Below the pieces are notes generated by a model. That model ran no database searches. It was not told the origin of the DNA and worked only from the letters and a program-made list of their open reading frames with translations. A program made the position numbers and the translations under genes. This document shows positions 1 to 64,000 of a stretch of DNA of 64,000 nt, one piece after another (position 1 is the first letter of the stretch; the number at the start of each line of letters is the position of its first letter). This stretch comes from Escherichia phage BP9: the sequence record PP488543.1; one strand, given 5' to 3'.

Positions 1-119
1 AGATGATTAAAGACGAGGAAGGGATTGCCTGGTTTATCTCCCATCTGGCAAACGGTGAGTATCATATCTACGGAACCACCCTGCTTGCCAAGTTTGTAGC
101 TGTTGAAGAGGGCCTATGA
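1..119 (+). CDS. hypothetical protein (3' fragment or 38-aa ORF starting at ATG 3)
   Basis: In-frame ORF reaching window edge; stop TGA (117-119) overlaps next ATG (ATGA). Confidence 0.25.
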   Translation, partial: MIKDEEGIAWFISHLANGEYHIYGTTLLAKFVAVEEGL

Positions 120-310
120 AAGTAAAGTATCTGGCTGAGGGTATGAGTAGGTATTTCACCCTTGGTGAAGAATATTGGCCCTTTACAAGCAACGGCGATG
201 TCTACGTGAAAGATAATTTCGGCACGCCGTGGTTTCTGCACTCTAATGGGCTGGGATACTCCATTTACTGCGGTGCAGTGAACAACACAACCCTTGCAGA
301 GTTCGTTTAG
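116..310 (+). CDS. hypothetical protein (64 aa)
   Basis: ORF with ATGA stop/start coupling to upstream ORF; co-directional gene block. Confidence 0.5.
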   Translation: MKVKYLAEGMSRYFTLGEEYWPFTSNGDVYVKDNFGTPWFLHSNGLGYSIYCGAVNNTTLAEFV

Positions 311-320
311 AGGAGGTAGG

Positions 321-692
321 ATGTTAGTAAAAGGTACCCACACAGTCAAACAACGTATTGAAGTTGAGATTGATGATTGTGAGTTGAAGCATATTCTACG
401 GTCATGTTCTAACGTTTTGCTCCTTAGTATTCTCCAAGAGCGAGCGGAGAACGAGTTCTTAAATGCATTGGCAGGCCGTCCCGGTGACTTCTGTGTGCGT
501 AAGCGTGGTGACAACAAGTCATGGCTGTGGGAAATCGATGCCGACTGGGATTACCACAAAAATGAGGGTATAGATGAGCCTATTCGTGAACTGACGGACA
601 AAGAGATTCAGATGTACAATGAAGTTTGTCATTGGGCAACACGCCAACAAATTTACCTCGACCCTGTGTGGCTGATTGAAAATAGCCATTGA
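321..692 (+). CDS. hypothetical protein (123 aa)
   Basis: ATG at 321 follows AGGAGG (311-316); track start 294 is TTG inside the previous gene. Confidence 0.55.
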   Translation: MLVKGTHTVKQRIEVEIDDCELKHILRSCSNVLLLSILQERAENEFLNALAGRPGDFCVRKRGDNKSWLWEIDADWDYHKNEGIDEPIRELTDKEIQMYNEVCHWATRQQIYLDPVWLIENSH

Positions 693-717
693 CAAGAAGT
701 AAGATTAGATATAAGAT
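689..717 (+). promoter_or_regulatory. sigma70-like promoter (TTGACA-17-TAAGAT)
   Basis: TTGACA 689-694, 17-bp spacer, TAAGAT 712-717, upstream of 769 gene. Confidence 0.4.
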
Positions 718-768
718 GCTTCACACAAACAGATCGGTGATTTTTAAATAACTAAGGAGACTGCCAAG

Positions 769-1023
769 ATGAAAATTACTTTGAAGCCAGAATGCGTTGC
801 AAATGACCGAGCTTTTAAAGATTGCACAGTAGGTGCAATTTATGAAGCAGAGTTTTGTGAGAACCCTCTGGTAAAAGCCCTTCTGGAAGAAGGGGCCCCT
901 TTATCACAAGAAGAGATTGATGAGCTGGAAAACTCAGCACAGTGCCTTACCTTTAAAGATGATGAAGGAGACTCTGTCTGGTGCACTGTTAATGAAGTAG
1001 TTTTTGTAAAACCTGAACATTAA
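769..1023 (+). CDS. hypothetical protein (84 aa), paralog of 1087..1359
   Basis: RBS TAAGGAG upstream; shares KP(E/D)..(R/S)AF(K/R)DCT..(A/K)(I/V)Y with the next gene. Confidence 0.6.
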   Translation: MKITLKPECVANDRAFKDCTVGAIYEAEFCENPLVKALLEEGAPLSQEEIDELENSAQCLTFKDDEGDSVWCTVNEVVFVKPEH

Positions 1024-1026
1024 TAC

Positions 1027-1055
1027 TTGACAACAGTGATGGGGCCTAATATAAT
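1027..1055 (+). promoter_or_regulatory. sigma70-like promoter (TTGACA-17-TATAAT)
   Basis: TTGACA 1027-1032 and TATAAT 1050-1055; the track ORF start at 1027 is the -35 TTG. Confidence 0.45.
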
Positions 1056-1086
1056 GGCCCTATCAAAACGAAAGGGGACAACAGCA

Positions 1087-1359
1087 ATGACCAAACAATA
1101 TCAACGAATTAAAGCCAAGGTTAAGCCAGACTATCTGGAAAAGGACTCTGCTTTTCGGGACTGCACGGCTGACAAAGTTTACACAGGGGCCGTCCTGTTG
1201 AACGATGAATTTGAAGTAGATGTTCTGGGTAAAGAGGCCACTATTAAGGACGACCAAGGCGATTATGTTTGCTGCACCACACGCGAGCTAGAAATCTTAG
1301 AATACTTCGGTGAAATCTTCACCTCTCTTGATGATTACTTAGATGACGAGGCAGAGTGA
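1087..1359 (+). CDS. hypothetical protein (90 aa), paralog of 769..1023
   Basis: ATG 1087 after AAAGGGGA; in frame with track ORF 1027..1359; paralog motif FRDCTADKVY. Confidence 0.6.
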   Translation: MTKQYQRIKAKVKPDYLEKDSAFRDCTADKVYTGAVLLNDEFEVDVLGKEATIKDDQGDYVCCTTRELEILEYFGEIFTSLDDYLDDEAE

Positions 1360-1760
1360 TGAAAAACATTTGGGATATTAATATCTTTGAAGCCTCTGAG
1401 CTTGACGGTGCCGATGGGGTTATTATAGTTTCTGATGGAAAGGCAACATTGACATCTGGACTGACCTATGAGGACACTACCTACGCACTGGGAGATCTTG
1501 CCTTGTTGAAATCGACAGGTGACTCTCTGGAAGAACGTCTGCAAGGATTTGCCTTTAAAGAAGGAACAAACACCACGCTGATGTGCACTACCCGCACTGT
1601 TCAGTTGGGCAACGGTGTCTATATGATCATTGCTGTGTGTCCTAAATTCAGCAACGTCAACAAAGATGATGCTGACGCTGTCAACGATGTGGTTGTTCTC
1701 TTCGTGGGTGACGCTATGGCGGATCTGATGAATGCAGGAGAAGCAGCAAATGAAGACTGA
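1356..1760 (+). CDS. hypothetical protein (134 aa)
   Basis: ORF; ATGA overlap with upstream stop. Confidence 0.55.
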   Translation: MMKNIWDINIFEASELDGADGVIIVSDGKATLTSGLTYEDTTYALGDLALLKSTGDSLEERLQGFAFKEGTNTTLMCTTRTVQLGNGVYMIIAVCPKFSNVNKDDADAVNDVVVLFVGDAMADLMNAGEAANED

Positions 1761-2052
1761 AAACATTACCCCAGAAGGATTCCTGAAAGTATACCGTGAA
1801 CTATTGTATACCACAGAGGATAGTGTTCTAGAGTACCCAGAATATCTTTTGCTGTATAAGTATCTGCAGGAAGCTGGTGAAAATATTCCAATTAGCGCAG
1901 AAGGTGGTCCGAACTGGGTATACAGCGCATGGAGAAAGGTTGACATTCTCCCAGATCCAGGTAAAGATATGGTAGTTTGGCAGCTTATCAACAACATCGG
2001 GATTCCAATCTTTGATGAGGCTGTTAAAATCTATTTTGAACTTGACGATTAA
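1750..2052 (+). CDS. hypothetical protein (100 aa)
   Basis: ATG 1750 preceded by AGGAG at 9 nt; overlaps upstream stop by 11 nt. Confidence 0.5.
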   Translation: MKTENITPEGFLKVYRELLYTTEDSVLEYPEYLLLYKYLQEAGENIPISAEGGPNWVYSAWRKVDILPDPGKDMVVWQLINNIGIPIFDEAVKIYFELDD

Positions 2053-2069
2053 TATCAGGAGACCTTAAG

Positions 2070-2315
2070 ATGACTGAAGTAGTTGCTCGCGCAGGACAGA
2101 AAGTACGTTGTGTTGAAGTAGGTTTTGGTGGCAAAGGGTGTCAAAACTTGACTCAAGGTAAGGAATACGCTGTTATCTCTGGTGGTGGCGACGAAAGTAT
2201 TGTGTTCGAGGGCCACATCCTGGATGCTGAAAACTTTGAAATCTTTGACGACGATGGGGATCCGATCACCTGCCTGCTGGACGGGAATTGGGGAACTTTC
2301 GAAGTGATTGGCTAA
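2070..2315 (+). CDS. hypothetical protein (81 aa)
   Basis: RBS CAGGAG upstream of ATG. Confidence 0.55.
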   Translation: MTEVVARAGQKVRCVEVGFGGKGCQNLTQGKEYAVISGGGDESIVFEGHILDAENFEIFDDDGDPITCLLDGNWGTFEVIG

Positions 2316-2398
2316 CAAATACCTATTGTAATTTACAGAAGGGGATGCTAAAATAGTGTCTCCTTCTATGTTGTTCAAATAAAATCGGAGATTCCATA

Positions 2399-2764
2399 AT
2401 GGAACAAATGAACGATCAAGAGTCGGTTGCGATGAACGAGCAAGAACAACCTCAAGAATTTTTCTTAGGGTTAAGTAAAGATCAAGTGTCTCTTTTGCTA
2501 GTGCTTTCTTCTTTCATGGGAAGACTTCAGGAGCTCACACAACAACCGGAGGCTGAACAATTATTTCAGGCTCTGCGTGAAGAAGAAAAATATCGTCGTT
2601 TGGACTATGCCTTAGGTTGGGTAGCTCAACAACGAGATATGCTGATGGCCCTCTCTGGGACCACAAGTTTTGCAATGGGCCTGTTGGCTCAAGTTCAGGA
2701 CAAATTAATTCAAGCAGGGTTTGCACACACGGCAAACACTAACGAAGAACAAGGAGACAAATAA
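2399..2764 (+). CDS. hypothetical protein (121 aa)
   Basis: ORF with GGAG-like RBS; stop overlaps next start. Confidence 0.5.
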   Translation: MEQMNDQESVAMNEQEQPQEFFLGLSKDQVSLLLVLSSFMGRLQELTQQPEAEQLFQALREEEKYRRLDYALGWVAQQRDMLMALSGTTSFAMGLLAQVQDKLIQAGFAHTANTNEEQGDK

Positions 2765-3990
2765 TGAGCGTTATTCAACAATTCGCTAACCCGATGAATC
2801 CGCGTGAAACTGTTTTACTGGCTCACGGCATGATCAAGCGTGTTAGCATTAAACCTATTAAAGGGGCTGATCCTGCAACAGGTATTAAAACCACCGTGTG
2901 GCAAGGTAAGAAAATTGAATCCAGCCACACTATCTCTTTACTGATTTCTGAACTGGATTCCTCTGATAACCTGCTTCAAGGCGGTGAAGAAGTCTGGATC
3001 AGCATGGGTGATAAGCTGCTTAAACCGGGGCATCAAGACTCTGTCTCTGTTAAGATTGATGACAAGTGGGAAACCGTAACGCCAGGATGGATCGTAAATA
3101 TTCCTTTGAAGGCAAACGAGCATAACGGTAAGACCTATTACAAAGGCTCACTGGCTAAGATGGTTAAGCTGGGTGTAGGAGAGGCTCCAGCAGCGACTCA
3201 GCAGCAAAAACAGCAACAAGGTGCACAATCACAAGGCCAGAAGCAGAAACCTCAGCAGAATGCCAATCAGGACGTTTTACGCATCTATGGTGATGTGACT
3301 CAGATTGTTGGCAACGTGGTTACTGTCAATGACCACAAGATTGGCGAAGGTGCTATGGTTGTCACCGATGAGCAGCTTAAAGATCTGGTGGTAGGTGGTC
3401 GTGTTGCAGCCATTGTTGACAAAGACACCGGAAACATTATCAGTGGTTTCAAAGCCTATCCCCCTAAGGCAGAGAACGGCACTCAAGGCTCCGGTGGCAA
3501 GCGTAAATCCTCTTACGACCCTATCGGTGTGGAAACGGGGCATAGCATCAATGCGTTGCAGATCATCCTGGATCGCGGGTTTAAGGTAGACGACCCACTG
3601 GGCGTGGCTAAAACACTGCACGTAGTCACCATTGAGCTTAAGAAAGAGTATGCTCAGGCCACCAACCGAACTGAAGATGAAGTAGGTGCCAGTGTCGGTA
3701 ATGCGGTGTTGAACGCTTGTCGCCGTATTGACAAGAAAACGAAAGTTGAGGATTTTGCAGCGGCAATTACTGCAGAAGCAAAAGATGTCTTGACTAATCT
3801 GGCTGAGCCGTTGTACGATTGGATCAAGAACGGTGCTGGGTCAACTGACCATCAAGAACCTCAGGCTACCAAACAGGAAGCAGCTCCACAGCAAAACACT
3901 GTAGACGCTCCTCCTGTAAATGATGAGGAAGATGACCCAATGGATCAGAATCCAGCACAGTACTCCTTTGATGATGACATCCCTTTTTAA
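2764..3990 (+). CDS. protein with bacterial SSB-like acidic C-terminal tip (408 aa)
   Basis: C-terminus ...AQYSFDDDIPF matches E. coli SSB tip DFDDDIPF; Q-rich linker QQQKQQQGAQSQGQKQKPQQ; N-terminal domain unassigned. Confidence 0.55.
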   Translation: MSVIQQFANPMNPRETVLLAHGMIKRVSIKPIKGADPATGIKTTVWQGKKIESSHTISLLISELDSSDNLLQGGEEVWISMGDKLLKPGHQDSVSVKIDDKWETVTPGWIVNIPLKANEHNGKTYYKGSLAKMVKLGVGEAPAATQQQKQQQGAQSQGQKQKPQQNANQDVLRIYGDVTQIVGNVVTVNDHKIGEGAMVVTDEQLKDLVVGGRVAAIVDKDTGNIISGFKAYPPKAENGTQGSGGKRKSSYDPIGVETGHSINALQIILDRGFKVDDPLGVAKTLHVVTIELKKEYAQATNRTEDEVGASVGNAVLNACRRIDKKTKVEDFAAAITAEAKDVLTNLAEPLYDWIKNGAGSTDHQEPQATKQEAAPQQNTVDAPPVNDEEDDPMDQNPAQYSFDDDIPF

Positions 3991-4005
3991 CAATTAGTTA
4001 ACATA

Positions 4006-4034
4006 GCCCTGCCCGAAAGGGTGGGGCATTTTTG
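4006..4034 (+). terminator. intrinsic terminator
   Basis: GCCCTGCCC-GAAA-GGGTGGGGC hairpin followed by TTTTT. Confidence 0.55.
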
Positions 4035-4052
4035 TATAAGGAGATCTGAAAA

Positions 4053-4469
4053 ATGACATTAGAAGATATCATTGTTAAACCTGAGAACTATGACCAATAC
4101 AACCTGTCAACTCAATCTGTAGACCTTGGATGCGCCACGGTCAGTGCGTGGCTGGTTAACGGAAAAGAGCTAGATAAATGCTTAGAAGCTCACATGTCTA
4201 TTAACAAGTTTCTGGATGAAAATACTCACTGGCTTGAGGGTGCAGGAGTATATGCTTCATGGTTGGAGAGTATGGGATTTGACTACCAATCTGAAGAAGG
4301 GTGGTGGAGCTATTTAGCTATCTGCCCAGAGACGCTGCAATGCTTCATGAAATATTCTGAAGATTTGGAGTACCGGGCGGTGGTTGATAGTGCTATTGCC
4401 CGTTATAGCCGTAAACCTTTTTCCCACGACATTAAAACTGTGGAAGAATTTGTTGAAGTTTTCTGTTGA
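4053..4469 (+). CDS. hypothetical protein (138 aa)
   Basis: RBS AAGGAG upstream of ATG. Confidence 0.55.
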   Translation: MTLEDIIVKPENYDQYNLSTQSVDLGCATVSAWLVNGKELDKCLEAHMSINKFLDENTHWLEGAGVYASWLESMGFDYQSEEGWWSYLAICPETLQCFMKYSEDLEYRAVVDSAIARYSRKPFSHDIKTVEEFVEVFC

Positions 4470-4565
4470 CACAGGTTGAAAGGTGTGCAATTATAACTTC
4501 ATATAACGGGAGGACGCGATGAACGAAGAAAACTGGGATGTATAACTAACAGGAGGCCACTGCCC

Positions 4566-4763
4566 ATGATTTATCGAATCCGTGTAAGAGAAGATGCACC
4601 AGGCTGTTACTTTGACTGGCGTGGGTGGTGGTTTCTCCACCCAATGGATGGACTCACAGATAGAATGCTGGATGCTGCCCTTTATACAGATACTGACATA
4701 GAGTATAATCTTTACTTGAAGGATGGTATCGATAACGGCCTGTTTGAAGCAATTCCTGTGTAA
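4566..4763 (+). CDS. hypothetical protein (65 aa)
   Basis: RBS AGGAGG upstream; preceded by TTGACA promoter-like site and an 8-codon leader ORF. Confidence 0.5.
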   Translation: MIYRIRVREDAPGCYFDWRGWWFLHPMDGLTDRMLDAALYTDTDIEYNLYLKDGIDNGLFEAIPV

Positions 4764-4831
4764 GAGACTATGATAGCCATGTTTTATGATCTTCCTGTAG
4801 CACCACCACCTGTTGAACCCGGAGAACTAAG

Positions 4832-5257
4832 ATGATCTATGAAATGCCAAAACTGATTCGTGACGATGCCCAAAACGCTCACACCATTATTATGGGCAAA
4901 CGCATGGATATTATTTGTCATAAAGATTTCTGGGAAGGAAGTTACTTCACAGAATATTTTGGTAAACTAGACAATGGTCTGCTGATCCAGTTCTACACCG
5001 ATGCGGAAAACAACATTCACTGGGAGTTCGAAACTGAAGATATTCATAAACTTTTCACCTTCCTCGGTATTAAGGTTGAGGCCAAGTTTGAAGAAGGCGA
5101 GTGCGACGATTGTGGATTCTACGAGGTAACAGATTTCTATCTCCCAAGTGGTGAGAACCTTTACTATGAAAGCCACTTCGGCAACTCAAATATGCCACAA
5201 GGTTGGGATGAGTTTTTTGAAATTGCGGAAGAGGAGCTGGCATACCGTGATTATTGA
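4832..5257 (+). CDS. hypothetical protein (141 aa)
   Basis: RBS GGAG upstream of ATG. Confidence 0.55.
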   Translation: MIYEMPKLIRDDAQNAHTIIMGKRMDIICHKDFWEGSYFTEYFGKLDNGLLIQFYTDAENNIHWEFETEDIHKLFTFLGIKVEAKFEEGECDDCGFYEVTDFYLPSGENLYYESHFGNSNMPQGWDEFFEIAEEELAYRDY

Positions 5258-5705
5258 TACTGTAGAGGGAGATTTAATCTCCCTTTTTAAGAGCGGTGCT
5301 GGTCACCTGATCCACGGTTGTAACTGCTTCCACACAATGGGCAAGGGGATAGCAAAACAGATTGCCCGTGAGTTCCCTCAAGCATTGGCAGCTGACAAAG
5401 AGACCAGACACGGTTGCCTAAGTAAACTGGGTGCGTTCTCCCGATGGGAGCACTTATCTCCGAGAGGTATTGTCTACGGAATCAATCTGTATACTCAGTT
5501 CTACCCAGGACCTAATGCTGAATATTTCTCAATCCTGAAAGGCTTTGAGCTAGTCAATGAGGTATTCAGTGGATCGACTTTACCATTCTACATCCCTAAG
5601 ATCGGGTGCGGCATAGGCGGTTTGAAGTGGGAGCACGTAGAGGACGTTATTAACCTTGCCACTTTTGATATGAATATTATCGTGGTGGAGTACAAAAAGT
5701 GTTGA
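5247..5705 (+). CDS. macro-domain protein (ADP-ribose binding/processing fold)
   Basis: VEGDL..LIHGCNCFHTMGKGIAKQI and YIPKIGCGIGG resemble macro-domain NAAN/GGGV and GxYG loops; GTG start 10 nt after GAGGAG. Confidence 0.5.
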   Translation: MIIDTVEGDLISLFKSGAGHLIHGCNCFHTMGKGIAKQIAREFPQALAADKETRHGCLSKLGAFSRWEHLSPRGIVYGINLYTQFYPGPNAEYFSILKGFELVNEVFSGSTLPFYIPKIGCGIGGLKWEHVEDVINLATFDMNIIVVEYKKC

Positions 5706-5758
5706 CAGCGGGTTTTTGAGATGGTATAGTCACCACAACGATTGAGAGAGGGAGCACT

Positions 5759-5929
5759 ATGGAGACTAAAATCTTAATTCTGGCTGTGATAGATACAACT
5801 GAAGGGGCTGTGTTCGAATCTGCAGGAGGGTATTTCTACCTACCCTACGGAAAAAGAACTGCTGAACCAGGTAAAGATTCAATCATCAAAGTGTTCCCGT
5901 GTGCTTTCTGGCTGGAGATTTTGGTATAA
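5759..5929 (+). CDS. hypothetical small protein (56 aa)
   Basis: ATG after GAGAGAGGGAG; TTGACA-17-TATAGT promoter-like site at 5702-5730; not in track (<60 aa). Confidence 0.3.
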   Translation: METKILILAVIDTTEGAVFESAGGYFYLPYGKRTAEPGKDSIIKVFPCAFWLEILV

Positions 5930-5955
5930 GATTGCAGAGGATTTGGGAGAGAATT

Positions 5956-6150
5956 ATGAGAAACAAGAGAGAGCTTTACTCTGGCGAGTGGATAAACGAT
6001 CAACAGGTTGGAGAGGTAACCTGCTTCCGGTGTTTTACTCGGTACAATCTTAAAACTGCACCAAAAAGTGTTCCAAAGACTGATGGTTATTACATAAAAG
6101 AGCCTCATTGCCCGAAATGTAAATGCCGAGTATACTGGAGTAACCTGTAA
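5956..6150 (+). CDS. zinc-ribbon protein (64 aa)
   Basis: ATG 5956 after GGGAGAG; CxxC...CxKC cysteine pairs. Confidence 0.45.
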   Translation: MRNKRELYSGEWINDQQVGEVTCFRCFTRYNLKTAPKSVPKTDGYYIKEPHCPKCKCRVYWSNL

Positions 6151-6154
6151 AAGA

Positions 6155-6182
6155 TTGACATCTGAAAACTACAGTGTATAAT
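6155..6182 (+). promoter_or_regulatory. sigma70-like promoter (TTGACA-16-TATAAT)
   Basis: TTGACA 6155-6160, TATAAT 6177-6182. Confidence 0.45.
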
Positions 6183-6213
6183 ATACGCACAGACTAACAG
6201 AGAGCGACGTATT

Positions 6214-6405
6214 ATGGTAATTTTTAACCGGGATGGCATCATAGTTAGACAGCACCCCTTCCTTGAATACTATCAAATTGAGCAATGGTGCTACGGAGAT
6301 TGCAGTCACTCCTATGGGCAAAGTTGGGGATATCGCACAGTTTTTGAATCAACAGACCTTGACAAAGTAAGACAGAAAGTTTTAGAAATTATTAACAACA
6401 AGTGA
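6214..6405 (+). CDS. hypothetical protein (63 aa)
   Basis: ORF downstream of promoter 6155. Confidence 0.45.
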   Translation: MVIFNRDGIIVRQHPFLEYYQIEQWCYGDCSHSYGQSWGYRTVFESTDLDKVRQKVLEIINNK

Positions 6406-6415
6406 GTATCGTGCC

Positions 6416-6748
6416 ATGGTAACATTGGAAAGACGTAAAGCTATCGCCGCCACACTGGCAGACATCTTTTGGGATTGCAACTTAAAAGATACCCGAAATT
6501 GTGGCGCATCTGTAGATGTATTATTCCCACGGCCCACCATTGTTGCAATGGGAAACCTGTTAAACGTAGTGTACGGAGCATGGGACAAAGAAGGTGGATT
6601 CTATATCTGGCAACCTGACTACGGAGCCTGGAAAGAGGTAAGGGGTGCGGATGACTTTGGGCCTACAGTTGCTAAGATGGATGGCTGGGAAATTTATGTT
6701 GGAAACGACATGAAGCTGAAAGGCGAGATTGTTTACTGGTTACCTTAA
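6416..6748 (+). CDS. hypothetical protein (110 aa)
   Basis: ORF in co-directional block. Confidence 0.5.
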   Translation: MVTLERRKAIAATLADIFWDCNLKDTRNCGASVDVLFPRPTIVAMGNLLNVVYGAWDKEGGFYIWQPDYGAWKEVRGADDFGPTVAKMDGWEIYVGNDMKLKGEIVYWLP

Positions 6749-6768
6749 GAAAGTGCAGGAGATAAAGT

Positions 6769-7014
6769 ATGAACAAAGGGTGGACATTTGTAGACGGCGT
6801 TAAAAACATGCCTCTAGGAAAGTATATCGTAGCCATGGCTGATGAGGATGGCAATGTAGATTTCGGAGCTTGCGAGGTTGTTCTTGCAGGATCTGGTAAC
6901 TATGTGAGTAAAACCGGGATAATTAACGGTCAGTTCTACTTTGATCACAACCCTGTTGTAGCGTATATGGCTATGCCAGAGTTCAAGTTCCCAAAGGAGG
7001 GTGCAGATGTTTAA
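6769..7014 (+). CDS. hypothetical protein (81 aa)
   Basis: RBS CAGGAG upstream. Confidence 0.5.
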   Translation: MNKGWTFVDGVKNMPLGKYIVAMADEDGNVDFGACEVVLAGSGNYVSKTGIINGQFYFDHNPVVAYMAMPEFKFPKEGADV

Positions 7015-7204
7015 GCTTAAATCTGCATGGAACATCGCTGTGGGTGACGAGATCCGCATCCCAGGTGGTAAAACTATTATGAAGATATCTCGTATCGAGT
7101 ACGAAGGTGACCGTGTATTCCACATCTTCGCAGAAGATGGTCGAGAAATTTATATACAGGCAGGTTCTCACATCTATATCCGTAAGAAAGGGGACGACAA
7201 ATGA
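7001..7204 (+). CDS. hypothetical protein (67 aa)
   Basis: RBS AAGGAGG upstream. Confidence 0.5.
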   Translation: MQMFKLKSAWNIAVGDEIRIPGGKTIMKISRIEYEGDRVFHIFAEDGREIYIQAGSHIYIRKKGDDK

Positions 7205-7530
7205 CAGAGATCATCATTTCAACTGCAGGGTATGTGTTCCTGACAATCATTGCACTGACTATTTTGGTGACAGTGTATGGGTTTGTTATCCTTCCTATCC
7301 TTGAGACATTTAGTTTGTGTCGGTGTTGGAGAAAAGCTTACGGTCCACAACCATGGAAGGACTGGCCCCACCTGGTGCGCTTAGCGTTCTCTTATGCTTA
7401 CGATCACTCCAGTAGTGCATGCATAACCGGATACCACGCCCACAACTGGAGCTGGGAAGGGTTGAGGAAATGGAATGTTACAAAGACCATACCTCTGCGC
7501 ATGTACAAACCTAAAAACAAAGACAACTGA
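7201..7530 (+). CDS. membrane protein (109 aa)
   Basis: ATGA coupling; hydrophobic N-terminal segment YVFLTIIALTILVTVYGFVILPIL. Confidence 0.5.
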   Translation: MTEIIISTAGYVFLTIIALTILVTVYGFVILPILETFSLCRCWRKAYGPQPWKDWPHLVRLAFSYAYDHSSSACITGYHAHNWSWEGLRKWNVTKTIPLRMYKPKNKDN

Positions 7531-7539
7531 TACTTGAAA

Positions 7540-8450
7540 ATTCCTGGCATATCAAGTATAAGGGGGATTTCTAAAATGGATTTCCTCCTTTTGATATTTC
7601 ACCGGACTGGATATTTTAAAATCCTTAGAAAATCAGAAAATAGATCGAAAACTAAAATGGATTTTTCAGAGTAGGCGCGACAAGCTGAATCACTCATCCT
7701 ATCGTTTGCACCATATTCCAGACCACCATTACAGATTTCCCGCACATGCTCACATCCTTCTACTAGAACTTCCCCCACTTAACATTGACCTTTTATGGTA
7801 ATAATATAACCACTATCTTGAAGTTGCGGTGCAGCTTTCCATGTACTCGATCTGTTTTTCGTTTCAAAGATTGAATTTTCTGAAAATTTTTCTCGATAAA
7901 TTTCCCAGTACTCGATCTGTTTTTCGTTTTCTGAATCGGATTTTCTGGAAATCGTTCCAGCTCTCGACCTGAAATTTTTGGGGACGAAATCGATTTTTCG
8001 TTTTCAGAAATGGATTTTTAAAATTTCTATATGGGAATATTTTATGGGATACTGTTTTATAGGAAATTGTTACGGAGGGTAATTAGCATGCTAATTAAAT
8101 TTATTAAATGCGAGGAGTTCTCATTTAGAATTTTGAATGATAATCATTCTCGTTTGCAGAATAACGGGCACCCCCGGTGATTGTCTCCCGGCCCCTACTG
8201 CCCCGGCTTGTTATTATAGTATCACACAGGACAAAGAAAGCAAGAAGTTTTTGCATAAATTTTTAGACGATAATGATAATCGTTCTCATTTCATGCAGCG
8301 CCCATCCCCGGTGGTTGTCTCCCCCGTCACCGGTGCCTGCCGTCCTTTCGATATGTATATTGTGCCACCTGGCGGGGCCGCTGTCAACACTTTTCAAAAA
8401 AAAATTCTAACCTGATGCGCTAACCGCTGCAACCTGGCGGGGCCAGCCTG
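7540..8450. repeat. repeat-rich noncoding boundary region
   Basis: Direct repeats TACTCGATCTGTTTTTCGTTTT (x2), AAAATGGATTT (x3) and GC-rich CCCCGGTG(A/G)TTGTCTCCC (x2); no convincing ORF. Confidence 0.5.
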
Positions 8451-8498
8451 GTGGGCCTATGCTATAGGATAGGTAACAATTGGAGAGGAGGTACAAAA

Positions 8499-8675
8499 AT
8501 GAAAGGTAATAGGATCCCCCTGGAAAATGTAGCTATTAATGACGCTGAGGCTATCACCCTGGTTGAAAAGGCTATGGCGGGAGCGTTGGAACATAAAGAA
8601 GAGTACGAAAAAATGATGGTTAACCTGTCAGGGGCGGCGGCTGGAGAATTCTACCCAAAAAATAATTTTAACTGA
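8499..8675 (+). CDS. hypothetical protein (58 aa)
   Basis: ATG after GGAGAGGAGG. Confidence 0.4.
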   Translation: MKGNRIPLENVAINDAEAITLVEKAMAGALEHKEEYEKMMVNLSGAAAGEFYPKNNFN

Positions 8676-8759
8676 TGGTTGACAGCTCGTACAGTTATTG
8701 TTATTCTTATCCTCGCAAGGTGAACAACACCACACCAATTAACAGAGAGGATAAAAATC

Positions 8760-8957
8760 ATGAACGCCTACGGAATCAAAGTACGTCGCAACACTCGCCA
8801 GGTGGTCACCAATCAAGTGATTTGCCGGGCGGATGTAACCATCAACAACGGGCAAGGCCTTTATAAATTTCGTCGCGGTCATAGTTATACCCTGCAACAG
8901 CTTAATCGTTGCGCCCTGACAAAAGGCCAGATCAACCACTGGTTTAATAAAAAATAA
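8760..8957 (+). CDS. hypothetical protein (65 aa)
   Basis: ATG after GAGAGGATAAAAATC. Confidence 0.45.
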   Translation: MNAYGIKVRRNTRQVVTNQVICRADVTINNGQGLYKFRRGHSYTLQQLNRCALTKGQINHWFNKK

Positions 8958-8960
8958 GTA

Positions 8961-8989
8961 TTGACATATAGCCTGACACAAAATACACT
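8961..8989 (+). promoter_or_regulatory. sigma70-like promoter (TTGACA-17-TACACT)
   Basis: Consensus -35, 17-bp spacer. Confidence 0.4.
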
Positions 8990-9021
8990 AAAAGCACAAA
9001 AGACACTAAGAGGATAAAATC

Positions 9022-9420
9022 ATGAAAACCACTACCTTTAATTTTGACAATGCGGACTTTTCTTTTTCTGATGTCAAGAACTGCCGCCGTGATCGTGGAT
9101 TTTATAAGGCTTATAATCTGGTGGGCCTGGACGATGACAATAATTTGCACGAAGTAGCTGAGATCCGGTATTATGCCGCCGCCAGTGGGAACACTCACTA
9201 CTGCGTTTTTTGGATACACGACAACAAGAACAATAAGTACGGCTATACTGGCGGCAAGGCGAGCGGTCACGGTTATGATAAAGCTAACGCAGCACTTGAG
9301 AGCGCATTAAATGCTATGGGGATCACTGCCGACGGCTGGATCTACGAAGAAGAGTTTTTGTCGGCACTTGCTGACCGCCTGGGATATAAAAAGCACATTG
9401 TAACATGTGCCCACGAATAA
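9022..9420 (+). CDS. hypothetical protein (132 aa)
   Basis: ATG after AAGAGGATAAAATC. Confidence 0.55.
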   Translation: MKTTTFNFDNADFSFSDVKNCRRDRGFYKAYNLVGLDDDNNLHEVAEIRYYAAASGNTHYCVFWIHDNKNNKYGYTGGKASGHGYDKANAALESALNAMGITADGWIYEEEFLSALADRLGYKKHIVTCAHE

Positions 9421-9428
9421 AAAAATTA

Positions 9429-9456
9429 TTGACACGCTGCAAAATTCAAGTAAACT
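9429..9456 (+). promoter_or_regulatory. sigma70-like promoter
   Basis: TTGACA 9429-9434, TAAACT 9451-9456; followed by leader hairpin GGCGGGAA-TGT-TTCCCGCC (9467-9485). Confidence 0.4.
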
Positions 9457-9505
9457 ATACACAAAAGGCGGGAATGTTTCCCGCCAACACAAAGGAAAAA
9501 AGATC

Positions 9506-9901
9506 ATGAATAAGAACGTACGCCGCATCATGAACGAACTGGCAAACGATGAAAAAATTATTGATATGCATTTGGTCAACATTTGCCGCCGTTGTGTAAC
9601 ATACAACAACCGCGCCGCGAAAGCGCGTGAGATGAACGCAAAAGGCACCTTAAAGCCCTTTCAGGTGGTTGTAAAATCTATAACTAGCGCAGCAGGCCAG
9701 GCGCATGACCACAACAACGAGAGCGCTAATATTGATCCGTCTTACGTAATGAAACGGATCCGGACTTGCAAGAATAAAGAGCAGGTGTATAACGTCATAG
9801 ATTGGCTGGACTCCCTGGGCGATGTGGTTTACAATAGGTTTTCTGCAGCTATTGAGATTCAGTTAGACAGGTTGGACGGGAAAGTACTGAAAACTTACTG
9901 A
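9506..9901 (+). CDS. hypothetical protein (131 aa)
   Basis: ATG 9506 after GGAAAAAAGATC; in frame with track ORF 9407. Confidence 0.55.
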   Translation: MNKNVRRIMNELANDEKIIDMHLVNICRRCVTYNNRAAKAREMNAKGTLKPFQVVVKSITSAAGQAHDHNNESANIDPSYVMKRIRTCKNKEQVYNVIDWLDSLGDVVYNRFSAAIEIQLDRLDGKVLKTY

Positions 9902-9912
9902 GTTTATTTTTA

Positions 9913-9936
9913 GATGGCCTTGACTCCAGGGCCATC
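9913..9936. promoter_or_regulatory. palindromic element GATGGCC-N10-GGCCATC (copy 1)
   Basis: 7-bp inverted repeat; loop TTGACTCCAG carries a -35-like TTGACT; TAAACT about 18 bp downstream. Confidence 0.45.
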
Positions 9937-10098
9937 AATAAAGTAAACTAACCACAGTTGAGCGGAAAGGGGCTTAAAGATGAGTACTACACGCCAGCAC
10001 ACAAAGGTAACTATTATCGTTTGCATCATTGGTTACATCCTGGCGCAAATGTTGATGGGTAGCGCCAACGGTGTAGCAAAATTTTTCTTAAACTTTTA

Positions 10099-10126
10099 AT
10101 TGACAAGCTAACTTAAATCAGTATAC
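10099..10126 (+). promoter_or_regulatory. sigma70-like promoter (TTGACA-16-TATACT)
   Basis: Followed by leader hairpin GGGAA-AAC-TTCCC (10140-10152). Confidence 0.45.
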
Positions 10127-10178
10127 TTAAACACGTAAACGGGAAAACTTCCCAAAGCACACAAAAGGAGAAAACACT

Positions 10179-10520
10179 ATGACTACTATGACCGCCACAG
10201 AAAAAGCTATGCAGATCGCCGCGCTGAAAAAACAGATCGCAGACCTTGAGAACAAGATCGATAATTTTGAAATCGACGAGGACAAGTACGACGAAAACTA
10301 TGATGAATGGTTAGACGAGATCTATGGCGAAATTATGATCGGAAACATTTCTTTTCTTCCGTCGCGTATCCTCAAGGAGTTAGATCCTATCGCTTACCGC
10401 TGCGGATTTAGCGACTACATCGACAGCCTGGATATTGAGGACGATGAAGAATACCAGGAATTGCAAACAGAGCTTGAAGAAGTGAAAGAAGAGCTTGCAG
10501 AACTGGAAGAAAACGAGTAA
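10179..10520 (+). CDS. highly acidic coiled-coil protein (113 aa)
   Basis: RBS AAAAGGAG; very D/E-rich sequence (DEDKYDENYDEWLDEIYGE...EDDEEYQELQTELEE). Confidence 0.55.
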   Translation: MTTMTATEKAMQIAALKKQIADLENKIDNFEIDEDKYDENYDEWLDEIYGEIMIGNISFLPSRILKELDPIAYRCGFSDYIDSLDIEDDEEYQELQTELEEVKEELAELEENE

Positions 10521-10531
10521 ATTTATTTTTA

Positions 10532-10555
10532 GATGGCCTTGACTCCAGGGCCATC
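10532..10555. promoter_or_regulatory. palindromic element GATGGCC-N10-GGCCATC (copy 2)
   Basis: Identical to copy 1, directly after stop of 10179..10520. Confidence 0.45.
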
Positions 10556-10609
10556 AATAAAGTAAACTTTACACTGTTAACACTGAACTAATACAGAGGA
10601 GTTAAAACA

Positions 10610-10855
10610 ATGGCCGCACTAATTACCAAGTATTATGCCCCTACCAACACCAAAAGCGCCCGTATCATGGTAAAAGGCTTCGGACGTAAAAAGGTTTACA
10701 CCTGGGATTATGCCTTAGACACGGAAGACAACTACACCAACGCGATGACCGATTTTATTAATGATCTGAACACGCGGATCTTGACAAATTATCAAATTAC
10801 CGATATCGCCTATATAGGGGAAGGCGGAATCTGTTTTGTCGGTATCGTCAAATAA
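10610..10855 (+). CDS. hypothetical protein (81 aa)
   Basis: RBS AGAGGAG upstream. Confidence 0.5.
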   Translation: MAALITKYYAPTNTKSARIMVKGFGRKKVYTWDYALDTEDNYTNAMTDFINDLNTRILTNYQITDIAYIGEGGICFVGIVK

Positions 10856-10866
10856 GCTGGTTTTTC

Positions 10867-10890
10867 GGTGGCCCTGGTAGCAGGGCCATC
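10867..10890. promoter_or_regulatory. palindromic element, variant (GGCCCTG-N4-CAGGGCC)
   Basis: Related inverted repeat after stop of 10610..10855. Confidence 0.35.
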
Positions 10891-10930
10891 TATAAAGATA
10901 GTTTATCAACACAATGAAAGGAGAAAGTAC

Positions 10931-11278
10931 ATGATCAGCGGGGCTAGTTTTATTATTGGCGCTATTGCTACGGCTTTAATTGTAAACAAGATCCAGGATA
11001 AAAAGGAAAGTACCGCCCTTGCAGAATATCCATTTTGGACATTCAACGATAATGAAGATTATATTATAAAGTATAAAAATAAAGAAGGTGACCAAGTAAC
11101 ACCGCGACCGATCCCGGCTTACAAAATGCAGGAAACACTGTACCGCCTGGAAGCTGGGGGCGCAAAAATTGTAGACTTTTGGGGATACGATCACACAGAT
11201 CAGGAAGTTATAAAGCGCCGTATCCGGGCTATTCAGGCCAATATTGAAGTTAGCAAGGGGGGAATATATGAAGATTAA
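10931..11278 (+). CDS. membrane protein (115 aa)
   Basis: ATG 10931 after GAAAGGAGAAAG; N-terminal hydrophobic helix. Confidence 0.5.
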   Translation: MISGASFIIGAIATALIVNKIQDKKESTALAEYPFWTFNDNEDYIIKYKNKEGDQVTPRPIPAYKMQETLYRLEAGGAKIVDFWGYDHTDQEVIKRRIRAIQANIEVSKGGIYED

Positions 11279-11465
11279 TTTTGAAAAGATTTTAAAGCGA
11301 TCTCATGATTCCGAAGAGCTGCCGGAACGCCGCCAGCGGAACAATAAACTGAATAAGCCAAAAAGATTTGGGAAGATCTGGCGGAATCATTATGATCGTA
11401 AATTGCCGGGCCTACTTTTGGAACGTGAACGACAAGCGGAACGATACCGCCACAAAGACAAATAG
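11268..11465 (+). CDS. basic hypothetical protein (65 aa)
   Basis: ATG after AAGGGGGGAATAT; R/K-rich. Confidence 0.4.
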   Translation: MKINFEKILKRSHDSEELPERRQRNNKLNKPKRFGKIWRNHYDRKLPGLLLERERQAERYRHKDK

Positions 11466-11473
11466 CAACCAAC

Positions 11474-11499
11474 GCCCCGCCATTGTGCGGGGCTTTTTA
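11474..11499 (+). terminator. intrinsic terminator
   Basis: GCCCCGC-CATTGT-GCGGGGC followed by TTTTTATTT. Confidence 0.6.
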
Positions 11500-11709
11500 T
11501 TTCTATCCCGCCGATAGCGCCCCTGGTTGGCCCTACAAGCGCCATAAAGGCCCCTACCTATGCAATCCCCTTTATTAACCTGAAAACATCGCCCAGGGCC
11601 GTTTTATGGTGTTAAAATATTATTGACAGTGATTTTATTTAAAGCTTGACACCTTGGAATAGTCCGGATATACTAACCACATCAAAGCAAGAAGGAAGGA
11701 GTAAACACT

Positions 11710-11970
11710 ATGCGTAAATTAAAAAATTTTGATAAAGTTGATATTGTCCTGAATAATTTTTACTACTGCAATAACAAGGCCGTTTGGTGGCGCGATAGTT
11801 CCACCGATAAAGTCAAGGCGCGCTTTCTCCAAGGGCACTGGCAAGGCCGCCCAGTGATTAAAATCACGGGGCAATTGGTAGCGTTTAAAAATTGCCGCCG
11901 TGTTGATGACGTTGAAGAGATTTTAAACATTTTGCGCCACAATAATTTAAAAAATAGTGTTGACAAGTAA
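11710..11970 (+). CDS. hypothetical protein (86 aa)
   Basis: RBS GGAAGGAG; TTGACA-17-TATACT upstream. Confidence 0.5.
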   Translation: MRKLKNFDKVDIVLNNFYYCNNKAVWWRDSSTDKVKARFLQGHWQGRPVIKITGQLVAFKNCRRVDDVEEILNILRHNNLKNSVDK

Positions 11971-11987
11971 ATCTCAATAAGTATAAT
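11960..11987 (+). promoter_or_regulatory. sigma70-like promoter (TTGACA-16-TATAAT)
   Basis: Followed by leader hairpin GGCGGGAA-AAC-TTCCCGCC (11998-12016). Confidence 0.5.
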
Positions 11988-12044
11988 TAAATACACAGGC
12001 GGGAAAACTTCCCGCCACTAACAAAGAAAACAGGAGAAAATATC

Positions 12045-12668
12045 ATGACCACCGTTAACATTACCACAGGTTACAATTTATCTTTCGACGTGCTGACCGA
12101 CGAACAAAAAGAAAAAGCCGTTGAAATGGTCCGCGAAAGAGAAGAACACAGCGGGGATAACTTTTTTCCAGAAAGTGTAATTGAAGACTATAAAGAATAT
12201 GTCTTTCCAGAGTATGGCCTTGAAGATACCGAAGTACATTGGTCCGGCTTTTGGTGCCAGGGTGATGGCGCGTCAATCAGTGCTGAAAACGTGGATTTAG
12301 AAAAATTCTTGCGTAAGGTCAAGTCTTTGACTAAATTCCGCTCAATTCGTCACTTGTTCGGCACAATGCACGATGGCGAGCTATCCGCAAGCGTTGAGCG
12401 TGATCCATATAGCCGCTATAGTCACGAAAACACTGTAAGCGGGTACATCGATACTACATGGCTAGACCTGACAGCCAAGCAAGAAAGTAAGGTTGAAGAG
12501 CTGGAAGAGCTGATCACCGAGACGGTACGGGAGCTATCCCGCAAGGTTTACGTAGACCTGGAGCAAGCTTATCTTGAACAATTTACTACCGAAAACCTGA
12601 TCGGCCTTATCGAGGCCAATGATTGGCGGTTTGATGTGGATGAATATGGCGAGATGACTTTTTCATAA
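12045..12668 (+). CDS. hypothetical acidic protein (207 aa)
   Basis: RBS CAGGAG upstream. Confidence 0.55.
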   Translation: MTTVNITTGYNLSFDVLTDEQKEKAVEMVREREEHSGDNFFPESVIEDYKEYVFPEYGLEDTEVHWSGFWCQGDGASISAENVDLEKFLRKVKSLTKFRSIRHLFGTMHDGELSASVERDPYSRYSHENTVSGYIDTTWLDLTAKQESKVEELEELITETVRELSRKVYVDLEQAYLEQFTTENLIGLIEANDWRFDVDEYGEMTFS

Positions 12669-12757
12669 ATAAAGTGTTGCAATAACCTAAAAACCTGCTA
12701 TATTAAAACTCAAGGGGCAAGACGTTTGCCCCCACACAAAACAAAGAGGAAAACATC

Positions 12758-13138
12758 ATGAAAAACACCACTAAAGCTATTGACACCGTTATGTTTAACC
12801 TGGTTACCTTTCGCGAGGATATGAAAGATCTTCCGCGTGAAACAGTGTGCGACCATATCGAAAACTATCGCAAACTAATCAAAGAGTTGCCTTTAAAACG
12901 TGATCAGTATGCGGCTAACGCCATGCTTAATGCCATGATCAAAAAGATGATCCAGTGTGATTTAACTCTGGCCTATGACTATGCGGGTGGTCGTTTTGCA
13001 GTATACAATCAGCCCGTGCCAGGTATGGGCACCACCGAAGAATTGCACGCGCTCAATCTAAAACAAGACGTGTGGGATAGTATGCCTCGCGTGGTGGTAT
13101 GGGTAGAAAGCGGAAAGATTTACGGCGATAATTTTTAA
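12758..13138 (+). CDS. hypothetical protein (126 aa)
   Basis: TTGCAA-17-TATATT promoter-like, leader hairpin GGGGCAAG-ACG-TTTGCCCC, RBS AAGAGGA. Confidence 0.55.
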   Translation: MKNTTKAIDTVMFNLVTFREDMKDLPRETVCDHIENYRKLIKELPLKRDQYAANAMLNAMIKKMIQCDLTLAYDYAGGRFAVYNQPVPGMGTTEELHALNLKQDVWDSMPRVVVWVESGKIYGDNF

Positions 13139-13148
13139 TCAGGTAACA

Positions 13149-13174
13149 GGCGGCATATTTGCCGCCTTATTGTT
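13149..13174 (+). terminator. intrinsic terminator
   Basis: GGCGGC-ATATTT-GCCGCC followed by TTATTGTT. Confidence 0.5.
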
Positions 13175-13202
13175 AATCAGAACTGTAAAAGAGGTACATA
13201 GA

Positions 13203-13574
13203 ATGGAATTTATTATTTTGGCTGTACTGGTTGCCTTGTTTAACGCCTGGATCGCTGGCAAGATGGGAAGATCCGCCTTTTTATGGTTTATTATATCTAT
13301 TTTCCTGGGGGTGGTTGCAACTATTGTATTGGTTATCCTTGCAATTGTTGACAAGGGGAATAATAGAAAGGGTAAAGTATTTTCAGACCTGTACGACGCT
13401 CAAACGTTTGTCAACGCCTATTATAGTGATCTTCCGGTCTCCTTGCGTTGCAGCCTTGCACAACAAGTTTTCGATGAAGCTAAAACCAGAGATCAAGCCC
13501 ATGAGATATGTTTAACTGAGGCGGATCGCCTATTTGAGAGGAATAGAAAATATGTGGGCCAACCGTTTAAATAA
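13203..13574 (+). CDS. membrane protein (123 aa)
   Basis: ATG 13203 after AAAGAGG; two hydrophobic helices. Confidence 0.5.
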   Translation: MEFIILAVLVALFNAWIAGKMGRSAFLWFIISIFLGVVATIVLVILAIVDKGNNRKGKVFSDLYDAQTFVNAYYSDLPVSLRCSLAQQVFDEAKTRDQAHEICLTEADRLFERNRKYVGQPFK

Positions 13575-13797
13575 TGCCACGTTAATTAATCCCTTTGGTG
13601 AAGATTTGAAGCCAGCCGCCTGGCGTGACGGATTCAATAACGAACGCTTTATTTTCAGGCCTGATCTTGAGGAATTTTATAACAATGGATCGAACAACAG
13701 CGGAGATAATTTTTCTTGTAATGTGCGTGGTGATGGTACTCCTGGGTGCCATTGTAAACCACGTCACTACTACCAGAAGGGAAGGGGGAGACGATGA
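13552..13797 (+). CDS. hypothetical protein (81 aa)
   Basis: ATG after GAGAGGA; overlaps previous gene end; frame choice uncertain (alternative 13625..13810). Confidence 0.3.
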   Translation: MWANRLNNATLINPFGEDLKPAAWRDGFNNERFIFRPDLEEFYNNGSNNSGDNFSCNVRGDGTPGCHCKPRHYYQKGRGRR

Positions 13798-13913
13798 CAC
13801 CCAAGGATAAGCCCCGCACCGATAAGGTGCGCCGCGTTATGGTATGGCTTGAGATTATCGCCCTTGAAATATTGCTAGGCGTAGGGATGTACTTTATCGC
13901 TGTAAGTAACTAA
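13794..13913 (+). CDS. small membrane peptide (39 aa)
   Basis: ATGA coupling, RBS GGGAGGGGGAG, single hydrophobic helix; not in track. Confidence 0.3.
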   Translation: MTPKDKPRTDKVRRVMVWLEIIALEILLGVGMYFIAVSN

Positions 13914-13917
13914 GAAC

Positions 13918-13944
13918 GGCCCCCGATCATGGGGGCCTATCTTT
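13918..13944 (+). terminator. intrinsic terminator
   Basis: GGCCCCC-GATCAT-GGGGGCC followed by TATCTTT. Confidence 0.5.
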
Positions 13945-14053
13945 AAAAAAAAAAATTCTTCCGTGGTGTTGCAATCCGGTCCGGAATGTGGATAATAACA
14001 ATCAACGGGGGAGCTAATCCCCACCACCACAAAAACCAGAAAGGAGAAACAAA

Positions 14054-14254
14054 ATGAGCAACAATATCCGCGTTATTAACTTCAAAAAAGAAGAAAAAAT
14101 TGCCGTGCTGATTGACGGTCAAGAAATCTTCAAGGGCGACTATGAAGATCATCAAACGGCGATTAGTATCACTCGCGTAATTGGTTATCATAATTTCTAC
14201 CCCCAAGGTGCTGAGGCAGCAGTTAAACGAATCAAAGAGATTGTAGGCCTGTAA
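14054..14254 (+). CDS. hypothetical protein (66 aa)
   Basis: Promoter-like TTGCAA..ATAATA, leader hairpin GGGGGAGCTAATCCCC, RBS AAAGGAG. Confidence 0.5.
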   Translation: MSNNIRVINFKKEEKIAVLIDGQEIFKGDYEDHQTAISITRVIGYHNFYPQGAEAAVKRIKEIVGL

Positions 14255-14266
14255 AATTTATTTTTA

Positions 14267-14290
14267 GATGGCCTTGACTTCAGGGCCATC
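14267..14290. promoter_or_regulatory. palindromic element GATGGCC-N10-GGCCATC (copy 3)
   Basis: One loop mismatch (TTGACTTCAG); directly after stop of 14054..14254. Confidence 0.45.
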
Positions 14291-14345
14291 AATAAAGTAA
14301 ATTTAAACCCTGTTAAAATAATCAGTGCAAAAAGGAGTAATGATC

Positions 14346-14645
14346 ATGTTTATACCCGCCAATAATCTTTATTTCTTTGATGGTCAGATCGTAGACGGTG
14401 TGGAAGTGGAGATCACTGGGTGCCCTGGTGGTCAGGCTATGACTTTTCGGAATAATGCCTTTGATGATTCTCATATCGTTATGAGAATGGAAGTTACAAA
14501 GCTGGACGACAAGAAAACGCTCATTGACTATTCCGTGAAAGATCATCCAGACTACCACATGATCTATGGTGATTTGTGCATTGTTGACCGTGACAAGGTG
14601 GGCGGCATTGTGATCGCTATTGTGAACGATGTTTTCTCTGTATAG
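14346..14645 (+). CDS. hypothetical protein (99 aa)
   Basis: ATG 14346 lies 8 nt after AAAGGAG; track start 14325 is GTG. Confidence 0.5.
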   Translation: MFIPANNLYFFDGQIVDGVEVEITGCPGGQAMTFRNNAFDDSHIVMRMEVTKLDDKKTLIDYSVKDHPDYHMIYGDLCIVDRDKVGGIVIAIVNDVFSV

Positions 14646-14868
14646 TTCCGGCAAATGATGCAAAATAAGGCCCCTAGCAGGGCCTGCAGCGATATAATCA
14701 CATAAAGGCTATGCGGTTGCATGGCCTTTATTATTTTGGCGTTACAGCGGTCCCCAAGGCGCTTAAAAAATTTTAAAGAAGTACTTGCATCAAGCCCTAC
14801 AATATGGATAATAGTACGTGTCAGGGGGGCGGCCCCAATCATTAACCGGATAGATAGGAGTTAAAATC

Positions 14869-15153
14869 ATGGCTATTGTTACCGTTGGCGATGTAGTGGA
14901 AATGGAAGCAAAATACTTAAAAGCGGGTATGCATATCCTTCGGAACGATCAAGAAATGTTATTGACTATGGTTGACTATAATCCGGGGCAGGATTATCCT
15001 AGCGTTGACTACTTTTTCCAGTATGTTGATGAAGAATTAAAAGAGGATGAGGCTTATCAGGGTGAATTTTGTAATTTCTTTTGCCCTGACGAGGTTGTAA
15101 AAGTTATCTATCAACCTGGCGTACCTTTCCCGCTACACGCTATCAATAAATAA
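14869..15153 (+). CDS. hypothetical protein (94 aa)
   Basis: RBS TAGGAG upstream. Confidence 0.5.
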   Translation: MAIVTVGDVVEMEAKYLKAGMHILRNDQEMLLTMVDYNPGQDYPSVDYFFQYVDEELKEDEAYQGEFCNFFCPDEVVKVIYQPGVPFPLHAINK

Positions 15154-15212
15154 ATAAACCTGGCGGGGCCGAAAAGGCCCCCAATTATGAAAATAAAGAG
15201 AGGCAAATCATC

Positions 15213-15446
15213 ATGATGGAACAAATTAAACGCGCTGAGGCTATTAATGGCAATGTGATCTATTTTGTCAGCAAAAACGAAAAAGGCGTACCCTATGCGG
15301 CGGTAATAGTACAGCCTGACGGAGATTATTGGTGCACTGTGTACGGCGCTTATTCTTTTGGGCGTCCAGTGCATGATAAAATTTTGAAAGTAGCGAACCC
15401 TACCGGGAAAAATATCACAGCAGAAAAATTTTTTGAAAAGTGTTGA
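15213..15446 (+). CDS. hypothetical protein (77 aa)
   Basis: RBS AGAGAGG upstream. Confidence 0.5.
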   Translation: MMEQIKRAEAINGNVIYFVSKNEKGVPYAAVIVQPDGDYWCTVYGAYSFGRPVHDKILKVANPTGKNITAEKFFEKC

Positions 15447-15521
15447 CATGACCATATAAGACTGTAGTATATAAATCAAAGGGGGCAACAAGCCCCACCA
15501 ACCACAAAGAGGATAAAAATC

Positions 15522-15701
15522 ATGGCTATTATTGCAAAAACTGAGATCGTAGGCTTAGATTCTATTCTCCTCGCATATGAGGAAGCTATAGAAATGTATG
15601 TTGTTTCCTATGGTGAGTATATCCGTGAATATAAATCTATTGATCTGGCTTTTGAATGTTATATTCGCCAGGTAAATAAAGCATATGATGATTATCGTTA
15701 A
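15522..15701 (+). CDS. hypothetical protein (59 aa)
   Basis: Promoter-like TTGACA, leader hairpin GGGGCAACAAGCCCC, RBS AAGAGGA; not in track (<60 aa). Confidence 0.45.
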   Translation: MAIIAKTEIVGLDSILLAYEEAIEMYVVSYGEYIREYKSIDLAFECYIRQVNKAYDDYR

Positions 15702-15775
15702 AATAGTTTGACAACAATTACAAATCGGGTAGAATGTATTTCGTAGGGCGGCAATGATGCCGCCAACATGACAGA

Positions 15776-16039
15776 ATGAAAAACATCATCTACAGATTGA
15801 CAAAACGCAACATTATGATCGCCACCGTGATCGCTTGCCTTTTCGCTTTCGTGAGTAACGCAACGTTTAACGCCGTGGGCGGGGTGGTGTTTAATGCTGG
15901 CAGCGTTTCAACAGCTAACACAATGATCGATTGTTTGCAACTTTTCTTTTATGTTGCCTTTCGTTTAAAAATAGCTTGCAAGTTAGACCGTTTTGATTTA
16001 CCTTTTATTTGTGGCGGCGTGATCGCTATCGTATGCTAA
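15776..16039 (+). CDS. membrane protein (87 aa)
   Basis: TTGACA-17-TAGAAT promoter-like, leader hairpin GGGCGGCAATGATGCCGCC; hydrophobic. Confidence 0.4.
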   Translation: MKNIIYRLTKRNIMIATVIACLFAFVSNATFNAVGGVVFNAGSVSTANTMIDCLQLFFYVAFRLKIACKLDRFDLPFICGGVIAIVC

Positions 16040-16150
16040 CAGAGGATCAGAAGATGGTTAAAAATAATTGTTGACACCAGGCGCGGATCTGGTAAAGTGT
16101 ACGACATAGGGCGGGGCAATAAGGCAACGCCCATTAATGAGGGTGGAATC

Positions 16151-16255
16151 ATGTTAGAAAAAATTTTCACGGTTGTAGTAGTTGGCATGGCATTATCGGT
16201 TGGAGTGGTTGCAACTATGGCTAACATGATCCTATCTTCCCACGGTATCGGATAA
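16151..16255 (+). CDS. small membrane peptide (34 aa)
   Basis: Promoter-like TTGACA at 16072, leader hairpin, RBS GAGGGTGG; antisense track ORF 16036..16227 judged spurious. Confidence 0.25.
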   Translation: MLEKIFTVVVVGMALSVGVVATMANMILSSHGIG

Positions 16256-16265
16256 GGTGAAACAA

Positions 16266-16481
16266 ATGATCACGAACAAAACAGGCAAAACGGAATTTTT
16301 ACGCGGCTTGCAAATAGGTAAGCCTGAGATCTGGTATTGCACTAAAACACCACGTGACGAAATGAAAGATTTTACCGCCACGCTGAAGCGGGTAAAGATA
16401 TCTATCACGCAGAAAAAAGCCTTGATAGTGGTGGAAGGTGAGATCCCTAAAGCCGTTGTTATAGTTGAGCGTACAGCATAG
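16266..16481 (+). CDS. hypothetical protein (71 aa)
   Basis: ATG 16266 after AAGGTGA. Confidence 0.45.
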   Translation: MITNKTGKTEFLRGLQIGKPEIWYCTKTPRDEMKDFTATLKRVKISITQKKALIVVEGEIPKAVVIVERTA

Positions 16482-16570
16482 TTTAATTTATACCGTACGC
16501 CCCATTAACTAACAAAGCATAAACAGGCGGCGGTAACCGCCTTAAACGCAGCAGAAAGAGGATAGACAGC

Positions 16571-16855
16571 ATGAAAAAGATGATCGCAGTGGTTGCCCTG
16601 GTTGTTGGACTTAATGCGCCTGTAATGGCTAAAGAGATGGCAAAAGAGGTAGATCTAACTGATATCCATGCCGTCAATCAAATCGGTGTTACTTATCGCT
16701 TATGCCTTGCCGCTAAAACTTTTAAGGACGGCACGACAGAGTACTACGGATTCGAGGGCATCCGGTGCGGTGAGCTTGCTCGCGACCTTAAAGAAGATCC
16801 AGACCTGGAGGATCTGCCGATAACCGTAAACGGGAAAACTTACGTGAACCGTTAA
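16571..16855 (+). CDS. secreted/periplasmic protein (94 aa)
   Basis: RBS AAGAGGA; N-terminal signal peptide MKKMIAVVALVVGLNAPVMA; two Cys. Confidence 0.55.
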   Translation: MKKMIAVVALVVGLNAPVMAKEMAKEVDLTDIHAVNQIGVTYRLCLAAKTFKDGTTEYYGFEGIRCGELARDLKEDPDLEDLPITVNGKTYVNR

Positions 16856-16857
16856 CC

Positions 16858-16992
16858 ATGAGAAAGATAATTATTACCATGGGGATCGTGGCGGCAATGT
16901 TGGCGATCTTTCCCTTTATGGTTAGGTATGTGCTGATCAGTGTTGTCCTGATAGTCAGTGATCTATTGGAAACGGTTGGCACCTTGTTTTAA
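16858..16992 (+). CDS. small membrane peptide (44 aa)
   Basis: Starts 3 nt after previous stop; two hydrophobic segments; not in track. Confidence 0.25.
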   Translation: MRKIIITMGIVAAMLAIFPFMVRYVLISVVLIVSDLLETVGTLF

Positions 16993-17005
16993 AGAGCGAT
17001 AAAAA

Positions 17006-17197
17006 ATGAATATCGAACAAGTTAGAAAGGTATTAGCGGTACTGCGTTATCATAATCATAGAAAGGTCATAGACGATCCTGATTATGTTGATTCAAGCCT
17101 GGAAGGGGATACACTACAAGCCATAAGTAACATGCAAGAATTGCTTAAACGTATGACAGAGAAGAACAGATCAGATTATATTGGCGATAAGATTTAA
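17006..17197 (+). CDS. hypothetical protein (63 aa)
   Basis: ORF in co-directional block; weak RBS. Confidence 0.4.
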   Translation: MNIEQVRKVLAVLRYHNHRKVIDDPDYVDSSLEGDTLQAISNMQELLKRMTEKNRSDYIGDKI

Positions 17198-17281
17198 AAT
17201 AGCTTGCATGATGTGCCGGATAGTGTAAGATGTGTTTTGTAGGGCGGCAATGGTGCCGCTCACCACTGGAAGGAAAACACC

Positions 17282-17485
17282 ATGACTACAGCTAACCGCC
17301 TGATCGCCGTCCTGAACAAAGCAAAGGCTAACCGCCTGGATGTTCAAATCAAAGAGCAAGCAAATGGCGAGATCCTTGCTACGGTGTCCGATGGCGGTTA
17401 TGTGTCGGAATCATTTTTATCAGGGAGCTTAGATCATCTTGTTTGGAAATTAGAAATTATCGTGGAGGATATGCAGATCATCTAA
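17282..17485 (+). CDS. hypothetical protein (67 aa)
   Basis: TTGCAT..TAAGAT promoter-like, leader hairpin GGGCGGCAATGGTGCCGC, RBS GGAAGGA. Confidence 0.5.
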   Translation: MTTANRLIAVLNKAKANRLDVQIKEQANGEILATVSDGGYVSESFLSGSLDHLVWKLEIIVEDMQII

Positions 17486-17689
17486 TCTTTACAAAACAGG
17501 GCTTGTTTTTGTCCTGTTTTTTGTTATACTTATTCCACGGCAGGCACCTGGCGACGGGGGGAGACAACCACCGGGCCTGCCTGTCATATAAGAACTATAA
17601 AAACCGTTGACATCTGCCAGGGGGTGGGGTAACATTTATCTTGAAGGGGCAAAAGTGCCCACACAACAACCAGAAGAGAGGAAAACATT

Positions 17690-17962
17690 ATGTCAAGCTG
17701 GATTAATCAAGAAGTCGAATCACGTTTCAATGCTATTTGGGATCTCATCGAAAAAGAAGACGGCACATCAAGCCCCTACCTCAACAATTTGGAATTCCAT
17801 TTTGTGGAAGCGATGAACGCAGAACATGATCACGAAGGTGGCGCGGATGATTTCGCTAAAGGTTATGGCTTTAACAATGCCAACGAAATGATCGAGGCGG
17901 TCGTACTCCAGGCTGAGGAAGATTATCAATTAAAAACGCTTGAATTCTGCCGCCATAAGTAA
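17690..17962 (+). CDS. hypothetical acidic protein (90 aa)
   Basis: TTGACA-17-TAACAT, leader hairpin GGGGCAAAAGTGCCC, RBS AGAGAGGA. Confidence 0.5.
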   Translation: MSSWINQEVESRFNAIWDLIEKEDGTSSPYLNNLEFHFVEAMNAEHDHEGGADDFAKGYGFNNANEMIEAVVLQAEEDYQLKTLEFCRHK

Positions 17963-18022
17963 TAAGATAATGACACGGGCCAAAAGGCCCACTAATCAGA
18001 ACCGCATAAAGAGGTAAACATC

Positions 18023-18286
18023 ATGAAACGTCTTGATCAGCTCAAACTAGTTCAGTACATGGCCTACAAAGTTCTTGAAGTCCAAAAAGGTAGCAAAAAA
18101 GAGGTTTGCGAGAAAGCATATAAGATCTTTACCCGTAAAAAAGATGATTGGATGTTACGCCAGACCAAAAAAGCCGATATCCTGGGGTACCTGGAAGAAG
18201 AGATCCGACTTGAAGAGCAAGAAGAGATCCGCCGCAGTGAAGCAGATTATCAGGCAGCTTGGGAAAACTGGATGAGTAACAAATAA
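18023..18286 (+). CDS. hypothetical protein (87 aa)
   Basis: RBS AAAGAGG upstream. Confidence 0.5.
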   Translation: MKRLDQLKLVQYMAYKVLEVQKGSKKEVCEKAYKIFTRKKDDWMLRQTKKADILGYLEEEIRLEEQEEIRRSEADYQAAWENWMSNK

Positions 18287-18431
18287 TACAACAAGTTGCA
18301 CGATCAGGGGGGCAATAAAGCCCCTTGATCACATAAAAATTATGCTATCCTTATTGACAAGGATCGGCAGTTTTGCTATATTCTTTTTTGAAGGGAAGTT
18401 GTAAGAAAATTAACTAAGAGGTAAAAACACC

Positions 18432-18851
18432 ATGAACATTAAATCTAATAATCCGGCATATAGCTTTGATAACGCTTTTTGTCACGGCCCGGCGGCGAAA
18501 GGATTCGAAATCGATGGTAAACTAATTATTGTCAATGTTGACGGGGAAGAGGTTGCAGTATATCCGGTGGCAGACGTAAAAAGCCGTTTACAATGCCGCA
18601 TGGATGTTACCGCCTATCAGCTTGATCCGGTCCGCATAGTTGCCCTGGTCCTGGAAGAAGAAATTAAAGCAATGCACCACAGCAACAAGTTTATTGGTGA
18701 CGCTCAAGATAATATGAAGGTATGCCGCCATAAAGTTAATGAAGTGCTTAAAGAATATGGCTTTAAAGATCTGATGATCAAACGTGAGGAAAAATTCCGC
18801 TACCGTAACGACCTGGCAAATCGGATTTTTGAAATATACGAATCATTATAA
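18432..18851 (+). CDS. hypothetical protein (139 aa)
   Basis: TTGACA-17-TATATT promoter-like; RBS TAAGAGG. Confidence 0.55.
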   Translation: MNIKSNNPAYSFDNAFCHGPAAKGFEIDGKLIIVNVDGEEVAVYPVADVKSRLQCRMDVTAYQLDPVRIVALVLEEEIKAMHHSNKFIGDAQDNMKVCRHKVNEVLKEYGFKDLMIKREEKFRYRNDLANRIFEIYESL

Positions 18852-18870
18852 TTTTTTAACTGAATTATCA

Positions 18871-18895
18871 AGGGGCTTAGGCCCCTTTCTTTTTG
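18871..18895 (+). terminator. intrinsic terminator ending the plus-strand early block
   Basis: AGGGGC-TTAG-GCCCCT followed by TTCTTTTT. Confidence 0.6.
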
Positions 18896-19547
18896 TCTGC
18901 TCTTCCCCCCTACCACAAACGGCCCAGCCTGGCAAGTGGAATAATTGACTAGCCATCAATCCCACACACTGTACAAACATACATATAAAATAACTATTGC
19001 ATAATTTTTCATTGTGTGGTAGCAGGGCCATTTTTACACGTTTTTCCTTCCAAAATTGCACGTAATGCAGCATTTGCACAAAATTTAACCTTATGCATAT
19101 CTTCAATAGCTTGTCAACAACTAAAAATCTTTATAAGTCATACACTTACATAACCACAAAAGCGTGTCCTACGTGAAAAATCGGGTGTAACTATAGCCGC
19201 CAGATCTCAGAATTTACGTACGCTCGCCATTCTATAGCCTGCTAAGCATTTATTCCAACCATAGAATAACGGAATAGTCAATACCTGCATAAAATAATTA
19301 TTCGTGTAAACTGCATAACATAAATCAGCTCAGGTGTCAACATTTTTCGTAAACAGTCTGAAATTGTCACGATAGGTTATCATAAACAGAGAAATCTTTA
19401 GTCGTCTAATGTTTACTGTACGTTACTATACTAACTGGAATCATTAGATGACTAATAGAAAGATAAGAAATAATTAACAATACAATTATTTTATCTGTAA
19501 CAATAAGGCAACTATGCAAACGAATGGCATGGCGCGACGGAGTCGCG

Positions 19548-19697
19548 ACATAATATAAAAGCAGTAACCATCACCCCCGTGATAGTTTGTCTGCAAACTA
19601 TTAATCAGATCATAGTTGCCTTATATTTAGTTAATCATGACATAACAAGCAAGGCAACTATAGATCTTCTAATAGTTGCCCTGCTTTTATATTATGT
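19548..19697. repeat. 16-bp inverted repeat pair flanking a ~120-bp core
   Basis: CATAATATAAAAGCAG (19548-19563) and its reverse complement CTGCTTTTATATTATG (19682-19697); flanked by direct repeats ATGCAAACGAATGG(C/T)ATGGC. Confidence 0.5.
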
Positions 19698-19791
19698 CAT
19701 AGATTATTAACTTGCTAATAGTTATCATGCAAACGAATGGTATGGCTTATCATTTCCATGTAAATAGTTAGCTATGTAAACTATTGGTCAT

Positions 19792-19861
19792 GTAAACAGT
19801 AAAGGGCGTGAACAGTAAGCAGGTGAATGGTAATAGCGTGAATAGTGACAGCGTAAACAGT
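19792..19861. repeat. iteron array: 5 x GT(A/G)AA(C/T)(A/G)GT at 15-16-bp period
   Basis: GTAAACAGT 19792, GTGAACAGT 19808, GTGAATGGT 19823, GTGAATAGT 19838, GTAAACAGT 19853. Confidence 0.55.
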
Positions 19862-19865
19862 CAGG

Positions 19866-19962
19866 CATGTCAATTATGTCAATCGTGTTTAATGTTCCCA
19901 GTATGTCAAAGGTGTCATGTTATGTCACTATTGTGTCATATTGTGTCAGTTATGTCAGACAA
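19866..19962. repeat. iteron array: ~10 x (A/T)TGTCA at ~10-bp period
   Basis: catgtcaattatgtcaatcgtg...gtatgtcaaaggtgtcatgttatgtcactattgtgtcatattgtgtcagttatgtcag. Confidence 0.55.
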
Positions 19963-21372
19963 GTTTTTCTCCTCTTTGTCAAGTGCTGCATAAAAATTTA
20001 CAAGCTTGTATGGTAGCATTTTTGCGGCCCTGTTTACATTCAGGAGTGTATGTATAACCCTTGTTGTGTGGGCGTTTAGACGTCTAGACGGTTGGAAGTC
20101 TACAGGTCAATATCTAATCTATTGGCTGCTAACTATATCCCACACAAATAGTAAGAAATATAATTGTTATATGCGTAAACAGTAACCTATGTTATCAATC
20201 CATGTATGTATCGCCAGTGGTGCGCATAATGGGTATTATGTTAAATTGCCCGTAATGATAACTATTCTCACAATGATAGGTATTCTCATTCACCCCGCAA
20301 GATAGGTTGCAAATGTTGTGTCACTGTGTGAACGGCCTCGCCTATTAATTTGCCTCACTGCCTTGATATTTGAGAATTGTTATAAGAATGAGAAGTATTC
20401 CCATTTCGTCCGCCTGGCAGCACTCCAGTCGCTACGGCTCATAACAGGGCAGAACCAGTCCTATTCAGATATTTCTGGCTGGCTCTTCAGGTCTGTGTGG
20501 GAAAAGCCAACCCCTCCGGCGGCGGGGAGGGGGTCAATTAAAAAATTTACGTGGTGTATGAAGCGCTCTTCAGGTAAGGCATGTATTATGGGATGAAATC
20601 CTCTTCAGACAATGATATTTGTTGGTGTGATATTTGCTGGAAAGCCAGATATGACGGGACTCCCGGCGGGGCAGGGGTAGTACAGACAGGGAAAATATGG
20701 GGGATGTAGTTGGGGAAATTGATCAGGTAGGTAGAGTATGGAATATGTTACAGGTATGTTAAATAGGGAGGCTGAATATCTGTAAGATTTGTGTGTAAAA
20801 TCAAAGACTTAAGTGGTGTTGTGGTATTTTCTATAAATAATTCAGGTTTAATAGGTAATATTTGTTTCAATCCACTTTGTGTGGTAAACAGATTCAGATG
20901 AAATTGGTTTACAAGTGTATACATAATATACAAATTAAAGATACAAGAAACCCCCCTCCCCCTTCGGCTACCATTCACCTTTTCCTCTGACTGGTACTTA
21001 AACACTTATTCAGACTCTTTAGGTTATCACCCATATATCATATGGCAGTGACTGGTGTCCTCCGGCCCCTCTTTCGTCACCCGTCCGCTTCGCCATGCTA
21101 ATGCCATAGCCAAATGTTCGGTTGTTCACCCTGTTCACTCAGGTGTATCTCCATACCCTTCAAACCGAAGAGAACAGAAAACCCGAATTACTCGGTAAAA
21201 GAAAAGAGAAGAACTTAATTTTATCAGGATAGGCAAGAATGTCAAGGCATGACTGCTCACTAAACAAGCAAACAGCCATGTGTGGGAGGTAAGTTATTGT
21301 GGTGGTGGGAAATTTAGTTGAAAGATGTGTTATAGGTGCTTCCAGCACTTTAGCTGGGCAGCTAATTGTGTG

Positions 21373-21588
21373 TCAGTCCAGCGGTTCATCCTCTACTTCA
21401 CTGAAATCAATGTTCATGGTCTCCTCCCAACCATCGATCTCAGCACAAGAGTGGAGTTCTTTAGGGTTTACTCCCAAAGCCTCAGCAACAGAGTCTATAT
21501 TTAACACCTCTGGCAGGTATGATTCATCGAATTCAAGGTAAATCAGGCCACGAGTGTTGTCAGCTCCACCAAATATTTCTATCTTCAT
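21373..21588 (-). CDS. hypothetical acidic protein (71 aa)
   Basis: ATG 21588 after AGAGGAG; last gene of minus-strand block. Confidence 0.4.
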   Translation of the reverse strand: MKIEIFGGADNTRGLIYLEFDESYLPEVLNIDSVAEALGVNPKELHSCAEIDGWEETMNIDFSEVEDEPLD

Positions 21589-21708
21589 AAAATCTCCTCT
21601 GGAAATGAGAATGTGAACTGGGTTTATACGTTCCAATGCACAGGAATTATGCACGTTTGCCTCTTCAGGCCATGCTTTAGCATGAGGAACCTGTGTGGGC
21701 TCGGTGCT

Positions 21709-22122
21709 TCATAGTCTACCACCCCTGAACTCTTCGTGCTCAGGCATAATAGAGAACCAGATATCTACGATGTCTTCCCACGTTAGGTCATCAGCCTCAG
21801 GATCTACCTGGAGCGAAGATGGGGAGTCTTTAGAATCGAAGTTTTCCTCTTTAACTGGCTCAGTCAAGGGACATATAGTCACTCCTTTGGATGTCTCTTC
21901 AGATGCATGTGTGTTTATCATGTTCCACCCGTGAGTATTCCGGCAACAGCCGCTATGGACGTAATGATCATCAGGATCACCACCAAAACCTCTGACAATG
22001 TTTTCATTGTGTATCCCATATTCTCCAAACGATGTGTGGATACTATCACTGGAGCGGCAATGTGTCAACAGAAACGCCGCGAGGGTTTGGTTAAAATCCG
22101 AGCGTATGGTGATTTGGGTCAA
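21709..22122 (-). CDS. hypothetical protein (start uncertain, TTG in track)
   Basis: Longest minus ORF in a region with overlapping ORFs on both strands; weak support. Confidence 0.25.
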   Translation of the reverse strand: MTQITIRSDFNQTLAAFLLTHCRSSDSIHTSFGEYGIHNENIVRGFGGDPDDHYVHSGCCRNTHGWNMINTHASEETSKGVTICPLTEPVKEENFDSKDSPSSLQVDPEADDLTWEDIVDIWFSIMPEHEEFRGGRL

Positions 22123-22281
22123 AACGGACGTGCGTTCTCGCTACGCTCGAAAGATAGATTTGTTTGTAGGAAGCTCTTAAACGCTCTGTAATGAGATTAT
22201 CTGTCCAAGGTATGCAATCGTGCACCAGATAAAGAAAAGGACGCCACAGAGCGTCCTAGGTGTCTTAAATTTGATATTTTG

Positions 22282-22581
22282 CTATACCCATGAGGGCTTA
22301 TCAAGGTTGGAGTAGCTGAAAGGTGTCAAAAGGTGATTGTCAAAATCTCTCAAACTATCCAGATCTTTTTCCTCGTCCTGACACCATCTGTGCCTACATT
22401 TATTGTTGTAGTGCATAGAATGCATAGCGTTCTGCAACTTAACAGGCACAAGTGATTCGGGAGTAGATAGTATTGTTGGGTATGCCAGAACCACTTCAAA
22501 CAGTGGAAACACATCGAAACTAAAGTCTACCTCTGCAGAGGTTGATGGCATATAGGAGTATTTAGCCGCCTTTGTAGACAT
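22282..22581 (-). CDS. hypothetical protein (99 aa)
   Basis: ATG 22581 after GAGGTGG; directly follows upstream stop. Confidence 0.45.
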   Translation of the reverse strand: MSTKAAKYSYMPSTSAEVDFSFDVFPLFEVVLAYPTILSTPESLVPVKLQNAMHSMHYNNKCRHRWCQDEEKDLDSLRDFDNHLLTPFSYSNLDKPSWV

Positions 22582-22589
22582 AATCCACC

Positions 22590-22916
22590 TCACACAGGTT
22601 TGATAATACCTTCACCGAATAGCTCTTCGTATCTAATCTTATCCGGATCCCACTCCTGGATAATTTCGAAGACAATATCCAACCCAGGAATAATCACTTC
22701 TCCAGTGTCAAGTTTGGCAAGAACAAAACCAGAAGGCTGAATGGTTTCCCAGTTGCGACGATTGGAATAGAAGACCTCGAAAATATCACCGACCTTGATC
22801 TGTTGATCAAGATGTTCAAGATTCTCTTTCATATAGACGCAGCGGATTTTTCGTGCAGGCCATAGACCGCCTGCATCACGTTCATTCAATTCTTTTACAG
22901 TAATCGGTACACCCAT
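22590..22916 (-). CDS. hypothetical protein (108 aa)
   Basis: RBS AAGGAG upstream of ATG. Confidence 0.5.
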   Translation of the reverse strand: MGVPITVKELNERDAGGLWPARKIRCVYMKENLEHLDQQIKVGDIFEVFYSNRRNWETIQPSGFVLAKLDTGEVIIPGLDIVFEIIQEWDPDKIRYEELFGEGIIKPV

Positions 22917-22969
22917 CTCAAATCTCCTTCATAGATAGTAAAAAGAGGGGCCCAAGCCCCTCTTTGCCA

Positions 22970-23275
22970 TTATTCTACAGAGCGTTTGAAAAGAATGTCT
23001 GCCTCAGACATGTGCTCAACCTCTTCTTCGATTTTAGCTCGACGTTTTTCAGCCTCATATCGAATATCGAACTCGGTAGCCACCAGAGATTTGATGAATT
23101 TAGGAGAATACAGATGATCCTGCTTCTCAACAAGAATGATATCCTTGATGGCATCTTTCAGATCTTTAATCTGAAGTTGGAGTTCCACCAGTTCTTCGAT
23201 TGTTTTGCGAAGGCGATCACGCTCTGCAGTGTCAGAAGGAAGAGAGGTGAACAGTTCAACTTTAGATTTAGCCAT
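22970..23275 (-). CDS. coiled-coil protein (101 aa)
   Basis: RBS AAGGAG; heptad-rich E/K sequence. Confidence 0.5.
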   Translation of the reverse strand: MAKSKVELFTSLPSDTAERDRLRKTIEELVELQLQIKDLKDAIKDIILVEKQDHLYSPKFIKSLVATEFDIRYEAEKRRAKIEEEVEHMSEADILFKRSVE

Positions 23276-23303
23276 AGTAAGAGTCTCCTTATGTTGTTTT
23301 AAA

Positions 23304-23555
23304 TTAACGTTCTACAAAAATACCGTTCAGTTCGATGACCAGGAATTTCTGGTCTTCACTATCGTCTCGTGCCAGCACCTCACAGACGTATCGGTCATCC
23401 CCATCATCATCGCAGTCAAATACAAGGCTGAGGACTTTATCATGATAAATCTTCGACACTACTGCCTCGTAAGTATTGCCGATTGTGAATCCAAGATAAT
23501 CCCCGATGCATTTGACAACAACATGGTCGCCAGCGCTTAAGTCAATCTTCGTCAT
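23304..23555 (-). CDS. hypothetical protein (83 aa)
   Basis: ATG 23555 after AAGGAG; track start 23621 lies upstream. Confidence 0.5.
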   Translation of the reverse strand: MTKIDLSAGDHVVVKCIGDYLGFTIGNTYEAVVSKIYHDKVLSLVFDCDDDGDDRYVCEVLARDDSEDQKFLVIELNGIFVER

Positions 23556-23710
23556 TACTGTGCTCCTTGGGTGATAATATGGTATGTAAAACTTTAACCA
23601 GAGATGTGAATAACGCCCCAAAACACACAGATAGCGCTAAAACGGATAAGGCCATCATTAAAGCTTCAGTAAAATCAGTCATTCCTCACCTCTTGTTAGT
23701 AACTATACTA

Positions 23711-23974
23711 TCATTTATCTTCGCCGTCAAGAACTTTTTTAAATCTCTCAGGAATATCTCCTGTTCTTAGATAGCTCATGACCTCCCAAGGTTTCCACTT
23801 GAACTTCTTGCACAGTAAGGCAGCCGAGATCGTCTCATTGCGAAAAGAAAGGATATTAATATCCCACTCTGAGAACCCCAATTTCCGAAGAGTGGCTATA
23901 GAAATCCTCACAGCAACCCAACAAGAGAGGCACGCAACAAACGCCACTGCCACAACCCACATCAGGATGTTCAT
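23711..23974 (-). CDS. membrane protein (87 aa)
   Basis: RBS AAGGGGG; N-terminal hydrophobic helix. Confidence 0.5.
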   Translation of the reverse strand: MNILMWVVAVAFVACLSCWVAVRISIATLRKLGFSEWDINILSFRNETISAALLCKKFKWKPWEVMSYLRTGDIPERFKKVLDGEDK

Positions 23975-24063
23975 ACAGCCCCCTTAATGAAATACAAGAC
24001 ATAGTGTTAAGGTCACTATCCAGCAAATAATTAACAGTGCCGTTGCAACCTTGGCAAGATTTA

Positions 24064-24351
24064 TCATAGTGTCTCTAAAATTTCATACCCTTCGGGTCGG
24101 AATACAAGCCACTCCGTGGCCCCGTTTGGTCGATACGCTTTATACAGAACAACCTGATCTCGGCACATGCACATAGCTACATAGTTTTCATCCACACCTG
24201 CAGCCTGCATTGCAGCTTCTTCTCCGGCAACTGCTTTGCTTACAACCTCCTTGGTAGGCAGGTGTGCGATCAGCTCGTCACCATCATTAATTCCAAAATG
24301 GCTGAGTTCTCCATTGGTATCTTTAATCTTAATCTTAACCAGATCTTTCAT
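24064..24351 (-). CDS. small acidic protein (95 aa), MK(I/V)K-family array
   Basis: ORF in tight tandem array; N-terminal MKDLVKIKIKD. Confidence 0.5.
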   Translation of the reverse strand: MKDLVKIKIKDTNGELSHFGINDGDELIAHLPTKEVVSKAVAGEEAAMQAAGVDENYVAMCMCRDQVVLYKAYRPNGATEWLVFRPEGYEILETL

Positions 24352-24680
24352 TAGTCTTCCTCTAGGTTCAAAGGCCCTAAGATTTCATATGCCAGATTAG
24401 AAGTTACCAGAGGGTCTTCTGCATCTTTAGTATTATACCATCCGTGAATAACCAGAGTCCCACTTTGCTTCATGTCTAACTGGAACTGTTCTGCCGTTTC
24501 CTCATCCATCTCCAAGATCTCCATGAGGTATTTGATGTTAGGAAGGTATGCAGCTGTTACAGTCCCCTCTACCAGGCCTTCAGGCCAACCTACATCCGGA
24601 TGACAAGTAGGGACCAGAGAGGTCAGCTTGATAGTGTATGCTTTTTCTGCACGAGCCTTCAGTAACGGATCAATTTTCAT
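24351..24680 (-). CDS. small acidic protein (109 aa), array member
   Basis: Stop/start abutting neighbours. Confidence 0.5.
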   Translation of the reverse strand: MKIDPLLKARAEKAYTIKLTSLVPTCHPDVGWPEGLVEGTVTAAYLPNIKYLMEILEMDEETAEQFQLDMKQSGTLVIHGWYNTKDAEDPLVTSNLAYEILGPLNLEED

Positions 24681-25030
24681 TATTCTTCCTCCTCTTCGGT
24701 GCCTGCTTCCAGTAGTAAGTTAAGAACATCTTCAGCAGAAGGTTCGTAGAACTCTTGGCCTTCATTATCAATGATTCGGTAGTCATCTCCACGAATAATC
24801 AGAGGATCACTCTCAAAATTATCGAGGCCTTTAACAACGACAACACGATCGATTGCCATCATTGTAAGAACTTTATCGACATCTTCCTCTGCTACACCAT
24901 ACTGCAGCAGAATGTCTTTGGTAGGAGGAACAGCATCCACCACAACGCCGTTACCAAAACCTTCTGGAAGTTTAGCTAAAATATCTTCCGGAACCACATT
25001 CACATCAAAACCGGTAATTTCTACTTTCAT
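24680..25030 (-). CDS. small acidic protein (116 aa), array member
   Basis: N-terminal MKVEITG, C-terminal EEEEE. Confidence 0.5.
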   Translation of the reverse strand: MKVEITGFDVNVVPEDILAKLPEGFGNGVVVDAVPPTKDILLQYGVAEEDVDKVLTMMAIDRVVVVKGLDNFESDPLIIRGDDYRIIDNEGQEFYEPSAEDVLNLLLEAGTEEEEE

Positions 25031-25291
25031 TTACAGCACCTCTTCGTCAACTACTTCATAAAAATGGCTTGGGATTGCAATGGCGTTCTCGCCTTCACCT
25101 AAGAACACTGTCCCACTAACGATTAACATTAGAAGAACGTCTGCGATACCTTCCTCGGGGACGTTGCCAAAACCTTTAATCAGCTCGTAGGTTGGAAGAT
25201 TTACCTCTAAGATGTCACCATCTTTAGAACGGAAATCAACACCGTCCTGAATCTCTGCCGTTTCAAGGTTTTTCAATTTAATCTTCATCAA
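25031..25291 (-). CDS. small acidic protein (86 aa), array member
   Basis: N-terminal MMKIKLKNLE, C-terminal FYEVVDEEVL (compare 26456..26725). Confidence 0.5.
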   Translation of the reverse strand: MMKIKLKNLETAEIQDGVDFRSKDGDILEVNLPTYELIKGFGNVPEEGIADVLLMLIVSGTVFLGEGENAIAIPSHFYEVVDEEVL

Positions 25292-25367
25292 TCAGTCTCC
25301 TGTCTTGTTAAGATGAAGGTATTATTGCACACAGGGTTGGTGTTGTCAACACCTGTGTGGTATAAAA

Positions 25368-25763
25368 TTACTGAAACAGTGCAGATAAATTACCTTCTGG
25401 TGGAAACTTATCTGCCAAGAACGGGGTCAGAACAGTAGCCTTCTGAAGATCTGGGGTCCACTCGTTGTTCAGAACATCCCAGTAGTACGCAATGTTGCTG
25501 TGTGGGTGCCGCATTACGAACTTTTTCCCTTCGTAGTCATCTGAAACCTCTACAGAAGAAATAACAACAGAATCTTCAAGGGTTTCTTCATAGAAAGATC
25601 CGCCTTCAAATTTCCAACGAGATGCAAGAGCCCCTGCCTTGAACGCTGCAGATAACGGACTGTCGGCAAGAACATACATTTCTTGCACTCTGTCGCTGCG
25701 ATCTTTGCTTCTTACGTTGTACACAGTATCTGAACTATACTCAACACGGTATAGGCTTACCAT
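25368..25763 (-). CDS. hypothetical protein (131 aa), paralog of 27576..27974
   Basis: Shared motif FV(M/I)(R/V)HP(H/D)S..YW.....(E/T)WTP. Confidence 0.5.
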   Translation of the reverse strand: MVSLYRVEYSSDTVYNVRSKDRSDRVQEMYVLADSPLSAAFKAGALASRWKFEGGSFYEETLEDSVVISSVEVSDDYEGKKFVMRHPHSNIAYYWDVLNNEWTPDLQKATVLTPFLADKFPPEGNLSALFQ

Positions 25764-26095
25764 TACCGCACCTCCTCAATAACTTCCACATCTGAACCAA
25801 CCACAAATGCAAAAGGACAGGTTTCATGAAAGACATCCGGATCGCCGCCAAGCTTGCTAACAATTTCTCCACCGCTGATAAACACAAGCTCACCGATATT
25901 CATCAGATTGCTGAAATAGTATCCATAATGATTAAAGAATGCAGCAGGGTCGGGCAGACTAGTAGCCTCAAGCACTACATCGGTTGAGGTTACTTTCTTA
26001 TCATAACCTCTCGCCTTTTGAGATGCAAGATCTGCAGAATCCTCAGGCGACCGGAGATGCACAGGAATTGTTTCACCAATAAAGCGTACTTTCAT
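25763..26095 (-). CDS. small acidic protein (110 aa), array member
   Basis: ATG 26095 (MKVRFIG...) after upstream stop; track TTG start 26122 overlaps neighbour; C-terminal GSDVEVIEE. Confidence 0.45.
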   Translation of the reverse strand: MKVRFIGETIPVHLRSPEDSADLASQKARGYDKKVTSTDVVLEATSLPDPAAFFNHYGYYFSNLMNIGELVFISGGEIVSKLGGDPDVFHETCPFAFVVGSDVEVIEEVR

Positions 26096-26099
26096 ATTA

Positions 26100-26363
26100 T
26101 CACCCAACAACCATAGCTTCAAAAGGAGTCATGAACGAATAAACGGCATCATCATCTGCTTCAGGGAATGCTCCCAAAGACTTCATGTCTGAGCCCTTAA
26201 CAAATACAAGGTTTTGATCAAAAGCTTCTTGGGGATCAATCCGATACATATCCCGTATGATATCACTTACCTCATCATCGAGAGGCGAGTATGCTGTGCA
26301 CGTTTTTCCAATCAAGCTTTGAGAATCAGGGTATCCACCTGAAGTTTTAAAATAAACAATCAT
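26100..26363 (-). CDS. small acidic protein (87 aa)
   Basis: ORF in array. Confidence 0.5.
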   Translation of the reverse strand: MIVYFKTSGGYPDSQSLIGKTCTAYSPLDDEVSDIIRDMYRIDPQEAFDQNLVFVKGSDMKSLGAFPEADDDAVYSFMTPFEAMVVG

Positions 26364-26455
26364 ATAGTCTCACCTCTGGTAAGAGATGGGGATTCCTTCC
26401 CCACAAATAGTTACAAACCTTTCTTGTCGAGGAAAGTATGCTAACCTAAGCAGGA

Positions 26456-26725
26456 TTACTCTTCTACAACCTCATACACATCAGGAGTTACAATCAACTC
26501 TTCTCCGTTACCCGGTGCAACAAACACCACCAGACCTTCAGGTGTGTGCTTTTTAGCCATCTCGATGACATCTTCTCGCAGAGCTGGCTCCATCAGATCA
26601 AAACCTTCACCCAAGGCATCACGAACCACCTTCATGTAGTCCACTGGTTGTGCTTCAACAATCATGCCTTCAACCAGTCCACAGTTTTTGTCTGCCAGCT
26701 CAGTTTTGAATAATTTAATTTTCAT
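26456..26725 (-). CDS. small acidic protein (89 aa), array member
   Basis: N-terminal MKIKLFKTEL, C-terminal VYEVVEE. Confidence 0.5.
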   Translation of the reverse strand: MKIKLFKTELADKNCGLVEGMIVEAQPVDYMKVVRDALGEGFDLMEPALREDVIEMAKKHTPEGLVVFVAPGNGEELIVTPDVYEVVEE

Positions 26726-26862
26726 TTAGAGGTCTCCTCAATTATTTGATATCAATAGCCGTAACCTAACACATTAACTACAACTGCGATTGCAAACATA
26801 ATTTCAAAGCATGCAATCTCTACATTTGGGACTAATTTCTTAATCACGCCCATTGTAGCACC

Positions 26863-27180
26863 TCATTCTCCAAAGTCAATTTTTACTTTGCCTTTCCCCT
26901 TACCTTTCTTTCCACCACATTTAGCCAGCTGACGTGCTGCAACATCTACCATACGGTCAGTTGCCTCGTAAGCATCACTGCCTTTAGCTTTGGCAATAAC
27001 TTCTTTTCCAGAAGTGTCAAAAATGAACGCCATAACTTCCTGGTGATCATTTTCAACTTTTACACTTACACGTGCATGATTTACAGAAGGATGTAGACGC
27101 TCCAGTTTTGACATTTTGTGGGAAATGAAAGACACCATACCTTCGGTGATTTCTACGTTGCCAGTGATCTCAATTTGCAT
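26863..27180 (-). CDS. hpf: ribosome hibernation promoting factor (HPF/YfiA) homolog
   Basis: MQIEITGNVEITEGM..KLERL..ARVSVKVE....GSDAYEATDRMVDVAARQL resembles E. coli HPF (MQLNITGNNVEITEAL..KLEQY..VYVVLKVE..GQDMYAAIDGLIDKLARQL); RBS GAGGAG. Confidence 0.75.
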   Translation of the reverse strand: MQIEITGNVEITEGMVSFISHKMSKLERLHPSVNHARVSVKVENDHQEVMAFIFDTSGKEVIAKAKGSDAYEATDRMVDVAARQLAKCGGKKGKGKGKVKIDFGE

Positions 27181-27267
27181 AACGTGCTCCTCTCAAGGAA
27201 GGGAGAATAACAACCATCTCTCTTTGAAAACAATAATACTATAGCTGAAGCGTTGTGTCAACAGTTT

Positions 27268-27558
27268 TTACAGCTTGTTGTCGATAGTATCTAAAATATC
27301 TACAGCAAGATCTGCCATTTTTCGAACATACTCTGCAAACTCAACAGGATCCTTGATCAAAGAATTCACAGGGTCGTACCCTAGAGCGTTCAAAATGGCT
27401 GCAGCATCTACAACCTTTTCATCATTTGCAAAGATCTCTCCGTCAAACTTATAGGTCCATTTTGAGTCAATCTTGGCAGGGCATGGTTGGTCCATGCTTG
27501 TTACACCATCGTCTTTAACCTCTCCTGCGTTATCAATATTCAGAACTAAATCCATCAT
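27268..27558 (-). CDS. hypothetical acidic protein (96 aa)
   Basis: ORF in array. Confidence 0.5.
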   Translation of the reverse strand: MMDLVLNIDNAGEVKDDGVTSMDQPCPAKIDSKWTYKFDGEIFANDEKVVDAAAILNALGYDPVNSLIKDPVEFAEYVRKMADLAVDILDTIDNKL

Positions 27559-27575
27559 AGTGGCACCTCACTGTT

Positions 27576-27974
27576 TCAGTTTAGCTTTTCTTCAACAACC
27601 CCATAGCTCGGGGCAGAGTCAAGAGCTTTTTGGTTTAAAAGTGGTGTAGCAGAATCTGCAAACGGTGTCCAAGTTTTTGTTCTGGCATTCCAGTAATGCT
27701 TCACTCTGGAATCAGGATGAACTATAACAAAAACTTTTTCGCTTGTCAACACATTGATTTCTTCTACACCCTTGCTGATAATTTCTCCGTCATAACCCCC
27801 AGTCTGGTATCCTTCGTACCAGGTTCTTGCATAGGCATAGCCAGCCTGCCAGCATGCAGCCTCCTCCGAGGTGGAGACTACGTAGAAGTCTTTCTCAAAT
27901 TCCGGAATACGCCCTTGCTTTACGCTCCAAGCTCCGCGAATTTTCATTGTAACTTTAAACAGTTTATTTTTCAC
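27576..27974 (-). CDS. hypothetical protein (132 aa), paralog of 25368..25763
   Basis: Shared motif FVIVHPDSRVKHYWNARTKTWTP. Confidence 0.5.
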   Translation of the reverse strand: MKNKLFKVTMKIRGAWSVKQGRIPEFEKDFYVVSTSEEAACWQAGYAYARTWYEGYQTGGYDGEIISKGVEEINVLTSEKVFVIVHPDSRVKHYWNARTKTWTPFADSATPLLNQKALDSAPSYGVVEEKLN

Positions 27975-27986
27975 AACGGTTACCCA

Positions 27987-28241
27987 TCACAGCTCTACAA
28001 TATCCACATCTGACCCTACCCCAAAGGCATAATAGGACTCTTCCCCGAAATAATATTCAGGTGCACCAGCGGTGATCAGGTCTGATCCCAAGATAAACAC
28101 CACGTTGTGGCCTACATAACTGTGATGTTGCCGCACAGGATCATCCCACGGCAACCCTTCAAAGTATACCGCAGGAACGACCTTTCCCTTCAGGAAGGAT
28201 TGTCCCAAGTAGACGTTAGAATCAAGAATTTTAACCTTCAT
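27987..28241 (-). CDS. small acidic protein (84 aa), MKVK family
   Basis: MKVKILDSNVYLGQ...DLITAGA...GSDVDIVEL. Confidence 0.5.
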   Translation of the reverse strand: MKVKILDSNVYLGQSFLKGKVVPAVYFEGLPWDDPVRQHHSYVGHNVVFILGSDLITAGAPEYYFGEESYYAFGVGSDVDIVEL

Positions 28242-28458
28242 GATCGTCCTCCACTATCTCTACATCCTCACCTAGGGCAAAGTTGTAGGTCCACTGACTG
28301 TCAAAGCATTCCTGAGATGAACCAGCTGCAATAAGATCTGCCCCTTTTATTTTTAAAAGGTCAGGGTAATCTTCGTTAGGGACAGCAGTAAACACTTTCC
28401 CTACTAAAGGCTCCTGACCAATATAGAAGCTTGAATCTAAAACTTTAACTTTCATCAA
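28231..28458 (-). CDS. small acidic protein (75 aa), MKVK family
   Basis: MMKVKVLDSSFYIGQ...DLIAAGS...GEDVEIVED. Confidence 0.5.
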   Translation of the reverse strand: MMKVKVLDSSFYIGQEPLVGKVFTAVPNEDYPDLLKIKGADLIAAGSSQECFDSQWTYNFALGEDVEIVEDDHEG

Positions 28459-28739
28459 CGGTCTCCATCAGGTGGTTGTGGGACGTAAACACTGTTACGA
28501 ATCTCGTCAGCAGTGTAGTAACAAGTTTTCCCCTCTCTGTCTCTGGCAGCAATGTATTCAGCTATACCAATAAGTGCCATAGCCTTGGTTGCGTATCTCT
28601 TAAGCTCGTTAGCTCCCCAGCAAAATCTCTGCCAAAACGGTATGAAACCGAATAGGTACACTTTCTGTTTCACTATCCAATAAGTTCCTTTACAGATCAC
28701 TTTAAACTCTGCAGCACTATTGCTAACACTATTGCTCAT
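28455..28739 (-). CDS. hypothetical protein (94 aa)
   Basis: ORF with overlapping stop/start. Confidence 0.45.
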   Translation of the reverse strand: MSNSVSNSAAEFKVICKGTYWIVKQKVYLFGFIPFWQRFCWGANELKRYATKAMALIGIAEYIAARDREGKTCYYTADEIRNSVYVPQPPDGDR

Positions 28740-28751
28740 TATCTTCTCCTT

Positions 28752-29036
28752 TTATTTTTCTGGGTTTGGCAGATATTGCACATTAGCAGGAGGAACACCG
28801 GATAGCTCCCAAACAACCATAGTGCTGTACCCTGGCACACTTCTAACATTTAAAAGAGTAGGAGCACCAACACATTTAAACTTCCTTTTCCCAAATCCGT
28901 TCTCCATCATAACCCAGTATCCGGTATCCTGATCACCGGGAATTTGTGTTCCATCATCGTCCACCCAGCGGACGGTCCATTTCGATACAGCAACAGCCTG
29001 GTATTTAAACTTTTTAAACCACTCGAACAGTTTCAT
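28752..29036 (-). CDS. hypothetical protein (94 aa)
   Basis: ORF in array. Confidence 0.5.
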   Translation of the reverse strand: MKLFEWFKKFKYQAVAVSKWTVRWVDDDGTQIPGDQDTGYWVMMENGFGKRKFKCVGAPTLLNVRSVPGYSTMVVWELSGVPPANVQYLPNPEK

Positions 29037-29131
29037 AATTCAGCCTCGCATAGCCATAATAACTATAAACAGACAAATAATGAATCCGAATGCCACGCCA
29101 CCCATAAACGTTAATATTGATGCGATCATAA

Positions 29132-29317
29132 TCAATCAGCCTCGTTTGGCAGCTCTTCCATTTTGACATACCGGAAAGTGTTGCCGTAATAGTTGATCCA
29201 TGACATCAGCTCACTTTCTTGCTCTTCCTCTGGGATGGACTCTCGAACGCTGACAAGTTTTAAGAAAACCCAATCACAATCCACCCCCATCCTACCAGAC
29301 AGACAATAGTGCTTCAT
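29132..29317 (-). CDS. hypothetical protein (61 aa)
   Basis: ORF in array. Confidence 0.4.
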   Translation of the reverse strand: MKHYCLSGRMGVDCDWVFLKLVSVRESIPEEEQESELMSWINYYGNTFRYVKMEELPNEAD

Positions 29318-29335
29318 AAAACCCTCCCGCCTGGT

Positions 29336-29530
29336 TTAGAATATTGCTTCTTCCATTGCACCTGAGAGCAACAAGGAGGTAATCTGGCTAACATTCATCT
29401 CAGACTCCACTTCCTCTCCTTTGAAAGGTTCGCGGCAGAATAGGACTGTTTCAGGATTTTTACTTCGAACAATATAATACAAATCATTCAAAGTGTTGTA
29501 GTAATAAGTGTTAAAACGTAAGTTTTTCAT
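29336..29530 (-). CDS. hypothetical protein (64 aa)
   Basis: ORF in array. Confidence 0.4.
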   Translation of the reverse strand: MKNLRFNTYYYNTLNDLYYIVRSKNPETVLFCREPFKGEEVESEMNVSQITSLLLSGAMEEAIF

Positions 29531-29814
29531 TTTCTAGTCCCCTTTTTAGATTTTTGTGCAGAAACGCTTTCTGCAATACGAGACAGGCGTTCTTCTGAAG
29601 CTTTACCTACCCCAGGTTTCTTGAGCGGGTTATCTTTATGACCGCAATCCAATTGGATGCTAGATACATCCCCAACCTTGTAAGTCAATTCTAGCAAAAG
29701 GTTGTCGTCCTTGTCAAATGTTTTTACGATAAATTTTTTATCGTCCTCCTTAACTTCATATCTAGTACCTGCAGTATACAGCATGGTGCCATCAGCGTAG
29801 GATATCCAGATCAT
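29527..29814 (-). CDS. hypothetical protein (95 aa)
   Basis: Overlapping stop/start with neighbours. Confidence 0.5.
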   Translation of the reverse strand: MIWISYADGTMLYTAGTRYEVKEDDKKFIVKTFDKDDNLLLELTYKVGDVSSIQLDCGHKDNPLKKPGVGKASEERLSRIAESVSAQKSKKGTRK

Positions 29815-30158
29815 TGCACCTCCTTCTGCTGCAACAGCATCAACTCTTTGTTGGAAATCTTTACTGCTGTCTTTATTGTCCCATCTTCACGGAACCACGA
29901 CCAGAATTCTACAGTGTCACCACTATCAAGCAAGGCATGACCATGGTAAAAATCTTTGTCCTTAGACAGTTTCTCATCTATATCTGCATCAACACATTCG
30001 TGATCCATAGCATTTTGCCTGAACGCATCGGTTATGCCAATGCACGCCTTGCTCTCAAGGCTGGTATACCCAATATCTTTTAATTCAGTTTCCCAAGTCC
30101 AGTACCCTATAAAAGCCACAACAGCTACCCACATCAATATCGATTTAATCTTTGACAT
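29811..30158 (-). CDS. membrane-anchored protein (115 aa)
   Basis: N-terminal hydrophobic helix ILMWVAVVAFIGYW. Confidence 0.5.
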   Translation of the reverse strand: MSKIKSILMWVAVVAFIGYWTWETELKDIGYTSLESKACIGITDAFRQNAMDHECVDADIDEKLSKDKDFYHGHALLDSGDTVEFWSWFREDGTIKTAVKISNKELMLLQQKEVQ

Positions 30159-30218
30159 TCTCTCTACCTCTTTCTTAATTTGTTTAATTATGGCACATCC
30201 TTTGTGCCTTGTTACACA

Positions 30219-30680
30219 CTACTTAAACAACAGTTCAAAATAGTGCAAAATTAACAGAAGTTGAATTACGCCCAGCACAACGGCAAGTATGTTAATCTTA
30301 GAATCAAAAAACTTCTTAACTTTTACCCTAAAAGGTTCCTTAATGTCCTTTACGATCCTATCTATAGATGATCTCATATCTCTGATTACCATCCTGAACA
30401 TTAAAGACGGATGATCCCTCTCTGTAACGGAATCGAAAACATACTCTCTTTGATCATAAGGGCCGCCAGCTCTGCGTATTAACCTCTCCACAGAGACCTC
30501 GAACGTCACACCTGTAACGTAATCATCTATGACAAGTAGTGACGGGTCTTTACCATCAAGAGGCATCAAAGTTATCTTTCCAGATTTTGTTAAAATCTCT
30601 CCTTTTTCAAGTAAGGTGTACCAATGCTCTCTGCCAAGACTGTTGAGGCACGTTTTTACATATTTAACAAACATCGTCAC
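30219..30680 (-). CDS. hypothetical protein with C-terminal TM helix (153 aa)
   Basis: C-terminal ILAVVLGVIQLLLILHYF. Confidence 0.5.
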   Translation of the reverse strand: MTMFVKYVKTCLNSLGREHWYTLLEKGEILTKSGKITLMPLDGKDPSLLVIDDYVTGVTFEVSVERLIRRAGGPYDQREYVFDSVTERDHPSLMFRMVIRDMRSSIDRIVKDIKEPFRVKVKKFFDSKINILAVVLGVIQLLLILHYFELLFK

Positions 30681-30862
30681 CCCTCATCACACGTCTGATA
30701 TAACCACTCTATAAAATCTTGATACCATTCGCCCTCTGAGCGCTCCGTAGGCCAATAATCTTCACCCTCTCGTGCATTAAAATCTGAGTATTCAACTTTC
30801 CACTCCTTTACCAGCTCGTGGAGAAGGTTTTCAGCCTGCTCTAAAGATTTATTTTTTGCCAT
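30677..30862 (-). CDS. hypothetical protein (61 aa)
   Basis: ATG 30862 after AAGGAGAC; track start 30880 is TTG. Confidence 0.45.
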   Translation of the reverse strand: MAKNKSLEQAENLLHELVKEWKVEYSDFNAREGEDYWPTERSEGEWYQDFIEWLYQTCDEG

Positions 30863-31081
30863 TGCTGTCTCCTTTTTCAAGATATTTATACATCAGAACT
30901 GCACCACCTAAGATGGCTACCAGTAACAATACCCCAGATAGCATCTCAATAAACATGGCTTGAAACACTGGAAGGTCTCCCTAAATTAACGCACCACTTT
31001 AAATACATGCTCTTTTCCCATAAAGGTGCCTGGCTAAGATCTGCGTAGAACGCAATCTCTTTAAGAACAGTATAAACAGTT

Positions 31082-31318
31082 TTAGGTGCGGTCTCCATCC
31101 CTACTCCCCTTTTTCTCCTTACGGATATTCTTGTAGTAATCAACTAGGCACATTATTACGATGAAGATAACAATAGGCCAAAAAGGTGCAGCAGTGATGA
31201 TGGTGATAAAATCATCAAACTTCACCCTTCGTCTAGACACGATGCATACACCTGTCAAGAATACCGCTGTTATAACGGCTATTACCAGGTAACCTATTAG
31301 CACAACATTTATACTCAT
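31082..31318 (-). CDS. membrane protein (78 aa)
   Basis: RBS AAAGGGAGGG; two hydrophobic helices. Confidence 0.5.
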   Translation of the reverse strand: MSINVVLIGYLVIAVITAVFLTGVCIVSRRRVKFDDFITIITAAPFWPIVIFIVIMCLVDYYKNIRKEKKGSRDGDRT

Positions 31319-31348
31319 TAGCCCTCCCTTTGTAGGTTAAATTATATA

Positions 31349-31882
31349 CTACAGATGGTTGCTGATGGTGTCAAGAAAATTATCTCGTTCTTTCTCGGAG
31401 TTTTCACGGGTGTAGTTGAAAAACATATCTAGAATAACCTTATTGATATATTCCAGCTCCTCTGTGTTCAGGTACTTAGCAGGATCTACAATGACATCCC
31501 AAGTCTCATACAGACCGCACTCATGATACCCCCAACGCTGCTCAATTGTCAAGCTGAGTGGCAAATCTTTACCGTCACAAACAACCTTCCATCTACAAAT
31601 GCTGGTATCTGGTCGTATCTGTGCACGGTATACCTGTACAAAATCCAATTTGAATTTGAGGTACTCGTCATACAATTTAAGCACAAAGCTCTCGATTTGT
31701 GGAGACACTTTTGCAGCAAACTGTGCGTATTTATACTTGCACTGGATGATCTTTCTGCGTTTTGCAGTTAAATTTTTTGCAGCCAGTTGTTCTTCAGTGT
31801 ATCTCCATCTACGATCAACAAACGCAACAGGATCTTTGTCCCCATAGAGGTATTCCCAGTTAATCAGAAGCATACCTGTCAC
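31349..31882 (-). CDS. hypothetical protein (177 aa)
   Basis: ORF; no motif recognised. Confidence 0.5.
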   Translation of the reverse strand: MTGMLLINWEYLYGDKDPVAFVDRRWRYTEEQLAAKNLTAKRRKIIQCKYKYAQFAAKVSPQIESFVLKLYDEYLKFKLDFVQVYRAQIRPDTSICRWKVVCDGKDLPLSLTIEQRWGYHECGLYETWDVIVDPAKYLNTEELEYINKVILDMFFNYTRENSEKERDNFLDTISNHL

Positions 31883-32112
31883 TCCTCCACAACTTCAAGG
31901 CCTTTGCCGCCTCGTTCTGGTAGATTACTTAAAGACAGGTAATACGTATAGTCAGGAGAGATCCTGCCAGACTCTGCACCTGCAGCTAATAAATCTTTTC
32001 CCTTAACCATGACAACATTATCGTTTGCAGATAGCCGTTTTGCTTCCACAATTTTACCGATGCAGTCAACCAAGGAAGGGTATCCTAAATCTGTAAGAAA
32101 TTTAACTTTCAT
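31879..32112 (-). CDS. small acidic protein (77 aa), MKVK family
   Basis: MKVKFLTDLGYP...DLLAAGA...GLEVVEE. Confidence 0.5.
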   Translation of the reverse strand: MKVKFLTDLGYPSLVDCIGKIVEAKRLSANDNVVMVKGKDLLAAGAESGRISPDYTYYLSLSNLPERGGKGLEVVEE

Positions 32113-32151
32113 GCTACCTCCTACTTCTACCGTCCCTGGTAAGATAAATTA

Positions 32152-32550
32152 TTACTGAACAGAGCGCGGAGCTGGGAAGGATAACTCTTCTAAAGAGAAG
32201 ATTTCATTTCCCACAATCCATGTTGCCGGATCATCTTGGTTGACTGGATAGATAATCATCACCTCGTCCGTGTTACATACCCGCTTTTTACCTGTGGAGT
32301 TATCAGCAACCAGCATACGCGGTTCTTCAGAAATGCACAGGTAGCCTCCTCGGCCCACTGTTCCTTCCACAGGGTCTTGTCCTTTGATCACGATGATTAT
32401 CTTTTCACCTGCGGCAATATTACCTTGCACACTTACCGTTTGACCAACCTTAGAAGTACCAGTCTGGGTTACTTCAAACATTACATCCCGAATTACTGTT
32501 GCATAATCGCCAGAAACTTTCTTACCTTCTTTAGTGATCTCAATCTTCAT
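32152..32550 (-). CDS. hypothetical protein (132 aa)
   Basis: N-terminal MKIEITKEG. Confidence 0.5.
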   Translation of the reverse strand: MKIEITKEGKKVSGDYATVIRDVMFEVTQTGTSKVGQTVSVQGNIAAGEKIIIVIKGQDPVEGTVGRGGYLCISEEPRMLVADNSTGKKRVCNTDEVMIIYPVNQDDPATWIVGNEIFSLEELSFPAPRSVQ

Positions 32551-32786
32551 ACACTAGGCTCCTTAAATGAATCTATGTAATCAATTAAATCCCAAGCATC
32601 CCTATGACCTGTCAGAGGGTATACTTCTCCAAGAGGGATCATAGCAATAAGCCTATCAAAAACCCAGTCTGGACGCAACATTTTATGATGATATTCCCAC
32701 TCACCTTCTACAGATTTTTTCTGAGTGATCAGAATCTCTGTGTAGTGTTTCGCCTGTCTTGAGTAAATTGAAAATGACTTGTACAT
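32547..32786 (-). CDS. hypothetical protein (79 aa)
   Basis: ATG 32786 after AAGGGGGTC. Confidence 0.45.
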   Translation of the reverse strand: MYKSFSIYSRQAKHYTEILITQKKSVEGEWEYHHKMLRPDWVFDRLIAMIPLGEVYPLTGHRDAWDLIDYIDSFKEPSV

Positions 32787-32820
32787 AAATGACCCCCTTG
32801 TTGATAACAACAATACACAA

Positions 32821-33105
32821 CTACCAAGTTACTGTCAAGTAGGCAACCGTGTTATTTTTCTCTGGAGAGATGCCAACAACATCTACCTGCAGACCTCCTG
32901 CCCTCAAATCCCCAACAATATGCGGGAAGTAATCTGAGAGATGCGAGGGTAGATTTATCGAAAATCCGCATCCCAGAAAGCCTGCTAACGCTTTATTTTG
33001 TATCTCCCCTACAATCGCATCATAAATGGAGTTAAGCTCGTCAGGGAGCGTTACAGGACGTTTTAGCGCCAACTGGTGCAACTTGTCCTTAGCACTCATT
33101 TTCAT
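32821..33105 (-). CDS. hypothetical protein (94 aa)
   Basis: ATG directly after methyltransferase stop; start uncertain (33099/33105). Confidence 0.4.
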   Translation of the reverse strand: MKMSAKDKLHQLALKRPVTLPDELNSIYDAIVGEIQNKALAGFLGCGFSINLPSHLSDYFPHIVGDLRAGGLQVDVVGISPEKNNTVAYLTVTW

Positions 33106-33635
33106 TTCAAGTCTACCTCTGGTGGTGCCAACCACATAAATGGCGGCAAGTCTAGACGGTTTTTCTTGTCCCATACAAAATAGGCATATGCCTGCCCATC
33201 CGTTCTACCGTTGGATTGGAATGACGGACGCTTAGATATTGTGATCACAGTGGTAGGTGCATTATCAAGCCACCATTCAAATCTGGCCTTGCTTTCCAGA
33301 AAATTAAGACGCAAAAGCATAATAACTACGTCAGCATCTTTCAACGCCTTGTCTACGAACTCACGGGCCAGACTGTATGGTGGGTTGGTGATAATACAGT
33401 CAACATGGTTGTATTCTGTATTCAGATAGTCAACACCTTCTTGGATTTCTCCCCATGCAGATCCTAACGGCATACGGGAGTAGAACACACCTGAGGCACT
33501 ATTCCTGCAAGGCTCTAAGTAGGTCCAGTCCTCTGGGAACGGAATAAGGTCATACAGCCCTTCTGCACACCACTCCGGTGTCACATACTCATCGTATGCG
33601 TTACGTTGTTCATCAGGTTTTCTAGCACAAGTCAT
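33102..33635 (-). CDS. DNA methyltransferase (N6-adenine/N4-cytosine type, NPPY motif)
   Basis: CIITNPPYSLA catalytic motif; RBS GGAGA. Confidence 0.5.
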   Translation of the reverse strand: MTCARKPDEQRNAYDEYVTPEWCAEGLYDLIPFPEDWTYLEPCRNSASGVFYSRMPLGSAWGEIQEGVDYLNTEYNHVDCIITNPPYSLAREFVDKALKDADVVIMLLRLNFLESKARFEWWLDNAPTTVITISKRPSFQSNGRTDGQAYAYFVWDKKNRLDLPPFMWLAPPEVDLK

Positions 33636-33686
33636 GCAAATCTCCAGATCATAAAAGCCCTCCGAAGAGGGCTTTAGAATTAATGT

Positions 33687-34736
33687 TTAAGCTTCTTCGA
33701 CAATTCCTGCACCCAGGATTTTTTCATTGAGCTCTTTTGCTGTTTTAATAATATTGTCCACCAGACGCTTGCGAGTCTTATCTTTTACCTTAACCTCTTC
33801 ACCGCCGTTCAGAGTAGTCTTCAATTGAGACAGAATATCCTGAAGTTCGACGACAGAGAATCGCTGCAGATCTTCTGAAGTAATTTCACCCAGGGCGATC
33901 CGGACGGTCTCGCCACTTTCCATCTGCAGATTCAGGAACACAGTGTGAACATCATCTTTCATACCATTTGCTTTTGCAGACTCAACAGCATGAACCAGCT
34001 CGTCCAGAGATGTGCATTGGTGAATCTCTGGCAGGCCTGCTTCGCCTAGCACACCTTCTTCATCACTTTTTGCCAAAAGCTTTTTCGGTTTCTGTCCATT
34101 CTGAATGCGCTGAATGTTTTCATCGTCCAGAATGATAGCACCAGTTCTAGATGCCAGCTCTTCTCCATCTAACCACACTTCACCGCCAGCTGTGATGGAT
34201 GCGATCTCATCTTCTGTCAGCACCCCACCGTAGTATTTTTCGATCAGGCGTTCAAAACGTTTTTTCCAGTAGCTGACCTGAGTATTCATGTTCACACCGT
34301 TACCATAAGTGCCACCTTGATAGTAGTGGAACATAAATTCTGTGTCCGGAGCCACAGTTCGTTCTTTGCAGCCCAGCCATAAGATTGTTCCTGCCGAGCA
34401 GCACATCCCTTCAGCGTGTACAACAACGCTTGCCTGAGACTCGCGGAATGCCTGCAAATACGCCATAGCAATGTGAACGCAACCACCAGGACTGTTAATG
34501 ATCACCCGAATGCTTTCTTCCGGCTGAGCCATACGGATCGTCTGCAGACGAGACATATGATCTTGTAAGTCTTCCAAATCGTCGATATAAAGAACGTGGT
34601 CAACAACTGGTGTTGGGTAGCTGTATGTTTCCATAATACCACCCGGCATACCGAACATTTTATTACTCATAGGTTCGAAACCGTTCTGTTTTTCTTTCAT
34701 GCCGTGTACCATGGTGCTGCGAGGTGTTAAATTCAT
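33687..34736 (-). CDS. ClpP-like serine peptidase with C-terminal extension
   Basis: INSPGGCVHIAMAYLQAFRES...HAEGMCCSAGTILWL resembles ClpP (S14) fold; RBS AAGGA. Confidence 0.55.
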   Translation of the reverse strand: MNLTPRSTMVHGMKEKQNGFEPMSNKMFGMPGGIMETYSYPTPVVDHVLYIDDLEDLQDHMSRLQTIRMAQPEESIRVIINSPGGCVHIAMAYLQAFRESQASVVVHAEGMCCSAGTILWLGCKERTVAPDTEFMFHYYQGGTYGNGVNMNTQVSYWKKRFERLIEKYYGGVLTEDEIASITAGGEVWLDGEELASRTGAIILDDENIQRIQNGQKPKKLLAKSDEEGVLGEAGLPEIHQCTSLDELVHAVESAKANGMKDDVHTVFLNLQMESGETVRIALGEITSEDLQRFSVVELQDILSQLKTTLNGGEEVKVKDKTRKRLVDNIIKTAKELNEKILGAGIVEEA

Positions 34737-34796
34737 GAGAAATCCTTAATATTGGAAGTTGAAAGCTATTTATTTAAACCTGATTCACATTTACCT

Positions 34797-35108
34797 TTAT
34801 TTAGCAATCACTATAGAGTACTTACGATTGTCAGAAGCATCACAGCTCAGTGATTGCCAGTCTACCACATACCACGTATCATTGTCAACAATTACTTTAT
34901 CGCCTGTTCTGTAGCAGGTGCTGCTTTCAATAATCCGAGACTCGATAAAGAATCTGTGTCGGCGCTCACGTAGCAACGCTAAGTTGATTATATTACCACC
35001 ACTGTCCTTGATCCATACATTCTTGGATCCTTTATATGCCAGAATTGTCTCGCCGTTATAGACAAACAGGCAGTATATTTTATTCAGTTTCTCTTGTACT
35101 GTAGCCAT
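34797..35108 (-). CDS. hypothetical protein (103 aa)
   Basis: RBS AGGAGAAGGAG; TTGACA promoter-like upstream. Confidence 0.45.
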   Translation of the reverse strand: MATVQEKLNKIYCLFVYNGETILAYKGSKNVWIKDSGGNIINLALLRERRHRFFIESRIIESSTCYRTGDKVIVDNDTWYVVDWQSLSCDASDNRKYSIVIAK

Positions 35109-35206
35109 ACTATCTCCTTCTCCTTGTCCTATAATAATATCTAAAGCTTACCTGTTTGTCAAAAACTGTTTTAGATATCTAAGGGTGGAATAACCACCCT
35201 TCTGTG

Positions 35207-35995
35207 TTACTCGGAAACAGGGGTCCAAATATGATTTGCACGATCCTCAATAAGATTGAGTGCAATCTGACGACCCAATCCGGAACGAACGACATCGTCT
35301 GGACTATCAAAGCTGATCATTCCAACCTCAGGATCTGGATGACGAGTAAAGAAATCCGTCACCCATGCAAGGCCAGATTTACCAGGGATGTCACGTTGGC
35401 TATTATCGCCCATGATTACAAGGGTGGCCTGATCAGAGATCCTTGTGATAATTGACAACATTTCTTCCGGATTAGTTTGCTGTGCCTCGTCAATCAGGAC
35501 AAAGCATCGCTCATCGAAACTACGACCACGAATGCTTTCAACTTCACAAATCTCGATACGGCTGTTCTGACCATCTCCCAGCATTGCGGCAAAAGCACCT
35601 TTGCCAACACGACGACAAATCGTGTCCATCATGCTTCTAAGATAGGGCCATAGTTTCTGCATTGCATTTCCAGGTTTAAATCCTGAAGTCTTTCCTGTCT
35701 GAACGTAAGGACGTGCAACAATGATCTTATCAATCTCGTTCTTACGCAGAAGATCACCTGCATATGCAGATGCCATGAATGTCTTACCGGATCCAAACAC
35801 ACCGTTTACAATAATAATCTTACGTGACCCTAGATAATCAAGATACTTTTGCTGCTTCTTATTCATTGGTCGGAGAGCTGGAGCTGTGTGCTCTCGTTCG
35901 TCAGCAAATTTCTCAGCAGCCTTACGCAGGCGATCAGATTTGCGAGCCTCTCTAGCTTCATCACGCATGCGTTTTGTTTCTTTAGCTCGACCCAT
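35207..35995 (-). CDS. phoH: PhoH-like ATPase
   Basis: Walker A GVFGSGKT, Walker B VLIDEAQ; RBS AAGGAG. Confidence 0.8.
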   Translation of the reverse strand: MGRAKETKRMRDEAREARKSDRLRKAAEKFADEREHTAPALRPMNKKQQKYLDYLGSRKIIIVNGVFGSGKTFMASAYAGDLLRKNEIDKIIVARPYVQTGKTSGFKPGNAMQKLWPYLRSMMDTICRRVGKGAFAAMLGDGQNSRIEICEVESIRGRSFDERCFVLIDEAQQTNPEEMLSIITRISDQATLVIMGDNSQRDIPGKSGLAWVTDFFTRHPDPEVGMISFDSPDDVVRSGLGRQIALNLIEDRANHIWTPVSE

Positions 35996-36033
35996 GTTGG
36001 GACTCCTTTCAGATTGAGATGTGCCAAGTACGT

Positions 36034-36384
36034 TTACTGCAACAGTTTTTCAATAGCCGCTTCCATGCTGCTTGCAACAGCCTGAACTCGGATATTCATC
36101 TCTTCTTGGTGGATCAGCTCCTTAAGCTCTTTAATGGTAAATTCTTTAGAGAAACCTTCCACCATAATCTTGTGTAAGGCTTCTTGCGTGCCTACTTGCA
36201 AGAACTTTTCCAGTTTGTTGGCAGAGGCTTCTAAATCAGCCCGAATACGAGGGTCATCTGTGCGATTCAGCATTAGACGTAAGCCACCAAGATTAGTAGA
36301 AATAGCGTCTGCATGTTGAGTAACTAACCGTGGCAAAATGAGATCTACAAACTTATTAGCCAAATCGATACGTTCTTGTGTCAC
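36034..36384 (-). CDS. hypothetical protein (116 aa)
   Basis: GTG start overlapping upstream stop. Confidence 0.45.
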   Translation of the reverse strand: MTQERIDLANKFVDLILPRLVTQHADAISTNLGGLRLMLNRTDDPRIRADLEASANKLEKFLQVGTQEALHKIMVEGFSKEFTIKELKELIHQEEMNIRVQAVASSMEAAIEKLLQ

Positions 36385-36494
36385 TGTTGCACCCCCTCTT
36401 CATCCTCATGATGTTTCTTTTCACGCTTGTGTTTTTTCTTAAGCTCAAGCGCAATTTCTTTTTTGTACGCCTTCTTCAAGGCTTTTTTAGCCAT
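36381..36494 (-). CDS. small Lys-rich protein (37 aa)
   Basis: ATG 6 nt after GAGGAGG; MAKKALKKAYKKEIALELKKKHKREKKHHEDEEGVQQ; GTGA coupling to next gene; not in track. Confidence 0.4.
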   Translation of the reverse strand: MAKKALKKAYKKEIALELKKKHKREKKHHEDEEGVQQ

Positions 36495-36558
36495 TTGGCA
36501 CCTCCTCTGCTTTCATTTTACGATAATTATACCTATCTAAACAAAACTTTGTCAACAA

Positions 36559-37032
36559 CTAGTCTACCTGAACCCAACCGCCTGATACTTTTTTAAACAT
36601 TCTTTGGTTATCACTGCCTCGGAACGGTTTCTTGGTTGGTAAATCTTTTACATACTTACCGTCAATGATGATATCAGCCAGTTTAAGAACATCACTAGAG
36701 ATATGGTCAAATGTGAACCCAGTATATACAAGAATAGTTTTCTTGTCACCAAATTTTTCCTTAATTTTCTCCATCAGGCTAATAATATCTGGCTCATTAT
36801 AGTATGCTAATGGTTCTCCCCCCAGCAGAGAGATACCGCACACAGATGGGTTATCTAAATCTGACAAGATTTTTTGTAAATCTTCTTCAGTGAACTCTCT
36901 CCCCTTATCTTTTGACCAAAATGCCTGATTAAAGCAACCAGGGCAAGCGTGTGGGCACCCAGATACCCACAAGGCAGTTCTAATACCTGGCCCTTCGGTG
37001 TAAGATATTTCTGTGTATCCGGCAATGTTCAT
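36559..37032 (-). CDS. nrdG: anaerobic ribonucleotide reductase activating protein (radical SAM)
   Basis: CPHACPGCFN radical-SAM cysteine cluster; adjacent to nrdD. Confidence 0.8.
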   Translation of the reverse strand: MNIAGYTEISYTEGPGIRTALWVSGCPHACPGCFNQAFWSKDKGREFTEEDLQKILSDLDNPSVCGISLLGGEPLAYYNEPDIISLMEKIKEKFGDKKTILVYTGFTFDHISSDVLKLADIIIDGKYVKDLPTKKPFRGSDNQRMFKKVSGGWVQVD

Positions 37033-37050
37033 AGATACTCCGCATCACAT

Positions 37051-37146
37051 TTAGGGCAATGCCAAATAAAATCGTCCAGTGCCTTGCACCAACGAAGGTT
37101 GCAACGACAACCACACTTGCAAATTTTATAAATACCTGTAGACATA
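37051..37146 (-). CDS. small Cys-rich peptide (31 aa)
   Basis: ATG after AGGAGGTA; MSTGIYKICKCGCRCNLRWCK...; between nrdD and nrdG; not in track. Confidence 0.25.
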
Positions 37147-37208
37147 CTGTACCTCCTAGCTCACTGTGTGTCAATAATATGCCACATCCTTGTGGCTTTT
37201 GTCAAGTA

Positions 37209-39332
37209 TCAGCAACTACAACTTCCATAGTGCTTAACTCGCTCGATAACTTCCGCTTGCTTACCTTTATTGTAAGGACGGGAGTTAGGGCTGGAAAGGT
37301 ATCCGGACACACGTCGAATTACACTGATCGTTCCCTCTTCATGGTTTCCACACTCTGGGCATACAAAGCCTTTAGCTGTTGCACTGAACTCCCCAGAGAA
37401 ACCACACTTAAGACATTTATCCACAGGTTGGTTAATACCAAAATACATAATGTGTTTATACCCGAAGTCAACAAGAGCTTCTAAAGCATCTAAGTTGTTT
37501 TTCAGATTTGGTGTCTCTACATATCCGATGTTTCCACCAGAGGAGATCATAGCAAAACCTTCCTCATACTTCCACTTATCAAAAGGAGAGCTATTGATCC
37601 ATACTGGCTGATGGAAACTGTTGGTGAGATATTCATGCTCGTGCTTCAACACTTCAGGATATTCACGATCCAGACAGGTTGCAGCTTTATAGCATAGACT
37701 CTCAGAAGGGGTGCCGTACAAGCTAAACGCTAGTCTACTTTCCTTCTTGTATCGCTCACAAGCATCTCTCATGTGCTGAAGTATTCCAAGAGCTAAAGCC
37801 TTGTCACCCTCCCTGCCCAAAATCTGACAGGTTTCATACACACCAATATACCCAATACTGATGGAAGCGTACCCTTCATAGAAGAGTTTATCAATACTCT
37901 CTTCAGGATCCAGGCGAGCAAGAGCGCCTTCACACCACATGATAGGGTTCTGCCCTGCCTTTGTTCCTTTTAGACGGTTAACCCTTACAAGGTGAGCCTC
38001 GTATGCAAGACCCAGGTATTCGTCAAGAACTGCAAAGAAATCAACACCTTCCGTTTTAGCTTTTGCCGCAATCATTGGCAGGTTAAGGCTAACAACGCCT
38101 AAGTTAAATCTGCCAAGGTATTTCTCCTCGCCTGTTTCCAAATCATTGTATTTGCTAAGAAAACTCCGGCAACCCATGCTTGTTACTTTACCCTCTGTCG
38201 AGCCTGTCACTTTACGATTTAGTGGAACAGAAACAAAGTCAGGATAAATCCGCTCTGCAGAGCATTCCAGGGCCAATCTTTTCAAATCATAGTTAGGATC
38301 TCCAGGGTTCATGTTGACACCCTCTTCTAGGAAGAACAGCACTTTAGGGAACACAGGTGTGATACGTTCTTCACCAAGACCCATTTTGTGGACTTTCAAG
38401 TAATTTTTGGTAATCATTCTACCAAAGACCGAGGTATCCAGTCCTAAACTTAATGTGATGAATGGAGTTTGCCCGTTGACAGAAGTTAACGTATTGATTT
38501 GATAGAGTAAAGTCTGCATGCTGTCAAATACGTCTTTATCTGTCATTTGCATTGCAACAGTCTCAGCATCTGGCAACCAATGTTCCTGGCAAAATTTAAG
38601 GTTCTTCTCATAGGTCGCTTCAGCATACTGTGCCAGATAATGATCAATATGGCTCATAGTCTGACCTCCATATTGAGCACTAGCTACTGCACTAGAGATT
38701 TGGCTAAGGATTGTTGTTGCAACCCCTATTGACTTCGGCTTACTGACATGGGCGTTACCAATGTTGAATCCGTTTTCCAACATATCTGGATAATTTACCA
38801 AACAACAGTTTGTTAACGGACTGATCAAATAGTCAAGATCATGCACATGGATGAAGCCTTTATTGTGCTCTTCTGAGACACGGTCTGGCAGGATCTGTGT
38901 TGATGCAAGGTGTTTGCTAAGGATGCCTGCAAGCAGGTCACGATGAGTGTGTACATGATTGGTAGGCTTATTTGCGTTTTCTTTTGTAAATTCATCACAA
39001 GTGCGATCCAAGAAGCCACTAATATCTGCAAGCAGTTTTCCACCTGCCTCTCTGTTATTATCTCTTGTCTGCCTATACTGGATGTATTCTCTGGCTGCAC
39101 ATTTTAAACCCATATCCATAAGAGCGTCTTCAACAAGGATATGGATATTTTTTACAGAGATCGTGCACTGGTCGATTGGTAGATTGTTAGCAACAACTTC
39201 ATTAACCGCGCAGGCGATCCGGTAAGCTTCTTCTTCAGTATGTCCAGACTCAAGTAAGGCGGACTCTGCCGCCTTGATCACCTTAATTCCGTTATAGACC
39301 TCTTCTCTACCGTCCCGTTTTACAACTTTCAC
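37209..39332 (-). CDS. nrdD: anaerobic ribonucleoside-triphosphate reductase
   Basis: N-terminal ATP-cone (VVKRDGREEVY), C-terminal glycyl-radical RVSGY and Cys cluster; GTG start after GGAGAG. Confidence 0.85.
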   Translation of the reverse strand: MKVVKRDGREEVYNGIKVIKAAESALLESGHTEEEAYRIACAVNEVVANNLPIDQCTISVKNIHILVEDALMDMGLKCAAREYIQYRQTRDNNREAGGKLLADISGFLDRTCDEFTKENANKPTNHVHTHRDLLAGILSKHLASTQILPDRVSEEHNKGFIHVHDLDYLISPLTNCCLVNYPDMLENGFNIGNAHVSKPKSIGVATTILSQISSAVASAQYGGQTMSHIDHYLAQYAEATYEKNLKFCQEHWLPDAETVAMQMTDKDVFDSMQTLLYQINTLTSVNGQTPFITLSLGLDTSVFGRMITKNYLKVHKMGLGEERITPVFPKVLFFLEEGVNMNPGDPNYDLKRLALECSAERIYPDFVSVPLNRKVTGSTEGKVTSMGCRSFLSKYNDLETGEEKYLGRFNLGVVSLNLPMIAAKAKTEGVDFFAVLDEYLGLAYEAHLVRVNRLKGTKAGQNPIMWCEGALARLDPEESIDKLFYEGYASISIGYIGVYETCQILGREGDKALALGILQHMRDACERYKKESRLAFSLYGTPSESLCYKAATCLDREYPEVLKHEHEYLTNSFHQPVWINSSPFDKWKYEEGFAMISSGGNIGYVETPNLKNNLDALEALVDFGYKHIMYFGINQPVDKCLKCGFSGEFSATAKGFVCPECGNHEEGTISVIRRVSGYLSSPNSRPYNKGKQAEVIERVKHYGSCSC

Positions 39333-39607
39333 TTTTTCTCTCCAAAACCATTCTTAACAAAAGAGATGAAATCATCGGCACCGCCTATATGGGCACTTTC
39401 AAGATTACTTTCTAAGAAGATCTGCGGCAACGTTCTGGGTACGATTGGACTGCACTTCTCAATAAGCTCTTCTTTTGTGTAACCCTCGCCAAGTGTCTTA
39501 TATACAAAAGGCAGACCTTTACTGACTGCAAATTCTTTTGCTCTTACACAATGTGGGCAGTTATCTTTACCGTAAATAATAAAGAAAAAAGATTTTTCAC
39601 AGCTCAT
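39329..39607 (-). CDS. glutaredoxin-like protein
   Basis: CPHC active-site motif; 92 aa; between nrdB and nrdD. Confidence 0.7.
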   Translation of the reverse strand: MSCEKSFFFIIYGKDNCPHCVRAKEFAVSKGLPFVYKTLGEGYTKEELIEKCSPIVPRTLPQIFLESNLESAHIGGADDFISFVKNGFGEKK

Positions 39608-39610
39608 GTA

Positions 39611-40699
39611 TTAAAACTCCCAAATTTCTTCTTCAGCGTCGTTAACAGTTGTGTTGACTCGGTAGTCAGTGTTCGACATTTCTTGGTTCGCCGTCTGTTG
39701 CAATGAAGGTTTCATCCACACCTGCATAAACGGTAGCGGGTCCTTTGTTGGCGGCACAAAGTCTTTGTCGATATCGTAGTAATCATAAATCGGTGAGCAG
39801 TTATAGTCAACCCATTCTTTAAGCAACGGTGAGTTAAGGCCTATAATCGCTCTTCCTTCGCTGAAAATATAGTCGCTCCAACCGTACTCCTTGGTTCGTA
39901 CTTCATCAAGAATCTCTTTTAACTCCCCTTTTATCTCCAGGAAGCTTTTCTCCCATGCTGGATCGTTAAGCAGGATATCAATGATGGCAAAATCACCTTT
40001 CGAATGTAGCATTTCGTCAAGCATGATTTTTTGAACAAGCTGTGCCACCTGAACAAAAATACCCTGTTCAGCTACTGCGAAAGTGCATGCAAAACTTGCA
40101 ATAAACTCAATACTTTCCAGAGCTAAAAGTGCAAAAAGCGCTCTAAGAATGCATTTCCGCACAATATCTTCTTCAACACTAGAAGGATCCAGTCGGTATT
40201 TTGCACCAATAACCTCAAGCTCTTGCATGTATTTGACAATAACGCCAGATCTGCTCAGAACGTTTTGGTTTTCCTGAATCTCTTCTATAATCTCACGGGC
40301 ATTGGGGAGGCATTGTCTAACAATCTCTGAGTAAGTTAGTGCGTGAAGAACTTCAATCTCTGACTGTTTCATCAATAGAGTGAAAAGCTCACTATTAGTG
40401 ATGAATGGTGAAAAGAGGCAGATGATCGATCTTGCCGCAACGCTATCAGCCTCCCATTGCCACATCAAGGTCTGCACCATTACATCATAAGTTGACTTGG
40501 AGCATGTTACAAAATCTGAAATAGATTGTGACAAATCCACTTCATCCTCTGCCCAGTCTTGTTCTTTTTGTTTTTTGTACAGTTCGAACAGTTGCGGATA
40601 TTTTTTGTTGATAGAGTCGTACATACCCATTTGCTGTCCCAGAAACAGCGGATAGTCACCAGTTTTATGAGCGGTGTTCTCAGCATTAAATACAGCCAT
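39611..40699 (-). CDS. nrdB: ribonucleotide reductase class Ia beta subunit
   Basis: R2-like iron-binding helices; ATG 40699 after AGAGGTAG; track ORF extends into nrdA. Confidence 0.8.
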   Translation of the reverse strand: MAVFNAENTAHKTGDYPLFLGQQMGMYDSINKKYPQLFELYKKQKEQDWAEDEVDLSQSISDFVTCSKSTYDVMVQTLMWQWEADSVAARSIICLFSPFITNSELFTLLMKQSEIEVLHALTYSEIVRQCLPNAREIIEEIQENQNVLSRSGVIVKYMQELEVIGAKYRLDPSSVEEDIVRKCILRALFALLALESIEFIASFACTFAVAEQGIFVQVAQLVQKIMLDEMLHSKGDFAIIDILLNDPAWEKSFLEIKGELKEILDEVRTKEYGWSDYIFSEGRAIIGLNSPLLKEWVDYNCSPIYDYYDIDKDFVPPTKDPLPFMQVWMKPSLQQTANQEMSNTDYRVNTTVNDAEEEIWEF

Positions 40700-40716
40700 T
40701 ATTCTACCTCTAAAAT

Positions 40717-40730
40717 GGGGCCGAAGCCCC
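40717..40730 (-). promoter_or_regulatory. intercistronic hairpin between nrdA and nrdB
   Basis: GGGGC-TTCG-GCCCC between nrdA stop and nrdB RBS. Confidence 0.35.
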
Positions 40731-40737
40731 TTTAAAA

Positions 40738-43053
40738 TTATAGTGCACAGCTTTCGCAATACGGATCTTCAACTGAACTATCTGCAATCAAAGGATAGTT
40801 CTTTCTGGTTTCATCTTCAGCCTGTTTCTTGGCATGAAGTTCCTCTGCCAAGGAGTCACCAGCACCAACCCTAGAGTTTAAATAATACCATGTCTTCATT
40901 CCGAATTTAGTGGCACGGATAAGGTACCCTAGCTGCTCCTTCATTGAAATTTTACCATCTTTCAACTTGGTGTAGTCTATGTATAAATCCGCGCTGATTG
41001 CCTGACCTGTGAATTTTTGAATCACAGCATACATATCGATCATGTCGTTAGTATCAACGTCCCAAGCCGAAGTGTAATACTCTTTCAACTCATCATAGTC
41101 AGGAACGATAAACAGCACCTGCCCTTGTGGCGACTTTTTAAAGATAATGTGCTCACGGACAGGATAAACCCCGTTAGTGGTGTTTGTTGCCAGCGAAGAG
41201 CTTTCATTAGGCATATATGCTTCAAGAACGCTATTACGTAGCCCACCATTTTCAACGATTTCTTTACGTAACCCTTCCCAATCCTGTTTAAGAGAAGGAT
41301 CTTTCACCACGCTATCGACCTCTTTGTTATAGGTGTCGATTGGTAACCAACCTTCTGGATATTTTGTTTTATGCATCCACTCGCAGACACCACGCTCTTT
41401 TGCCAACCGTAAACTTGCCTTATGCAAGCTGTAGCTGTGAAGTTCTGCAAGATCGTGAACGAGCTGTTTACTTTCAGGAGATCCGTAAGTAACCTTGTGG
41501 CTGGCAATAAAATGTGCAACATTGGTAAGGCCAACCCCGATGGATCTGCGTTTTTTAACTGTGCTTTCCATATTTTCATACGGATATGTCATGATTTCCA
41601 TAACATTGTCAATCATAAGCACCGTATAGTATGCAACATCCTCATACTCCTCTGGAGTAACCCTCCCAGCTACAAGAGATGACAGAAAGCACAATGCAAC
41701 CTCTCCATCATCAGCATCGTACTTGAAGATATTACGCATATCTGAATAGCCTTTTGTCGGGAGGGCTATTTCTGCACACAGGTTACTTGAATAGATCACA
41801 TCTTTAAAAGGTGTATGTCTATTCATCTCATCTGTCCAGTATACATACAGCCTTCCCACCTCAGTACGCTGCGTGATCAGTTCAACAGCAAGATCTCTGG
41901 CCCGGATCCATGTTTTAGGAATACTGTCATCTTTAGCAATACGATCAACCTCTGCATCAAACTCCTCCATAGACATGGTGAAGATACCCTCATGCAGTTG
42001 AGGCGCGTGCTTATAAGAAACAAGCATCCAATCCAAATTCTTAGCCACACGGTTGATAAACGACCTATTAATACCGATGGAGTAGTCCATGGTGTTGATT
42101 CTTTTTGAAGCAACAGTCATAGGGTTTCTCAAACGGATTAGCTCATCAATCTGCGGGTCCAGTGCAAGGAATGATACTGTTGCAGAACCGCCACGTGATT
42201 GTTGTCTGTTCTCCTTAACACCAGCATCAATACCTCGATAATATGGAATCTTACCCATATGTTTAATAGTGTTACCACGAACACCATCGCCTGCAGATCT
42301 TGAGGATAAGTAGTAGCCGATACCTGCCTGGTTAACCGTCATTGTGTACGCAACTTCACGTGCCACACCAATAGATTTTGCTGTATCGTCAGCTTTTATT
42401 ACACAACAAGATGCATACCCTGTCTTACCTGTGCGCAGCCCGTTTAAGTACGGTGTCGGGGCATTGATCTTTAAGTCGGACAGATAAGTGTATAATTTTA
42501 CAACATCGTTGATACGACGTTCTTTCGGCATATTCTTCATTACAGCCATTGCTATCCCCATAAACATCATCTGGGGAGATTCAAACAAGGTGTCTTTAAG
42601 AGTATCCTTGATCCCGTATTTGTCGCGAAACTGTTTAAGGACTGCATAGCCATAACCGAGATCTTTACTGTGATCAATAACAGTGCCTAAAGTGTTTAAC
42701 TCGGTAAAGCTATAACCCATATCCTCCCAATACCCTTTCTCAACCATGTCGTTGTAAAATGATGGTAAGGAAGGGATCTTTGTAAACCCTCCAAAAGCCT
42801 CTTTATAAATCTGACCAATAAGAACACGACCAGCCATACGGGAATGTGCTTCGTCTTTACGGCTAACACAGGAGTCTATAATAGCTTGGTTAACTTCTTT
42901 GGTTGTACATCCATCATACAGTCGTTTGTATGCATCCAGTGCAATATGTGACCAATTGCCGTTACCGTCGTCACCGAAAATAGCTGCCTTATTTAAACGT
43001 TCTGGATCGAATGCCACTTCACATCCGTTACTTTTAATTACCTTGGTGATCAA
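40738..43053 (-). CDS. nrdA: ribonucleotide reductase class Ia alpha subunit
   Basis: N-terminal ATP-cone (VIKSNGCEVAFDPERL), 771 aa; TTG start preceded by GGAGG, overlapping upstream stop. Confidence 0.85.
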   Translation of the reverse strand: MITKVIKSNGCEVAFDPERLNKAAIFGDDGNGNWSHIALDAYKRLYDGCTTKEVNQAIIDSCVSRKDEAHSRMAGRVLIGQIYKEAFGGFTKIPSLPSFYNDMVEKGYWEDMGYSFTELNTLGTVIDHSKDLGYGYAVLKQFRDKYGIKDTLKDTLFESPQMMFMGIAMAVMKNMPKERRINDVVKLYTYLSDLKINAPTPYLNGLRTGKTGYASCCVIKADDTAKSIGVAREVAYTMTVNQAGIGYYLSSRSAGDGVRGNTIKHMGKIPYYRGIDAGVKENRQQSRGGSATVSFLALDPQIDELIRLRNPMTVASKRINTMDYSIGINRSFINRVAKNLDWMLVSYKHAPQLHEGIFTMSMEEFDAEVDRIAKDDSIPKTWIRARDLAVELITQRTEVGRLYVYWTDEMNRHTPFKDVIYSSNLCAEIALPTKGYSDMRNIFKYDADDGEVALCFLSSLVAGRVTPEEYEDVAYYTVLMIDNVMEIMTYPYENMESTVKKRRSIGVGLTNVAHFIASHKVTYGSPESKQLVHDLAELHSYSLHKASLRLAKERGVCEWMHKTKYPEGWLPIDTYNKEVDSVVKDPSLKQDWEGLRKEIVENGGLRNSVLEAYMPNESSSLATNTTNGVYPVREHIIFKKSPQGQVLFIVPDYDELKEYYTSAWDVDTNDMIDMYAVIQKFTGQAISADLYIDYTKLKDGKISMKEQLGYLIRATKFGMKTWYYLNSRVGAGDSLAEELHAKKQAEDETRKNYPLIADSSVEDPYCESCAL

Positions 43054-43280
43054 TTTGCTTCCTCCACTTCATTAACGTATTTATCAAGGCAGGTATCAGT
43101 ATCTTGCTGGATAAAGGTATCCTCTTCTACAGAGATATTTATAATTTTACCTGTATACTCGTCATAATAAACATCATCATACATTTTAATATCGTTTGTC
43201 AGACCGTTGAACCAAAGCCAACCAACATATTCTGCCCGACTTGCAAAACCAAGATCCTTCCACTTGGAGTTATGACTCAT
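43050..43280 (-). CDS. hypothetical protein (76 aa)
   Basis: ATG 43280 after AAGGTGG. Confidence 0.45.
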   Translation of the reverse strand: MSHNSKWKDLGFASRAEYVGWLWFNGLTNDIKMYDDVYYDEYTGKIINISVEEDTFIQQDTDTCLDKYVNEVEEAN

Positions 43281-43290
43281 CTTCACCACC

Positions 43291-43791
43291 TTAGCTTTCA
43301 ATACCGAATAATTTTTCCAGGCGATGCAGATCTTCAAAATTGAAAGGTTCATCAACAATATGAATATCTTCAGCCTTTTCAGATTGTTTTGTATACTTTC
43401 TTACATTAACACGATCCTCTACAGGGATATCATACGGAAGATCTTGAACAAGCATTGCCTCACCGGGTGCTTTATCTACATCTAAAATATCTACACCGTT
43501 ATACATTTGTGGGTATCTAAAGTCTGCACGCATGACACCAGCAAATACATCTGCCTTTCGATAATGTGTTGGCTTATTTTTGCATCGAACGTTTTTTCCA
43601 CGAAGAACATCGATATTTTTTAAATCAAACCCCACGGCAAAGAGTGCAGCTCGGAGACCGTTTCGTGTGCGAACGTTAAACCCAGGGACGGTAGATAGGA
43701 AATCCAAAGTAACTGAAATAAATGTCTTTTTAGGAATCATAACATTACTCATATCTGTCTCCATTTCTGGCTCACCAACAAAGTGAGCCAT
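43291..43791 (-). CDS. hypothetical protein (166 aa)
   Basis: ORF between thyX-like and nrdA; no DHFR/dUTPase motifs. Confidence 0.45.
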   Translation of the reverse strand: MAHFVGEPEMETDMSNVMIPKKTFISVTLDFLSTVPGFNVRTRNGLRAALFAVGFDLKNIDVLRGKNVRCKNKPTHYRKADVFAGVMRADFRYPQMYNGVDILDVDKAPGEAMLVQDLPYDIPVEDRVNVRKYTKQSEKAEDIHIVDEPFNFEDLHRLEKLFGIES

Positions 43792-43850
43792 TATTATAGA
43801 TTATCTGATACTATTAGTCAACACAAAAGTTACCTATCGCTGTGATAGGA

Positions 43851-44834
43851 TTAACCTTTCACGAAGTGGTTATTAAGCAGTTGTCTGTGCTGAACCCACC
43901 CACAAAAGTTGGCAGACCAGAATTTACCATCACGGTCTTGATGGGTTACACCTTCCTGCCAAACACAGCTGTCTTGTGTGATTTCACATGAAGATAGATA
44001 GTAGTTTAAACGTTCCATTGCGTTATCGTGATCCATAGGTGTTGCCTGGTGCTCGTAAGGGCTTGCATGAATACGATCCCCACCAATCAATTTCTTAGCC
44101 ACACTGTCTGCCTTTTCAAACGTGCTGTCAATATTTCGATAAGATACTTGTGCACAGCAACTGGCACTGATAGACAGAGCTTCTTTAGTATCGAGGATGC
44201 AGAGCTTTCCTTCTGTGTCACGTACAGCGTAGTTAAACTCTCCGTCCAAATAAACGTGCTCTACATATGGGGTGTGCCATTGACCCGGTTTAAGGATCTC
44301 AGGGGTGCTATTCACAAGAGCTTCCCACATGCAATTAGCCAACATCTGAATCGTAGGATCCGCATCGTGCCAGCAACGGAGGTGGAAAAAATTATTCCAC
44401 TCGGTGCTTGTTACAACTGTTTTCATGCGTTGAAAAGGCTCCACTAAGCGGTTACATACTTGCTTATGGTAACCAGCAAGGGCGAACTTCTCTGCATGCC
44501 AAGCGGCGTTTTTTGCAGCTTCTTTCCAAAATTCTTCAGGAGTTAACTCCATGTCAGTGTACTCTACACGGATCTTTTGATCGTGTTCCCCACCATCTTC
44601 CATCCCTCGCTTATTTGCACCGAAGCGAACTGGCATTGCAGGATTCTCCACAATCTGTTGCAGCATCTTGCCGACAGGAACTGCACGGGAAGACATGGCG
44701 TTTCGGCTGAATACTCGATGCGTCATAAGCTCTGAGTGAATAATTCGAGGATACTCTAGCTCAAAAGTGGTGATTCGCTTACCTTTCTCGGAAATGCTGT
44801 CAGCAATGATCTTTGCAGTGCACAGTTTTAGCAT
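43851..44834 (-). CDS. thyX: flavin-dependent thymidylate synthase ThyX-like
   Basis: THRVFSRNAMSSRA resembles ThyX signature RHRxxSxNExSxR (first Arg replaced by Thr); RBS AAGGAGAG. Confidence 0.55.
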   Translation of the reverse strand: MLKLCTAKIIADSISEKGKRITTFELEYPRIIHSELMTHRVFSRNAMSSRAVPVGKMLQQIVENPAMPVRFGANKRGMEDGGEHDQKIRVEYTDMELTPEEFWKEAAKNAAWHAEKFALAGYHKQVCNRLVEPFQRMKTVVTSTEWNNFFHLRCWHDADPTIQMLANCMWEALVNSTPEILKPGQWHTPYVEHVYLDGEFNYAVRDTEGKLCILDTKEALSISASCCAQVSYRNIDSTFEKADSVAKKLIGGDRIHASPYEHQATPMDHDNAMERLNYYLSSCEITQDSCVWQEGVTHQDRDGKFWSANFCGWVQHRQLLNNHFVKG

Positions 44835-45034
44835 TATTTAGCTCTCCTTGTTTTAATTTTGGAAATTTCGTCTGGGTTTATGTTGGCCTTAAATGCAAGG
44901 TATCTGTTGAACATATCGGAGCACATGTCTTGGGTGATCCTGGAGGCATACACCAGCTTACCTCCCAGATCATACACCTCTAGCCAGTCACCGTATCTGA
45001 CTACAGGATCGCCACCTTTAGAACATCTGCCCAT
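44834..45034 (-). CDS. hypothetical protein (66 aa)
   Basis: TAATG stop/start coupling with thyX. Confidence 0.45.
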   Translation of the reverse strand: MGRCSKGGDPVVRYGDWLEVYDLGGKLVYASRITQDMCSDMFNRYLAFKANINPDEISKIKTRRAK

Positions 45035-45035
45035 T

Positions 45036-45629
45036 TCAAATACCTTCTAAAAACTTTCCTATTTTATACCAGCTATTAGCGGTATAGTCAACACTGACCT
45101 TTAACTCCTCGAATTGCTCATAAGGCGTATCTTTTAGGATTTTAATAACTTCAGGTCGTGAAGCGAATTGGTTCAGGTATTCATGCCTGTCGTCAATTAT
45201 AACATCTACAGCCACATTTCCTTTGAAATGTGTGGCGTAGAAGCCGTGACCCTGGGTGTGATCGTCCAGATCCATAAAATCACTGGTCCAACGCTTTAAG
45301 AACCTTGATTTAGATGCAAGGTGACCTTTCTTGCATACCGAGATAAATGCAAGCTTGTGACCACGAGCCACCAAATCTTTCATAACCTCTATAGCCCCCT
45401 CTTCAGGCTTAAGAAAGTCGTAGAGGAACGGATCACTCCAGAAATCAAAAGGTCCTATGATGTTTTCTTTGGGGCGATCAGGCCAATACTTTGACAGATC
45501 GTAATACATCAGACCATTAGAAGGTTTAGCGACTGTCTTACTGGCTGGACCATACAAACGCTCCAACCACTCCCACCATGCTGTTCCTGAATCTACCAGT
45601 GTCAAATCTACATCAATTCCGATTAACAT
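45036..45629 (-). CDS. HAD-family phosphatase (5'(3')-deoxyribonucleotidase-like)
   Basis: N-terminal GIDVDLTLVD (DxDxT HAD motif I). Confidence 0.55.
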   Translation of the reverse strand: MLIGIDVDLTLVDSGTAWWEWLERLYGPASKTVAKPSNGLMYYDLSKYWPDRPKENIIGPFDFWSDPFLYDFLKPEEGAIEVMKDLVARGHKLAFISVCKKGHLASKSRFLKRWTSDFMDLDDHTQGHGFYATHFKGNVAVDVIIDDRHEYLNQFASRPEVIKILKDTPYEQFEELKVSVDYTANSWYKIGKFLEGI

Positions 45630-46240
45630 TCTTCTTTGGCCTCTTTAGCATCAATATACTTGCACACAATCTCCGATGCACATTCCCAAGGTGCACCTTC
45701 AGGGTTTACAACATCAAACTCAATCCCTTTTATTCCGTTCTTTTCCAGACTTAGGTAGGTTCTGGAATCATTTCCCCAGTCATATCCGACACGGTGAATA
45801 CGGAACAACAACAGATCTCCACCTGTGCTGTAGGCGTACTCGCTAAGGCATGCCAGCTCCTCTTTGAAGCCGCCATCGGAGTAAACAACAACCCCTTTAC
45901 CTTTAGGGAAATCTTTCTTCAAAGATTTGACTGTGGCTTTACCGAAAGCATCCTCACCAAAAATAGGTTTAATCAGATTTTCACTACAATGGATCATCCA
46001 TTCTCGCGGAGAGACATGCTTGCCGTCTATCATTAAGAAAGGGCAAGGATCTTCTTTGTAGTGGCGGTCATAAAGTGCATTCCAAAGTTGAGGAGTTACA
46101 CCAGCTGCCTTAATTGCCACACTAAAGAGCATCTCCTTAACCTCACGGTGGTGTGAGTTAGGAATAGCTTCCAACAAGAGATCTGCAATGTGATCCTTGC
46201 CGCTGCTAGGTGGGGCGTTAAGAACAATAATATCCATCAA
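45623..46240 (-). CDS. deoxynucleoside monophosphate kinase-like P-loop protein
   Basis: IVLNAPPSSGKD resembles T4 gp1 P-loop (SGVKRSGKDT). Confidence 0.55.
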   Translation of the reverse strand: MMDIIVLNAPPSSGKDHIADLLLEAIPNSHHREVKEMLFSVAIKAAGVTPQLWNALYDRHYKEDPCPFLMIDGKHVSPREWMIHCSENLIKPIFGEDAFGKATVKSLKKDFPKGKGVVVYSDGGFKEELACLSEYAYSTGGDLLLFRIHRVGYDWGNDSRTYLSLEKNGIKGIEFDVVNPEGAPWECASEIVCKYIDAKEAKEEC

Positions 46241-46440
46241 AAACCTCCGTGGTATTCTTCAACTGCATCAATAATACTTTTACACTTATCTACCAGCTCG
46301 TTAGCCACTACAGCATCATCTTCCCAAACAGCTTCCTCAATCTGATCAAGCAATGATCGCATCTTACCCATCATTTCTGGGATAAAGTTTTCTGAAAAGC
46401 TGTCTGGAATTGTTAACTTTAGTGTCATTGCGGTCTCCAA
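46237..46440 (-). CDS. hypothetical protein (67 aa)
   Basis: ORF overlapping neighbours by 4 nt. Confidence 0.45.
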   Translation of the reverse strand: METAMTLKLTIPDSFSENFIPEMMGKMRSLLDQIEEAVWEDDAVVANELVDKCKSIIDAVEEYHGGF

Positions 46441-46455
46441 TCATACTATGCGTTA

Positions 46456-46914
46456 TTAGAAGTTTGTTTTTACACGTCCCTTTTCATCAACTTCGTTGTT
46501 AGCTAAAAGCGTTACAAAGTCTGTGAAACGGACATGAAGAACTCTTTTATTATCAAGGTATCCTAAAGCCACCCCTGAGAAATTTAGCATCAAAGGGGCT
46601 AAAGAAGCTTTAGCACTGAAATGCTGTTGTTCTACCCTTCCAACACCCTTAGTATAGGATGGGTTGAGATTGTAAGTTCTGAATCCAAGTTTTGTTGGGG
46701 CTTTAGAATTAAAAACAACTTTGTAGCGTTTCTTACTCAACTTATGCTCCAGGATAAGCATTCCCTTATCGCCCTTGATAAGTTGAAAATCTGTAAAGTG
46801 CTCTTTTAAGACGAAAGGTAGTGCCAGTCCCATCGCCTGCCCCCTTTGTACCGCTGTCTCACCAAAAGCTTTCGCATCAGTGAGTTCTTTGGTCAAGTCT
46901 ATGCTTTTGATCAT
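46456..46914 (-). CDS. hypothetical protein (152 aa)
   Basis: ORF; no motif recognised. Confidence 0.45.
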   Translation of the reverse strand: MIKSIDLTKELTDAKAFGETAVQRGQAMGLALPFVLKEHFTDFQLIKGDKGMLILEHKLSKKRYKVVFNSKAPTKLGFRTYNLNPSYTKGVGRVEQQHFSAKASLAPLMLNFSGVALGYLDNKRVLHVRFTDFVTLLANNEVDEKGRVKTNF

Positions 46915-47695
46915 ACCTGGTCTCCAAAATGTATTGTAGTTCTTTCTTACCTATACTCTTCATTCCAGCAGTCTTACCTGCTTCTTCTTGAAAAGAAGAA
47001 TAGCATTCAGCAAACACTCTGTCAACACCGTCAACTAAAGATTTTATGAAATATGTCGATTCTTCAGATTTTGGGTCATCATCCCCCAATACTTTTCCAG
47101 CATTATACCCAACACGTCTTACACAGAAGTCGTAGTCATCTGGAGTGCTAAAAGAAAATAACTTATTCTCTCCAATCTCTACAGGATCCCTATTACACGC
47201 CTTTTTCTCCCAAATTTGGAAAACACATGGCACGTCGTAAGGTTTGCCATTAAGTAAAAACGAATTCTTAGGGCACCTTTCGCTGTAGACAAGGTGCATC
47301 GACATGTCCAGTTTGTTTGCAAAAAATATTTTTTCAAATGTCCGTGGCAAGATGAAGGCTATAGCCCCTCCAAGCTCTAGCAATGATGCACAATGGTTGA
47401 AGAATTTGCAAGCTAAAGATGAATTCTTGCCAAATGGTGGGTTACCTATGAAGACATCTGCCTTGGGATGAACCTCCAAGAAGTTTGCCTGAATGCACGG
47501 TGTTGGTCCTTCAAATTCAGGATCTGGTACTAAATCGTACGACAGTATCTCTGAAAATAGTTTTGAAAAAGAACCCCTTCCAGCAGAAGGCTCAACGTAT
47601 GCACAATTCCCATACTTATCTTTTACTTTACCAACAAGATATTCTGCATACTCAGGGTTTGTGTAATATTTGTCGTTGGACTCTTTCTTACTCAA
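46877..47695 (-). CDS. DNA N6-adenine methyltransferase-like (NPPF motif)
   Basis: AdoMet motif VEPSAGRGSF and catalytic FIGNPPFG. Confidence 0.6.
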   Translation of the reverse strand: MSKKESNDKYYTNPEYAEYLVGKVKDKYGNCAYVEPSAGRGSFSKLFSEILSYDLVPDPEFEGPTPCIQANFLEVHPKADVFIGNPPFGKNSSLACKFFNHCASLLELGGAIAFILPRTFEKIFFANKLDMSMHLVYSERCPKNSFLLNGKPYDVPCVFQIWEKKACNRDPVEIGENKLFSFSTPDDYDFCVRRVGYNAGKVLGDDDPKSEESTYFIKSLVDGVDRVFAECYSSFQEEAGKTAGMKSIGKKELQYILETRYDQKHRLDQRTH

Positions 47696-47739
47696 AGTGC
47701 CTCCAAAAGGAAAGGGAGGCTTGCGCCTCCCTATACTTG

Positions 47740-48723
47740 TTAGATTATCTGAATCAGAGTGTTTTTCATCTCTTCTCGGGTACGGATGTTGTTACGATCA
47801 CGAACAACAGATCCACAACCTTCGCAGCGGTATGTTTTAAATGCACTCAGCTGAGTATATGCCAAAGCTTCTTCCTCGTGAAGGTGTTCTCCACCACAGC
47901 GTGGGCAACGAACCTTTGGCTCCTCGTCCTGGTAGTACAATGACATGTTTGGGTGCTGCTTAGCAAACGGGCGAGCCAGTAAATACAGTCCTTCCAGAGA
48001 TAGGATATCACCAACATTGTACTCCCGCATCTGTTTAAACGCCTCAAGATCGCCGTGAACACACTTGATCCACATTTCAAATGTGTGGTCAATCAGTTTC
48101 TGTCTGGCAAGTTGGAAGTATTTGCATGCATACTCCAAAGTGTTTGCATTCAAACGGAATGCCTTCTTGATCATTTTGAGGGTGTCAACCTCTTTGTATG
48201 GGCTTGTTGGCGGCAACCCGTGAAATGCAAATCGTTGGTTGGCCCACCCACAGTCAAAACCTGAATTGTGGGCTACTGCGACATCACATTTATCCAGATA
48301 ATACCACAAATCCTGAATCAATTCGAGATCATTGTGAATATCTTCGCCCCACATTTTATAATCAGGAAGAGCACAGTCAACCACACTAGGACTGTCTAAC
48401 CACTTACCTGCGAAAGTTAGCATATAGGGCATAACTTCAATACCACAGGTTTGAATGTTGGTCTTATAGTGCCCAAAGAACCAGCCGTTTGTTGGGGATG
48501 TCTCTGTATCATACACCCAAACTTTAGCACCTTTGTGCTCTTCAAGGAAGCGCTCCGTTGCTTCTCCTACAATCTCTGACATATTCTCTTGTGCACGTTT
48601 AAGCTGTAGTCGGATCCAGCTCTCACGTGACTCACGGCCTAAAAATTCACGAGCAATTTGTCTATTAGTGTATCCCTGTTGCTTTAGTGTTAAAATTTGC
48701 TCAAGAGTTAACTTTGTCATCAT
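47740..48723 (-). CDS. DEDD-family 3'-5' exonuclease with HTH and C-terminal zinc ribbon
   Basis: Exo I VYDTETS, Exo II AHNSGFDCGW, Exo III YNVGDILSLE; CPRCGG...CEGCG. Confidence 0.6.
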   Translation of the reverse strand: MMTKLTLEQILTLKQQGYTNRQIAREFLGRESRESWIRLQLKRAQENMSEIVGEATERFLEEHKGAKVWVYDTETSPTNGWFFGHYKTNIQTCGIEVMPYMLTFAGKWLDSPSVVDCALPDYKMWGEDIHNDLELIQDLWYYLDKCDVAVAHNSGFDCGWANQRFAFHGLPPTSPYKEVDTLKMIKKAFRLNANTLEYACKYFQLARQKLIDHTFEMWIKCVHGDLEAFKQMREYNVGDILSLEGLYLLARPFAKQHPNMSLYYQDEEPKVRCPRCGGEHLHEEEALAYTQLSAFKTYRCEGCGSVVRDRNNIRTREEMKNTLIQII

Positions 48724-48735
48724 CGTTAAGATTCC

Positions 48736-48957
48736 TTAGTAAAACTGAAGAATGTCTTTTAAAGCGAAGTCACGATATTCGCCCTTGTCTACATCGAAGG
48801 CACGCATCAACCACTGCTCTTCTTTATGATACTCTGTAGAGCCAAACCATAAATTAGGCTCAGTAACGCAGCGATCTGCAACAACACCTTTCCAGTTACG
48901 GTATTTCATCCTGATCAGGACTGAGTCGCAAGGATTGAATACCTTTTTCATCCCCAT
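48736..48957 (-). CDS. hypothetical protein (73 aa)
   Basis: ORF; overlaps 3' end of EndoVII gene in another frame. Confidence 0.4.
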   Translation of the reverse strand: MGMKKVFNPCDSVLIRMKYRNWKGVVADRCVTEPNLWFGSTEYHKEEQWLMRAFDVDKGEYRDFALKDILQFY

Positions 48958-49501
48958 AGAAATCTCTCTCCTCAGTTTTCTTTATAAACTCCTGCATGTA
49001 GAACTCAATAGCCTCATGCTTGGTGCACTCCGGATTAATGACAAGATTGAGATCTGATTCTGCTCGTGCAATAATCGTAGCTTTAGAGCATCTCCTCAAG
49101 AACTTTGTCATATCATCTCTGTAGTTTTTGTGGAGCGGGAAGTCGCTGTAGTCTTTCTCCAAATAGTCAGCCATCCGGCGCAACGCCTCTGATAAACTGC
49201 AATCTGTATACTCGTTACAGTATTTCATCCAGTATTTAAGCACATACCCCTCAAAGGTATTAGTGCATTGAGACAAAACACCCCTGCAACGACCAGTCAG
49301 ATGATCATGATCTAAACAAGGCTTACGAAGTGGCTCGCACAAGATCGGATCAAGACCATCCTGCTCCTCTGACAATTCTTTTCGAAAGTTGGCTATGTCC
49401 TTAGAATCTTTTAACCACCCGTTATGAACTGGGGCTTTGACAGCTTTCTTTCTTATTTTACGCTTTGCGATAATCCCTCCAGATGAGCCCTGCCTATCCA
49501 A
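48896..49501 (-). CDS. recombination endonuclease VII-like (Holliday junction resolvase)
   Basis: CEPLRKPCLDHDHLTGRCRGVLSQCTN resembles T4 gp49 CQRE..HLDHDHE..GKVRGLLCNLCN. Confidence 0.6.
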   Translation of the reverse strand: MDRQGSSGGIIAKRKIRKKAVKAPVHNGWLKDSKDIANFRKELSEEQDGLDPILCEPLRKPCLDHDHLTGRCRGVLSQCTNTFEGYVLKYWMKYCNEYTDCSLSEALRRMADYLEKDYSDFPLHKNYRDDMTKFLRRCSKATIIARAESDLNLVINPECTKHEAIEFYMQEFIKKTEERDFYGDEKGIQSLRLSPDQDEIP

Positions 49502-50082
49502 TAAGCATCTGCGAGATCGGCCTTACCTTGTACCAAATTGATTCCGTCTAGGAACCCAGGTTCAGATACTTCGCAGGCCTTAACCATCAACTTTTTATCC
49601 ATTGTAACAGGTTTCTTCACAGTATGCTCTTTACCTGTCTTTTTGTCAAGCTTTTTCTTCTCCTCAAAAGCAAGTTCTTCAGGAAGATGACTGCGAGCAA
49701 ACTTTTTGGCGGTTGTTGGTGTCACTGTGTGGACCTTAAACAGGCCGTCATTTGCACAATCAGCTAAGGCATCCCAAAGCATAATTTCAAGACCGTAAAA
49801 CAACCCGGCCAGTTCACGTGTGGCATCCCCGCGTGATCCAAAGGAAAGCCCTTCCATAACCACGGTGTCCACTCCGTGCGTGTGGATATAATATCTGACC
49901 TGTTTGCAGATCCAGTCAATACGCTCAGCAGCTGTTGCAAAAGAAACCGTCCCTGGTTTCTTCTCTTTTGCAGATGAGCTTTGAGTTCGTAACACAACCT
50001 TATGAACAGGCTTTCCATCGTCCCATACAACGCAAGCTGTGTGTGTCAACGACTGGTCTATGGATAATAGACGCTCTCTCAT
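49453..50082 (-). CDS. RuvC-like resolvase / RNase H-fold nuclease
   Basis: LSIDQSLTHTACVVW (Asp), VVMEGLSFG (Glu), ADAYWIGRAHL (Asp) in RuvC-like order. Confidence 0.45.
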   Translation of the reverse strand: MRERLLSIDQSLTHTACVVWDDGKPVHKVVLRTQSSSAKEKKPGTVSFATAAERIDWICKQVRYYIHTHGVDTVVMEGLSFGSRGDATRELAGLFYGLEIMLWDALADCANDGLFKVHTVTPTTAKKFARSHLPEELAFEEKKKLDKKTGKEHTVKKPVTMDKKLMVKACEVSEPGFLDGINLVQGKADLADAYWIGRAHLEGLSQSVK

Positions 50083-50414
50083 ACCCCCTCATCCTCCTCT
50101 CCTTCATCAGGAGCATAAGCCTTATCTTTGAACAAGACGAGAGAGCAAAGCTTAACATCTGTTTCCACACTGGTGAACATGCATAACCGCTCGCCCTCAA
50201 TCAGTTCACAATCCTCTTTTAAAACAGCAGACCATACACGGTCATCTGCGTAATCATCAGTGTACAGGATGTATGAAATGGTGTCATCTTCATACAACCG
50301 CCACATACCTGTGGCAACAACGAATGTATTTTTTGTTTTAAGTGTCCCTGTTGTATGATCATCCTCAAAAACAGCTTCCATAATTGCACTATCTACAGAA
50401 TTTTTAGTCATCAA
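50079..50414 (-). CDS. hypothetical acidic protein (111 aa)
   Basis: ORF with 4-nt overlaps. Confidence 0.45.
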   Translation of the reverse strand: MMTKNSVDSAIMEAVFEDDHTTGTLKTKNTFVVATGMWRLYEDDTISYILYTDDYADDRVWSAVLKEDCELIEGERLCMFTSVETDVKLCSLVLFKDKAYAPDEGEEDEGV

Positions 50415-51550
50415 ATTGCTCCAACATTTCTAAGAACGTTAACAAGTTTTGTTTGATCATTGAATGTCCGCTTCATATACAAACAGTCAAAAATTATACT
50501 CATCCATTGACCTACGGAAATTCTACGATCAATACCATTGAAGTCAGTATACTTAACAACACCTTTCGGGAACCACTTCTTGTACTGATCAATAATAGCC
50601 ACCCACATCTCCTTTGGAGTGCTGCACTGAGACAGTAGGTAGAATGCTGAGGCATCTCCGAACTTACCCTTACCGATAAGTCCTTGATACGGCTTAATGT
50701 TGTCAGCAGAGTCACCACACAGCATTTGGTATCCGAAGAACAGCATTCCGTAACCACCAACCTCTCCATTAGGCTTCATGAAGATGTTCCCCATACCGTT
50801 ATCGATCAGCATAGGGGTTTCCCTTACAAAATCACCCTTATCGTTTCGCATGGGATCGAACACAAGCCCAGGTAGTGTTCTTTGGTCCTTATCAATAGAG
50901 ATAATAAACTTGTTGAACTTACCTGTTTTTTGGTAGTGGTTCCAACCTTCAAATTGCTGAATAGCTAACCAGTCGTCAGCCTCGATACCGTTGATCACTT
51001 GAGCATTATACTGCTTTTGGAGATACTGTCTTGCATCTCCAAGCAGCAGTGGTCGAAGAGTATTGTTACGGTTGGCTTTATATCTTTCCGGCATGGGAAG
51101 ATCTAGTCTGAAATTACCTGTGCCTCCAAGTACCCCCACGCACCGATCTTCCGGAATACCGAGATAATTAAGGACTGCATTAGCTTTACACTTAATTGTG
51201 TGCAAGCAGTTCTCTACAGGATCAGGGGTTTGGATATCCAAGACATCGAAATCTTCTCGTGTCCACGGAATAAACTCCTTGCCAGCCTTTTTACATGCAG
51301 CTTCACGGTTGGTATTCTCAGCTTTTAACCAACCACCAACGGTGTTCTTCTGCCGCCCCCAGAACTCTGTTCGTGTTTTAAACATCTTCTTACGTCCGGA
51401 GGCTTTGTGTGTTACCTCAATTGTCCTTTTTTCACAACTTGCTGCAGCTTGATATGCAACCTGATCGAAGTCATAATAAACTATAGCGTCAGGTTCAAGA
51501 AGATCAGCCAGACAATCTATGGACTCAATAAGTGGATATTCTCTACTCAA
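50411..51550 (-). CDS. FEN-family 5'-3' exonuclease (T7 gp6-like)
   Basis: YKANR, GIEADDWLA and ISIDKDQRTLP resemble 5'-3' exonuclease motifs. Confidence 0.5.
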   Translation of the reverse strand: MSREYPLIESIDCLADLLEPDAIVYYDFDQVAYQAAASCEKRTIEVTHKASGRKKMFKTRTEFWGRQKNTVGGWLKAENTNREAACKKAGKEFIPWTREDFDVLDIQTPDPVENCLHTIKCKANAVLNYLGIPEDRCVGVLGGTGNFRLDLPMPERYKANRNNTLRPLLLGDARQYLQKQYNAQVINGIEADDWLAIQQFEGWNHYQKTGKFNKFIISIDKDQRTLPGLVFDPMRNDKGDFVRETPMLIDNGMGNIFMKPNGEVGGYGMLFFGYQMLCGDSADNIKPYQGLIGKGKFGDASAFYLLSQCSTPKEMWVAIIDQYKKWFPKGVVKYTDFNGIDRRISVGQWMSIIFDCLYMKRTFNDQTKLVNVLRNVGAI

Positions 51551-51851
51551 AGACCCTCCTGTTAGTTATTCTGCAAGATGGTTGGATGCTGTAATGGAAT
51601 GCATCATCACTCTCTGCAATAAGTGACTCAACATCCCAATACTTTTCAAAAAGGAACGGATTAGACCCCCAGTGGTGGGTTATTTTCATCAAGGAGTCTG
51701 GTATCATATAACCACAGATCTTAATTACATCGCCAGGTTGAATTGTGTTTTCATGAAGGTTGCTTGCCTTCTTCAGAATCATACCCTTGTGATTCTCGTT
51801 TGCATACAACTGGACGATATCTTTATCTTCAACAATAAAAATTTTAAGCAT
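51543..51851 (-). CDS. hypothetical protein (102 aa)
   Basis: ORF in block. Confidence 0.45.
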   Translation of the reverse strand: MLKIFIVEDKDIVQLYANENHKGMILKKASNLHENTIQPGDVIKICGYMIPDSLMKITHHWGSNPFLFEKYWDVESLIAESDDAFHYSIQPSCRITNRRVFE

Positions 51852-51903
51852 ACCTAGTTCTCCTAGTTAATAAATAGTTAACTGATAATATCAGATCAGA
51901 GAC

Positions 51904-52203
51904 TCATTTGTCAAGACTTTTAGTCTTTCTTGGAGAGCTTTTTGTTGATCTTTTTCTTTTGTGGTAAATTCCAAGTGCAGCATTTTCTTGGGCACACGTT
52001 TTAACGGTTTTTAGATCAGAGCTTTCAGCTTTAGGTAGGTTAAGCTCCCACCAACCCAACCAGTAAAGCTCTGATTCCGACAGCTGCTCAGATTCAGACT
52101 TCCGATACAAGGCTTGCATACCTCTGATGATATCGTCCAAAGGTGTATCGAATACAAAAGCTGTCTTATCAAATTTCTCTTTTACAGGTTTCTTAGCCAT
52201 CAA
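51904..52203 (-). CDS. hypothetical basic protein (99 aa)
   Basis: ORF in block. Confidence 0.45.
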   Translation of the reverse strand: MMAKKPVKEKFDKTAFVFDTPLDDIIRGMQALYRKSESEQLSESELYWLGWWELNLPKAESSDLKTVKTCAQENAALGIYHKRKRSTKSSPRKTKSLDK

Positions 52204-52657
52204 GGTAACCCTCTATCCACGAAAAGTCAGTTTTCCATTCTGGAACTTTACTAAGCTCACGCCACTCTGCAAAGCAGTCTCGGTAATACGCCTCTGCCAT
52301 ACCCTTGGTGATCTTATTCACCTTAGCCAACTGATTAACTGCCTGAGCATACTTTCCACGGATATTTGCTAACCCAGGATGCACCGATGTGTGACAATCT
52401 GGGCACAACGCTATCAGTCCGACAAGCCGGATCACTCCTTCTTCGAAAGTGTAAAGTTCATGACACTCCACTGGATGTTTGCTGCCTTTACCTCCGCACA
52501 CCTCGCAAGTGTAGTTGGCTTCTCTGTAGCACTTCTTACGGATCTTATCCCACTCACTCTTCTTCACAGCGTTTCGGAGGTTATTATACCAAGCTGTTTC
52601 TGGGATCAGTTGCACAATAAGCCTGCGTTCAGACTTCATTAAACGTCCGTCTTCCAC
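52193..52657 (-). CDS. HNH-like zinc-finger endonuclease
   Basis: YTCEVCGG...H...CPDCH pattern; GTG start 5 nt after GAGGAG. Confidence 0.4.
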   Translation of the reverse strand: MEDGRLMKSERRLIVQLIPETAWYNNLRNAVKKSEWDKIRKKCYREANYTCEVCGGKGSKHPVECHELYTFEEGVIRLVGLIALCPDCHTSVHPGLANIRGKYAQAVNQLAKVNKITKGMAEAYYRDCFAEWRELSKVPEWKTDFSWIEGYLDG

Positions 52658-52666
52658 GTATTCTCC

Positions 52667-52873
52667 TCATTCAAAGAAATGGGTGCGAGGACAAGATCCA
52701 GCCTCGCCTTGTTTCACAAGCTCGTAGAGCTCACCTTGACTTGTCTCATAAAGGCAAATACGTTTACCATTGTCCCGATATACATCGACAAGATACGCTG
52801 TTTCACCTGCAAACACGACACCACAGGCCAGACATGCTGCCATGAACAAAATTGCCAACAGAAAATCTTTCAT
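52667..52873 (-). CDS. small signal-peptide/lipoprotein-like protein (68 aa)
   Basis: N-terminal MKDFLLAILFMAACLACG; RBS AGGAGGT; adjacent to lysozyme. Confidence 0.45.
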   Translation of the reverse strand: MKDFLLAILFMAACLACGVVFAGETAYLVDVYRDNGKRICLYETSQGELYELVKQGEAGSCPRTHFFE

Positions 52874-52936
52874 GGTTAAGACCTCCTAAACATTTTATGA
52901 GGTAACAATACCACGTCCGTGTGGTTATGTCAATGA

Positions 52937-53407
52937 TCAATCAAGGACAACACCGCCTGCTTTTTTAAACACCTCGATCAACTTCTCGATCTTCTGTTCA
53001 TGCTGACCATATCCAGCACCAGGTAACGAAGCCCAGCGGGAACGGCATTTATGGATAGCCTGGTGAATACGACCTTCATCAATATCATCGAGCGCCTTAC
53101 ACTCACGGATCAGTTGCAACGCAATCTTGTCCTGGCTGGCAGGTCCAAAATCTGGTAATCCTAGCTGTTTCATATAGTGTTTAGCAAACTTCTCCAAAAT
53201 CTGGTAACGCCCAGCAGCAGAAGAGGTAAGTTTAGCATTTAGCTTAACGTAAACACCTGGATGCTTGCTGTAATCGCTGAACAGATTGCCACCGACTATG
53301 ACATCGTATCCACGATCCTTGGTAGGTTGTCTACCATTATCTGTGCCTTCTGAATATGCGATCATATCCAAGAAAGCTTTTCGTTGAACATTTTTATCAA
53401 GTTTCAT
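52937..53407 (-). CDS. lysozyme (lambda R-like lytic transglycosylase)
   Basis: NVQRKAFLDMIAYSEGTDNGRQPTKDRGYDVIVGG closely matches lambda R N-terminus (NQRKAFLDMLAWSEGTDNGRQ). Confidence 0.8.
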   Translation of the reverse strand: MKLDKNVQRKAFLDMIAYSEGTDNGRQPTKDRGYDVIVGGNLFSDYSKHPGVYVKLNAKLTSSAAGRYQILEKFAKHYMKQLGLPDFGPASQDKIALQLIRECKALDDIDEGRIHQAIHKCRSRWASLPGAGYGQHEQKIEKLIEVFKKAGGVVLD

Positions 53408-53530
53408 TTTTCATACTCTCCAGTTTACTCATAACTAACCCGATCAACAACACTACACAGTGTGGTTATGTAGGTGCCGATTGAAAACCATCATTCAATT
53501 GGCTACCGTTACCTACTGAACCTTCCTACA

Positions 53531-54814
53531 TCATTCAAGCACCTCCCAAGTATCTGGGTTAACATTTCGGACGCAGATACCGACAGGGAATTGGTAGTTG
53601 TTGTCTTCTGTCCTTGCTTGGTATTTGAAGGTGACAAACTTGCCGATCATTTCCTGCATCCTGTCATAGCTACGCTCCTCGTGCGTGCCTTTCATCTTCA
53701 TTTTAACAACAATACCTTCCTTGTCAACGCAGATAAGAACACCTTCATCATTCTTATCTTTCTCAACGTCAATAACTTTCACCTCTGCGTCGTTGAACTT
53801 TTTCCATTTCAATGCTTCAGATGTTCGCTGACCGTACTCGTATTTACCGCAGAAATTACGCATGATAGTACCTTCATATCCTTCGGACATGAATATACCA
53901 ACAGATTCTTCGCAATGATCAACTGTGTACGCAAGCTCTGCGTCAACAACCTTGATATGGTCAAGCATCAGAGTGGTAACGGTATCCTCTGCATCCATAA
54001 GATCCTTGCAGCGTCCAGACTCTGTTTCTGGATCCCACCACACCTTGTCGCTAGGAATATCAAAAATGTGATACTCCAGATCGTAGCTACAGTACCCACC
54101 GTAACGCAAATCATCACGAACAGGCTCAACATCGACAGGAATATCTATCTTGTTGAAGTTTTTGTATGTTGATAAGCCTGCCTTAATTGCTGCATGACGG
54201 CGTTTTTTATCTGCCTCATAGTCTTTATCGATCTCGGCCTGAATCTCTTCCTGTGTGCGCCACCGTTTTGCAAGAGACACTATTTTCTGCAAAGGAAGAC
54301 CATGAATGTATAGTTCCCCATCAAGTTGTTTAATCCCAGTGGTGGAATGGAAAGAACGAAGTTGCTCTAAAAGCTTTCCTTGAATAGGGTAGGACTTATT
54401 ACCACGGGAAATAAATTTAGGCTCACCATTTTGGAAAACAACAAGCAGACGAAGGCCATCTAACTTACGCAAGATCCAGCAAGGTAATTTAAGTGCCTTG
54501 CCACGCTTCAGGTAGTCATGCACCAGCATTGGTAAAAGGTCAACACCCTGCTCGCAATCTTCCATGTTTTCAACATACCCCAGACGGACTTGTTTTTCCC
54601 ACTTACTGATCGCTTCCAGCTCGGCCTGTTGCTCAGCTGTAGTTTCATTGGCACGACCCACGTTCTTAGGTGTGCAGATCGTCTCTTTGTATTGCAGTTT
54701 ACCATCAAGCTTACCAAACTCTACGATAACCTTATCACCATCCGTGAATACTTTCCACTGTTGGTAGCTGCCATCTTTATTCAGTGCGTACAGTGTTGTT
54801 TTGATCTGATGCAT
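53531..54814 (-). CDS. DNA ligase (covalent nucleotidyltransferase; ATP vs NAD type unresolved)
   Basis: Motif I KLDGLR, motif III DGELYI, motif IV EGTIMR, motif V KWKK. Confidence 0.65.
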   Translation of the reverse strand: MHQIKTTLYALNKDGSYQQWKVFTDGDKVIVEFGKLDGKLQYKETICTPKNVGRANETTAEQQAELEAISKWEKQVRLGYVENMEDCEQGVDLLPMLVHDYLKRGKALKLPCWILRKLDGLRLLVVFQNGEPKFISRGNKSYPIQGKLLEQLRSFHSTTGIKQLDGELYIHGLPLQKIVSLAKRWRTQEEIQAEIDKDYEADKKRRHAAIKAGLSTYKNFNKIDIPVDVEPVRDDLRYGGYCSYDLEYHIFDIPSDKVWWDPETESGRCKDLMDAEDTVTTLMLDHIKVVDAELAYTVDHCEESVGIFMSEGYEGTIMRNFCGKYEYGQRTSEALKWKKFNDAEVKVIDVEKDKNDEGVLICVDKEGIVVKMKMKGTHEERSYDRMQEMIGKFVTFKYQARTEDNNYQFPVGICVRNVNPDTWEVLE

Positions 54815-55083
54815 TACTCGGCCTCTTCCTTAAAAATTTTAAACATCTCTTCTTTACTCATTACCAACCAGTCTCCCATAAAGTCAACTAGCCAATCTCC
54901 CTGGTACAAGACAAGGTTACCAAACGGCTCTACAAGCTCACACATGCGACGAAGATCTCTGGTCCGAACAGGTGACGATGTAAACACACCTGTATCAATC
55001 CACCGTTGCAGATCAGATACTGATGAAGAGCTTCCGTCAAACTGGTGGGCTTCTACAGGTTTAGCAAGATTAAATAACGGCAT
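54814..55083 (-). CDS. hypothetical protein (89 aa)
   Basis: ORF abutting ligase gene. Confidence 0.45.
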   Translation of the reverse strand: MPLFNLAKPVEAHQFDGSSSSVSDLQRWIDTGVFTSSPVRTRDLRRMCELVEPFGNLVLYQGDWLVDFMGDWLVMSKEEMFKIFKEEAE

Positions 55084-55378
55084 TGCAGTCCTCCTTCTGT
55101 AGTAGGTCTTTTATAGGATAAACAAGTAAGTGTGGATCGGAATAACGTATAGTCCTATTCTGCCACACTATGAACTTTATTACAACCAAATTTACAATAT
55201 CTTTATCACCATGCAGCCCAACACACACATTTGTCCATATTTTGTGGTTGAAGATCTTGCTATCGATGTAGATTTTAGTGTCAAACTTATCTTCCATTCT
55301 ACCTATAAGTTTGATCAGCTCCTTCATCTGGTCGCCAAACACAGCATCTTTTTCAAGATCTCTGGAATGCTTGTACAT
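55070..55378 (-). CDS. hypothetical protein (102 aa)
   Basis: ORF in block. Confidence 0.45.
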   Translation of the reverse strand: MYKHSRDLEKDAVFGDQMKELIKLIGRMEDKFDTKIYIDSKIFNHKIWTNVCVGLHGDKDIVNLVVIKFIVWQNRTIRYSDPHLLVYPIKDLLQKEDCNAVI

Positions 55379-55440
55379 AACTAACTACCTCACTGCATAC
55401 TTTCCATAATAAGTAAAGCCGGGTAATCCCGGCTATGTTG

Positions 55441-56154
55441 TTAAATATACTCTGTTACATCCTTGAAGCTCGAAGGCTTCATGATCTTACCTTTGCTGTC
55501 AAGGAATATAATAACTTTATTGCCGTTGTAGAACTCCTCTTTAGCAACGAAACCTTCGTAGCGACCACCAAAACGACGCTCAAGATCTTTAATCTCCAAC
55601 TCGATGAGTTGTTCAGCAGGCATATCTGCACTGGCACCGTGTGAATACCGTAGATGGTTGATCCGTGCAAACTTACTGTCATTAGATTTGAGAACCTTCC
55701 GCATCATCCCACACACATCGCCGCGAAGCTGGAACAGCAAAGCTGTTGACAACTCCGCTAAGCGGTAAGCTGACGCTCTTTGCTTGGATGTGTTTTTCGC
55801 AGCGATCAGTGTATCATAGAACTCACCGATCTTGAACTTAAGACCTCGTGGATTATCAAACAGGTTTGACCACTTTTCGTGATTGTCATTAACAAGATAA
55901 GCTGCATAACTTGTGACAACGTGAAGATCGCAGGCCTCTTTTAGCAGGTGATCTCCACCATCACCTTTCTCCAGCTCTTCCAAAACCTCATTGAACTCTT
56001 CCTCAATGAAGCTAAGCTGTAATTCGAATGGTGTGTATGATTTTTTCACTTTAGCTGCCACACGGTTCCAGTTTTCCACCCAGTTGGCAGACCAAAGGTA
56101 GTTTTCAGGCTGGGACAGTTTTTCAAGGTTGTCGATTAATTTGGTGTTCAGCAT
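55441..56154 (-). CDS. all-alpha NTP pyrophosphohydrolase-like (MazG / dimeric dUTPase-like)
   Basis: Acidic helix FIEEEFNEVLEELEKGD followed by KEACDLHVV; weak assignment. Confidence 0.35.
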   Translation of the reverse strand: MLNTKLIDNLEKLSQPENYLWSANWVENWNRVAAKVKKSYTPFELQLSFIEEEFNEVLEELEKGDGGDHLLKEACDLHVVTSYAAYLVNDNHEKWSNLFDNPRGLKFKIGEFYDTLIAAKNTSKQRASAYRLAELSTALLFQLRGDVCGMMRKVLKSNDSKFARINHLRYSHGASADMPAEQLIELEIKDLERRFGGRYEGFVAKEEFYNGNKVIIFLDSKGKIMKPSSFKDVTEYI

Positions 56155-56167
56155 TAAAGGTCTCCTT

Positions 56168-56929
56168 TTAAAGTTCCATAAAGTTTTCTACAGTTTCAAT
56201 AAATGCTTTATCAGAGAAAGCGTCAACAGCACCGTTAAACCATACAGGGATCCCGCGATCCTCATATTGATAAAGGTCGCTACGTGAAATGCCACTTCCA
56301 TCTGCACTCTGCGAATCATACTTGTTTACAATCAGCAGCTTTGTGCCTTTACAAGTAGCAGGAAACAATTCCCAGTTAAAATTAATAACTGTGTTAGAAC
56401 AACCTACCAGGATCACCATATCATTGCTTGTGAGAGATGTCAACAGGTCATACATGTCTGTATACTTAGGAGCAACCTCACCGAAGAACACTACATTGGG
56501 CTTAACCCAGGTATACTTGCCTGTATCTACCTCCGTGTATCCGATATTTTTAATTACATCATTACCTTCATCATCTTCGTAGGTGATTTCAGGCAAATAC
56601 CCGTGGACATGTAAAATATCTTCATGTTTTACACCAGCACGCTCCAGCAAATCATCTACATTGGTGGTAAGGTTGATCACACGACCAGACCAGCGGGAAT
56701 ACCACTCAGCGATCCGAAGATGTGCAAGGTTAGGATCAACACTGCCCAGAGCTACACGACGTGCATTGTAAAAATCATGCACCTTATAGTAGTTCTTGGC
56801 AAAGGTGTGGATGTTGCACACCTCATCGATGCTGAAATTCTCCCACATTGCAGTGCTACCAGATCGGAAAGTGGGAATACCAGATTCAGCGCTCAAACCC
56901 GCACCGGATATAATAATCAGTCGTCGCAT
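56168..56929 (-). CDS. Sir2-family (sirtuin) protein lacking Zn-ribbon cysteines
   Basis: GAGLSAESGIPTFRSGS, TNVDDL, HG and NVVFFGE sirtuin motifs; no CxxC pairs between HG and VFFGE. Confidence 0.7.
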   Translation of the reverse strand: MRRLIIISGAGLSAESGIPTFRSGSTAMWENFSIDEVCNIHTFAKNYYKVHDFYNARRVALGSVDPNLAHLRIAEWYSRWSGRVINLTTNVDDLLERAGVKHEDILHVHGYLPEITYEDDEGNDVIKNIGYTEVDTGKYTWVKPNVVFFGEVAPKYTDMYDLLTSLTSNDMVILVGCSNTVINFNWELFPATCKGTKLLIVNKYDSQSADGSGISRSDLYQYEDRGIPVWFNGAVDAFSDKAFIETVENFMEL

Positions 56930-56937
56930 AAGTGCCC

Positions 56938-57288
56938 TCAGTAGATGTTTTGTTTAATCTCTATTCCAAACTTTTTAAACGAGTCAGCTGCAAGCATGAA
57001 TTTACGAGCCGCTGATGGATTAGAAGTATGCACGAAAATCTTCACGTTGTCAACTACAGGAGGCTTACCAAATACAAATTTTTCCTCCAACATAGATAGG
57101 CAATCGTACCCTTCGAATACCTCTCCAAGGTCGTTGTCCATATGCCACTCAGAAACGCGTCTGTAGAGCTTTTTATTATCGTTAATAAAATCCATAAACT
57201 CGGAGGAATTCTTTAGCCAAATAGCGTCTGGGAGCCCATAATTTGAAGGATCTCTCAGATCATCCAGCCACACAATCAACTTCTTCAT
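56938..57288 (-). CDS. hypothetical protein (116 aa)
   Basis: ATGA coupling to the RNA ligase-like gene; MKKLIVWLDDLRDP...VHTSNP. Confidence 0.45.
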   Translation of the reverse strand: MKKLIVWLDDLRDPSNYGLPDAIWLKNSSEFMDFINDNKKLYRRVSEWHMDNDLGEVFEGYDCLSMLEEKFVFGKPPVVDNVKIFVHTSNPSAARKFMLAADSFKKFGIEIKQNIY

Positions 57289-58220
57289 TGCATATAGTCC
57301 TCGTTGTGGAAATAGTGGTCAAGTATCTCACGGCGTTCCTGCTCCAGGAGGCAGTTCCACACATCTTCTGTGTAATTGCTACGAATGAAGTTTACCATGC
57401 CGTAAAACTCTTCATCAACACGTTTAAAGATATCATCATCCCAAATCTTCCAAGCTTTACCCCTCATTACGGCCTTCCGTGCCAGATAGTATGGAGACTT
57501 GATCTTCAGCTGCAGGTCGTAAGGGTAGTAAGGCTTACGGATCATATACCCTTCACCTCTTGTTTCTGCAGCTAATTCTTTTGCATAGCTGAACGGAATT
57601 TCACGCACAGTGTGAGGACGTTTTGCACCAAGGTATTTGGCAATCCCATCTAAAGCTGCTTCTGGTAGCATTATTCCAGAATCATTATATCTGCAACCTA
57701 TCAAATATGCGCCATGATCTTCTTGAACAATATGCGGATCTGAAGGGTGACAAATTTCAAACATGAATGTCATGTTTTCATTGCCCATAACCTTCTTGAT
57801 AAGATCTAAATTACCACATTGCTCCTGGATGGTTTCCTTTGCGAGGTTACAATATGGAGAATCAAGAGATCCGGTTGTTGAGAACAATAGTTCACCTTTA
57901 TGAGATGATACCACACCGAGGAATCCGTTCTTTTTCTCTACCGCAGTCACAAGTTTACTGTCCGGTAGGTTGGTGGAGTTTTCTCCCAAGTTAAACACTT
58001 TTGTGAAGGGCCATGCCACAACATTTCCTTCATTCCCGACAACAATGCCTCGGCACTCCAGTAAACGAGGGGACAAATGCCATAAATTGTTGTAAAATAC
58101 TTTTCTAGCATATTTATAGATCTTTAACCCGAGATCTGGGTAATATCTGCTGGTTACAAGACCTTTGTCAACTAGGTCGTCTGCATTAAAATACTTCATC
58201 ATACGTTCCTCATTTGTCAT
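57285..58220 (-). CDS. RNA ligase-like nucleotidyltransferase
   Basis: K-x-N-G (VEKKNGFLG), F-E (MTFMFEICH), EG motif (GEGYMIRKP), K-x-K (LKIKSP); distinct from the DNA ligase at 53531. Confidence 0.5.
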   Translation of the reverse strand: MTNEERMMKYFNADDLVDKGLVTSRYYPDLGLKIYKYARKVFYNNLWHLSPRLLECRGIVVGNEGNVVAWPFTKVFNLGENSTNLPDSKLVTAVEKKNGFLGVVSSHKGELLFSTTGSLDSPYCNLAKETIQEQCGNLDLIKKVMGNENMTFMFEICHPSDPHIVQEDHGAYLIGCRYNDSGIMLPEAALDGIAKYLGAKRPHTVREIPFSYAKELAAETRGEGYMIRKPYYPYDLQLKIKSPYYLARKAVMRGKAWKIWDDDIFKRVDEEFYGMVNFIRSNYTEDVWNCLLEQERREILDHYFHNEDYMQ

Positions 58221-58263
58221 TTTGTCAGTCTATCCTGCCACACAAATAACCTAGTGTCAACAC

Positions 58264-58292
58264 TTGAAATTAACAAAACAGTTAGGTATACT
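58264..58292 (+). promoter_or_regulatory. sigma70-like promoter (TTGAAA-17-TATACT) in divergent region
   Basis: Track ORF start at 58264 is the -35 TTG; real start at 58321. Confidence 0.45.
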
Positions 58293-58320
58293 ATCGTTGA
58301 AATTAAAACGGAGGGTCACT

Positions 58321-58728
58321 ATGTCTAAAATGCTATATATCGTGCGTGGTCTACCAGGGTCTGGCAAATCAACACTGGCAAATGCGCTATCTTTAGAGGG
58401 TCTGTATCCACATTTTGAGAACGACATGTTCTGGTACGACGATGATGGAAATTACAACTGGGATGCAAGTAAAGTCACACTTGCAGCAAAATGGTGCAAA
58501 GATAACGTAGAAGATATGATGCGTATGGGATACGACCGTATCGTGGTAAGTAATACGTTTACAAAAGAAAAATATGTGCAAAAATATATTGACATGGCAA
58601 TCAGTTATGGGTATAGTTATACCGTAATCGTGGTTGAAAACCGCCACGGTAATAAAAGCATTCATGCTTCAGACGAGGTTGTGGATCGTATGGAACGCCA
58701 ACTTAAAAACTGCATTAAACTTAAATGA
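58321..58728 (+). CDS. P-loop polynucleotide kinase-like protein
   Basis: ATG after GGAGGG; Walker A GLPGSGKST; 135 aa. Confidence 0.55.
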   Translation: MSKMLYIVRGLPGSGKSTLANALSLEGLYPHFENDMFWYDDDGNYNWDASKVTLAAKWCKDNVEDMMRMGYDRIVVSNTFTKEKYVQKYIDMAISYGYSYTVIVVENRHGNKSIHASDEVVDRMERQLKNCIKLK

Positions 58729-58735
58729 GGAATGT

Positions 58736-59290
58736 ATGAAATACTTTGTAACAAGCGACACACACTTTCTCCACCAGCGGGTCATGGAGTTTGATTCATG
58801 TCAAAAACACAGATCTCAGTATGATCACAATCTTGACAGTATGAATGCGGGAATCATCGCCGAGTGGAACTCTGTTGTGTCACCTGCAGACACTGTGTTC
58901 CACTTGGGGGATATTGCGTGCACTAATGATAAGAATATCAACAACTTACTTCCAGATATTCTAAATATGTTGAACGGACATATTATTCTTGTTCGTGGCA
59001 ACCATGACACAAGGACGACTGTCAGAATTATGAAAGAGTTCTATCATGAGGTTGTAGATTATTACGAGCTTCGCCACAACAAGAATTTGATCTGTATGAG
59101 CCATTACCAATTTGCAAAGTGGAACAGAAAGCATCACGGATCAGTCCAACTGTTCGGTCATGCTCACGGAACCACACAACAGTTGTTTGGCAGGCAGCTT
59201 GATGTCGGTTGGGATGTGTGGGGGAGACTCTTACCATTAGAAGAGGCATACCGTATTGCAATGAGTTTTGCTATTGACAGCGGGGAGTAA
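58736..59290 (+). CDS. calcineurin-type metallophosphoesterase
   Basis: SDTHF, HLGDIA, VRGNHD, GHAHG metallophosphatase motifs. Confidence 0.65.
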   Translation: MKYFVTSDTHFLHQRVMEFDSCQKHRSQYDHNLDSMNAGIIAEWNSVVSPADTVFHLGDIACTNDKNINNLLPDILNMLNGHIILVRGNHDTRTTVRIMKEFYHEVVDYYELRHNKNLICMSHYQFAKWNRKHHGSVQLFGHAHGTTQQLFGRQLDVGWDVWGRLLPLEEAYRIAMSFAIDSGE

Positions 59291-59337
59291 TCCCTGCTAT
59301 TTTAAAGAAAATTGCCACACAAGGAGAATCAGGAGAT

Positions 59338-59688
59338 ATGAAAGATGGGGATAAGCTGCTATATCTTAAAGTCCCCCTTGAAATACTGTCTATGTCAAAA
59401 GTTTTGAATGACACAACTGGAGAGGTTGTTGTTCTTGACTTGTATGACAAGATTGTATACTGCTACCTGCACAACTGGTATAAGCTTGGAGGAAATTCAC
59501 GCTTCACACCCAGCACAAGGAAAATTGCAGCAGATGTTGGGATAAAGAAAACAAAAGCAGCAGCGTGCGTTAAAACTTTAGAGTGTGCAGGGGTGGTTGA
59601 AACATCCACACAAGGGAGAGGTAAAAGATGCACATTTTCCAAAGTTTTGCCGCCAGAAGAAGTTATTCGAATGTCAACAACTGGTTAG
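59338..59688 (+). CDS. putative HTH DNA-binding protein (116 aa)
   Basis: RBS AAGGAG; helix-turn-helix-like TRKIAADVGIKKTKAAACVKTLE. Confidence 0.45.
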   Translation: MKDGDKLLYLKVPLEILSMSKVLNDTTGEVVVLDLYDKIVYCYLHNWYKLGGNSRFTPSTRKIAADVGIKKTKAAACVKTLECAGVVETSTQGRGKRCTFSKVLPPEEVIRMSTTG

Positions 59689-59763
59689 ACCAGTAAAAAC
59701 TTAAATATCTGTACTATAAGGATTTGTATGTTTTATGTTCACCATGGAACAGAAACTATTAAC

Positions 59764-59823
59764 TGTCCGTCACGCGGACACATCTGTCCGTAATACGGAC
59801 ACTAACTGTCCGTGATACGGACA
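59764..59823. promoter_or_regulatory. three tandem palindromic operator-like sites TGTCCGT-N3/5-ACGGACA
   Basis: 59764-59780, 59785-59801, 59807-59823; centres 21-22 bp apart. Confidence 0.5.
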
Positions 59824-59960
59824 CATAAAGAATATAACTAAAATAACTAAATAATAAAAAATAAAAGATCTAGTACTTATGGTACTAAGTACATATACTT
59901 AACTTATGTAGAATATACTAGATCCTAAGTACCATGTTTTAAATTTATTACTTTCTATAG

Positions 59961-60180
59961 GTAGTGTCGGCCCTTCATTGGCACTCGCCTACGAGGGGCG
60001 AGATGCCGGGCCTCTATAGTGCACACAATAACAGAAGTGCATACATGCAGGACTGTTAACATGTGTGGGAGCGAAGCGATAGCGCAGGCCAAAGGCCGAG
60101 CACTAATGTGGACCACCGACGAAAGCTTGCCAGCGCCGGAAGGAGTCGGTTGAGAGCCTCCCGCGCGAGTTCGGATAAAG
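59961..60180 (+). ncRNA. GC-rich stem-rich segment: candidate structured RNA (class unknown)
   Basis: About 60% GC island in AT-rich DNA; multiple nested complementary segments; no ORF; strand not determined. Confidence 0.3.
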
Positions 60181-60327
60181 TTTATGTGTGGAAACTGACA
60201 AGAAGGTCCCTAAATCGCTCCACAGCTATATAAACTATACCAAGTAAGGCAATCGCACCAGTTTGATAGAAAAGCTCGTTACAAAGCGATACAGTGAGTT
60301 TTTCTATAACTTGAAGAGGAGGCTGCT

Positions 60328-60906
60328 ATGAGTTCACGCAAAGATGCCCGTGAAAAGATTGCAAAACGTTATCAGGATGAAGAACAGATGGAGAAAACTT
60401 TCAAGTGGAAGCCAGGTTTCCAGCGTAATCATTCTAACGCTCGTGATCGTAAGCATCCGGATAAGTGGTTAACACCGCCAAATGATGGCATGCAAGTCGG
60501 TGATGAGAAAGAGCTATCGCCTGGAAAAGATGGCAACTACATTCGCACTAAGGAAGCAGGTCCAAAGGATGACAGCTATCTTGTAGATAAGGTTCTTGAT
60601 GGTATTGATGTAGATGTTGACACTGCACGAAACCTTTTTCTTGGTTGGTATCGTACAGGGTTTTTCGACATCAAGGCTATTCGTCGTGTTTGTGATATTA
60701 AAAAGTCTGCCTATGATGATGACTCTCTACATCGCACTCTGAGACAATACTCAGAGAGATATGGTCATCCAGTTATCACTCTTGACGATATTAACGAAGT
60801 GCTGTATCATGCAGAGGTTGTTGCAGGTAGATTCGGTGATGCATATCTCGGTATTCTTTCTGCAAAAGATGAGGTAATGTTAAATAAAATTTACTATGAA
60901 CGCTGA
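60328..60906 (+). CDS. hypothetical protein (192 aa)
   Basis: RBS GAGGAGG upstream of ATG. Confidence 0.55.
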   Translation: MSSRKDAREKIAKRYQDEEQMEKTFKWKPGFQRNHSNARDRKHPDKWLTPPNDGMQVGDEKELSPGKDGNYIRTKEAGPKDDSYLVDKVLDGIDVDVDTARNLFLGWYRTGFFDIKAIRRVCDIKKSAYDDDSLHRTLRQYSERYGHPVITLDDINEVLYHAEVVAGRFGDAYLGILSAKDEVMLNKIYYER

Positions 60907-61105
60907 GGAGCGCTTAATGAACAACCCGGTAGCAAAGAACTGTAATAAGTTCAACAAGTCTGCAATTCACACTGACAGGAAAAAGGGATGGTCCCCTGAT
61001 ATTGACGAGGAGCTTGAGGATTACTTTGAAGGTCTTGCCATCAACGCGGAGGAGATTGCGATTAAAGAATACGCAGACAGGAAGGATAAGGCCGGAATCT
61101 GTTGA
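60896..61105 (+). CDS. hypothetical protein (69 aa)
   Basis: Overlaps previous gene end; RBS GAGGAG. Confidence 0.4.
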   Translation: MNAEERLMNNPVAKNCNKFNKSAIHTDRKKGWSPDIDEELEDYFEGLAINAEEIAIKEYADRKDKAGIC

Positions 61106-61181
61106 CAAAAACAGTGTTACCTGATAAGATCTGCAATATGATGTGATGCAATTTTAACTTACGAGGTCTACAGGTAATGCT

Positions 61182-61424
61182 ATGTTTAAGGTTAAGCTCG
61201 TTTTTCGTTCCATGAATGAGGATTATTTAGAAGATGAAGGTGAATTTCGTGCACTGGATGATGCAATAGATTTTGCCAACGACTTAGCTTGTATGAATAC
61301 TGGTTATGGGTTATGCTGTTGGGATGGTGGTGTTCAGATCGGTGATAGCAAGATCTTCTACTTCTACCCTGAGCCTGATAACAAACAAATTAAGTATGTT
61401 TTATTTATTTGTGCTTTACAATGA
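61182..61424 (+). CDS. hypothetical acidic protein (80 aa)
   Basis: TTGACA-17-TAAGAT promoter-like upstream. Confidence 0.5.
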   Translation: MFKVKLVFRSMNEDYLEDEGEFRALDDAIDFANDLACMNTGYGLCCWDGGVQIGDSKIFYFYPEPDNKQIKYVLFICALQ

Positions 61425-61479
61425 GGTTGTTTTCGTGTATCATGATGAATATCCAATTTAAAGATGAATTTGATGGCTT

Positions 61480-61712
61480 TATCTCCGGATGCTTTGAAAC
61501 AGGGTTCGGAGAAGACTGAGTTCCCCTTAGAGGGCTTGATAGTGCACCACACTTAAAATGGTAGGGGGCAGCCAGCACATGACGATGTGACCCCAGCCAA
61601 CCTGTAACAAGGTCGAGCCGAAGCGCGGGTAATAGGCCTCTGGTAACCCACTTGTTGGGTCTTGCTGGTCCAGGACGCTGGACAAGTCGCAGGGAATATC
61701 TCCCTGCGGCGA
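61480..61712 (+). ncRNA. GC-rich stem-rich segment: candidate structured RNA or complex terminator
   Basis: Hairpins CGCAGGGA-ATAT-CTCCCTGCG, CCAG-GACG-CTGG, ACCCA-CTTGT-TGGGT; no ORF; lies upstream of the promoter at 61705. Confidence 0.3.
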
Positions 61713-61733
61713 ACTTGACAATCAGTACTTGCT
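61705..61733 (+). promoter_or_regulatory. sigma70-like promoter (TTGACA-17-TAAAAT)
   Basis: Upstream of 61772 gene. Confidence 0.45.
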
Positions 61734-61771
61734 ATGATAAAATCCACCTATCACGTGATAATGGAGGAAAC

Positions 61772-62110
61772 ATGGCGGATACAACTAAAAAGCGTCGCCG
61801 TAGAGGCAGACCTCTGAAAGAGGAGTCCAACGCCATTCAGCTAGAGAAGAACATCCTTGATATGAAGGAATCTTTTATAGCGATGGTTCCAGAAGCTCAC
61901 AAAGTTTTAAGAGAGCTGATGTTGGACCCGAAAACCAAACAAAATATTCGTCAAAGCATTGCAGAGTATGTTCTTGATAAGGCAGACCGAATGCAGGAAG
62001 AATATGATGAGATGTTTGGTGAAGAGGAAGAGGTGGTAGTGGAAGAGGCTGAAAAACCAGCACCTTTTATGCCATTTACTACAGAAATACAGCCTGTTAG
62101 CAATAGCTAA
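61772..62110 (+). CDS. basic DNA-binding-like protein (112 aa)
   Basis: ATG after GGAGGA; N-terminal KKRRRRGRP (AT-hook-like), acidic C-terminus. Confidence 0.5.
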   Translation: MADTTKKRRRRGRPLKEESNAIQLEKNILDMKESFIAMVPEAHKVLRELMLDPKTKQNIRQSIAEYVLDKADRMQEEYDEMFGEEEEVVVEEAEKPAPFMPFTTEIQPVSNS

Positions 62111-62119
62111 AATATTTTC

Positions 62120-62148
62120 TTGACAAACTTTGCTTAACAGTGTAATAT
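62120..62148 (+). promoter_or_regulatory. sigma70-like promoter (TTGACA-17-TAATAT) ahead of tRNA cluster
   Basis: TTGACA 62120-62125, TAATAT 62143-62148. Confidence 0.5.
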
Positions 62149-62206
62149 TGTAAACATGGTCTCCCACCTTTTCTGGCGGCTCAGGTGTAAAAGAAAGCCA
62201 CCCAGT

Positions 62207-62281
62207 GCCCTGTTAGCTTAGTGGATAAAGCAGCGGCCTTCTAAGCCGTTGACACTGGTTCGAGTCCAGTACGGGGTGCCA
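62207..62281 (+). tRNA. tRNA-Arg (anticodon TCT)
   Basis: Hand-folded cloverleaf: acceptor GCCCTGT/ACGGGGT, D-stem GCTT/AAGC, anticodon loop CTTCTAA, T-loop TTCGAGT, encoded CCA. Confidence 0.7.
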
Positions 62282-62411
62282 AGTTCTTTTTAATGTAGCT
62301 TACTTTAGCAGAGTAAATCTTCGGCAAGTGGCGGTAACCACTTTACCGATACCTCATAGTTAGTGGTTAGAACACTAGCTATTTTAAAAAGAATTTAAAT
62401 ATTAGTATTTA

Positions 62412-62499
62412 GGTGAGTTAATTCCGTAGGGGTAGCGGGGCAGACTGTAAATCTGTTATCATTGCGATTCGGGTGGTTCGACTCCATCACTCACCACCA
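62412..62499 (+). tRNA. tRNA-Tyr (anticodon GTA), long variable arm
   Basis: Acceptor GGTGAGT/ACTCACC, anticodon loop CTGTAAA, T-loop TTCGACT, CCA encoded; D-arm irregular in hand fold. Confidence 0.55.
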
Positions 62500-62613
62500 A
62501 ATTTATATTTTTAGATGCATAAATCATACAGATAATGGCATTGATATTTATCGTCGTTTATACTAGTCACTAACTGCTCGAAAATCAGTGTCATTATCAG
62601 TATAATTTATAAA

Positions 62614-62704
62614 GGAGGGTAGGGAGCAATGGTGCTCAAGCGGTCTTGAAAACCGTCCCATTGAGGATGACTCGATGATGGTTCGATTCCATTACTCTCC
62701 GCCA
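62614..62704 (+). tRNA. tRNA-Ser (anticodon TGA), long variable arm
   Basis: Acceptor GGAGGGT/ACTCTCC, anticodon loop CTTGAAA, ~20-nt variable arm, T-loop TTCGATT, CCA encoded. Confidence 0.6.
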
Positions 62705-62802
62705 CATTGTTGACCTTGTAATTAAGCGAAAGCCGGAAGCAGAACCGGATTATCAAATGTTACAGTCGTCATCGCCGACTAGCAACATGGTCAACATACT
62801 GA

Positions 62803-62901
62803 GCTAGGTAAGCCCTTTGGCAAGGGCGAGGATTTTTAATCCTGAAAATAGACGAGGTAGTCGTTGAATACATAGGTGGTTCGATTCCACCGCCTAGCAC
62901 C
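62803..62901 (+). tRNA. aberrant tRNA-like element (99 nt; anticodon-loop TTT, oversized variable region)
   Basis: Acceptor GCTAGGT/GCCTAGC, D-arm GCCC/GGGC, loop TTTTTAA, T-arm GGTGG-TTCGATT-CCACC, but ~30 nt between anticodon stem and T-arm. Confidence 0.3.
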
Positions 62902-62906
62902 TTTTT

Positions 62907-62982
62907 GCTGATGTAGCACAATTGGTAGTGCAATTGATTTGTAATCAATAGGTTGCAGGTTCAAGTCCTGCCATCAGCACCA
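62907..62982 (+). tRNA. tRNA-Thr (anticodon TGT)
   Basis: Acceptor GCTGATG/CATCAGC, D-stem GCAC/GTGC, anticodon loop TTTGTAA, T-loop TTCAAGT, CCA encoded. Confidence 0.75.
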
Positions 62983-62983
62983 A

Positions 62984-63058
62984 GGCCCTGTAGCTGGAAG
63001 GTTCAAGCAAGCGACTCATAATCGCCAGACGGTGGTTCAATTCCACCCAGGGCCACCA
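62984..63058 (+). tRNA. tRNA-Met (anticodon CAT; Ile2 not excluded)
   Basis: Acceptor GGCCCTG/CAGGGCC, anticodon loop CTCATAA, T-loop TTCAATT, CCA encoded. Confidence 0.7.
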
Positions 63059-63069
63059 AATAGTAAATA

Positions 63070-63146
63070 CTCCGCGTAGCTCAGCTTGGTAGAGCGCCTG
63101 ATTTGGGATCAGGAGGTCGAGTGTTCGAATCACTCCGTGGAGACCA
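63070..63146 (+). tRNA. tRNA-Pro (anticodon TGG)
   Basis: Acceptor CTCCGCG/CGTGGAG, D-stem GCTC/GAGC, anticodon loop TTTGGGA, T-loop TTCGAAT, CCA encoded. Confidence 0.75.
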
Positions 63147-63192
63147 CTTTCAGTTATACTTTAAACATATACAAACAAAAGGAACCTTTAAA

Positions 63193-63462
63193 ATGTATAC
63201 ACTTAAAATTGTAGAGCGTGTGAATCCAACCCATACCGTAGATTTTCGTGACGATTTCAATCCTCTGGCTGTAAATCTTCGAGAGTCATATCATGAACTC
63301 AGCTGCGATGCAGTGGTGGTCTTTTTTGAAGACAACTCTGAAGGGGCGGTAGCTTGTGTTGTTGATAGTGAGCAGAAGTTTTATATTTACAGAGATGTAG
63401 ATGCATACTTGATGAATGAAAATGCAGTTACTGTTAGAATCATCCACCGAGTGCCTCGATAA
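63193..63462 (+). CDS. hypothetical protein (89 aa)
   Basis: ATG 63193; upstream part of track ORF overlaps tRNA-Pro. Confidence 0.45.
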   Translation: MYTLKIVERVNPTHTVDFRDDFNPLAVNLRESYHELSCDAVVVFFEDNSEGAVACVVDSEQKFYIYRDVDAYLMNENAVTVRIIHRVPR

Positions 63463-63514
63463 GTATTAGTCTCCTTTTAGTTAGTTTCGATCTATTTAGG
63501 TTACTCAATTTTAA

Positions 63515-63549
63515 CCCGCCCCGTTAGCTGTATAGCTGCGGGGTTTTTT
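63515..63549 (+). terminator. intrinsic terminator
   Basis: CCCGCCCCG...CTGCGGGG stem followed by TTTTTT. Confidence 0.55.
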
Positions 63550-63567
63550 CGTTTCTGGAGCCTTAAA

Positions 63568-63966
63568 ATGATTTCAGGTTTAACATGGCTGAGTAGGTAT
63601 AGAGGGATCATAAAAGGTTTAGTTTTTGCAGCGGCTATAGGTACAGCTTATCTTGGGGCCGTGTATTGGTTTAACTCTAAGCTTAATGAAGCCTACCAAG
63701 AAGGTGTGTTAGCAACAGAGTTGAAGTGGGAACGGATCCTTGATCAGCAACAAAAGCAGGCCGACAAAATTAAAATGGGCCACGCAGAGGAGGTTAAAAA
63801 CCTTGAAAAATCCCTTTCTGATCTGCAGGATAAATTAAATATAGCTGAGAGGGCAGGTAGAGAAAAGCAGATTATCTACCTCCAATCACCTGAAGGTAAG
63901 AAGTCAACACTTCCTGATCAGCTTATAGATATTTATAATGAGAGTATCAATCAGGAGGATCGATGA
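63568..63966 (+). CDS. membrane-anchored coiled-coil protein (i-spanin-like)
   Basis: N-terminal TM helix GLVFAAAIGTAYLGAVYWF then coiled-coil; ATGA coupling to next ORF. Confidence 0.4.
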   Translation: MISGLTWLSRYRGIIKGLVFAAAIGTAYLGAVYWFNSKLNEAYQEGVLATELKWERILDQQQKQADKIKMGHAEEVKNLEKSLSDLQDKLNIAERAGREKQIIYLQSPEGKKSTLPDQLIDIYNESINQEDR

Positions 63967-64000
63967 GAGTTGCCACACTGTTTATTGCGTGCTTGTTATT
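63963..64000 (+). CDS. lipoprotein-like ORF, 5' fragment (o-spanin-like)
   Basis: MRVATLFIACLL... signal with Cys; runs off window. Confidence 0.3.
   Translation, partial: MRVATLFIACLL

Follow-up and report, generated by a model that had tools for sequence, protein, structure and literature searches.

A ribosome hibernation factor homolog of the HPF/RaiA family in Escherichia phage BP9 and its Vequintavirus relatives

The window analyzed here is a 64,000-nucleotide stretch of DNA from Escherichia phage BP9 (sequence record PP488543.1), read as one strand. It contains a complete gene for a 105-residue protein of the HPF/RaiA family; the gene, the two parts of its product and the signals upstream of it are listed in Table 1. 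The gene is on the minus strand, although the initial annotation named no strand, and the protein sequence quoted in that annotation, including the tail GGKKGKGKGKVKIDFGE, agrees exactly with the translation of the ORF.

Table 1. Location of the HPF-family gene, the parts of its product and its expression signals in the window
Feature	Coordinates	Strand	Evidence
HPF-family CDS, complete (ATG start, 105 codons plus TGA stop)	26863..27180	minus	ORF list, sequence
Folded core, residues 1-89	26914..27180	minus	AlphaFold2 pLDDT ~90; Foldseek top matches are HPF
Lys/Gly-rich C-terminal tail, residues 90-105, GKKGKGKGKVKIDFGE	26866..26913	minus	pLDDT <50; charge calculation
Shine-Dalgarno sequence GAGGAG, 6 nt 5' of the ATG	27187..27192	minus	Direct sequence reading
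Near-consensus sigma-70 promoter, TTGACA-17 nt-TATTAT, 11/12 matches	27233..27261	minus	Promoter scan

The promoter matches one that is annotated in phage rV5 as 'Sigma70-type promoter; P144', and it has the same relative position. The TTGACA box and an AAACTG sequence upstream of it are conserved in rV5, in phage DrSchubert, in the IMG/VR loci and in a lineage that is 64% identical (L005-L007). The gene is located within a long run of small same-strand ORFs that have no known function; the rV5 paper counted 88 such ORFs. The host-type promoter and this gene neighborhood suggest that the gene is expressed early.

A hairpin lies between the promoter and the real ribosome-binding site (window 27193-27226, minus strand) and is found at the same position in L002 and in the IMG/VR locus L004. 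It pairs a Shine-Dalgarno-like AGAGGG with an anti-Shine-Dalgarno-like CCCTCT. The hairpin is clear in rV5 and in L004 (-16.3 kcal/mol and z = -2.35 in the latter), is eroded in the window and in DrSchubert, and is absent from the divergent lineage. It was rejected as a conserved element, with z-scores of +0.7 in the window and +1.1 in DrSchubert that are no better than those of shuffled sequences.

On the other side of the gene, 9 nt past the HPF stop codon, starts a 33-aa hydrophobic ORF, MGVIKKLVPNVEIACFEIMFAIAVVVNVLGYGY (window 26752-26853, minus strand), which is conserved in rV5 (ORF145), DrSchubert and other relatives. Phage I29 annotates a 'putative membrane protein' in the corresponding 2-kb region, which may or may not be this ORF. 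A promoter-like sequence, TTGACT-16-TACAAT at 26879-26852, overlaps the start of the 33-aa ORF. The L005-L007 lineage does not have the ORF, and the gap there consists of a promoter-like sequence and a hairpin.

The surrounding region displays several other patterns. Some of the small ORFs around the HPF gene are paralogous to each other: the two at 25368-25763 and 27576-27947 (minus strand; 123-131 aa in their ATG-initiated forms) are 31% identical, and a trio at 27987-28241, 28231-28455 and 31879-32112 (minus strand; 74-84 aa) is 30-41% identical. None of these families is related to HPF. An ORF-poor stretch from about 18,900 to 22,200 separates two convergent blocks, with plus-strand genes to its left and minus-strand genes to its right, and corresponds to a 2.6-kb region of rV5 (104013-106618) described as 'non-coding'. 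This stretch includes a low-GC segment (33-36%), direct and inverted repeats around ATAGTTGCC that are clustered at 19,480-19,750, and a perfect 18-nt inverted repeat whose copies are 116 nt apart; Rfam has no matches between about 18,900 and 22,200. The stretch could be an origin- or terminus-like element or the source of a non-coding RNA. Finally, ARAGORN and Rfam disagree about a plus-strand tRNA cluster at 62,207-63,146. ARAGORN calls Arg(tct), Ser(tga), Thr(tgt), Met(cat) and Pro(tgg), together with a 99-nt 'tRNA-???' with a four-base anticodon (62803-62901) that has no Rfam support; Rfam has a tRNA at 62412-62496 for which there is no ARAGORN call, and at the gathering score it omits the Ser gene.

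The initial annotation described the protein as a phage-encoded homolog of HPF/YfiA, and this identification is borne out by curated HMM thresholds, by the predicted fold and by the phage context. The Pfam model PF02482 (Ribosomal_S30AE) matches residues 3-88 with 50.2 bits, as compared with a gathering score of 23.7 (E 4.4e-13), and TIGR00741 (HPF/YfiA family, yfiA) gives 50.0 bits, as compared with a cut-off of 40.9. In a phmmer search, residues 1-89 align with residues 1-89 of the E. coli HPF chains in PDB entries 2rql, 4v8h and 6h4n (E ~1e-12), and the alignment reproduces every block of similarity that the annotation had listed. When the window was searched by tblastn with E. coli HPF, the match was 42% identical over 88 aa (E 8.6e-15), and at the sequence level the similarity to HPF is far above chance; the identity of E. 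coli RaiA to the phage protein is 24% (tblastn). Two narrower NCBIfam equivalog models score below their cut-offs, NF007780 for HPF of the E. coli YhbH type (57.5 bits; cut-off, 125) and NF007654 for RaiA/YfiA (20.3 bits; cut-off, 158); by these scores the phage protein is nearer to the HPF model than to the RaiA model.

The predicted structure gives the same picture. An AlphaFold2 model made from five phage sequences has an overall pLDDT of 82.9; the core is predicted to have the HPF topology and the tail is predicted to be disordered. When the model was compared with the PDB by Foldseek, the top match was Vibrio cholerae HPF (4hei; TM 0.80/0.91, rmsd 1.1 A), followed by E. coli HPF (2rql and 6h4n_x), with TM values of 0.8-0.9 and rmsd values of 1.1-1.6 A across the V. 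cholerae and E. coli proteins. All of the best 33 PDB matches are HPF, RaiA or pY. It is therefore close to certain that the phage protein is a member of the HPF/RaiA superfamily. One candidate for a phage HPF already seen on the ribosome, PDB entries 9sda and 9t6h, was rejected; in sequence it is a typical short HPF of cellular type, unlike the phage proteins.

What the initial annotation implied about novelty did not hold up. The phage HPF homolog is already known, having been annotated since 2006 and both published and tested in 2019. The orthologous gene in the rV5 record (DQ832317) is named 'sigma 54 modulation factor', and dozens of other GenBank records name it ribosome hibernation factor, HPF, RaiA or S30AE. 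Mizuno et al. (2019; Nat Commun 10:752, PMC6375957) included the HPFs of the rV5 group among their virus-encoded ribosome-associated proteins. There is no discussion of the gene in the rV5 and BASEL papers, and our literature search found no functional follow-up on the phage HPF beyond Mizuno et al.

Some of the names in the databases are wrong. In APCEc02 (KR698074) the name 'sigma 54 modulation factor' is attached to an unrelated downstream ORF of 89 aa and the true HPF gene is called 'hypothetical'; this error was inherited by phage nomo (MN850578), which thereby has two genes named 'sigma 54 modulation factor'. In several records the HPF gene goes by the name 'ATP-dependent protease La Type I', and the propagated errors among the orthologs extend to the O177 and bov phages (OR0625xx, MT8840xx). 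In addition, 18 GenBank records (MG0656xx; e.g., MG065644, MG065690 and MG065672) are labeled 'Campylobacter phage' with Campylobacter jejuni as the host. They have the same HPF gene and are about 96% identical to the Vequintavirus region of the window (95.8-96.3% in the eight that were listed), and so they are probably mislabeled or co-isolated coliphages.

The DNA of the window region is 95-97% identical to that of Vequintavirus (rV5-like) coliphages, and its best match is DrSchubert (BASEL Bas50). The HPF protein is identical to bas50_0153 of DrSchubert (MZ501060, 'ribosome hibernation factor') and 97% identical to rV5 ORF144 (ABI79209), from which it differs at three residues (A33V, Y35H and N56T). 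Identities among the Vequintavirus orthologs are 97-100%, and synteny, sigma-70 promoter and tail are all alike; these are clearly the same gene. A tblastn search found the gene in 118 records, 117 of them from phages of the Vequintavirus type and one a Salmonella genomic contig. Of about 129 phage records that have an HPF-family gene of any kind, about 117 are Vequintavirus; jumbo phages and fragments make up the remainder.

Within the genus the gene has evolved under strong purifying selection, as judged from codon comparisons. The dN/dS ratio is 0.060 against rV5 and 0.018 against the IMG/VR locus L004, the latter at a dS of 0.69. These are pairwise values because the IMG/VR scan provided two loci, too few for a population-level test of selection, and dS against the 64%-identical lineage is saturated.

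Outside of this group the protein is isolated. A word-indexed search returned five close relatives, and an exhaustive HMMER search of 1.84 billion representatives was what reached the cellular ones. One relative in the latter search exceeds 50% identity, a 103-aa protein (P0004; 64%) whose gene occupies the syntenic site in a divergent lineage of Vequintavirus-like phages, on contigs of 15-137 kb. Small ORFs near the P0004 gene are 29-85% identical to their counterparts in the window, and so the HPF gene is about average in this respect. The second-best HMMER match (P0006), a 1,160-aa protein with nine repeats, was discarded as an artefact of scores summed over the repeats. The best cellular relatives are only 30-44% identical, and therefore either the capture is old or the gene diverged fast. 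This conclusion sits uneasily with the 'relatively recent' transfer described by Mizuno et al. (2019; PMC6375957).

Large myoviruses other than the vequintaviruses also have S30AE-family genes, namely the Cronobacter jumbo phage GAP32 and the Xanthomonas jumbo phage XaC1. These are independent acquisitions. A search with the Vequintavirus protein (E <= 1e-3) picked up neither homolog, and GAP32 HPF groups with sequences from Firmicutes (Mizuno et al. 2019, PMC6375957).

Among cellular proteins, E. coli HPF (YhbH) is also a single-domain protein of about the same length and the same fold and is 42% identical over residues 1-88. There are differences, however. The phage protein is one residue shorter in the beta1-alpha1 loop and one residue longer in beta3, and the helical KHKDKLKQH with which E. 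coli HPF ends at residue 95 is replaced by a glycine-spaced lysine tail, a tail that, as the initial annotation stated, has no counterpart in the host protein. Other differences concern partners. Short HPF works together with RMF, converting the 90S dimers induced by RMF into 100S ribosomes. The phage, in contrast, encodes no RMF partner, and promotion of 100S formation was not seen (PMC6375957). Searches by tblastn found no homologs of RMF or SRA in the window below E 0.1, and RMF has no match in 50,697 phage records. Nor does the window have further HPF paralogs among its 287 ATG-initiated ORFs of at least 40 aa (phmmer --max).

E. coli RaiA (YfiA/protein Y) has the same fold, belongs to the same binding-site family and, like the phage protein, has a C-terminal extension beyond the length of HPF; several phage orthologs carry the label 'RaiA' in RefSeq. 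In RaiA this extension occludes the RMF site and prevents dimerization. The two tails are unrelated in sequence, however, and that of RaiA is acidic (net charge -3), whereas that of the phage protein is basic (about +4). The long HPFs of Firmicutes, Thermus and others have a homologous N-terminal domain, and some of them have Val at the position of K80. The phage protein has 105 aa with a single Pfam domain followed by the tail, and so it does not have the C-terminal dimerization domain of the long proteins.

The residues that contact rRNA display a mixed pattern. We took the contacts of Gram-negative HPF from a 2025 cryo-EM preprint (bioRxiv 10.1101/2025.10.07.680626) and, after aligning the phage protein with as many as 41 cellular relatives, compared them in E. 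coli numbering. The positions that are kept are K26, position 29 (a basic residue), E44, E60, R83, Q84, K87 and K91. Two lysines are lost: K80, which is Lys in 32 of the 41 cellular relatives, is Val in the window protein (Val or Thr in the phage proteins), and K89, which is Lys in 31 of the 41, is Gly (Gly or Ser in the phage proteins). Further departures from the cellular consensus are M70 to Ala and T53 to Phe; K80, K89 and M70 are each conserved in about 75-80% of the cellular relatives. In a sample of 13 sequences K80 was invariant and its loss was considered a disqualifier, but this was softened when the sample of 41 turned out to have Val in three, which are judged from their sequences to be long HPFs of the Firmicutes type. 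P0004 keeps K26, R83 and K87, whereas its residues 84 and 91 are H and S, respectively. The two phage lineages agree at about six of the 12 contact positions, as compared with 64% for the whole protein, and so the contacts are no better conserved than the rest.

The beta1-alpha1 loop, which touches 16S rRNA in cellular HPFs (bioRxiv 10.1101/2025.10.07.680626), varies among the phages. The 106-aa form in V18, nomo and Murica has GNNVE, as does E. coli HPF, and the window protein and rV5 have GNVE, a difference of one AAT codon after window residue 8 (about 27157-27159).

The C-terminus of the phage protein, ...KCGGKKGKGKGKVKIDFGE, is 10 residues longer than that of E. coli HPF. An alternating-lysine pattern is common to both, with the phage version extended and spaced by glycines. 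The calculated pI of the phage protein is 8.7, as compared with 6.5 for E. coli HPF, and the surface of its core is unlike that of cellular HPFs. The DNA encoding the tail is a G/A-rich run, which is slippery and prone to frameshifts, and the length of the protein varies accordingly in Murica (99 aa), APCEc02 (101 aa), JEP1 (103 aa) and the IMG/VR locus L004 (104 aa); the tails of the first three are truncated or frameshifted. In P0004 the tail differs in sequence and is still basic. Therefore, it is the basic character of the tail that is conserved and not its exact sequence.

The published ribosome experiment bears directly on function. Mizuno et al. (PMC6375957) produced rV5 HPF in E. coli from pBAD24, and mass spectrometry showed it to be present in the crude extract. 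It was not detected in the purified 70S or 100S fractions, and the 100S ribosomes were unchanged. Co-sedimentation and 100S profiling are also the assays that the initial annotation had put forward as a check. The initial annotation had suggested that the factor could silence or protect ribosomes during infection and had named failure to bind ribosomes as evidence to the contrary; taken at face value, this outcome would count against the idea. However, the cells were harvested at OD600 = 1 and the ribosomes were pelleted through 500 mM NH4Cl, and the authors themselves named salt washing and growth phase as possible causes of the absence (PMC6375957). The ribosome table of the viral-HPF sample, with 71 proteins, contains neither the viral protein nor host HPF, RMF or RaiA, whereas in the crude extract of the same cells all three host factors were identified and scored about as high as the viral protein or higher. 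In the same study, the ribosome tables of bS21 and bL12 likewise list neither host HPF nor host RMF. The preparation thus strips authentic host HPF and RMF, and therefore the absence of the viral homolog is uninformative about binding; because the two host factors were lost as well, the published negative result has no positive control. Host RaiA behaved differently. It was found in the bS21 and bL12 ribosomes (six spectra in bL12) and was missing from the viral-HPF sample (PMC6375957), a hint, from single samples and few spectra, of competition for a shared site.

Taking these observations together, we judge that ribosome binding at the HPF site is the best explanation of the gene, and we hold this view with somewhat more belief than doubt. 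The gene product would be a phage-adapted, single-domain ('short') hibernation factor of the HPF/RaiA family, which may have been captured in ancient times from a gammaproteobacterial hpf-like gene and then fixed in the genus Vequintavirus. Host RNA polymerase would transcribe it from the near-consensus sigma-70 promoter as one of a block of small, presumably early genes. The folded core would be placed, like those of cellular HPF and RaiA, in the decoding region of the 30S subunit in vacant 70S ribosomes of the host, where it would overlap the positions of the A- and P-site tRNAs and of the mRNA. Binding would be through the retained basic face (K25, R28, R83, K87 and K91), which the flexible Lys/Gly tail would extend. 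As RMF is not encoded by the phage, 70S ribosomes with the factor bound would be expected and not 100S ribosomes, unless host RMF is present. As a consequence, idle ribosomes may be reversibly occupied and shielded, or the phage protein may compete with host RaiA, HPF and RMF during take-over, or both.

The rival explanation that survives best is that the phage has kept the HPF fold as a scaffold for something else. Stable ribosome binding would have been lost, and the protein would now have another role, e.g., in binding another RNA or in titrating a host partner or a defense or nuclease factor by which HPF-like proteins are recognized. This would agree with the failure to recover the rV5 protein on ribosomes and the unaffected 100S particles (PMC6375957), with the loss of K80, K89 and M70, with the unusual core surface and higher pI, and with the isolation of the sequence, for which, besides P0004 (64-65%), the closest of the 1.84 billion representatives is 44% identical. 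However, an experiment that lost host HPF and RMF as well cannot discriminate between the two explanations, and Val80 is also present in three cellular relatives, although these are judged to be long Firmicutes-type HPFs by sequence only. The contacts that are most conserved across the family (K26, R83, Q84, K87 and K91) are kept in the rV5-type lineage, and the strongly basic character of the added tail is suited to binding RNA. We regard such a change of function as possible but doubtful.

A second rival, that the protein is a potent general inhibitor used as a weapon to silence host translation early in infection, might be favored by the strong host-type promoter ahead of the gene, but we consider it improbable. 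A factor that blocks the decoding site would hit phage and host mRNAs alike, and proteins of the HPF family bind vacant ribosomes and not translating ones. Furthermore, cells that expressed the viral protein from pBAD24, from overnight pre-cultures to OD600 = 1, had normal 70S profiles and no reported toxicity (PMC6375957).

It is very improbable that the gene is a functionless passenger or a decaying pseudogene. The altered tails of Murica, APCEc02 and JEP1 and an early stop in YP-6 might be taken as signs of decay, but these variants fall within G/A runs that resemble homopolymers, and sequencing errors may explain them. Against decay, nearly all of the 117 phage records and the syntenic 64%-identical lineage have an intact copy of the gene, the dN/dS ratios are 0.02-0.06, and the promoter and ribosome-binding site are conserved.

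The least probable reading of all is the one in the original GenBank name, a sigma-54 modulation protein that regulates RpoN-dependent transcription; the name stems from the position of hpf in the rpoN operon and survives as a historical family name (in the Pfam title and in the records of rV5 and others), whereas all of the solved structures and retrieved papers place the family on the ribosome and nothing at the locus is related to sigma-54.

Returning to ribosome binding at the HPF site, a more specific version can tentatively be put forward, although we think it unlikely to be right. The phage protein may be a specialized viral variant in which weakened core contacts (the loss of K80 and K89) are combined with a poly-Lys/Gly tail, resulting in fast, salt-labile binding at the HPF/RaiA site. 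The phage could in this way displace host RaiA or HPF-RMF, or pre-empt defense or stress nucleases that act at the decoding center. The ribosome pool would thereby stay undamaged and could soon be used again for phage mRNAs. If so, the protein would be an 'anti-hibernation' or ribosome-guarding factor and not a silencer, and its first trace would be that, in the work of Mizuno et al., RaiA is missing from the ribosomes of the viral-HPF sample alone.

The phage is represented in the widely distributed BASEL collection, where its closest relative is Bas50 (DrSchubert), and therefore deletion and biochemical experiments are straightforward. Ribosome-associated genes that are carried by viruses bear on how phages take over translation, and through a hibernation factor of its own a virus would have a compact means of switching ribosomes off or protecting them.

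Follow-up and report, generated by a model that had tools for sequence, protein, structure and literature searches.

The window analysed here is a 64,000-nucleotide stretch of Escherichia phage BP9 (sequence record PP488543.1), in which an earlier reading made from the sequence alone had singled out three open reading frames, for a Sir2 protein flanked by a MazG-like protein and by a protein of 116 aa. All three are present on the minus strand where they had been placed, and the repair unit to which they belong is wider, taking in an RNA ligase gene, a terminator-like hairpin and a divergent kinase/phosphoesterase pair (58321-59290; Table 1). The four minus-strand genes follow the order RNA ligase, 116-aa protein, Sir2 and 237-aa protein, and the hairpin lies immediately 3' of the stop codon of the last gene at 55441. 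The translational coupling proposed between the 116-aa gene and the RNA-ligase-like gene was confirmed, the TGA of the ligase gene overlapping the downstream ATG as ATGA at 57285-57288, and the remaining gaps measure 8 nt before and 13 nt after Sir2. This coupling, together with the tight packing of four genes under one terminator, suggests co-expression. A promoter-like site (TTGAAA-17-TATACT) was located for the kinase gene on the plus strand at 58264-58292, and a scan of the 58221-58320 intergenic region gave no convincing minus-strand sigma-70 promoter candidate for the operon.

Table 1. Genes and other features at the sirtuin locus, in positions of the window
Feature	Position	Strand	Evidence
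ATP-dependent DNA ligase	53531..54814	-	Pfam DNA_ligase_A_M and OB_2; phrog_114 2.7e-83
Intrinsic-terminator-like hairpin closing the operon	55417..55434	-	7-bp stem, 6 GC pairs, T-rich tail
All-alpha NTP-pyrophosphohydrolase superfamily protein, 237 aa, last operon gene; dimeric-dUTPase/MazG-like N-domain and alpha/beta C-terminal extension	55441..56154	-	
Zinc-less class-III-like sirtuin (Sir2), 253 aa	56168..56929	-	Pfam SIR2, phrog_2162, AF2, Foldseek
cREC (cyclic-phosphate-processing receiver-like) protein, 116 aa	56938..57288	-	Pfam PF20274, ATGA overlap
T4 Rnl1-type ATP-dependent RNA ligase, 311 aa, operon gene 1	57285..58220	-	Pfam RNA_lig_T4_1, phrog_562
P-loop polynucleotide-kinase-like protein, 135 aa, divergent from the ligase	58321..58728	+	Pfam AAA_33, phrog_2071, phrog_505
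Calcineurin-like metallophosphoesterase, 184 aa	58736..59290	+	Pfam Metallophos, phrog_547
Phage tRNA gene array, ~3 kb from the cluster	62207..63146	+	ARAGORN 6 genes; Rfam 5 tRNAs

Predicted enzymes for RNA ends

The 116-aa protein, previously listed as unknown, matched the Pfam family cREC_REC (PF20274) with an E value of 1.7e-14 and a score of 54.7 bits (cut-off 27), and is therefore no orphan. Its score above the gathering threshold is accompanied by conservation of the receiver-type acidic residues: across 22 homologues D51, D53, H87-T-S-N-P91 and K96 are invariant, and D9/D10 are kept in at least 90%. The family was defined and predicted to be a cyclic phosphodiesterase in earlier work, which found it alongside RNA ligases or NAD/ADPr enzymes and never histidine kinases (PMC7824862). 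Likewise, no histidine kinase was seen near cREC in any locus examined here, and a search by sequence gave no relative with a solved structure or a characterised function. Its partners were an Rnl1-type ligase in the window, a PF09414 ligase in Providencia phage PSTCR5 and a DNA ligase/MPE/MazG-like block in phAPEC8, while in three distant phages it lies inside or beside tRNA arrays; the linkage of cREC to RNA ligation and tRNAs is persistent. With the 116-aa gene identified as cREC, the reading of the locus shifts from a Sir2 beside repair genes to a Sir2 inside a putative NAD+/cyclic-phosphate repair module.

The ligase matched Pfam RNA_lig_T4_1 (E 9.3e-15, 55.5 bits, cut-off 28.3) and phrog_562 (3.9e-66), and a candidate motif-I lysine can be read in VEKKNGF (K-x-N-G motif, EKKNGF), placing the protein in the T4 Rnl1 family at the level of the domain and the motif-I lysine. 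It scored 38 bits against the NCBIfam T4 RnlA equivalog, for which the cut-off is 242, and is thus not an orthologue of T4 Rnl1; no solved relative was found by sequence. The kinase-like protein matched Pfam AAA_33 (3.5e-10), phrog_2071 (1.3e-54) and phrog_505, 'polynucleotide kinase' (3.6e-10), and the gene carries a polynucleotide kinase annotation in phage MaxTheCat. The metallophosphoesterase, which accompanies the cluster in Mydovirus-type phages, matched Pfam Metallophos (2.5e-6, 28.5 bits, cut-off 21.5) and phrog_547 (1.3e-51) and is a candidate enzyme for the removal of 2',3'-cyclic or 3'-phosphates. The RNA-repair context earlier given to Sir2 thus stands, with an Rnl1-type ligase, a PNK-like kinase, a metallophosphoesterase and cREC within 4 kb. 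Judged by their sequences, the six genes of the operon and the divergent pair appear to form a complete RNA heal-and-seal kit, and the tRNAs of the nearby array are likely its substrates or beneficiaries.

For the 237-aa protein, the MazG-like assignment holds at the level of the all-alpha NTP-pyrophosphohydrolase superfamily (MazG, HisE and dimeric dUTPase) but does not extend to MazG proper or PRA-PH. A four-helix-bundle core with an EExxE...ExxD metal-binding motif is present, and dimeric dUTPase is the closest fold within the superfamily; the score against PRA-PH (PF01503) fell below the gathering threshold (13.7 vs 21.3 bits, E 0.086), and Pfam returned no MazG (PF03819) match for the window copy. 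In the AF2 model the helical part ends at about residue 156, and the C-terminal remainder is a small alpha/beta extension; a Foldseek search with the model gave no match in the PDB at E<=0.001.

A sirtuin lacking the zinc cysteines

Sir2 matched Pfam SIR2 (PF02146; E 1.9e-27, 96.8 bits, cut-off 24) and phrog_2162 (1.6e-108), and the gene is already annotated as Sir2 in many GenBank records. The sirtuin core described by the sequence-only reading was recovered in full: GAGLSAESGIPTFR (residues 9-22), TNVDDL (89-94), H109-G110 and NVVFFGE (145-151) provide the GAGxSxxxGIPxFR, TxNxD, catalytic HG and FGE elements of a Rossmann-fold NAD+-binding core. Of the 150 representative clusters nearest to it, 149 keep H109, 149 keep N90, 144 keep D92 and at least 136 keep the GAG/FR motifs, and to judge from these residues the protein is apparently catalytically active.

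The small domain of canonical sirtuins holds a structural Zn2+ by two pairs of cysteines (PMC8556138). This site is missing from the phage protein, as had been noticed for the region between HG and FFGE: the protein contains three cysteines, C38, C177 and C193, none of them in residues 111-147, where the canonical CxxC...CxxC falls when aligned to CobB. The four-cysteine site is missing in 29/29 aligned clade members, and of the 142 nearest representative clusters that could be scored 47 lack zinc ligands, as do 17 of the top 20 among them, so that the loss is not a peculiarity of this one gene but clade-wide and common; jumbo-phage relatives, 38-39% identical to Sir2, have kept their cysteines. 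As sirtuin zinc is structural and not catalytic, its absence does not exclude activity. In the AF2 model (pLDDT 89, pTM 0.88) the three-stranded small-domain sheet is still predicted, with a block-mean pLDDT of 93-95 over residues 101-160. The clade, which occurs in phage records or phage-sized contigs, is acidic (computed pI 4.6-5.8).

Placement among the sirtuin classes by profiles and structure prediction, which had been suggested earlier, led to class III (CobB/SIRT5 type), at scores below the CobB cut-offs. The best PDB sequence matches were CobB (1s5p, E 3.7e-21) and SIRT5 (6.6e-21), and Foldseek matched the AF2 model best to CobB, Sir2-Af1 and SIRT5 (E 5e-19 to 1e-14; TM 0.78-0.84 normalised to CobB length). 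In addition, F53-Y54-N-A-R57-R58 aligns with FYNARR of CobB and FYHYRR of SIRT5, Y54 being present in 143/150 and R57 in 111/150 of the nearest clusters. The FYxxR Tyr/Arg pair recognises acidic acyl groups and binds succinyl/malonyl carboxylates in SIRT5. With class III sirtuins (E. coli CobB 1s5p and 6rxq, Sir2-Af1, human SIRT5) the phage protein has in common the Rossmann and small-domain fold (Foldseek E 5e-19), the GAGxSxxSGIPxFR, TxNxD, HG and FGE motifs and the FYNxRR Tyr/Arg pair. It differs from them in being only 24-27% identical in structural alignments, in lacking the zinc cysteines, in having, like its clade, VINF where the substrate/NAD loop canonically reads V-x-P, and in sitting in operons with RNA-end-processing enzymes. 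All seven CobB-type NCBIfam models (NF001753, NF040867 and others) stayed below cut-off, the best at 121.9 vs 243 bits, and at such scores Sir2 is not a CobB orthologue.

Sir2 could on these grounds be an ordinary CobB/SIRT5-like protein lysine deacylase (deacetylase/desuccinylase) that reprogrammes host proteins, or keeps the lysines of phage enzymes free of acylation derived from acyl-phosphates or acyl-CoA, its position in the repair block being regulatory or incidental. We regard this explanation as possible, if rather unlikely. Both the sequence and the fold matches lead to deacylases, the top NCBIfam models are without exception named 'NAD-dependent protein deacylase', all catalytic residues and the class-III Tyr/Arg pair are retained, and the acidic pI fits basic protein substrates. 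However, the scores against those very models lie far below cut-off, and both the small-domain zinc ligands and V-x-P have been lost; since the zinc module of sirtuins adjoins the substrate-binding loop (PMC8556138), peptide binding by Sir2 may be altered. No literature precedent for a zinc-less deacylase sirtuin was confirmed (Sir2La was considered). Candidate targets of such a deacylase would be the lysines at which the RNA ligase and the DNA ligase encoded nearby are adenylylated.

Zinc-less Sir2 domains are typical of defence NADases, and ThsA, DSR1/2, Sir2-HerA and pAgo-Sir2 are likewise not known to have a Cys4 zinc site. The phage Sir2 belongs to the same superfamily but is a standalone protein of 253 aa without partner domains of the sensor or effector kind, its partners being repair enzymes. 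Nothing pointed to manipulation of host NAD+, a possibility raised in the sequence-only reading, and a defence-type NADase was discarded because no PADLOC defence Sir2 model matched at E<=0.01 and the nearest sequences and folds are those of the deacylases CobB, Sir2-Af1 and SIRT5; by sequence and by model, Sir2 appears nearest to CobB/SIRT5 and not to defence NADases. A broader form of this idea, in which Sir2 would ADP-ribosylate proteins or nucleic acids, or act as an NAD+ glycohydrolase, in the service of host takeover or of interference with NAD+-based immunity, seems improbable to us. All three reactions are known on sirtuin scaffolds, and phage takeover by ADP-ribosylation is known, for instance from T4 Alt/Mod (PMC9503650). 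Yet the 50 best structural matches listed include no defence-type or macro-linked Sir2, the operon holds no macro, ARG or NADAR partner, and the catalytic His and deacylase-type pocket residues are conserved. Depletion of NAD+ would also be expected to hurt the phage, as its putative repair pathway and the host metabolism need NAD+.

Gene neighbourhoods in related phages

Sir2 is carried by about 1,000 sequenced phages, among them T5-like, rV5-like, Mydovirus, Phapecoctavirus and some jumbo phages. In Mydovirus-type phages, whose proteins are about 55% identical, the gene order is MPE-Rnl-cREC-PNK-Sir2-DNAlig-orf89-MazGl (8/52 loci), and the DNA ligase, which adjoins Sir2 there, remains part of this conserved block in relatives (L023-L050, phAPEC8). 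The repair block survives rearrangement between lineages. T5 has a 57%-identical Sir2 orthologue whose operon also encodes a HAD_SAK_2 'RNA repair' phosphatase (E 4e-20) and lies next to ribonucleotide reductase genes, and one jumbo-phage relative of Sir2 lies near an RlaP RNA-repair nucleotidyltransferase. A universal linkage of Sir2, ligase and cREC is ruled out by T5-like and Phapecoctavirus loci, Sir2 standing apart from the cREC/ligase block in the latter. No ligase, cREC, kinase or phosphoesterase of the window type lies within 8 kb of Sir2 in 40 of the 52 related loci, that of T5 included, and Sir2 was found in 975 phage genomes, cREC in 356.

These neighbourhoods bear on the lysine deacylase explanation in both directions. 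It gains from the fact that cREC and the RNA ligase do not adjoin Sir2 in most Sir2-bearing phages, as it does from the adjoining DNA ligase in Mydovirus-type phages, but in three lineage contexts, independent of one another, the partners of Sir2 are RNA-end phosphatases or nucleotidyltransferases and not acyltransferases, and an acetyltransferase partner is absent.

Mixed functions are frequent in phage operons, and in relatives the pyrophosphatase gene travels with the DNA ligase and not with Sir2. Together with the ribonucleotide reductase genes beside the T5 operon, this would fit a functionally mixed early/middle cassette, in which the pyrophosphatase performs dUTPase-like nucleotide house-cleaning for DNA replication and Sir2 has a small metabolite derived from NAD as its substrate, both of them outside RNA repair. 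We think this very unlikely, as Sir2 is linked to RNA-end enzymes repeatedly, in lineages that are separate and with partners from different families, and in the window the ligase and cREC genes are coupled and four genes are packed under one terminator. Furthermore, jumbo phages are reported to have a Nudix pyrophosphatase at the corresponding place, in some cases as a fusion with cREC (PMC9503650), which argues for a role of the pyrophosphatase within the pathway.

The arrangement, treated as unexplored in the sequence-only reading, had in fact been published. Iyer, Burroughs, Anantharaman and Aravind described in 2022 a type 2 sirtuin-centred phage RNA-repair neighbourhood (prototype Escherichia phage V5; also Proteus phage Mydo) that comprises the same gene set of sirtuin, T4-like tRNA ligase, cREC, nucleotide kinase, MazG-superfamily pyrophosphatase and calcineurin-like phosphoesterase (PMC9503650, section 3.7.3). 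The phage is of the same kind, the window being from a Vequintavirus and 96-99% identical to deposited rV5-like genomes, and no essential difference was found; the locus is that system. Both the neighbourhood and the KptA-like hypothesis are therefore known from this in silico work, and what we add is the frequency of zinc loss, the proximity to CobB/SIRT5, the acidic pI and the 40 of 52 loci in which Sir2 has none of the repair genes of the window within 8 kb. Zinc-ligand loss, acidic pI and the frequency of Sir2 without cREC or ligase are not mentioned in the main text of that study (PMC9503650).

A proposed pathway for RNA break repair

We consider it highly probable that the six genes constitute a phage module for the repair of breaks in RNA, chiefly tRNA; this reading is solid, that of the sirtuin's own step tentative. 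Starting from the gene identities, the operon structure, the intact sirtuin catalytic residues and the conserved synteny, all of which are observed, we infer the enzymatic steps and substrates as follows. The module would counter host ribonucleases that produce 2',3'-cyclic-phosphate and 5'-OH ends: the kinase would phosphorylate the 5'-OH, cREC and/or the metallophosphoesterase would open or remove the cyclic phosphate, and the Rnl1-type ligase would seal the nick. Sir2 would then remove the 2'-phosphate on the end or junction at the expense of one NAD+, a phosphate oxygen attacking C1'' of NAD+ in what would be the KptA/Tpt1 reaction on a sirtuin scaffold, and the by-product would be degraded by cREC, the phosphoesterase and the pyrophosphatase. 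We adopt this overall explanation, the hypothesis of Iyer et al. (2022), Tpt1-like step included, tentatively, and with the same reserve we favour a Tpt1-like action of Sir2 itself, for which RNA 2'-phosphotransferase is the leading candidate function but not an established one.

Sirtuins and Tpt1 have been described as the two examples of one two-step NAD+ C1''/O2'' mechanism (PMC11417386), and this shared chemical logic makes Tpt1-like chemistry on Sir2 plausible. The same proposal, that Sir2 removes RNA 2'-phosphates like KptA/Tpt1, was made independently by Iyer et al. (2022; PMC9503650, section 3.7.3). KptA/Tpt1 has an ATP-dependent RNA ligase, a kinase and a cyclic phosphodiesterase as partners, for example in fungi in the Trl1/Tpt1 pathway (PMC10946426), and counterparts of all three are predicted around the phage Sir2. 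The folds of KptA and Sir2 are unrelated, KptA belonging to the ART superfamily (PMC9503650) and the phage protein to the sirtuins. Neither sequence nor structural similarity was seen between Sir2 and KptA, as expected, and the analogy that we propose is functional only. The catalytic tetrad of KptA/Tpt1 is Arg-His-Arg-Arg. No experimental test of phage sirtuin function was found in the literature.

T4 Pnkp and Rnl1 resemble the module in combining a phage Rnl1-type ligase with 5'-kinase and 3'-end phosphoesterase activities (predicted here). In contrast to T4, the kinase and the phosphatase are encoded by different genes, a metallophosphoesterase stands in place of the HAD domain, the ligase is no RnlA equivalog, and cREC, Sir2 and the pyrophosphatase come in addition. 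The tRNA repair by T4 Pnkp and Rnl1 counters the PrrC anticodon nuclease, a tRNA-cleaving host defence (PMC2610378). The module presumably also counters tRNA-cleaving host defences.

Several points count against the Tpt1-like reading of Sir2. Its association with repair genes is non-universal, as the 40 of 52 loci and the 975 vs 356 genomes demonstrate, and the acidic pI of the clade is atypical for an RNA-clamping enzyme. Sir2 further appears, by alignment and model, to keep every class-III deacylase hallmark including the Tyr/Arg pair, with CobB and SIRT5 as its nearest folds. In the T4 Pnkp/Rnl1 pathway, complete removal of the cyclic phosphate makes 2'-phosphate removal unnecessary, and if the metallophosphoesterase fully removed the cyclic phosphate here, this activity of Sir2 would be superfluous. 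Moreover, E. coli has its own KptA.

Going further, and more doubtfully, we speculate that the zinc-less clade represents the first sirtuin to act on nucleic acid ends, a Tpt1 analogue in which the zinc-free and remodelled small domain, together with the anion pocket of the Tyr/Arg pair, would have been re-purposed from acyl-lysine to RNA phosphate. cREC would then be the first receiver-fold cyclic phosphodiesterase, and enterobacterial phages would possess a fungal-type (2'-phosphate-leaving) tRNA repair. As an idea this, too, goes back to Iyer et al. (2022).

The clade is in itself a natural experiment in how the small domain of a sirtuin folds without zinc. If Sir2 does remove 2'-phosphates from RNA, this would be a new class of reaction for a heavily studied enzyme family and a convergent invention of Tpt1 chemistry, and it would explain how the roughly 1,000 sequenced phages that carry Sir2 cope with tRNA-cutting host defences.

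A sirtuin fold without its zinc site

The identity of the 253-aa Sir2 protein is secure (Pfam E 1.9e-27; phrog_2162, 1.6e-108), and all of the core motifs quoted in a sequence-only reading of this DNA are present in its gene. The same reading reported no zinc module between HG and FFGE, which we can confirm: the only cysteines are C38, C177 and C193, and none lies between H109-G110 and F148-F149-G-E151, the site of two cysteine pairs in CobB and other sirtuins. The zinc of canonical sirtuins has a structural and not a catalytic role (PMC8556138). A confident AF2 model (pLDDT 89.1, pTM 0.88) still builds the three-stranded sheet of the small domain (strands 110-118, 124-128 and 142-146), with block-mean pLDDT of 93-95 over residues 101-160. 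Throughout the clade formed with its zinc-less phage relatives the pI is uniformly acidic (4.6-5.8), and the V-x-P of the canonical substrate/NAD loop is replaced by VINF.

Placement among sirtuin classes, proposed earlier as a check, gave E. coli CobB (3.7e-21), SIRT5 (6.6e-21) and Sir2-Af1 as the best solved sequence relatives, and a Foldseek search returned the same list (E 5e-19 to 1e-14; TM 0.78-0.84 normalised to CobB length). The FYNxRR Tyr/Arg pair of class-III sirtuins is also retained. Orthology to CobB was ruled out, every NCBIfam deacylase model scoring far under its cut-off; the PADLOC defence Sir2 models gave no match to the phage protein.

A full-library search found 5,477 Sir2 relatives at E<=1e-3, and conservation was counted in the 150 nearest 50%-identity cluster representatives, with the zinc segment scorable in 142. 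H109 and N90 are each present in 149 of the 150, D92 in 144, Y54 in 143 and R57 in 111. At most one cysteine occurs in the zinc segment of 47 of the 142, including 17 of the 20 nearest, versus at least three in 95; a central IGY-like motif is common to zinc-less (32/47) and zinc-containing (48/95) representatives. Jumbo-phage relatives (38-39% identity) still have cysteine-rich modules, and zinc loss is therefore derived; it is common in this phage-type radiation and goes together with a fully retained catalytic apparatus.

The operon and its surroundings

The window phage belongs to Vequintavirus and is of the rV5-like kind that infects E. coli. Its 3.8 kb around Sir2 shares 98.9% identity with phage vB_EcoM_YN3 and 90-97% with over 100 other genomes on deposit. 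At 96-99% identity it also matches about 18-25 GenBank 'Campylobacter phage' records (MG0656xx, given host C. jejuni), which suggests either a mis-assigned host or coliphage contamination of that collection. Four minus-strand genes and a hairpin form a single operon-like unit around Sir2, with further nucleic-acid genes on both sides.

Features of the Sir2 region in the window
Feature	Coordinates	Strand	Remarks
HNH homing-endonuclease-like gene	52193-52657	-	phrog_5200, 2.4e-72
ATP-dependent DNA ligase	53531-54814		just downstream of operon
GC-rich hairpin, T-rich tail	55417-55434		after 237-aa gene
237-aa gene	55441-56154	-	13 nt past Sir2
Sir2, 253 aa	56168-56929	-	8 nt past cREC gene
cREC gene, 116 aa	56938-57288	-	ATG overlaps ligase TGA (ATGA, 57285-57288)
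RNA ligase, 311 aa	57285-58220	-
Ligase/kinase intergenic region	~58221-58320		divergent transcription point
P-loop kinase	58321-58728		divergent from ligase; AAA_33, 3.5e-10; PHROG 'polynucleotide kinase'
Calcineurin-like metallophosphoesterase	58736-59290		divergent from ligase; Metallophos, 2.5e-6
116-aa protein after phosphoesterase	59338-59688	+	'putative transcriptional regulator' in MaxTheCat annotation
tRNA gene array	62207-63146		~3 kb beyond phosphoesterase
tRNA	62412-62496	+	called by Rfam, missed by ARAGORN
tRNA-Ser, 91 nt	62614-62704	+	ARAGORN; no Rfam call at gathering score
tRNA-like gene, 99 nt	62803-62901	+	ARAGORN 'tRNA-???'; no Rfam call at gathering score

Over the whole window the cumulative GC skew is lowest at 56-58 kb, and the skew's changes of sign there and at ~22 kb mark the edges of a large minus-strand gene block. 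The 116-aa gene that follows the phosphoesterase is kept beside the kinase/phosphoesterase pair in close relatives and may regulate the repair genes. The HNH gene, 'putative homing endonuclease' in a relative's annotation, lies near the DNA ligase, with a 99-aa ORF on one side and the endolysin region on the other.

The gene between RNA ligase and Sir2 had been described as translationally coupled to the ligase, which is correct, and as unknown, which is not, as its product matches Pfam PF20274 cREC_REC (E 1.7e-14). Across 22 homologues, the most distant at 37% identity, D51, D53, K96 and the HTSNP motif do not vary, and D9/D10 hardly do. Iyer et al. 2021, who defined this receiver-like domain, found it exclusively alongside RNA ligases and enzymes of NAD+/ADPr, and predicted that it opens cyclic phosphates (PMC7824862); nearly all 356 phage cREC genes carry the label 'hypothetical protein'.

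For the last gene of the operon, the MazG-like call stands at superfamily level, although the 237-aa protein by itself has no significant Pfam match. Since its family has an invariant EEEFNE...EACD motif and matches PRA-PH in 17 of 17 members (best E 4.8e-6) and MazG in 15 of 17 (5.9e-5), its N-terminal domain can be assigned on several grounds to the all-alpha NTP-pyrophosphohydrolase superfamily. The helical domain is followed by an ~80-residue alpha/beta extension, and the closest fold is dimeric dUTPase.

The tRNA finders disagree on the genes at 62412-62496 and 62614-62704. In the 99-nt gene a UUU (Lys)-like anticodon loop (GAGGA-TTTTTAA-TCCT) precedes an extra arm of ~28 nt, and its MaxTheCat homologue is annotated as a 97-nt tRNA-Lys. 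Anticodon nucleases classically target tRNA-Lys(UUU), so this atypical copy, 3.5 kb from the tRNA-repair cluster, may serve as a nuclease-resistant decoy or replacement.

Sir2 and cREC loci in other phages

Sir2 occurs in 975 deposited phage genomes and cREC in 356. We collected 52 viral-contig loci encoding Sir2 relatives and mapped the window's proteins onto each. The whole block is present in eight, namely an rV5-like locus (L002) and Mydovirus-type contigs of ~94-153 kb (L023-25, L028, L031, L042, L050) in which it is rearranged; six of the latter share the order MPE-Rnl-cREC-PNK-Sir2-DNAlig-orf89-MazGl (metallophosphoesterase, RNA ligase, cREC, kinase, Sir2, DNA ligase, orf89, 237-aa gene), and L042 differs in having cREC ahead of MPE. 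Two truncated contigs hold parts of the block, two more have only a DNA ligase ~6 kb off, and in 40 loci, including phage T5 (L003; T5.102), Sir2 has none of these partners within 8 kb. In T5 its operon also holds T5.105, a 'Swiss-army-knife RNA repair' phosphatase of the HAD_SAK_2 family (E 4e-20), along with two DUF7415 proteins; this T5-like Sir2 + HAD arrangement is Type 3 of Iyer et al. 2022 (PMC9503650). The operon (T5.100-T5.107) directly follows nrdD, T5.105 (L003/L054) is mis-annotated 'Sir2' in RefSeq, and the DUF7415 paralogues T5.106 and T5.107 are of unknown function. On a 279-kb jumbo-phage contig (L051 7721-11902) a zinc-containing relative has DUF4326 and a nucleoside 2-deoxyribosyltransferase-like gene as its neighbours, with an RlaP RNA-repair nucleotidyltransferase two genes away, an NAD/nucleoside-centred context unlike all three types of Iyer et al.

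Sir2 neighbours in Phapecoctavirus-type genomes are uninformative; cREC, an MPE-like gene, DNA ligase and a MazG-like gene stand together there, adjoining a tRNA array (phAPEC8 cREC, L055 6995-7339). The cREC genes of distant phages are situated in such arrays or right beside them: Providencia phage PSTCR5 (L056 6989-8957) has one within its array, two genes from a PF09414 RNA ligase of another family than the window's, and Yersinia jumbo phage fHe-Yen9-03 (L057 7004-7726) has two tandem paralogues inside its array. A Nudix enzyme, sometimes cREC-fused, has been reported in jumbo phages at the position that corresponds to the 237-aa gene (PMC9503650).

A proposed role in tRNA repair

The window's locus is already among the neighbourhoods of Iyer et al. 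2022, who proposed KptA-like 2'-phosphate removal by the sirtuin, with cREC and other phosphoesterases opening the cyclic phosphate or processing ADPr>P; the main text of that paper says nothing of zinc (PMC9503650). This in silico description already covers the same phage group. What the sequence-only reading observed is confirmed and slightly extended; its interpretation was partly right but missed the identity of cREC and this literature. Our search found no experimental study on any phage sirtuin of the clade, nor on cREC.

The six genes very probably form a heal-and-seal module for RNA, mainly tRNA, given that the enzyme set is complete and the operon tight, that synteny survives rearrangement, and that there is ligase-family replacement beside cREC as well as closeness to tRNA arrays. 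cREC would convert the 2',3'-cyclic phosphate to 3'-OH/2'-PO4, the kinase would make 5'-PO4, the RNA ligase would seal the nick, and Sir2 would strip the 2'-PO4 using NAD+, a division of labour equal to that of the fungal Trl1/Tpt1 pathway (PMC10946426). The by-product would then be broken down by cREC, the phosphoesterase and the pyrophosphatase. Such chemistry is plausible since sirtuins and Tpt1 are presented as the two textbook cases in which a substrate oxygen attacks NAD+ C1'' and ribose O2'' then attacks the adduct (PMC11417386).

For Sir2's own step we regard this published Tpt1-like model as the likeliest single option, held tentatively because the protein retains all needs of a class-III deacylase and its clade is acidic. 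The main rival, a somewhat unlikely one, is a CobB-like deacylase of host or phage proteins, which might keep lysines of the ligase or kinase unmodified. An MPE that fully removes the cyclic phosphate would make a 2'-phosphotransferase redundant, as in T4, a further limit on the Tpt1-like model. So is the fact that most Sir2-bearing phages lack cREC and most examined loci have no RNA ligase near Sir2; that its co-location with repair genes is incidental seems quite improbable, as does, to a marginally lesser degree, an ADP-ribosyltransferase or NADase activity, both being less likely than the deacylase. What keeps the system of interest is a hypothesis of new sirtuin chemistry that can clearly be tested, together with a small domain that is zinc-free across the clade.

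Follow-up and report, generated by a model that had tools for sequence, protein, structure and literature searches.

What does a cluster of small genes in Escherichia phage BP9 do for the phage, and do its products act together on broken RNA? We addressed this question in a 64,000-nt stretch of the phage genome (record PP488543.1; hereafter the window), which is 100% identical to Escherichia phage vB_EcoM_YN3 and belongs to a Vequintavirus (rV5-like; phage size 137 kb). An initial annotation had proposed that a ligase, a kinase and a metallophosphatase, split into three polypeptides around a divergent promoter and close to the phage tRNA genes, form an RNA repair module.

Gene organization and control signals

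All three open reading frames were found as described, in coordinates and strand: the ligase on the minus strand (57285..58220), and the kinase (58321..58728) and the metallophosphoesterase (MPP; 58736..59290) on the plus strand. They belong to two back-to-back units, one running leftward through ligase, cREC, Sir2 and MazG-like genes and the other running rightward through kinase and MPP. The locus is thus larger than the three genes first proposed, which had missed cREC (56938..57288, minus strand), a gene for a 116-aa cyclic-phosphate processing receiver protein whose start overlaps the ligase stop codon (ATGA) and which is part of the same leftward unit.

cREC is followed on the same strand by a gene for a 253-aa Sir2-family protein (56168..56929; Pfam SIR2 1.9e-27, and PHROG 2162), a lineage-specific neighbour that recurs at 4 of the 80 metagenomic kinase loci described below and that we count as a neighbour, outside the demonstrated module. 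Last in the leftward unit, and likewise only a neighbour, is a 237-aa homologue of MazG-like nucleotide pyrophosphohydrolases (55441..56154, minus strand; PHROG 671, 5.8e-22), found near 6 of the 80 loci. Just past it lies a GC-rich, terminator-like hairpin, AGCCGGG-loop-CCCGGCT (55417..55434, minus strand; detected on both strands, by consensus match only), which likely marks the end of the leftward transcription unit.

Between the two units, a control region (58255..58292) holds back-to-back -35 hexamers on the two strands, both of them consensus matches only. On the kinase side, the proposed divergent promoter is borne out by a sigma-70-like site called by a promoter scan (TTGAAA-17-TATACT, 58264-58292, with TATACT at 58287-58292), and a GGAGG ribosome-binding site precedes the kinase gene. 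The minus strand conforms only in part: a perfect -35 hexamer (TTGACA, 58260-58255) can be read from the sequence, whereas its -10 element is a weak extended TGg-CAGGAT, picked out by eye and uncalled by the scan. The proximity to tRNA genes is similarly real in BP9, where 2.9 kb separates the end of the MPP gene from the first tRNA gene (start at 62207), but it is not conserved: at six other phage loci the trio lies more than 4 kb from any tRNA gene.

A short RNA ligase of the Rnl1 family

The product of gene 57285-58220 is predicted to be a short, ATP-dependent RNA ligase of the Rnl1 family with all of its nucleotidyltransferase motifs intact. It matched Pfam RNA_lig_T4_1 along the entire profile (positions 1-227 of 227; E=9.3e-15, 55.5 bits against a cut-off of 28.3) as well as PHROG 562 (3.9e-66). 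The motifs quoted for it earlier are real, and K96-K-N98-G99, F154-E155, E223-G224-Y and K239-I-K241 are invariant across 36 homologues. When the family profile was compared with the PDB, T4 Rnl1 entries (~1e-14; 2c5u, 1.4e-14) were the sole sequence matches below E=0.1. In this alignment K96, E155, E223 and K239/K241 correspond to T4 K99, E159, E227 and K240/K242 (at the motif level, K96xNG, FE155, E223G and K239xK241 pair with T4 KEDG, FEF, EGY and KIK), and K96 is the predicted adenylylated lysine. A Foldseek search with the AF2 model (pLDDT 91) gave T4 Rnl1 as the top hit, ahead of Rnl3 and Trl1-LIG, while cellular ATP-dependent DNA ligases reached only E ~1e-2. Both profiles and structure therefore place the protein with RNA ligases and not with DNA ligases or capping enzymes, and it is indeed distinct from the DNA ligase encoded at 53531-54814, a separate protein with DNA_ligase_A_M and OB_2 domains.

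The ligase falls below the cut-off of TIGR02308, the NCBIfam equivalog model for T4 RnlA (38.1 bits against 242.25), and thus represents a distant subfamily rather than an orthologue. In T4 Rnl1, a C-terminal domain of ~120 aa confers its tRNA specificity or preference. The predicted structure of the BP9 ligase is without this helical domain: only ~65 residues follow motif V, forming four short helices (243-305) in the AF2 model, and family members range from 290 to 325 aa. Although the listed reading frame has 311 aa, translation probably begins at M7 (position 58202), giving 305 aa, since a GAGGA ribosome-binding site lies upstream, homologues begin at this residue and the gene is annotated with 918 nt in the BASEL record.

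A predicted minimal polynucleotide kinase

The 135-aa product of gene 58321-58728 is predicted to be a minimal polynucleotide 5'-hydroxyl kinase. It matched AAA_33 (3.5e-10), PHROG 2071 (1.3e-54) and PHROG 505, annotated 'polynucleotide kinase' (3.6e-10), and carries the P-loop G10-LPGSGKST (G10-T18). The solved structures that top its profile search are 5'-kinases of RNA repair, including T4 Pnkp (1e-8), Pnkp1 (4xrp, 1.8e-6), the Trl1 kinase and CthPnk. By comparison, matches to adenylate and dNMP kinases, the families to which it might otherwise have belonged, were at least five orders of magnitude weaker. Its D35 aligns with D35 of T4 Pnkp, is invariant in seven diverse homologues and is the predicted catalytic Asp.

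Arg38 of T4 Pnkp, three residues past the catalytic Asp, contacts the substrate phosphate. We found no equivalent in the BP9 kinase or its homologues, where the corresponding segment reads D35-M-F-W and D-x-Y-x-Y/M, respectively, with no conserved Arg. The protein ends at 135 aa, with no fused C-terminal HAD (DxDGT) 3'-phosphatase domain. On one phage contig (L033), the same kinase family is accompanied by a stand-alone HAD_PNKP gene.

A stand-alone metallophosphoesterase

The initial assignment of the third protein (184 aa) as a calcineurin-type metallophosphoesterase holds up: it matched Metallophos above cut-off (2.5e-6, 28.5 bits against 21.5) and PHROG 547 (1.3e-51), and contains all five motifs (D8xH10, G58-D59, G88-N89-H90-D91, H123 and G141-H142-A-H144). 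With the exception of D91, the motif residues are invariant in six homologues, and the binuclear metal site is predicted to be complete and the enzyme intact. Its nearest solved structure is Aquifex aq_1665 (1xm7, 2.4e-18), which represents an uncharacterised clade, with no known function for 1xm7 itself. Neither 4j6o nor 1g5b, both lambda-phosphatase-type, was matched in a profile search of the PDB, and BLASTP against the MPP domain of cyanobacterial Pnkp gave E=0.2. The BP9 protein carries LGDIAC and GNHD rather than GDxxDRG and GNHE. We predict, from sequence and context, that it is a 3'-end healing enzyme, acting as a 2',3'-cyclic phosphodiesterase and/or a 3'-phosphatase. This role is the weakest link of the proposed pathway, because the clade is without a characterised member and many phages carry it with no kinase or ligase nearby.

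The three genes are linked and fused in other genomes

In each of six other phage lineages that we examined, linked genes for ligase, kinase and MPP share one strand. The co-directional order is MPP, ligase, kinase in Henunavirus, Vibrio phage VnaP, Justusliebigvirus and Pakpunavirus; small ORFs lie between the genes in some of these, and in some the genes abut or overlap. The unclassified Pseudomonas syringae phage phiK7A1 keeps this order but places an additional ORF between ligase and kinase, and Saclayvirus has the order ligase, kinase, MPP.

A similar picture emerged from 80 kinase loci in IMG/VR (57 clusters after dereplication at 90% identity). MPP was present at 51 of these loci, within 50 bp of the kinase gene in 20 of them, and the ligase family at 35, each time on the strand of the kinase and in a number of different orders. 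Counting also Rnl5-like ligases and HAD_PNKP or HD phosphoesterases, an RNA ligase was found at 57/80, a phosphoesterase at 55/80 and both at 47/80 loci; DNA ligase (8/80) and NAD-salvage genes (10/80) were far less frequent. The dereplicated clusters gave 39/57 for RNA ligase, 42/57 for phosphoesterase, 8/57 for DNA ligase and 10/57 for NAD salvage. Neither partner family (MPP or ligase) occurred within 6 kb of the kinase in 16 of the 52 loci with full flanks, and the three of these that we inspected held other repair parts instead. The kinase partners interchangeably with different ligases and phosphatases across loci, a mix-and-match pattern described for conflict systems (PMC7824862).

Natural fusions join the same families. 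One protein (P0418) fuses a same-family MPP to a same-family kinase (44% identity to the BP9 kinase, E=2e-28), and another (P0323) fuses a same-family MPP to the RNA-repair domain HAD_SAK_2. Cardiobacteriaceae chromosomes encode a kinase-ligase fusion with a same-family MPP gene immediately after it. Among cellular proteins, the ligase most resembles (31-34% identity) the C-terminal domains of trifunctional, Pnkp-type kinase-MPP-ligase proteins (712-772 aa) of the cyanobacterial family Leptolyngbyaceae; the first two domains of these proteins match the CthPnkp structures 4gp6 and 4j6o. Linkage across unrelated phage lineages, together with these fusions, supports the earlier proposal of a ligase, kinase and phosphatase module.

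A predicted heal-and-seal pathway

We consider it likely that the locus encodes an RNA heal-and-seal pathway assembled from separate small proteins, a reading well supported by family assignments, intact catalytic residues, predicted folds, gene linkage and fusions. We infer the enzymatic activities, the order of the steps and the way in which MPP and cREC share the work as follows. [quoted passage not shown] MPP would open the cyclic phosphate and remove the 3' phosphate to leave a 3'-OH, with cREC possibly helping or replacing it. The kinase would then move a phosphate from an NTP onto the 5'-OH, with D35 as the general base, and the ligase would adenylylate itself on K96, pass the AMP to the 5'-phosphate and join the ends. 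That tRNA is the substrate is our inference, and the purpose of such a pathway would be to counter anticodon nucleases of the host as well as other RNase effectors. On the other side, at least one defence that cleaves tRNA, retron Eco2, still restricts Vequintavirinae (PMC12916289).

The place of cREC in this pathway appears to be accessory. The protein matches Pfam PF20274, has a receiver (CheY-like) fold with a conserved acidic pocket together with Thr and Lys, and its genes occur near RNA ligases of two unrelated families. It has been predicted to hydrolyse cyclic-phosphate ends (PMC7824862), and the context and fold observed here agree, making it a candidate factor for processing 2',3'-cyclic phosphates or 3'-phosphates.

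Alternative explanations

Repair could instead be the work of kinase and ligase only, perhaps with cREC, while MPP is merely co-expressed and has another job, such as breaking down cyclic-nucleotide or dinucleoside-polyphosphate signals or removing phosphates from proteins. The MPP family is indeed much wider than its partners (1,406 phage records, compared with 621 for the kinase and 814 for the ligase), its 11,662 library representatives are mostly stand-alone, and the clade is present in Kayvirus Stab20 and 114-kb Vibrio phages with no kinase or ligase of these families nearby. Moreover, its weak PDB relatives include the phosphodiesterases GpdQ and Rv0805 and not the CthPnkp phosphatase, and cREC could perform 3'-end healing (PMC7824862). 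We nevertheless regard this explanation as unlikely, given the frequent same-strand and often near-contiguous linkage of MPP to the kinase, the fusions of MPP to the kinase and to HAD_SAK_2, and its position directly after the Cardiobacteriaceae kinase-ligase gene. Furthermore, cREC was found at only 4 of the 80 kinase loci and was not detected in most trio-bearing phage lineages outside Enterobacteria-infecting phages.

The module might also serve normal RNA processing in phage development, for example the maturation of unusual tRNA precursors or RNA circularisation, rather than repair of immune damage. In its favour, Rnl-type ligases have non-repair roles in archaea and eukaryotes, and some genes of the BP9 tRNA cluster are atypical: one is tRNA-like, 97 nt long with a UUU anticodon, and scores only 31 bits, while another resembles Ser(UGA) and stays below threshold. 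However, the trio lies apart from tRNA genes in the six other phage loci, neither a tRNA-splicing endonuclease nor an intron-like feature was seen, and the exchange of ligase and phosphatase partners by the kinase resembles that of conflict systems. A processing role thus seems improbable to us.

A third alternative is a role outside RNA, in which kinase and MPP heal DNA ends for the nearby DNA ligase, or the kinase acts in NAD+ or nucleotide salvage. T4 Pnkp accepts both DNA and RNA. An ATP-dependent DNA ligase gene lies 2.5 kb away in BP9, and Henunavirus, Justusliebigvirus and phiK7A1 each have one no more than a few kb off; in Pakpunavirus K8 and phiK7A1 the next genes after the kinase are those for PRPP synthetase and NAMPT, a PRPP synthetase gene is near the kinase in contig L033, and MPP faintly resembles the ligase-associated PdeM model. 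We find this role very unlikely: the PdeM score (18.6 bits) is far under the 150-bit cut-off, RNA ligase greatly outnumbers DNA ligase and NAD salvage in the dereplicated loci, nicotinamide riboside and dNMP-type kinases reach no better than E 0.005 with the kinase profile, compared with 1e-8 for T4 Pnkp, and the fusion partners seen are RNA ligase, not DNA ligase.

The consecutive placement of ligase, cREC and Sir2, together with the intact acidic pocket of cREC, led us to admit a further possibility, namely that these three genes form a second, NAD+-dependent branch akin to fungal and plant tRNA splicing. Here cREC would convert the 2',3'-cyclic phosphate into a 2'-phosphate and 3'-OH, the Rnl1-type ligase would seal the ends with the 2'-phosphate left at the junction, and the Zn-less Sir2 protein would strip it using NAD+, while MPP and kinase would serve a conventional branch. 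The Sir2 protein would then be a Tpt1/KptA-like 2'-phosphotransferase on a sirtuin fold. Such a branch is highly doubtful, and the rarity of Sir2 at kinase loci counts against it.

Finally, it is scarcely credible that the ligase homologue is mainly a tail-fibre attachment catalyst, as only an annotation copied from T4 gp63 suggests ('RNA ligase and tail fiber protein attachment catalyst'), since its gene sits amid nucleic-acid enzymes and not tail genes, its adenylyltransferase residues are all invariant in the 36 homologues, and the ligase occurs in linkage or fusion with end-healing enzymes.

Comparison with known repair systems

The predicted heal-and-seal pathway can be set beside several known systems. 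In phage T4, tRNA repair by Pnkp and Rnl1 counters the PrrC anticodon nuclease. As in T4, a lytic myovirus here encodes predicted 5'-kinase, 3'-end healing and sealing functions; the ligases fall in the same Pfam family, with T4 Rnl1 the best match in both sequence and fold, and the kinase domain of T4 Pnkp is the best solved relative of the BP9 kinase, with the catalytic Asp aligned. However, the T4 phosphatase is a HAD domain fused to the kinase, whereas BP9 has a separate binuclear metallophosphoesterase, a kinase of only 135 aa that is without the Arg38 equivalent, and a ligase of 305-311 aa (374 in T4) that is without the long C-terminal domain.

Pnkp of Clostridium thermocellum (CthPnkp), which has Hen1 as its partner, relies on the set of three reactions predicted for BP9, and it too uses a metallophosphoesterase at the 3' end. 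There the three domains reside in one polypeptide, while BP9 distributes them over three ORFs on two strands, with a kinase of another subfamily and an MPP of another clade (LGDIAC, not GDxxDRG; no match to 4j6o). In the Pnkp1-Rnl-Hen1 system of Capnocytophaga gingivalis, the methyltransferase Hen1 marks the repaired junction; we found no Hen1-like methyltransferase among the nine BP9 genes scanned (53.5-60.9 kb). That system resembles BP9 in that its ligase is separate from the end-healing enzyme, and in the profile search with the BP9 kinase the Pnkp1 kinase ranks third among solved structures, but kinase and phosphatase are still fused in Pnkp1 and separate in BP9.

The cRec-RNA ligase systems of Iyer, Anantharaman, Krishnan, Burroughs and Aravind (2021, PMC7824862) share with BP9 a cREC gene that overlaps the ligase gene and is followed by an NAD+-using Sir2. 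They were predicted from comparisons of jumbo phages, however, while BP9 is a 137-kb phage with an MPP that could carry out the step assigned to cREC.

Since relatives of these proteins already carry the annotations RNA ligase, polynucleotide kinase and phosphoesterase, the novelty of the present assignment is modest. In Pakpunavirus Adele, the same kinase and ligase families adjoin, and a 2025 paper proposed that they restore cleaved tRNA (PMC12846349). The Pakpunavirus genes are co-directional, with MPP ahead of adjoining ligase and kinase genes, whereas those of BP9 form divergent units. The authors noted that the Adele kinase 'lacks 3'-phosphatase domain' and named no phosphatase (PMC12846349); the linked MPP is a candidate for that enzyme.

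The ligase and kinase are related to RNA-repair enzymes

The three open reading frames that the initial annotation had read as a split RNA-repair module are present as it described them, and all of the motifs it quoted were found and are invariant among homologues. The ligase (57285-58220, minus strand; 311 aa; PHROG 562), which is indeed a protein separate from the DNA ligase at 53531, matches the full profile of the Pfam family RNA_lig_T4_1 (E=9.3e-15). Translation probably starts at M7 (58202), since a GAGGA ribosome-binding site lies 5' of this codon and homologues start there. PDB searches with a single ligase or kinase sequence returned nothing useful, and reaching the relatives of both proteins required profiles built from diverse phage homologues. 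With a profile from seven such ligases, T4 Rnl1 entries were recovered at ~1e-14, with no other PDB match below E=0.8, and in the profile alignment K96, E155, E223 and K239/K241 of the window ligase correspond to K99, E159, E227 and K240/K242 of T4 Rnl1. An AlphaFold model (mean pLDDT 91, with 36 homologues as input) likewise retrieved T4 Rnl1 as the top Foldseek match, followed by Rnl3 and fungal Trl1 ligase domains, with a viral (ASFV) DNA ligase at ~4e-5 and cellular DNA ligases at just ~1e-2. Judged by sequence, the window ligase is not an orthologue of T4 RnlA, because it scores 38 bits against the NCBIfam model for that protein, whose cut-off is 242. Whereas T4 Rnl1 carries a long C-terminal domain, the window ligase has only ~65 helical residues beyond motif V; its family measures 290-325 aa.

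The kinase (58321-58728, plus strand; 135 aa) matches AAA_33 and, among phage families, PHROG 2071 as well as PHROG 505 (polynucleotide kinase). The top solved relatives of its profile are all RNA-repair 5'-kinases, namely T4 Pnkp (1e-8), Capnocytophaga Pnkp1, the Rhizopus Trl1 kinase and the C. thermocellum Pnkp kinase, while adenylate, gluconate, nucleoside and dNMP kinases in the PDB score several orders of magnitude worse. In the alignment its D35 falls on D35 of T4 Pnkp, the general base; the window kinase has no equivalent of T4 Arg38 and no phosphatase domain. The best 120 matches in the kinase-profile homologue search were all stand-alone proteins of 130-150 aa, with no fusions among them. 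A search of genome contigs with the single kinase sequence gave no relatives; cellular relatives were reached by a ligase-profile search of those contigs.

A metallophosphoesterase accompanies the kinase and ligase

The third gene encodes a metallophosphoesterase of 184 aa (MPP; 58736-59290, plus strand; Metallophos, PHROG 547) in which all five motifs of the binuclear site are intact. Among solved structures it has one clear relative, 1xm7 (2.4e-18), which is the Aquifex protein aq_1665, itself uncharacterised; the same search did not find lambda-phosphatase or the CthPnkp phosphatases, and no NCBIfam family scored above cut-off. The clade to which it belongs comprises 11,662 representatives at E <= 0.001, with more distant relatives counted in.

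Fusions tie the three families to one another, and it took the MPP and ligase searches to reveal those involving the kinase. In the library representative P0418, members of the MPP and kinase families are joined in one protein (44% identity with the window kinase), and in a second representative, P0323, an MPP of this family is fused to the RNA-repair domain HAD_SAK_2. On Cardiobacteriaceae chromosomes, members of the kinase and ligase families are fused in one protein, and a gene of the window MPP family comes next. Leptolyngbyaceae chromosomes encode kinase-MPP-ligase proteins of 712-772 aa, and among cellular sequences it is the C-terminal domains of these proteins that are closest to the phage ligase (31-34% identity). 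The two domains that precede them match the CthPnkp kinase (4gp6, 3.5e-11) and phosphatase (4j6o, 2.5e-24). The kinase and MPP of these cyanobacterial Pnkp-type proteins belong to subfamilies other than those of the phage, which would mean that the phage set does the same predicted job with two non-orthologous parts.

One of these chromosomal loci, in Leptolyngbya sp. PCC 7375 (L108 4726-9647), brings together the Pnkp-type protein, a Pol-beta nucleotidyltransferase with a DUF29 pair, and an RtcB gene 1.6 kb 3' of the Pnkp-type gene. The locus thus holds two RNA ligases, and no Hen1 was seen there. Separately, Vibrio phage Kuja (Ackermannviridae; L008 3995-5044) fuses a kinase of the family to a ~210-aa C-terminal region without a Pfam match; its record names the gene 'DNA ligase' and places the start within the kinase domain. 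We set this fusion aside as evidence because Pfam shows no ligase domain in the C-terminal region.

The three genes are linked across phage lineages

The kinase family occurs in more than 600 sequenced phages, therapy candidates among them, with Escherichia, Pseudomonas, Vibrio, Klebsiella and Acinetobacter as hosts, and the ligase and MPP families match its counts in phages of these five genera. By tblastn, kinase and ligase numbers are nearly equal (197/199 in Escherichia, 173/177 in Pseudomonas, 36/40 in Klebsiella and 24/26 in Acinetobacter phages). Over the 4.3 kb around the trio, identity is 100% with Escherichia phage vB_EcoM_YN3 and 90-99% with more than 100 rV5-like Vequintavirus phages (96 records at >=95%). 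Some 20 records that bear the name 'Campylobacter phage' and list Campylobacter jejuni as host (within MG065644-MG065690; hits H5-H8, H10, H11 and others) also show ~97% identity to the Vequintavirus region of the window, and their host labels look doubtful.

In six other phage lineages all three genes lie on one strand. Five of them share the order MPP, ligase, kinase, with genes that often abut or overlap and small ORFs intervening in some: Henunavirus, Vibrio phage VnaP, Justusliebigvirus, Pakpunavirus and phiK7A1, an unclassified P. syringae phage. Saclayvirus has ligase, kinase, MPP. In Acinetobacter phage B09_Aci05 (L006 3081-8402), a gene 3' of the kinase labelled 'MutT/Nudix phosphohydrolase' is a metallophosphoesterase by Pfam, and a second RNA ligase, of Rnl2 type, lies 3 kb beyond it.

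Among 80 IMG/VR loci retrieved with the kinase, an MPP was present in 51 and a window-type ligase in 35, always on the kinase strand and in at least five distinct gene orders. At the seemingly kinase-only loci that were inspected, alternative repair parts adjoin the kinase, namely an Rnl5-like ligase (RNA_ligase with an OB domain), a HAD_PNKP phosphatase encoded as a separate protein, or an HD hydrolase. With these alternatives included, an RNA ligase accompanies the kinase at 57/80 loci and a phosphoesterase at 55/80, and after dereplication at 90% identity into 57 clusters the figures are 39 and 42, with a DNA ligase in 8. A DNA ligase is found at 8/80 loci and NAD salvage genes, a recurrent but minority link, at 10/80, and on these counts we rejected an association of the kinase with either. 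The NAD-salvage link takes several forms: a PRPP-synthetase-like gene and a NAMPT gene, for salvage or reconstitution of NAD+, lie directly 3' of the kinase in Pakpunavirus K8 and phage phiK7A1 (L005 4418-7244; L007 4404-8378), a PRPP-synthetase gene alone adjoins it at the retrieved locus L033 (4731-5660), and in Staphylococcus Kayvirus Stab20 (L010 6994-8465) such a gene pair sits 2.5 kb from the MPP.

Neighbouring genes, promoter and tRNA genes

The module described initially held three genes, which stand, and missed a fourth, encoding a cREC domain protein (cyclic-phosphate processing receiver; 56938-57288, minus strand; PF20274, 1.7e-14). The start of this gene and the stop codon of the ligase overlap. 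The protein is predicted to fold as a CheY-like receiver and has a conserved Asp/Asp/Asp/Thr/Lys pocket, and no histidine kinase is encoded anywhere near it. The cREC gene adjoins the ligase throughout Vequintavirinae. In Stephanstirmvirinae, tblastn located it ~2 kb upstream of the trio, and in Proteus phage Privateer it is 2.5 kb away from RtcB; Pfam searches of the genes adjoining the kinase in Henunavirus, Justusliebigvirus and phiK7A1 found none. A published prediction (PMC7824862) holds that cRec domains act on cyclic phosphate ends to prepare them for RNA ligases, and the placement of cREC near ligases agrees with it.

The leftward unit is completed by a Sir2 homologue (56168-56929, minus strand) and a MazG-like gene, and probably ends at a hairpin (55417-55434). 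The Sir2 homologue has GAGxS, TxNxD and HG motifs, no cysteines at the sirtuin zinc-ribbon positions, and scores under every NCBIfam CobB cut-off. We treat both genes as neighbours, because Sir2 accompanies the kinase at only 4/80 loci and MazG-like genes at only 6/80. The first gene past the MPP (59338-59688, plus strand) encodes a small HTH protein (HTH_36/DUF6945; PHROG 12838 'replication initiation protein') and has its own promoter-like site (59274-59303).

A divergent promoter had been proposed between ligase and kinase; one good plus-strand consensus match is present, and on the minus strand there is a -35 element, but its -10 is weak. The proximity to a tRNA cluster is real in the window (2.9 kb) but absent at six other trio loci; we therefore rejected it as a conserved feature and take it as no evidence of function. 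Within the cluster (62207-63146, plus strand), Rfam finds a tRNA at 62412-62496 (loop GTA, Tyr) that ARAGORN missed, gives the ARAGORN Ser(TGA) call at 62614-62704 only a sub-threshold tRNA-Sec match (41 versus 47 bits), and scores a 97-nt element with TTT (Lys) in its loop (62803-62899) at just 31 bits. Compared with BASEL phage MaxTheCat, the window carries a 127-bp insertion between tRNA-Arg and tRNA-Tyr.

Relation to known RNA-repair systems

Immune effectors that cleave tRNA or other RNA, such as PrrC, RloC, retron and PARIS effectors and Cas13a, form a major arm of bacterial defence, and to our knowledge T4 Pnkp with Rnl1 is the sole phage repair response understood experimentally. If active, the trio would help to account for the host range that these phages show among strains armed with tRNases, would reveal what a large, so far uncharacterised MPP clade and a minimal polynucleotide kinase of 135 aa do, and could yield small new enzymes for manipulating RNA ends.

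The idea of RNA repair is not new here. For T4 and bacterial Pnkp, the division of labour among kinase, phosphatase and ligase is textbook knowledge, and the trio extends known systems, with relatives already annotated accordingly; MaxTheCat labels the same genes 'RNA ligase', 'polynucleotide kinase' and 'putative phosphoresterase'. Calcineurin-like phosphatases have been mentioned in some phage RNA repair systems (Iyer et al. 2021, PMC7824862), and tRNA repair was proposed in 2025 for the homologous kinase and ligase of Pakpunavirus Adele, whose kinase was remarked to be without a phosphatase domain (PMC12846349). Our literature search found no experimental study of the trio proteins. What is new is that the linked MPP is a candidate for the missing phosphatase, that members of the kinase family are combined with varying ligases and phosphatases, that fusions and synteny tie the three families together, and that cyanobacterial Pnkp-type proteins contain a ligase domain related to the phage ligase. 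The trio is a real, coherent and widespread version of a known kind of system, whose mechanism we infer, and a structurally different solution from that of T4 Pnkp and Rnl1.
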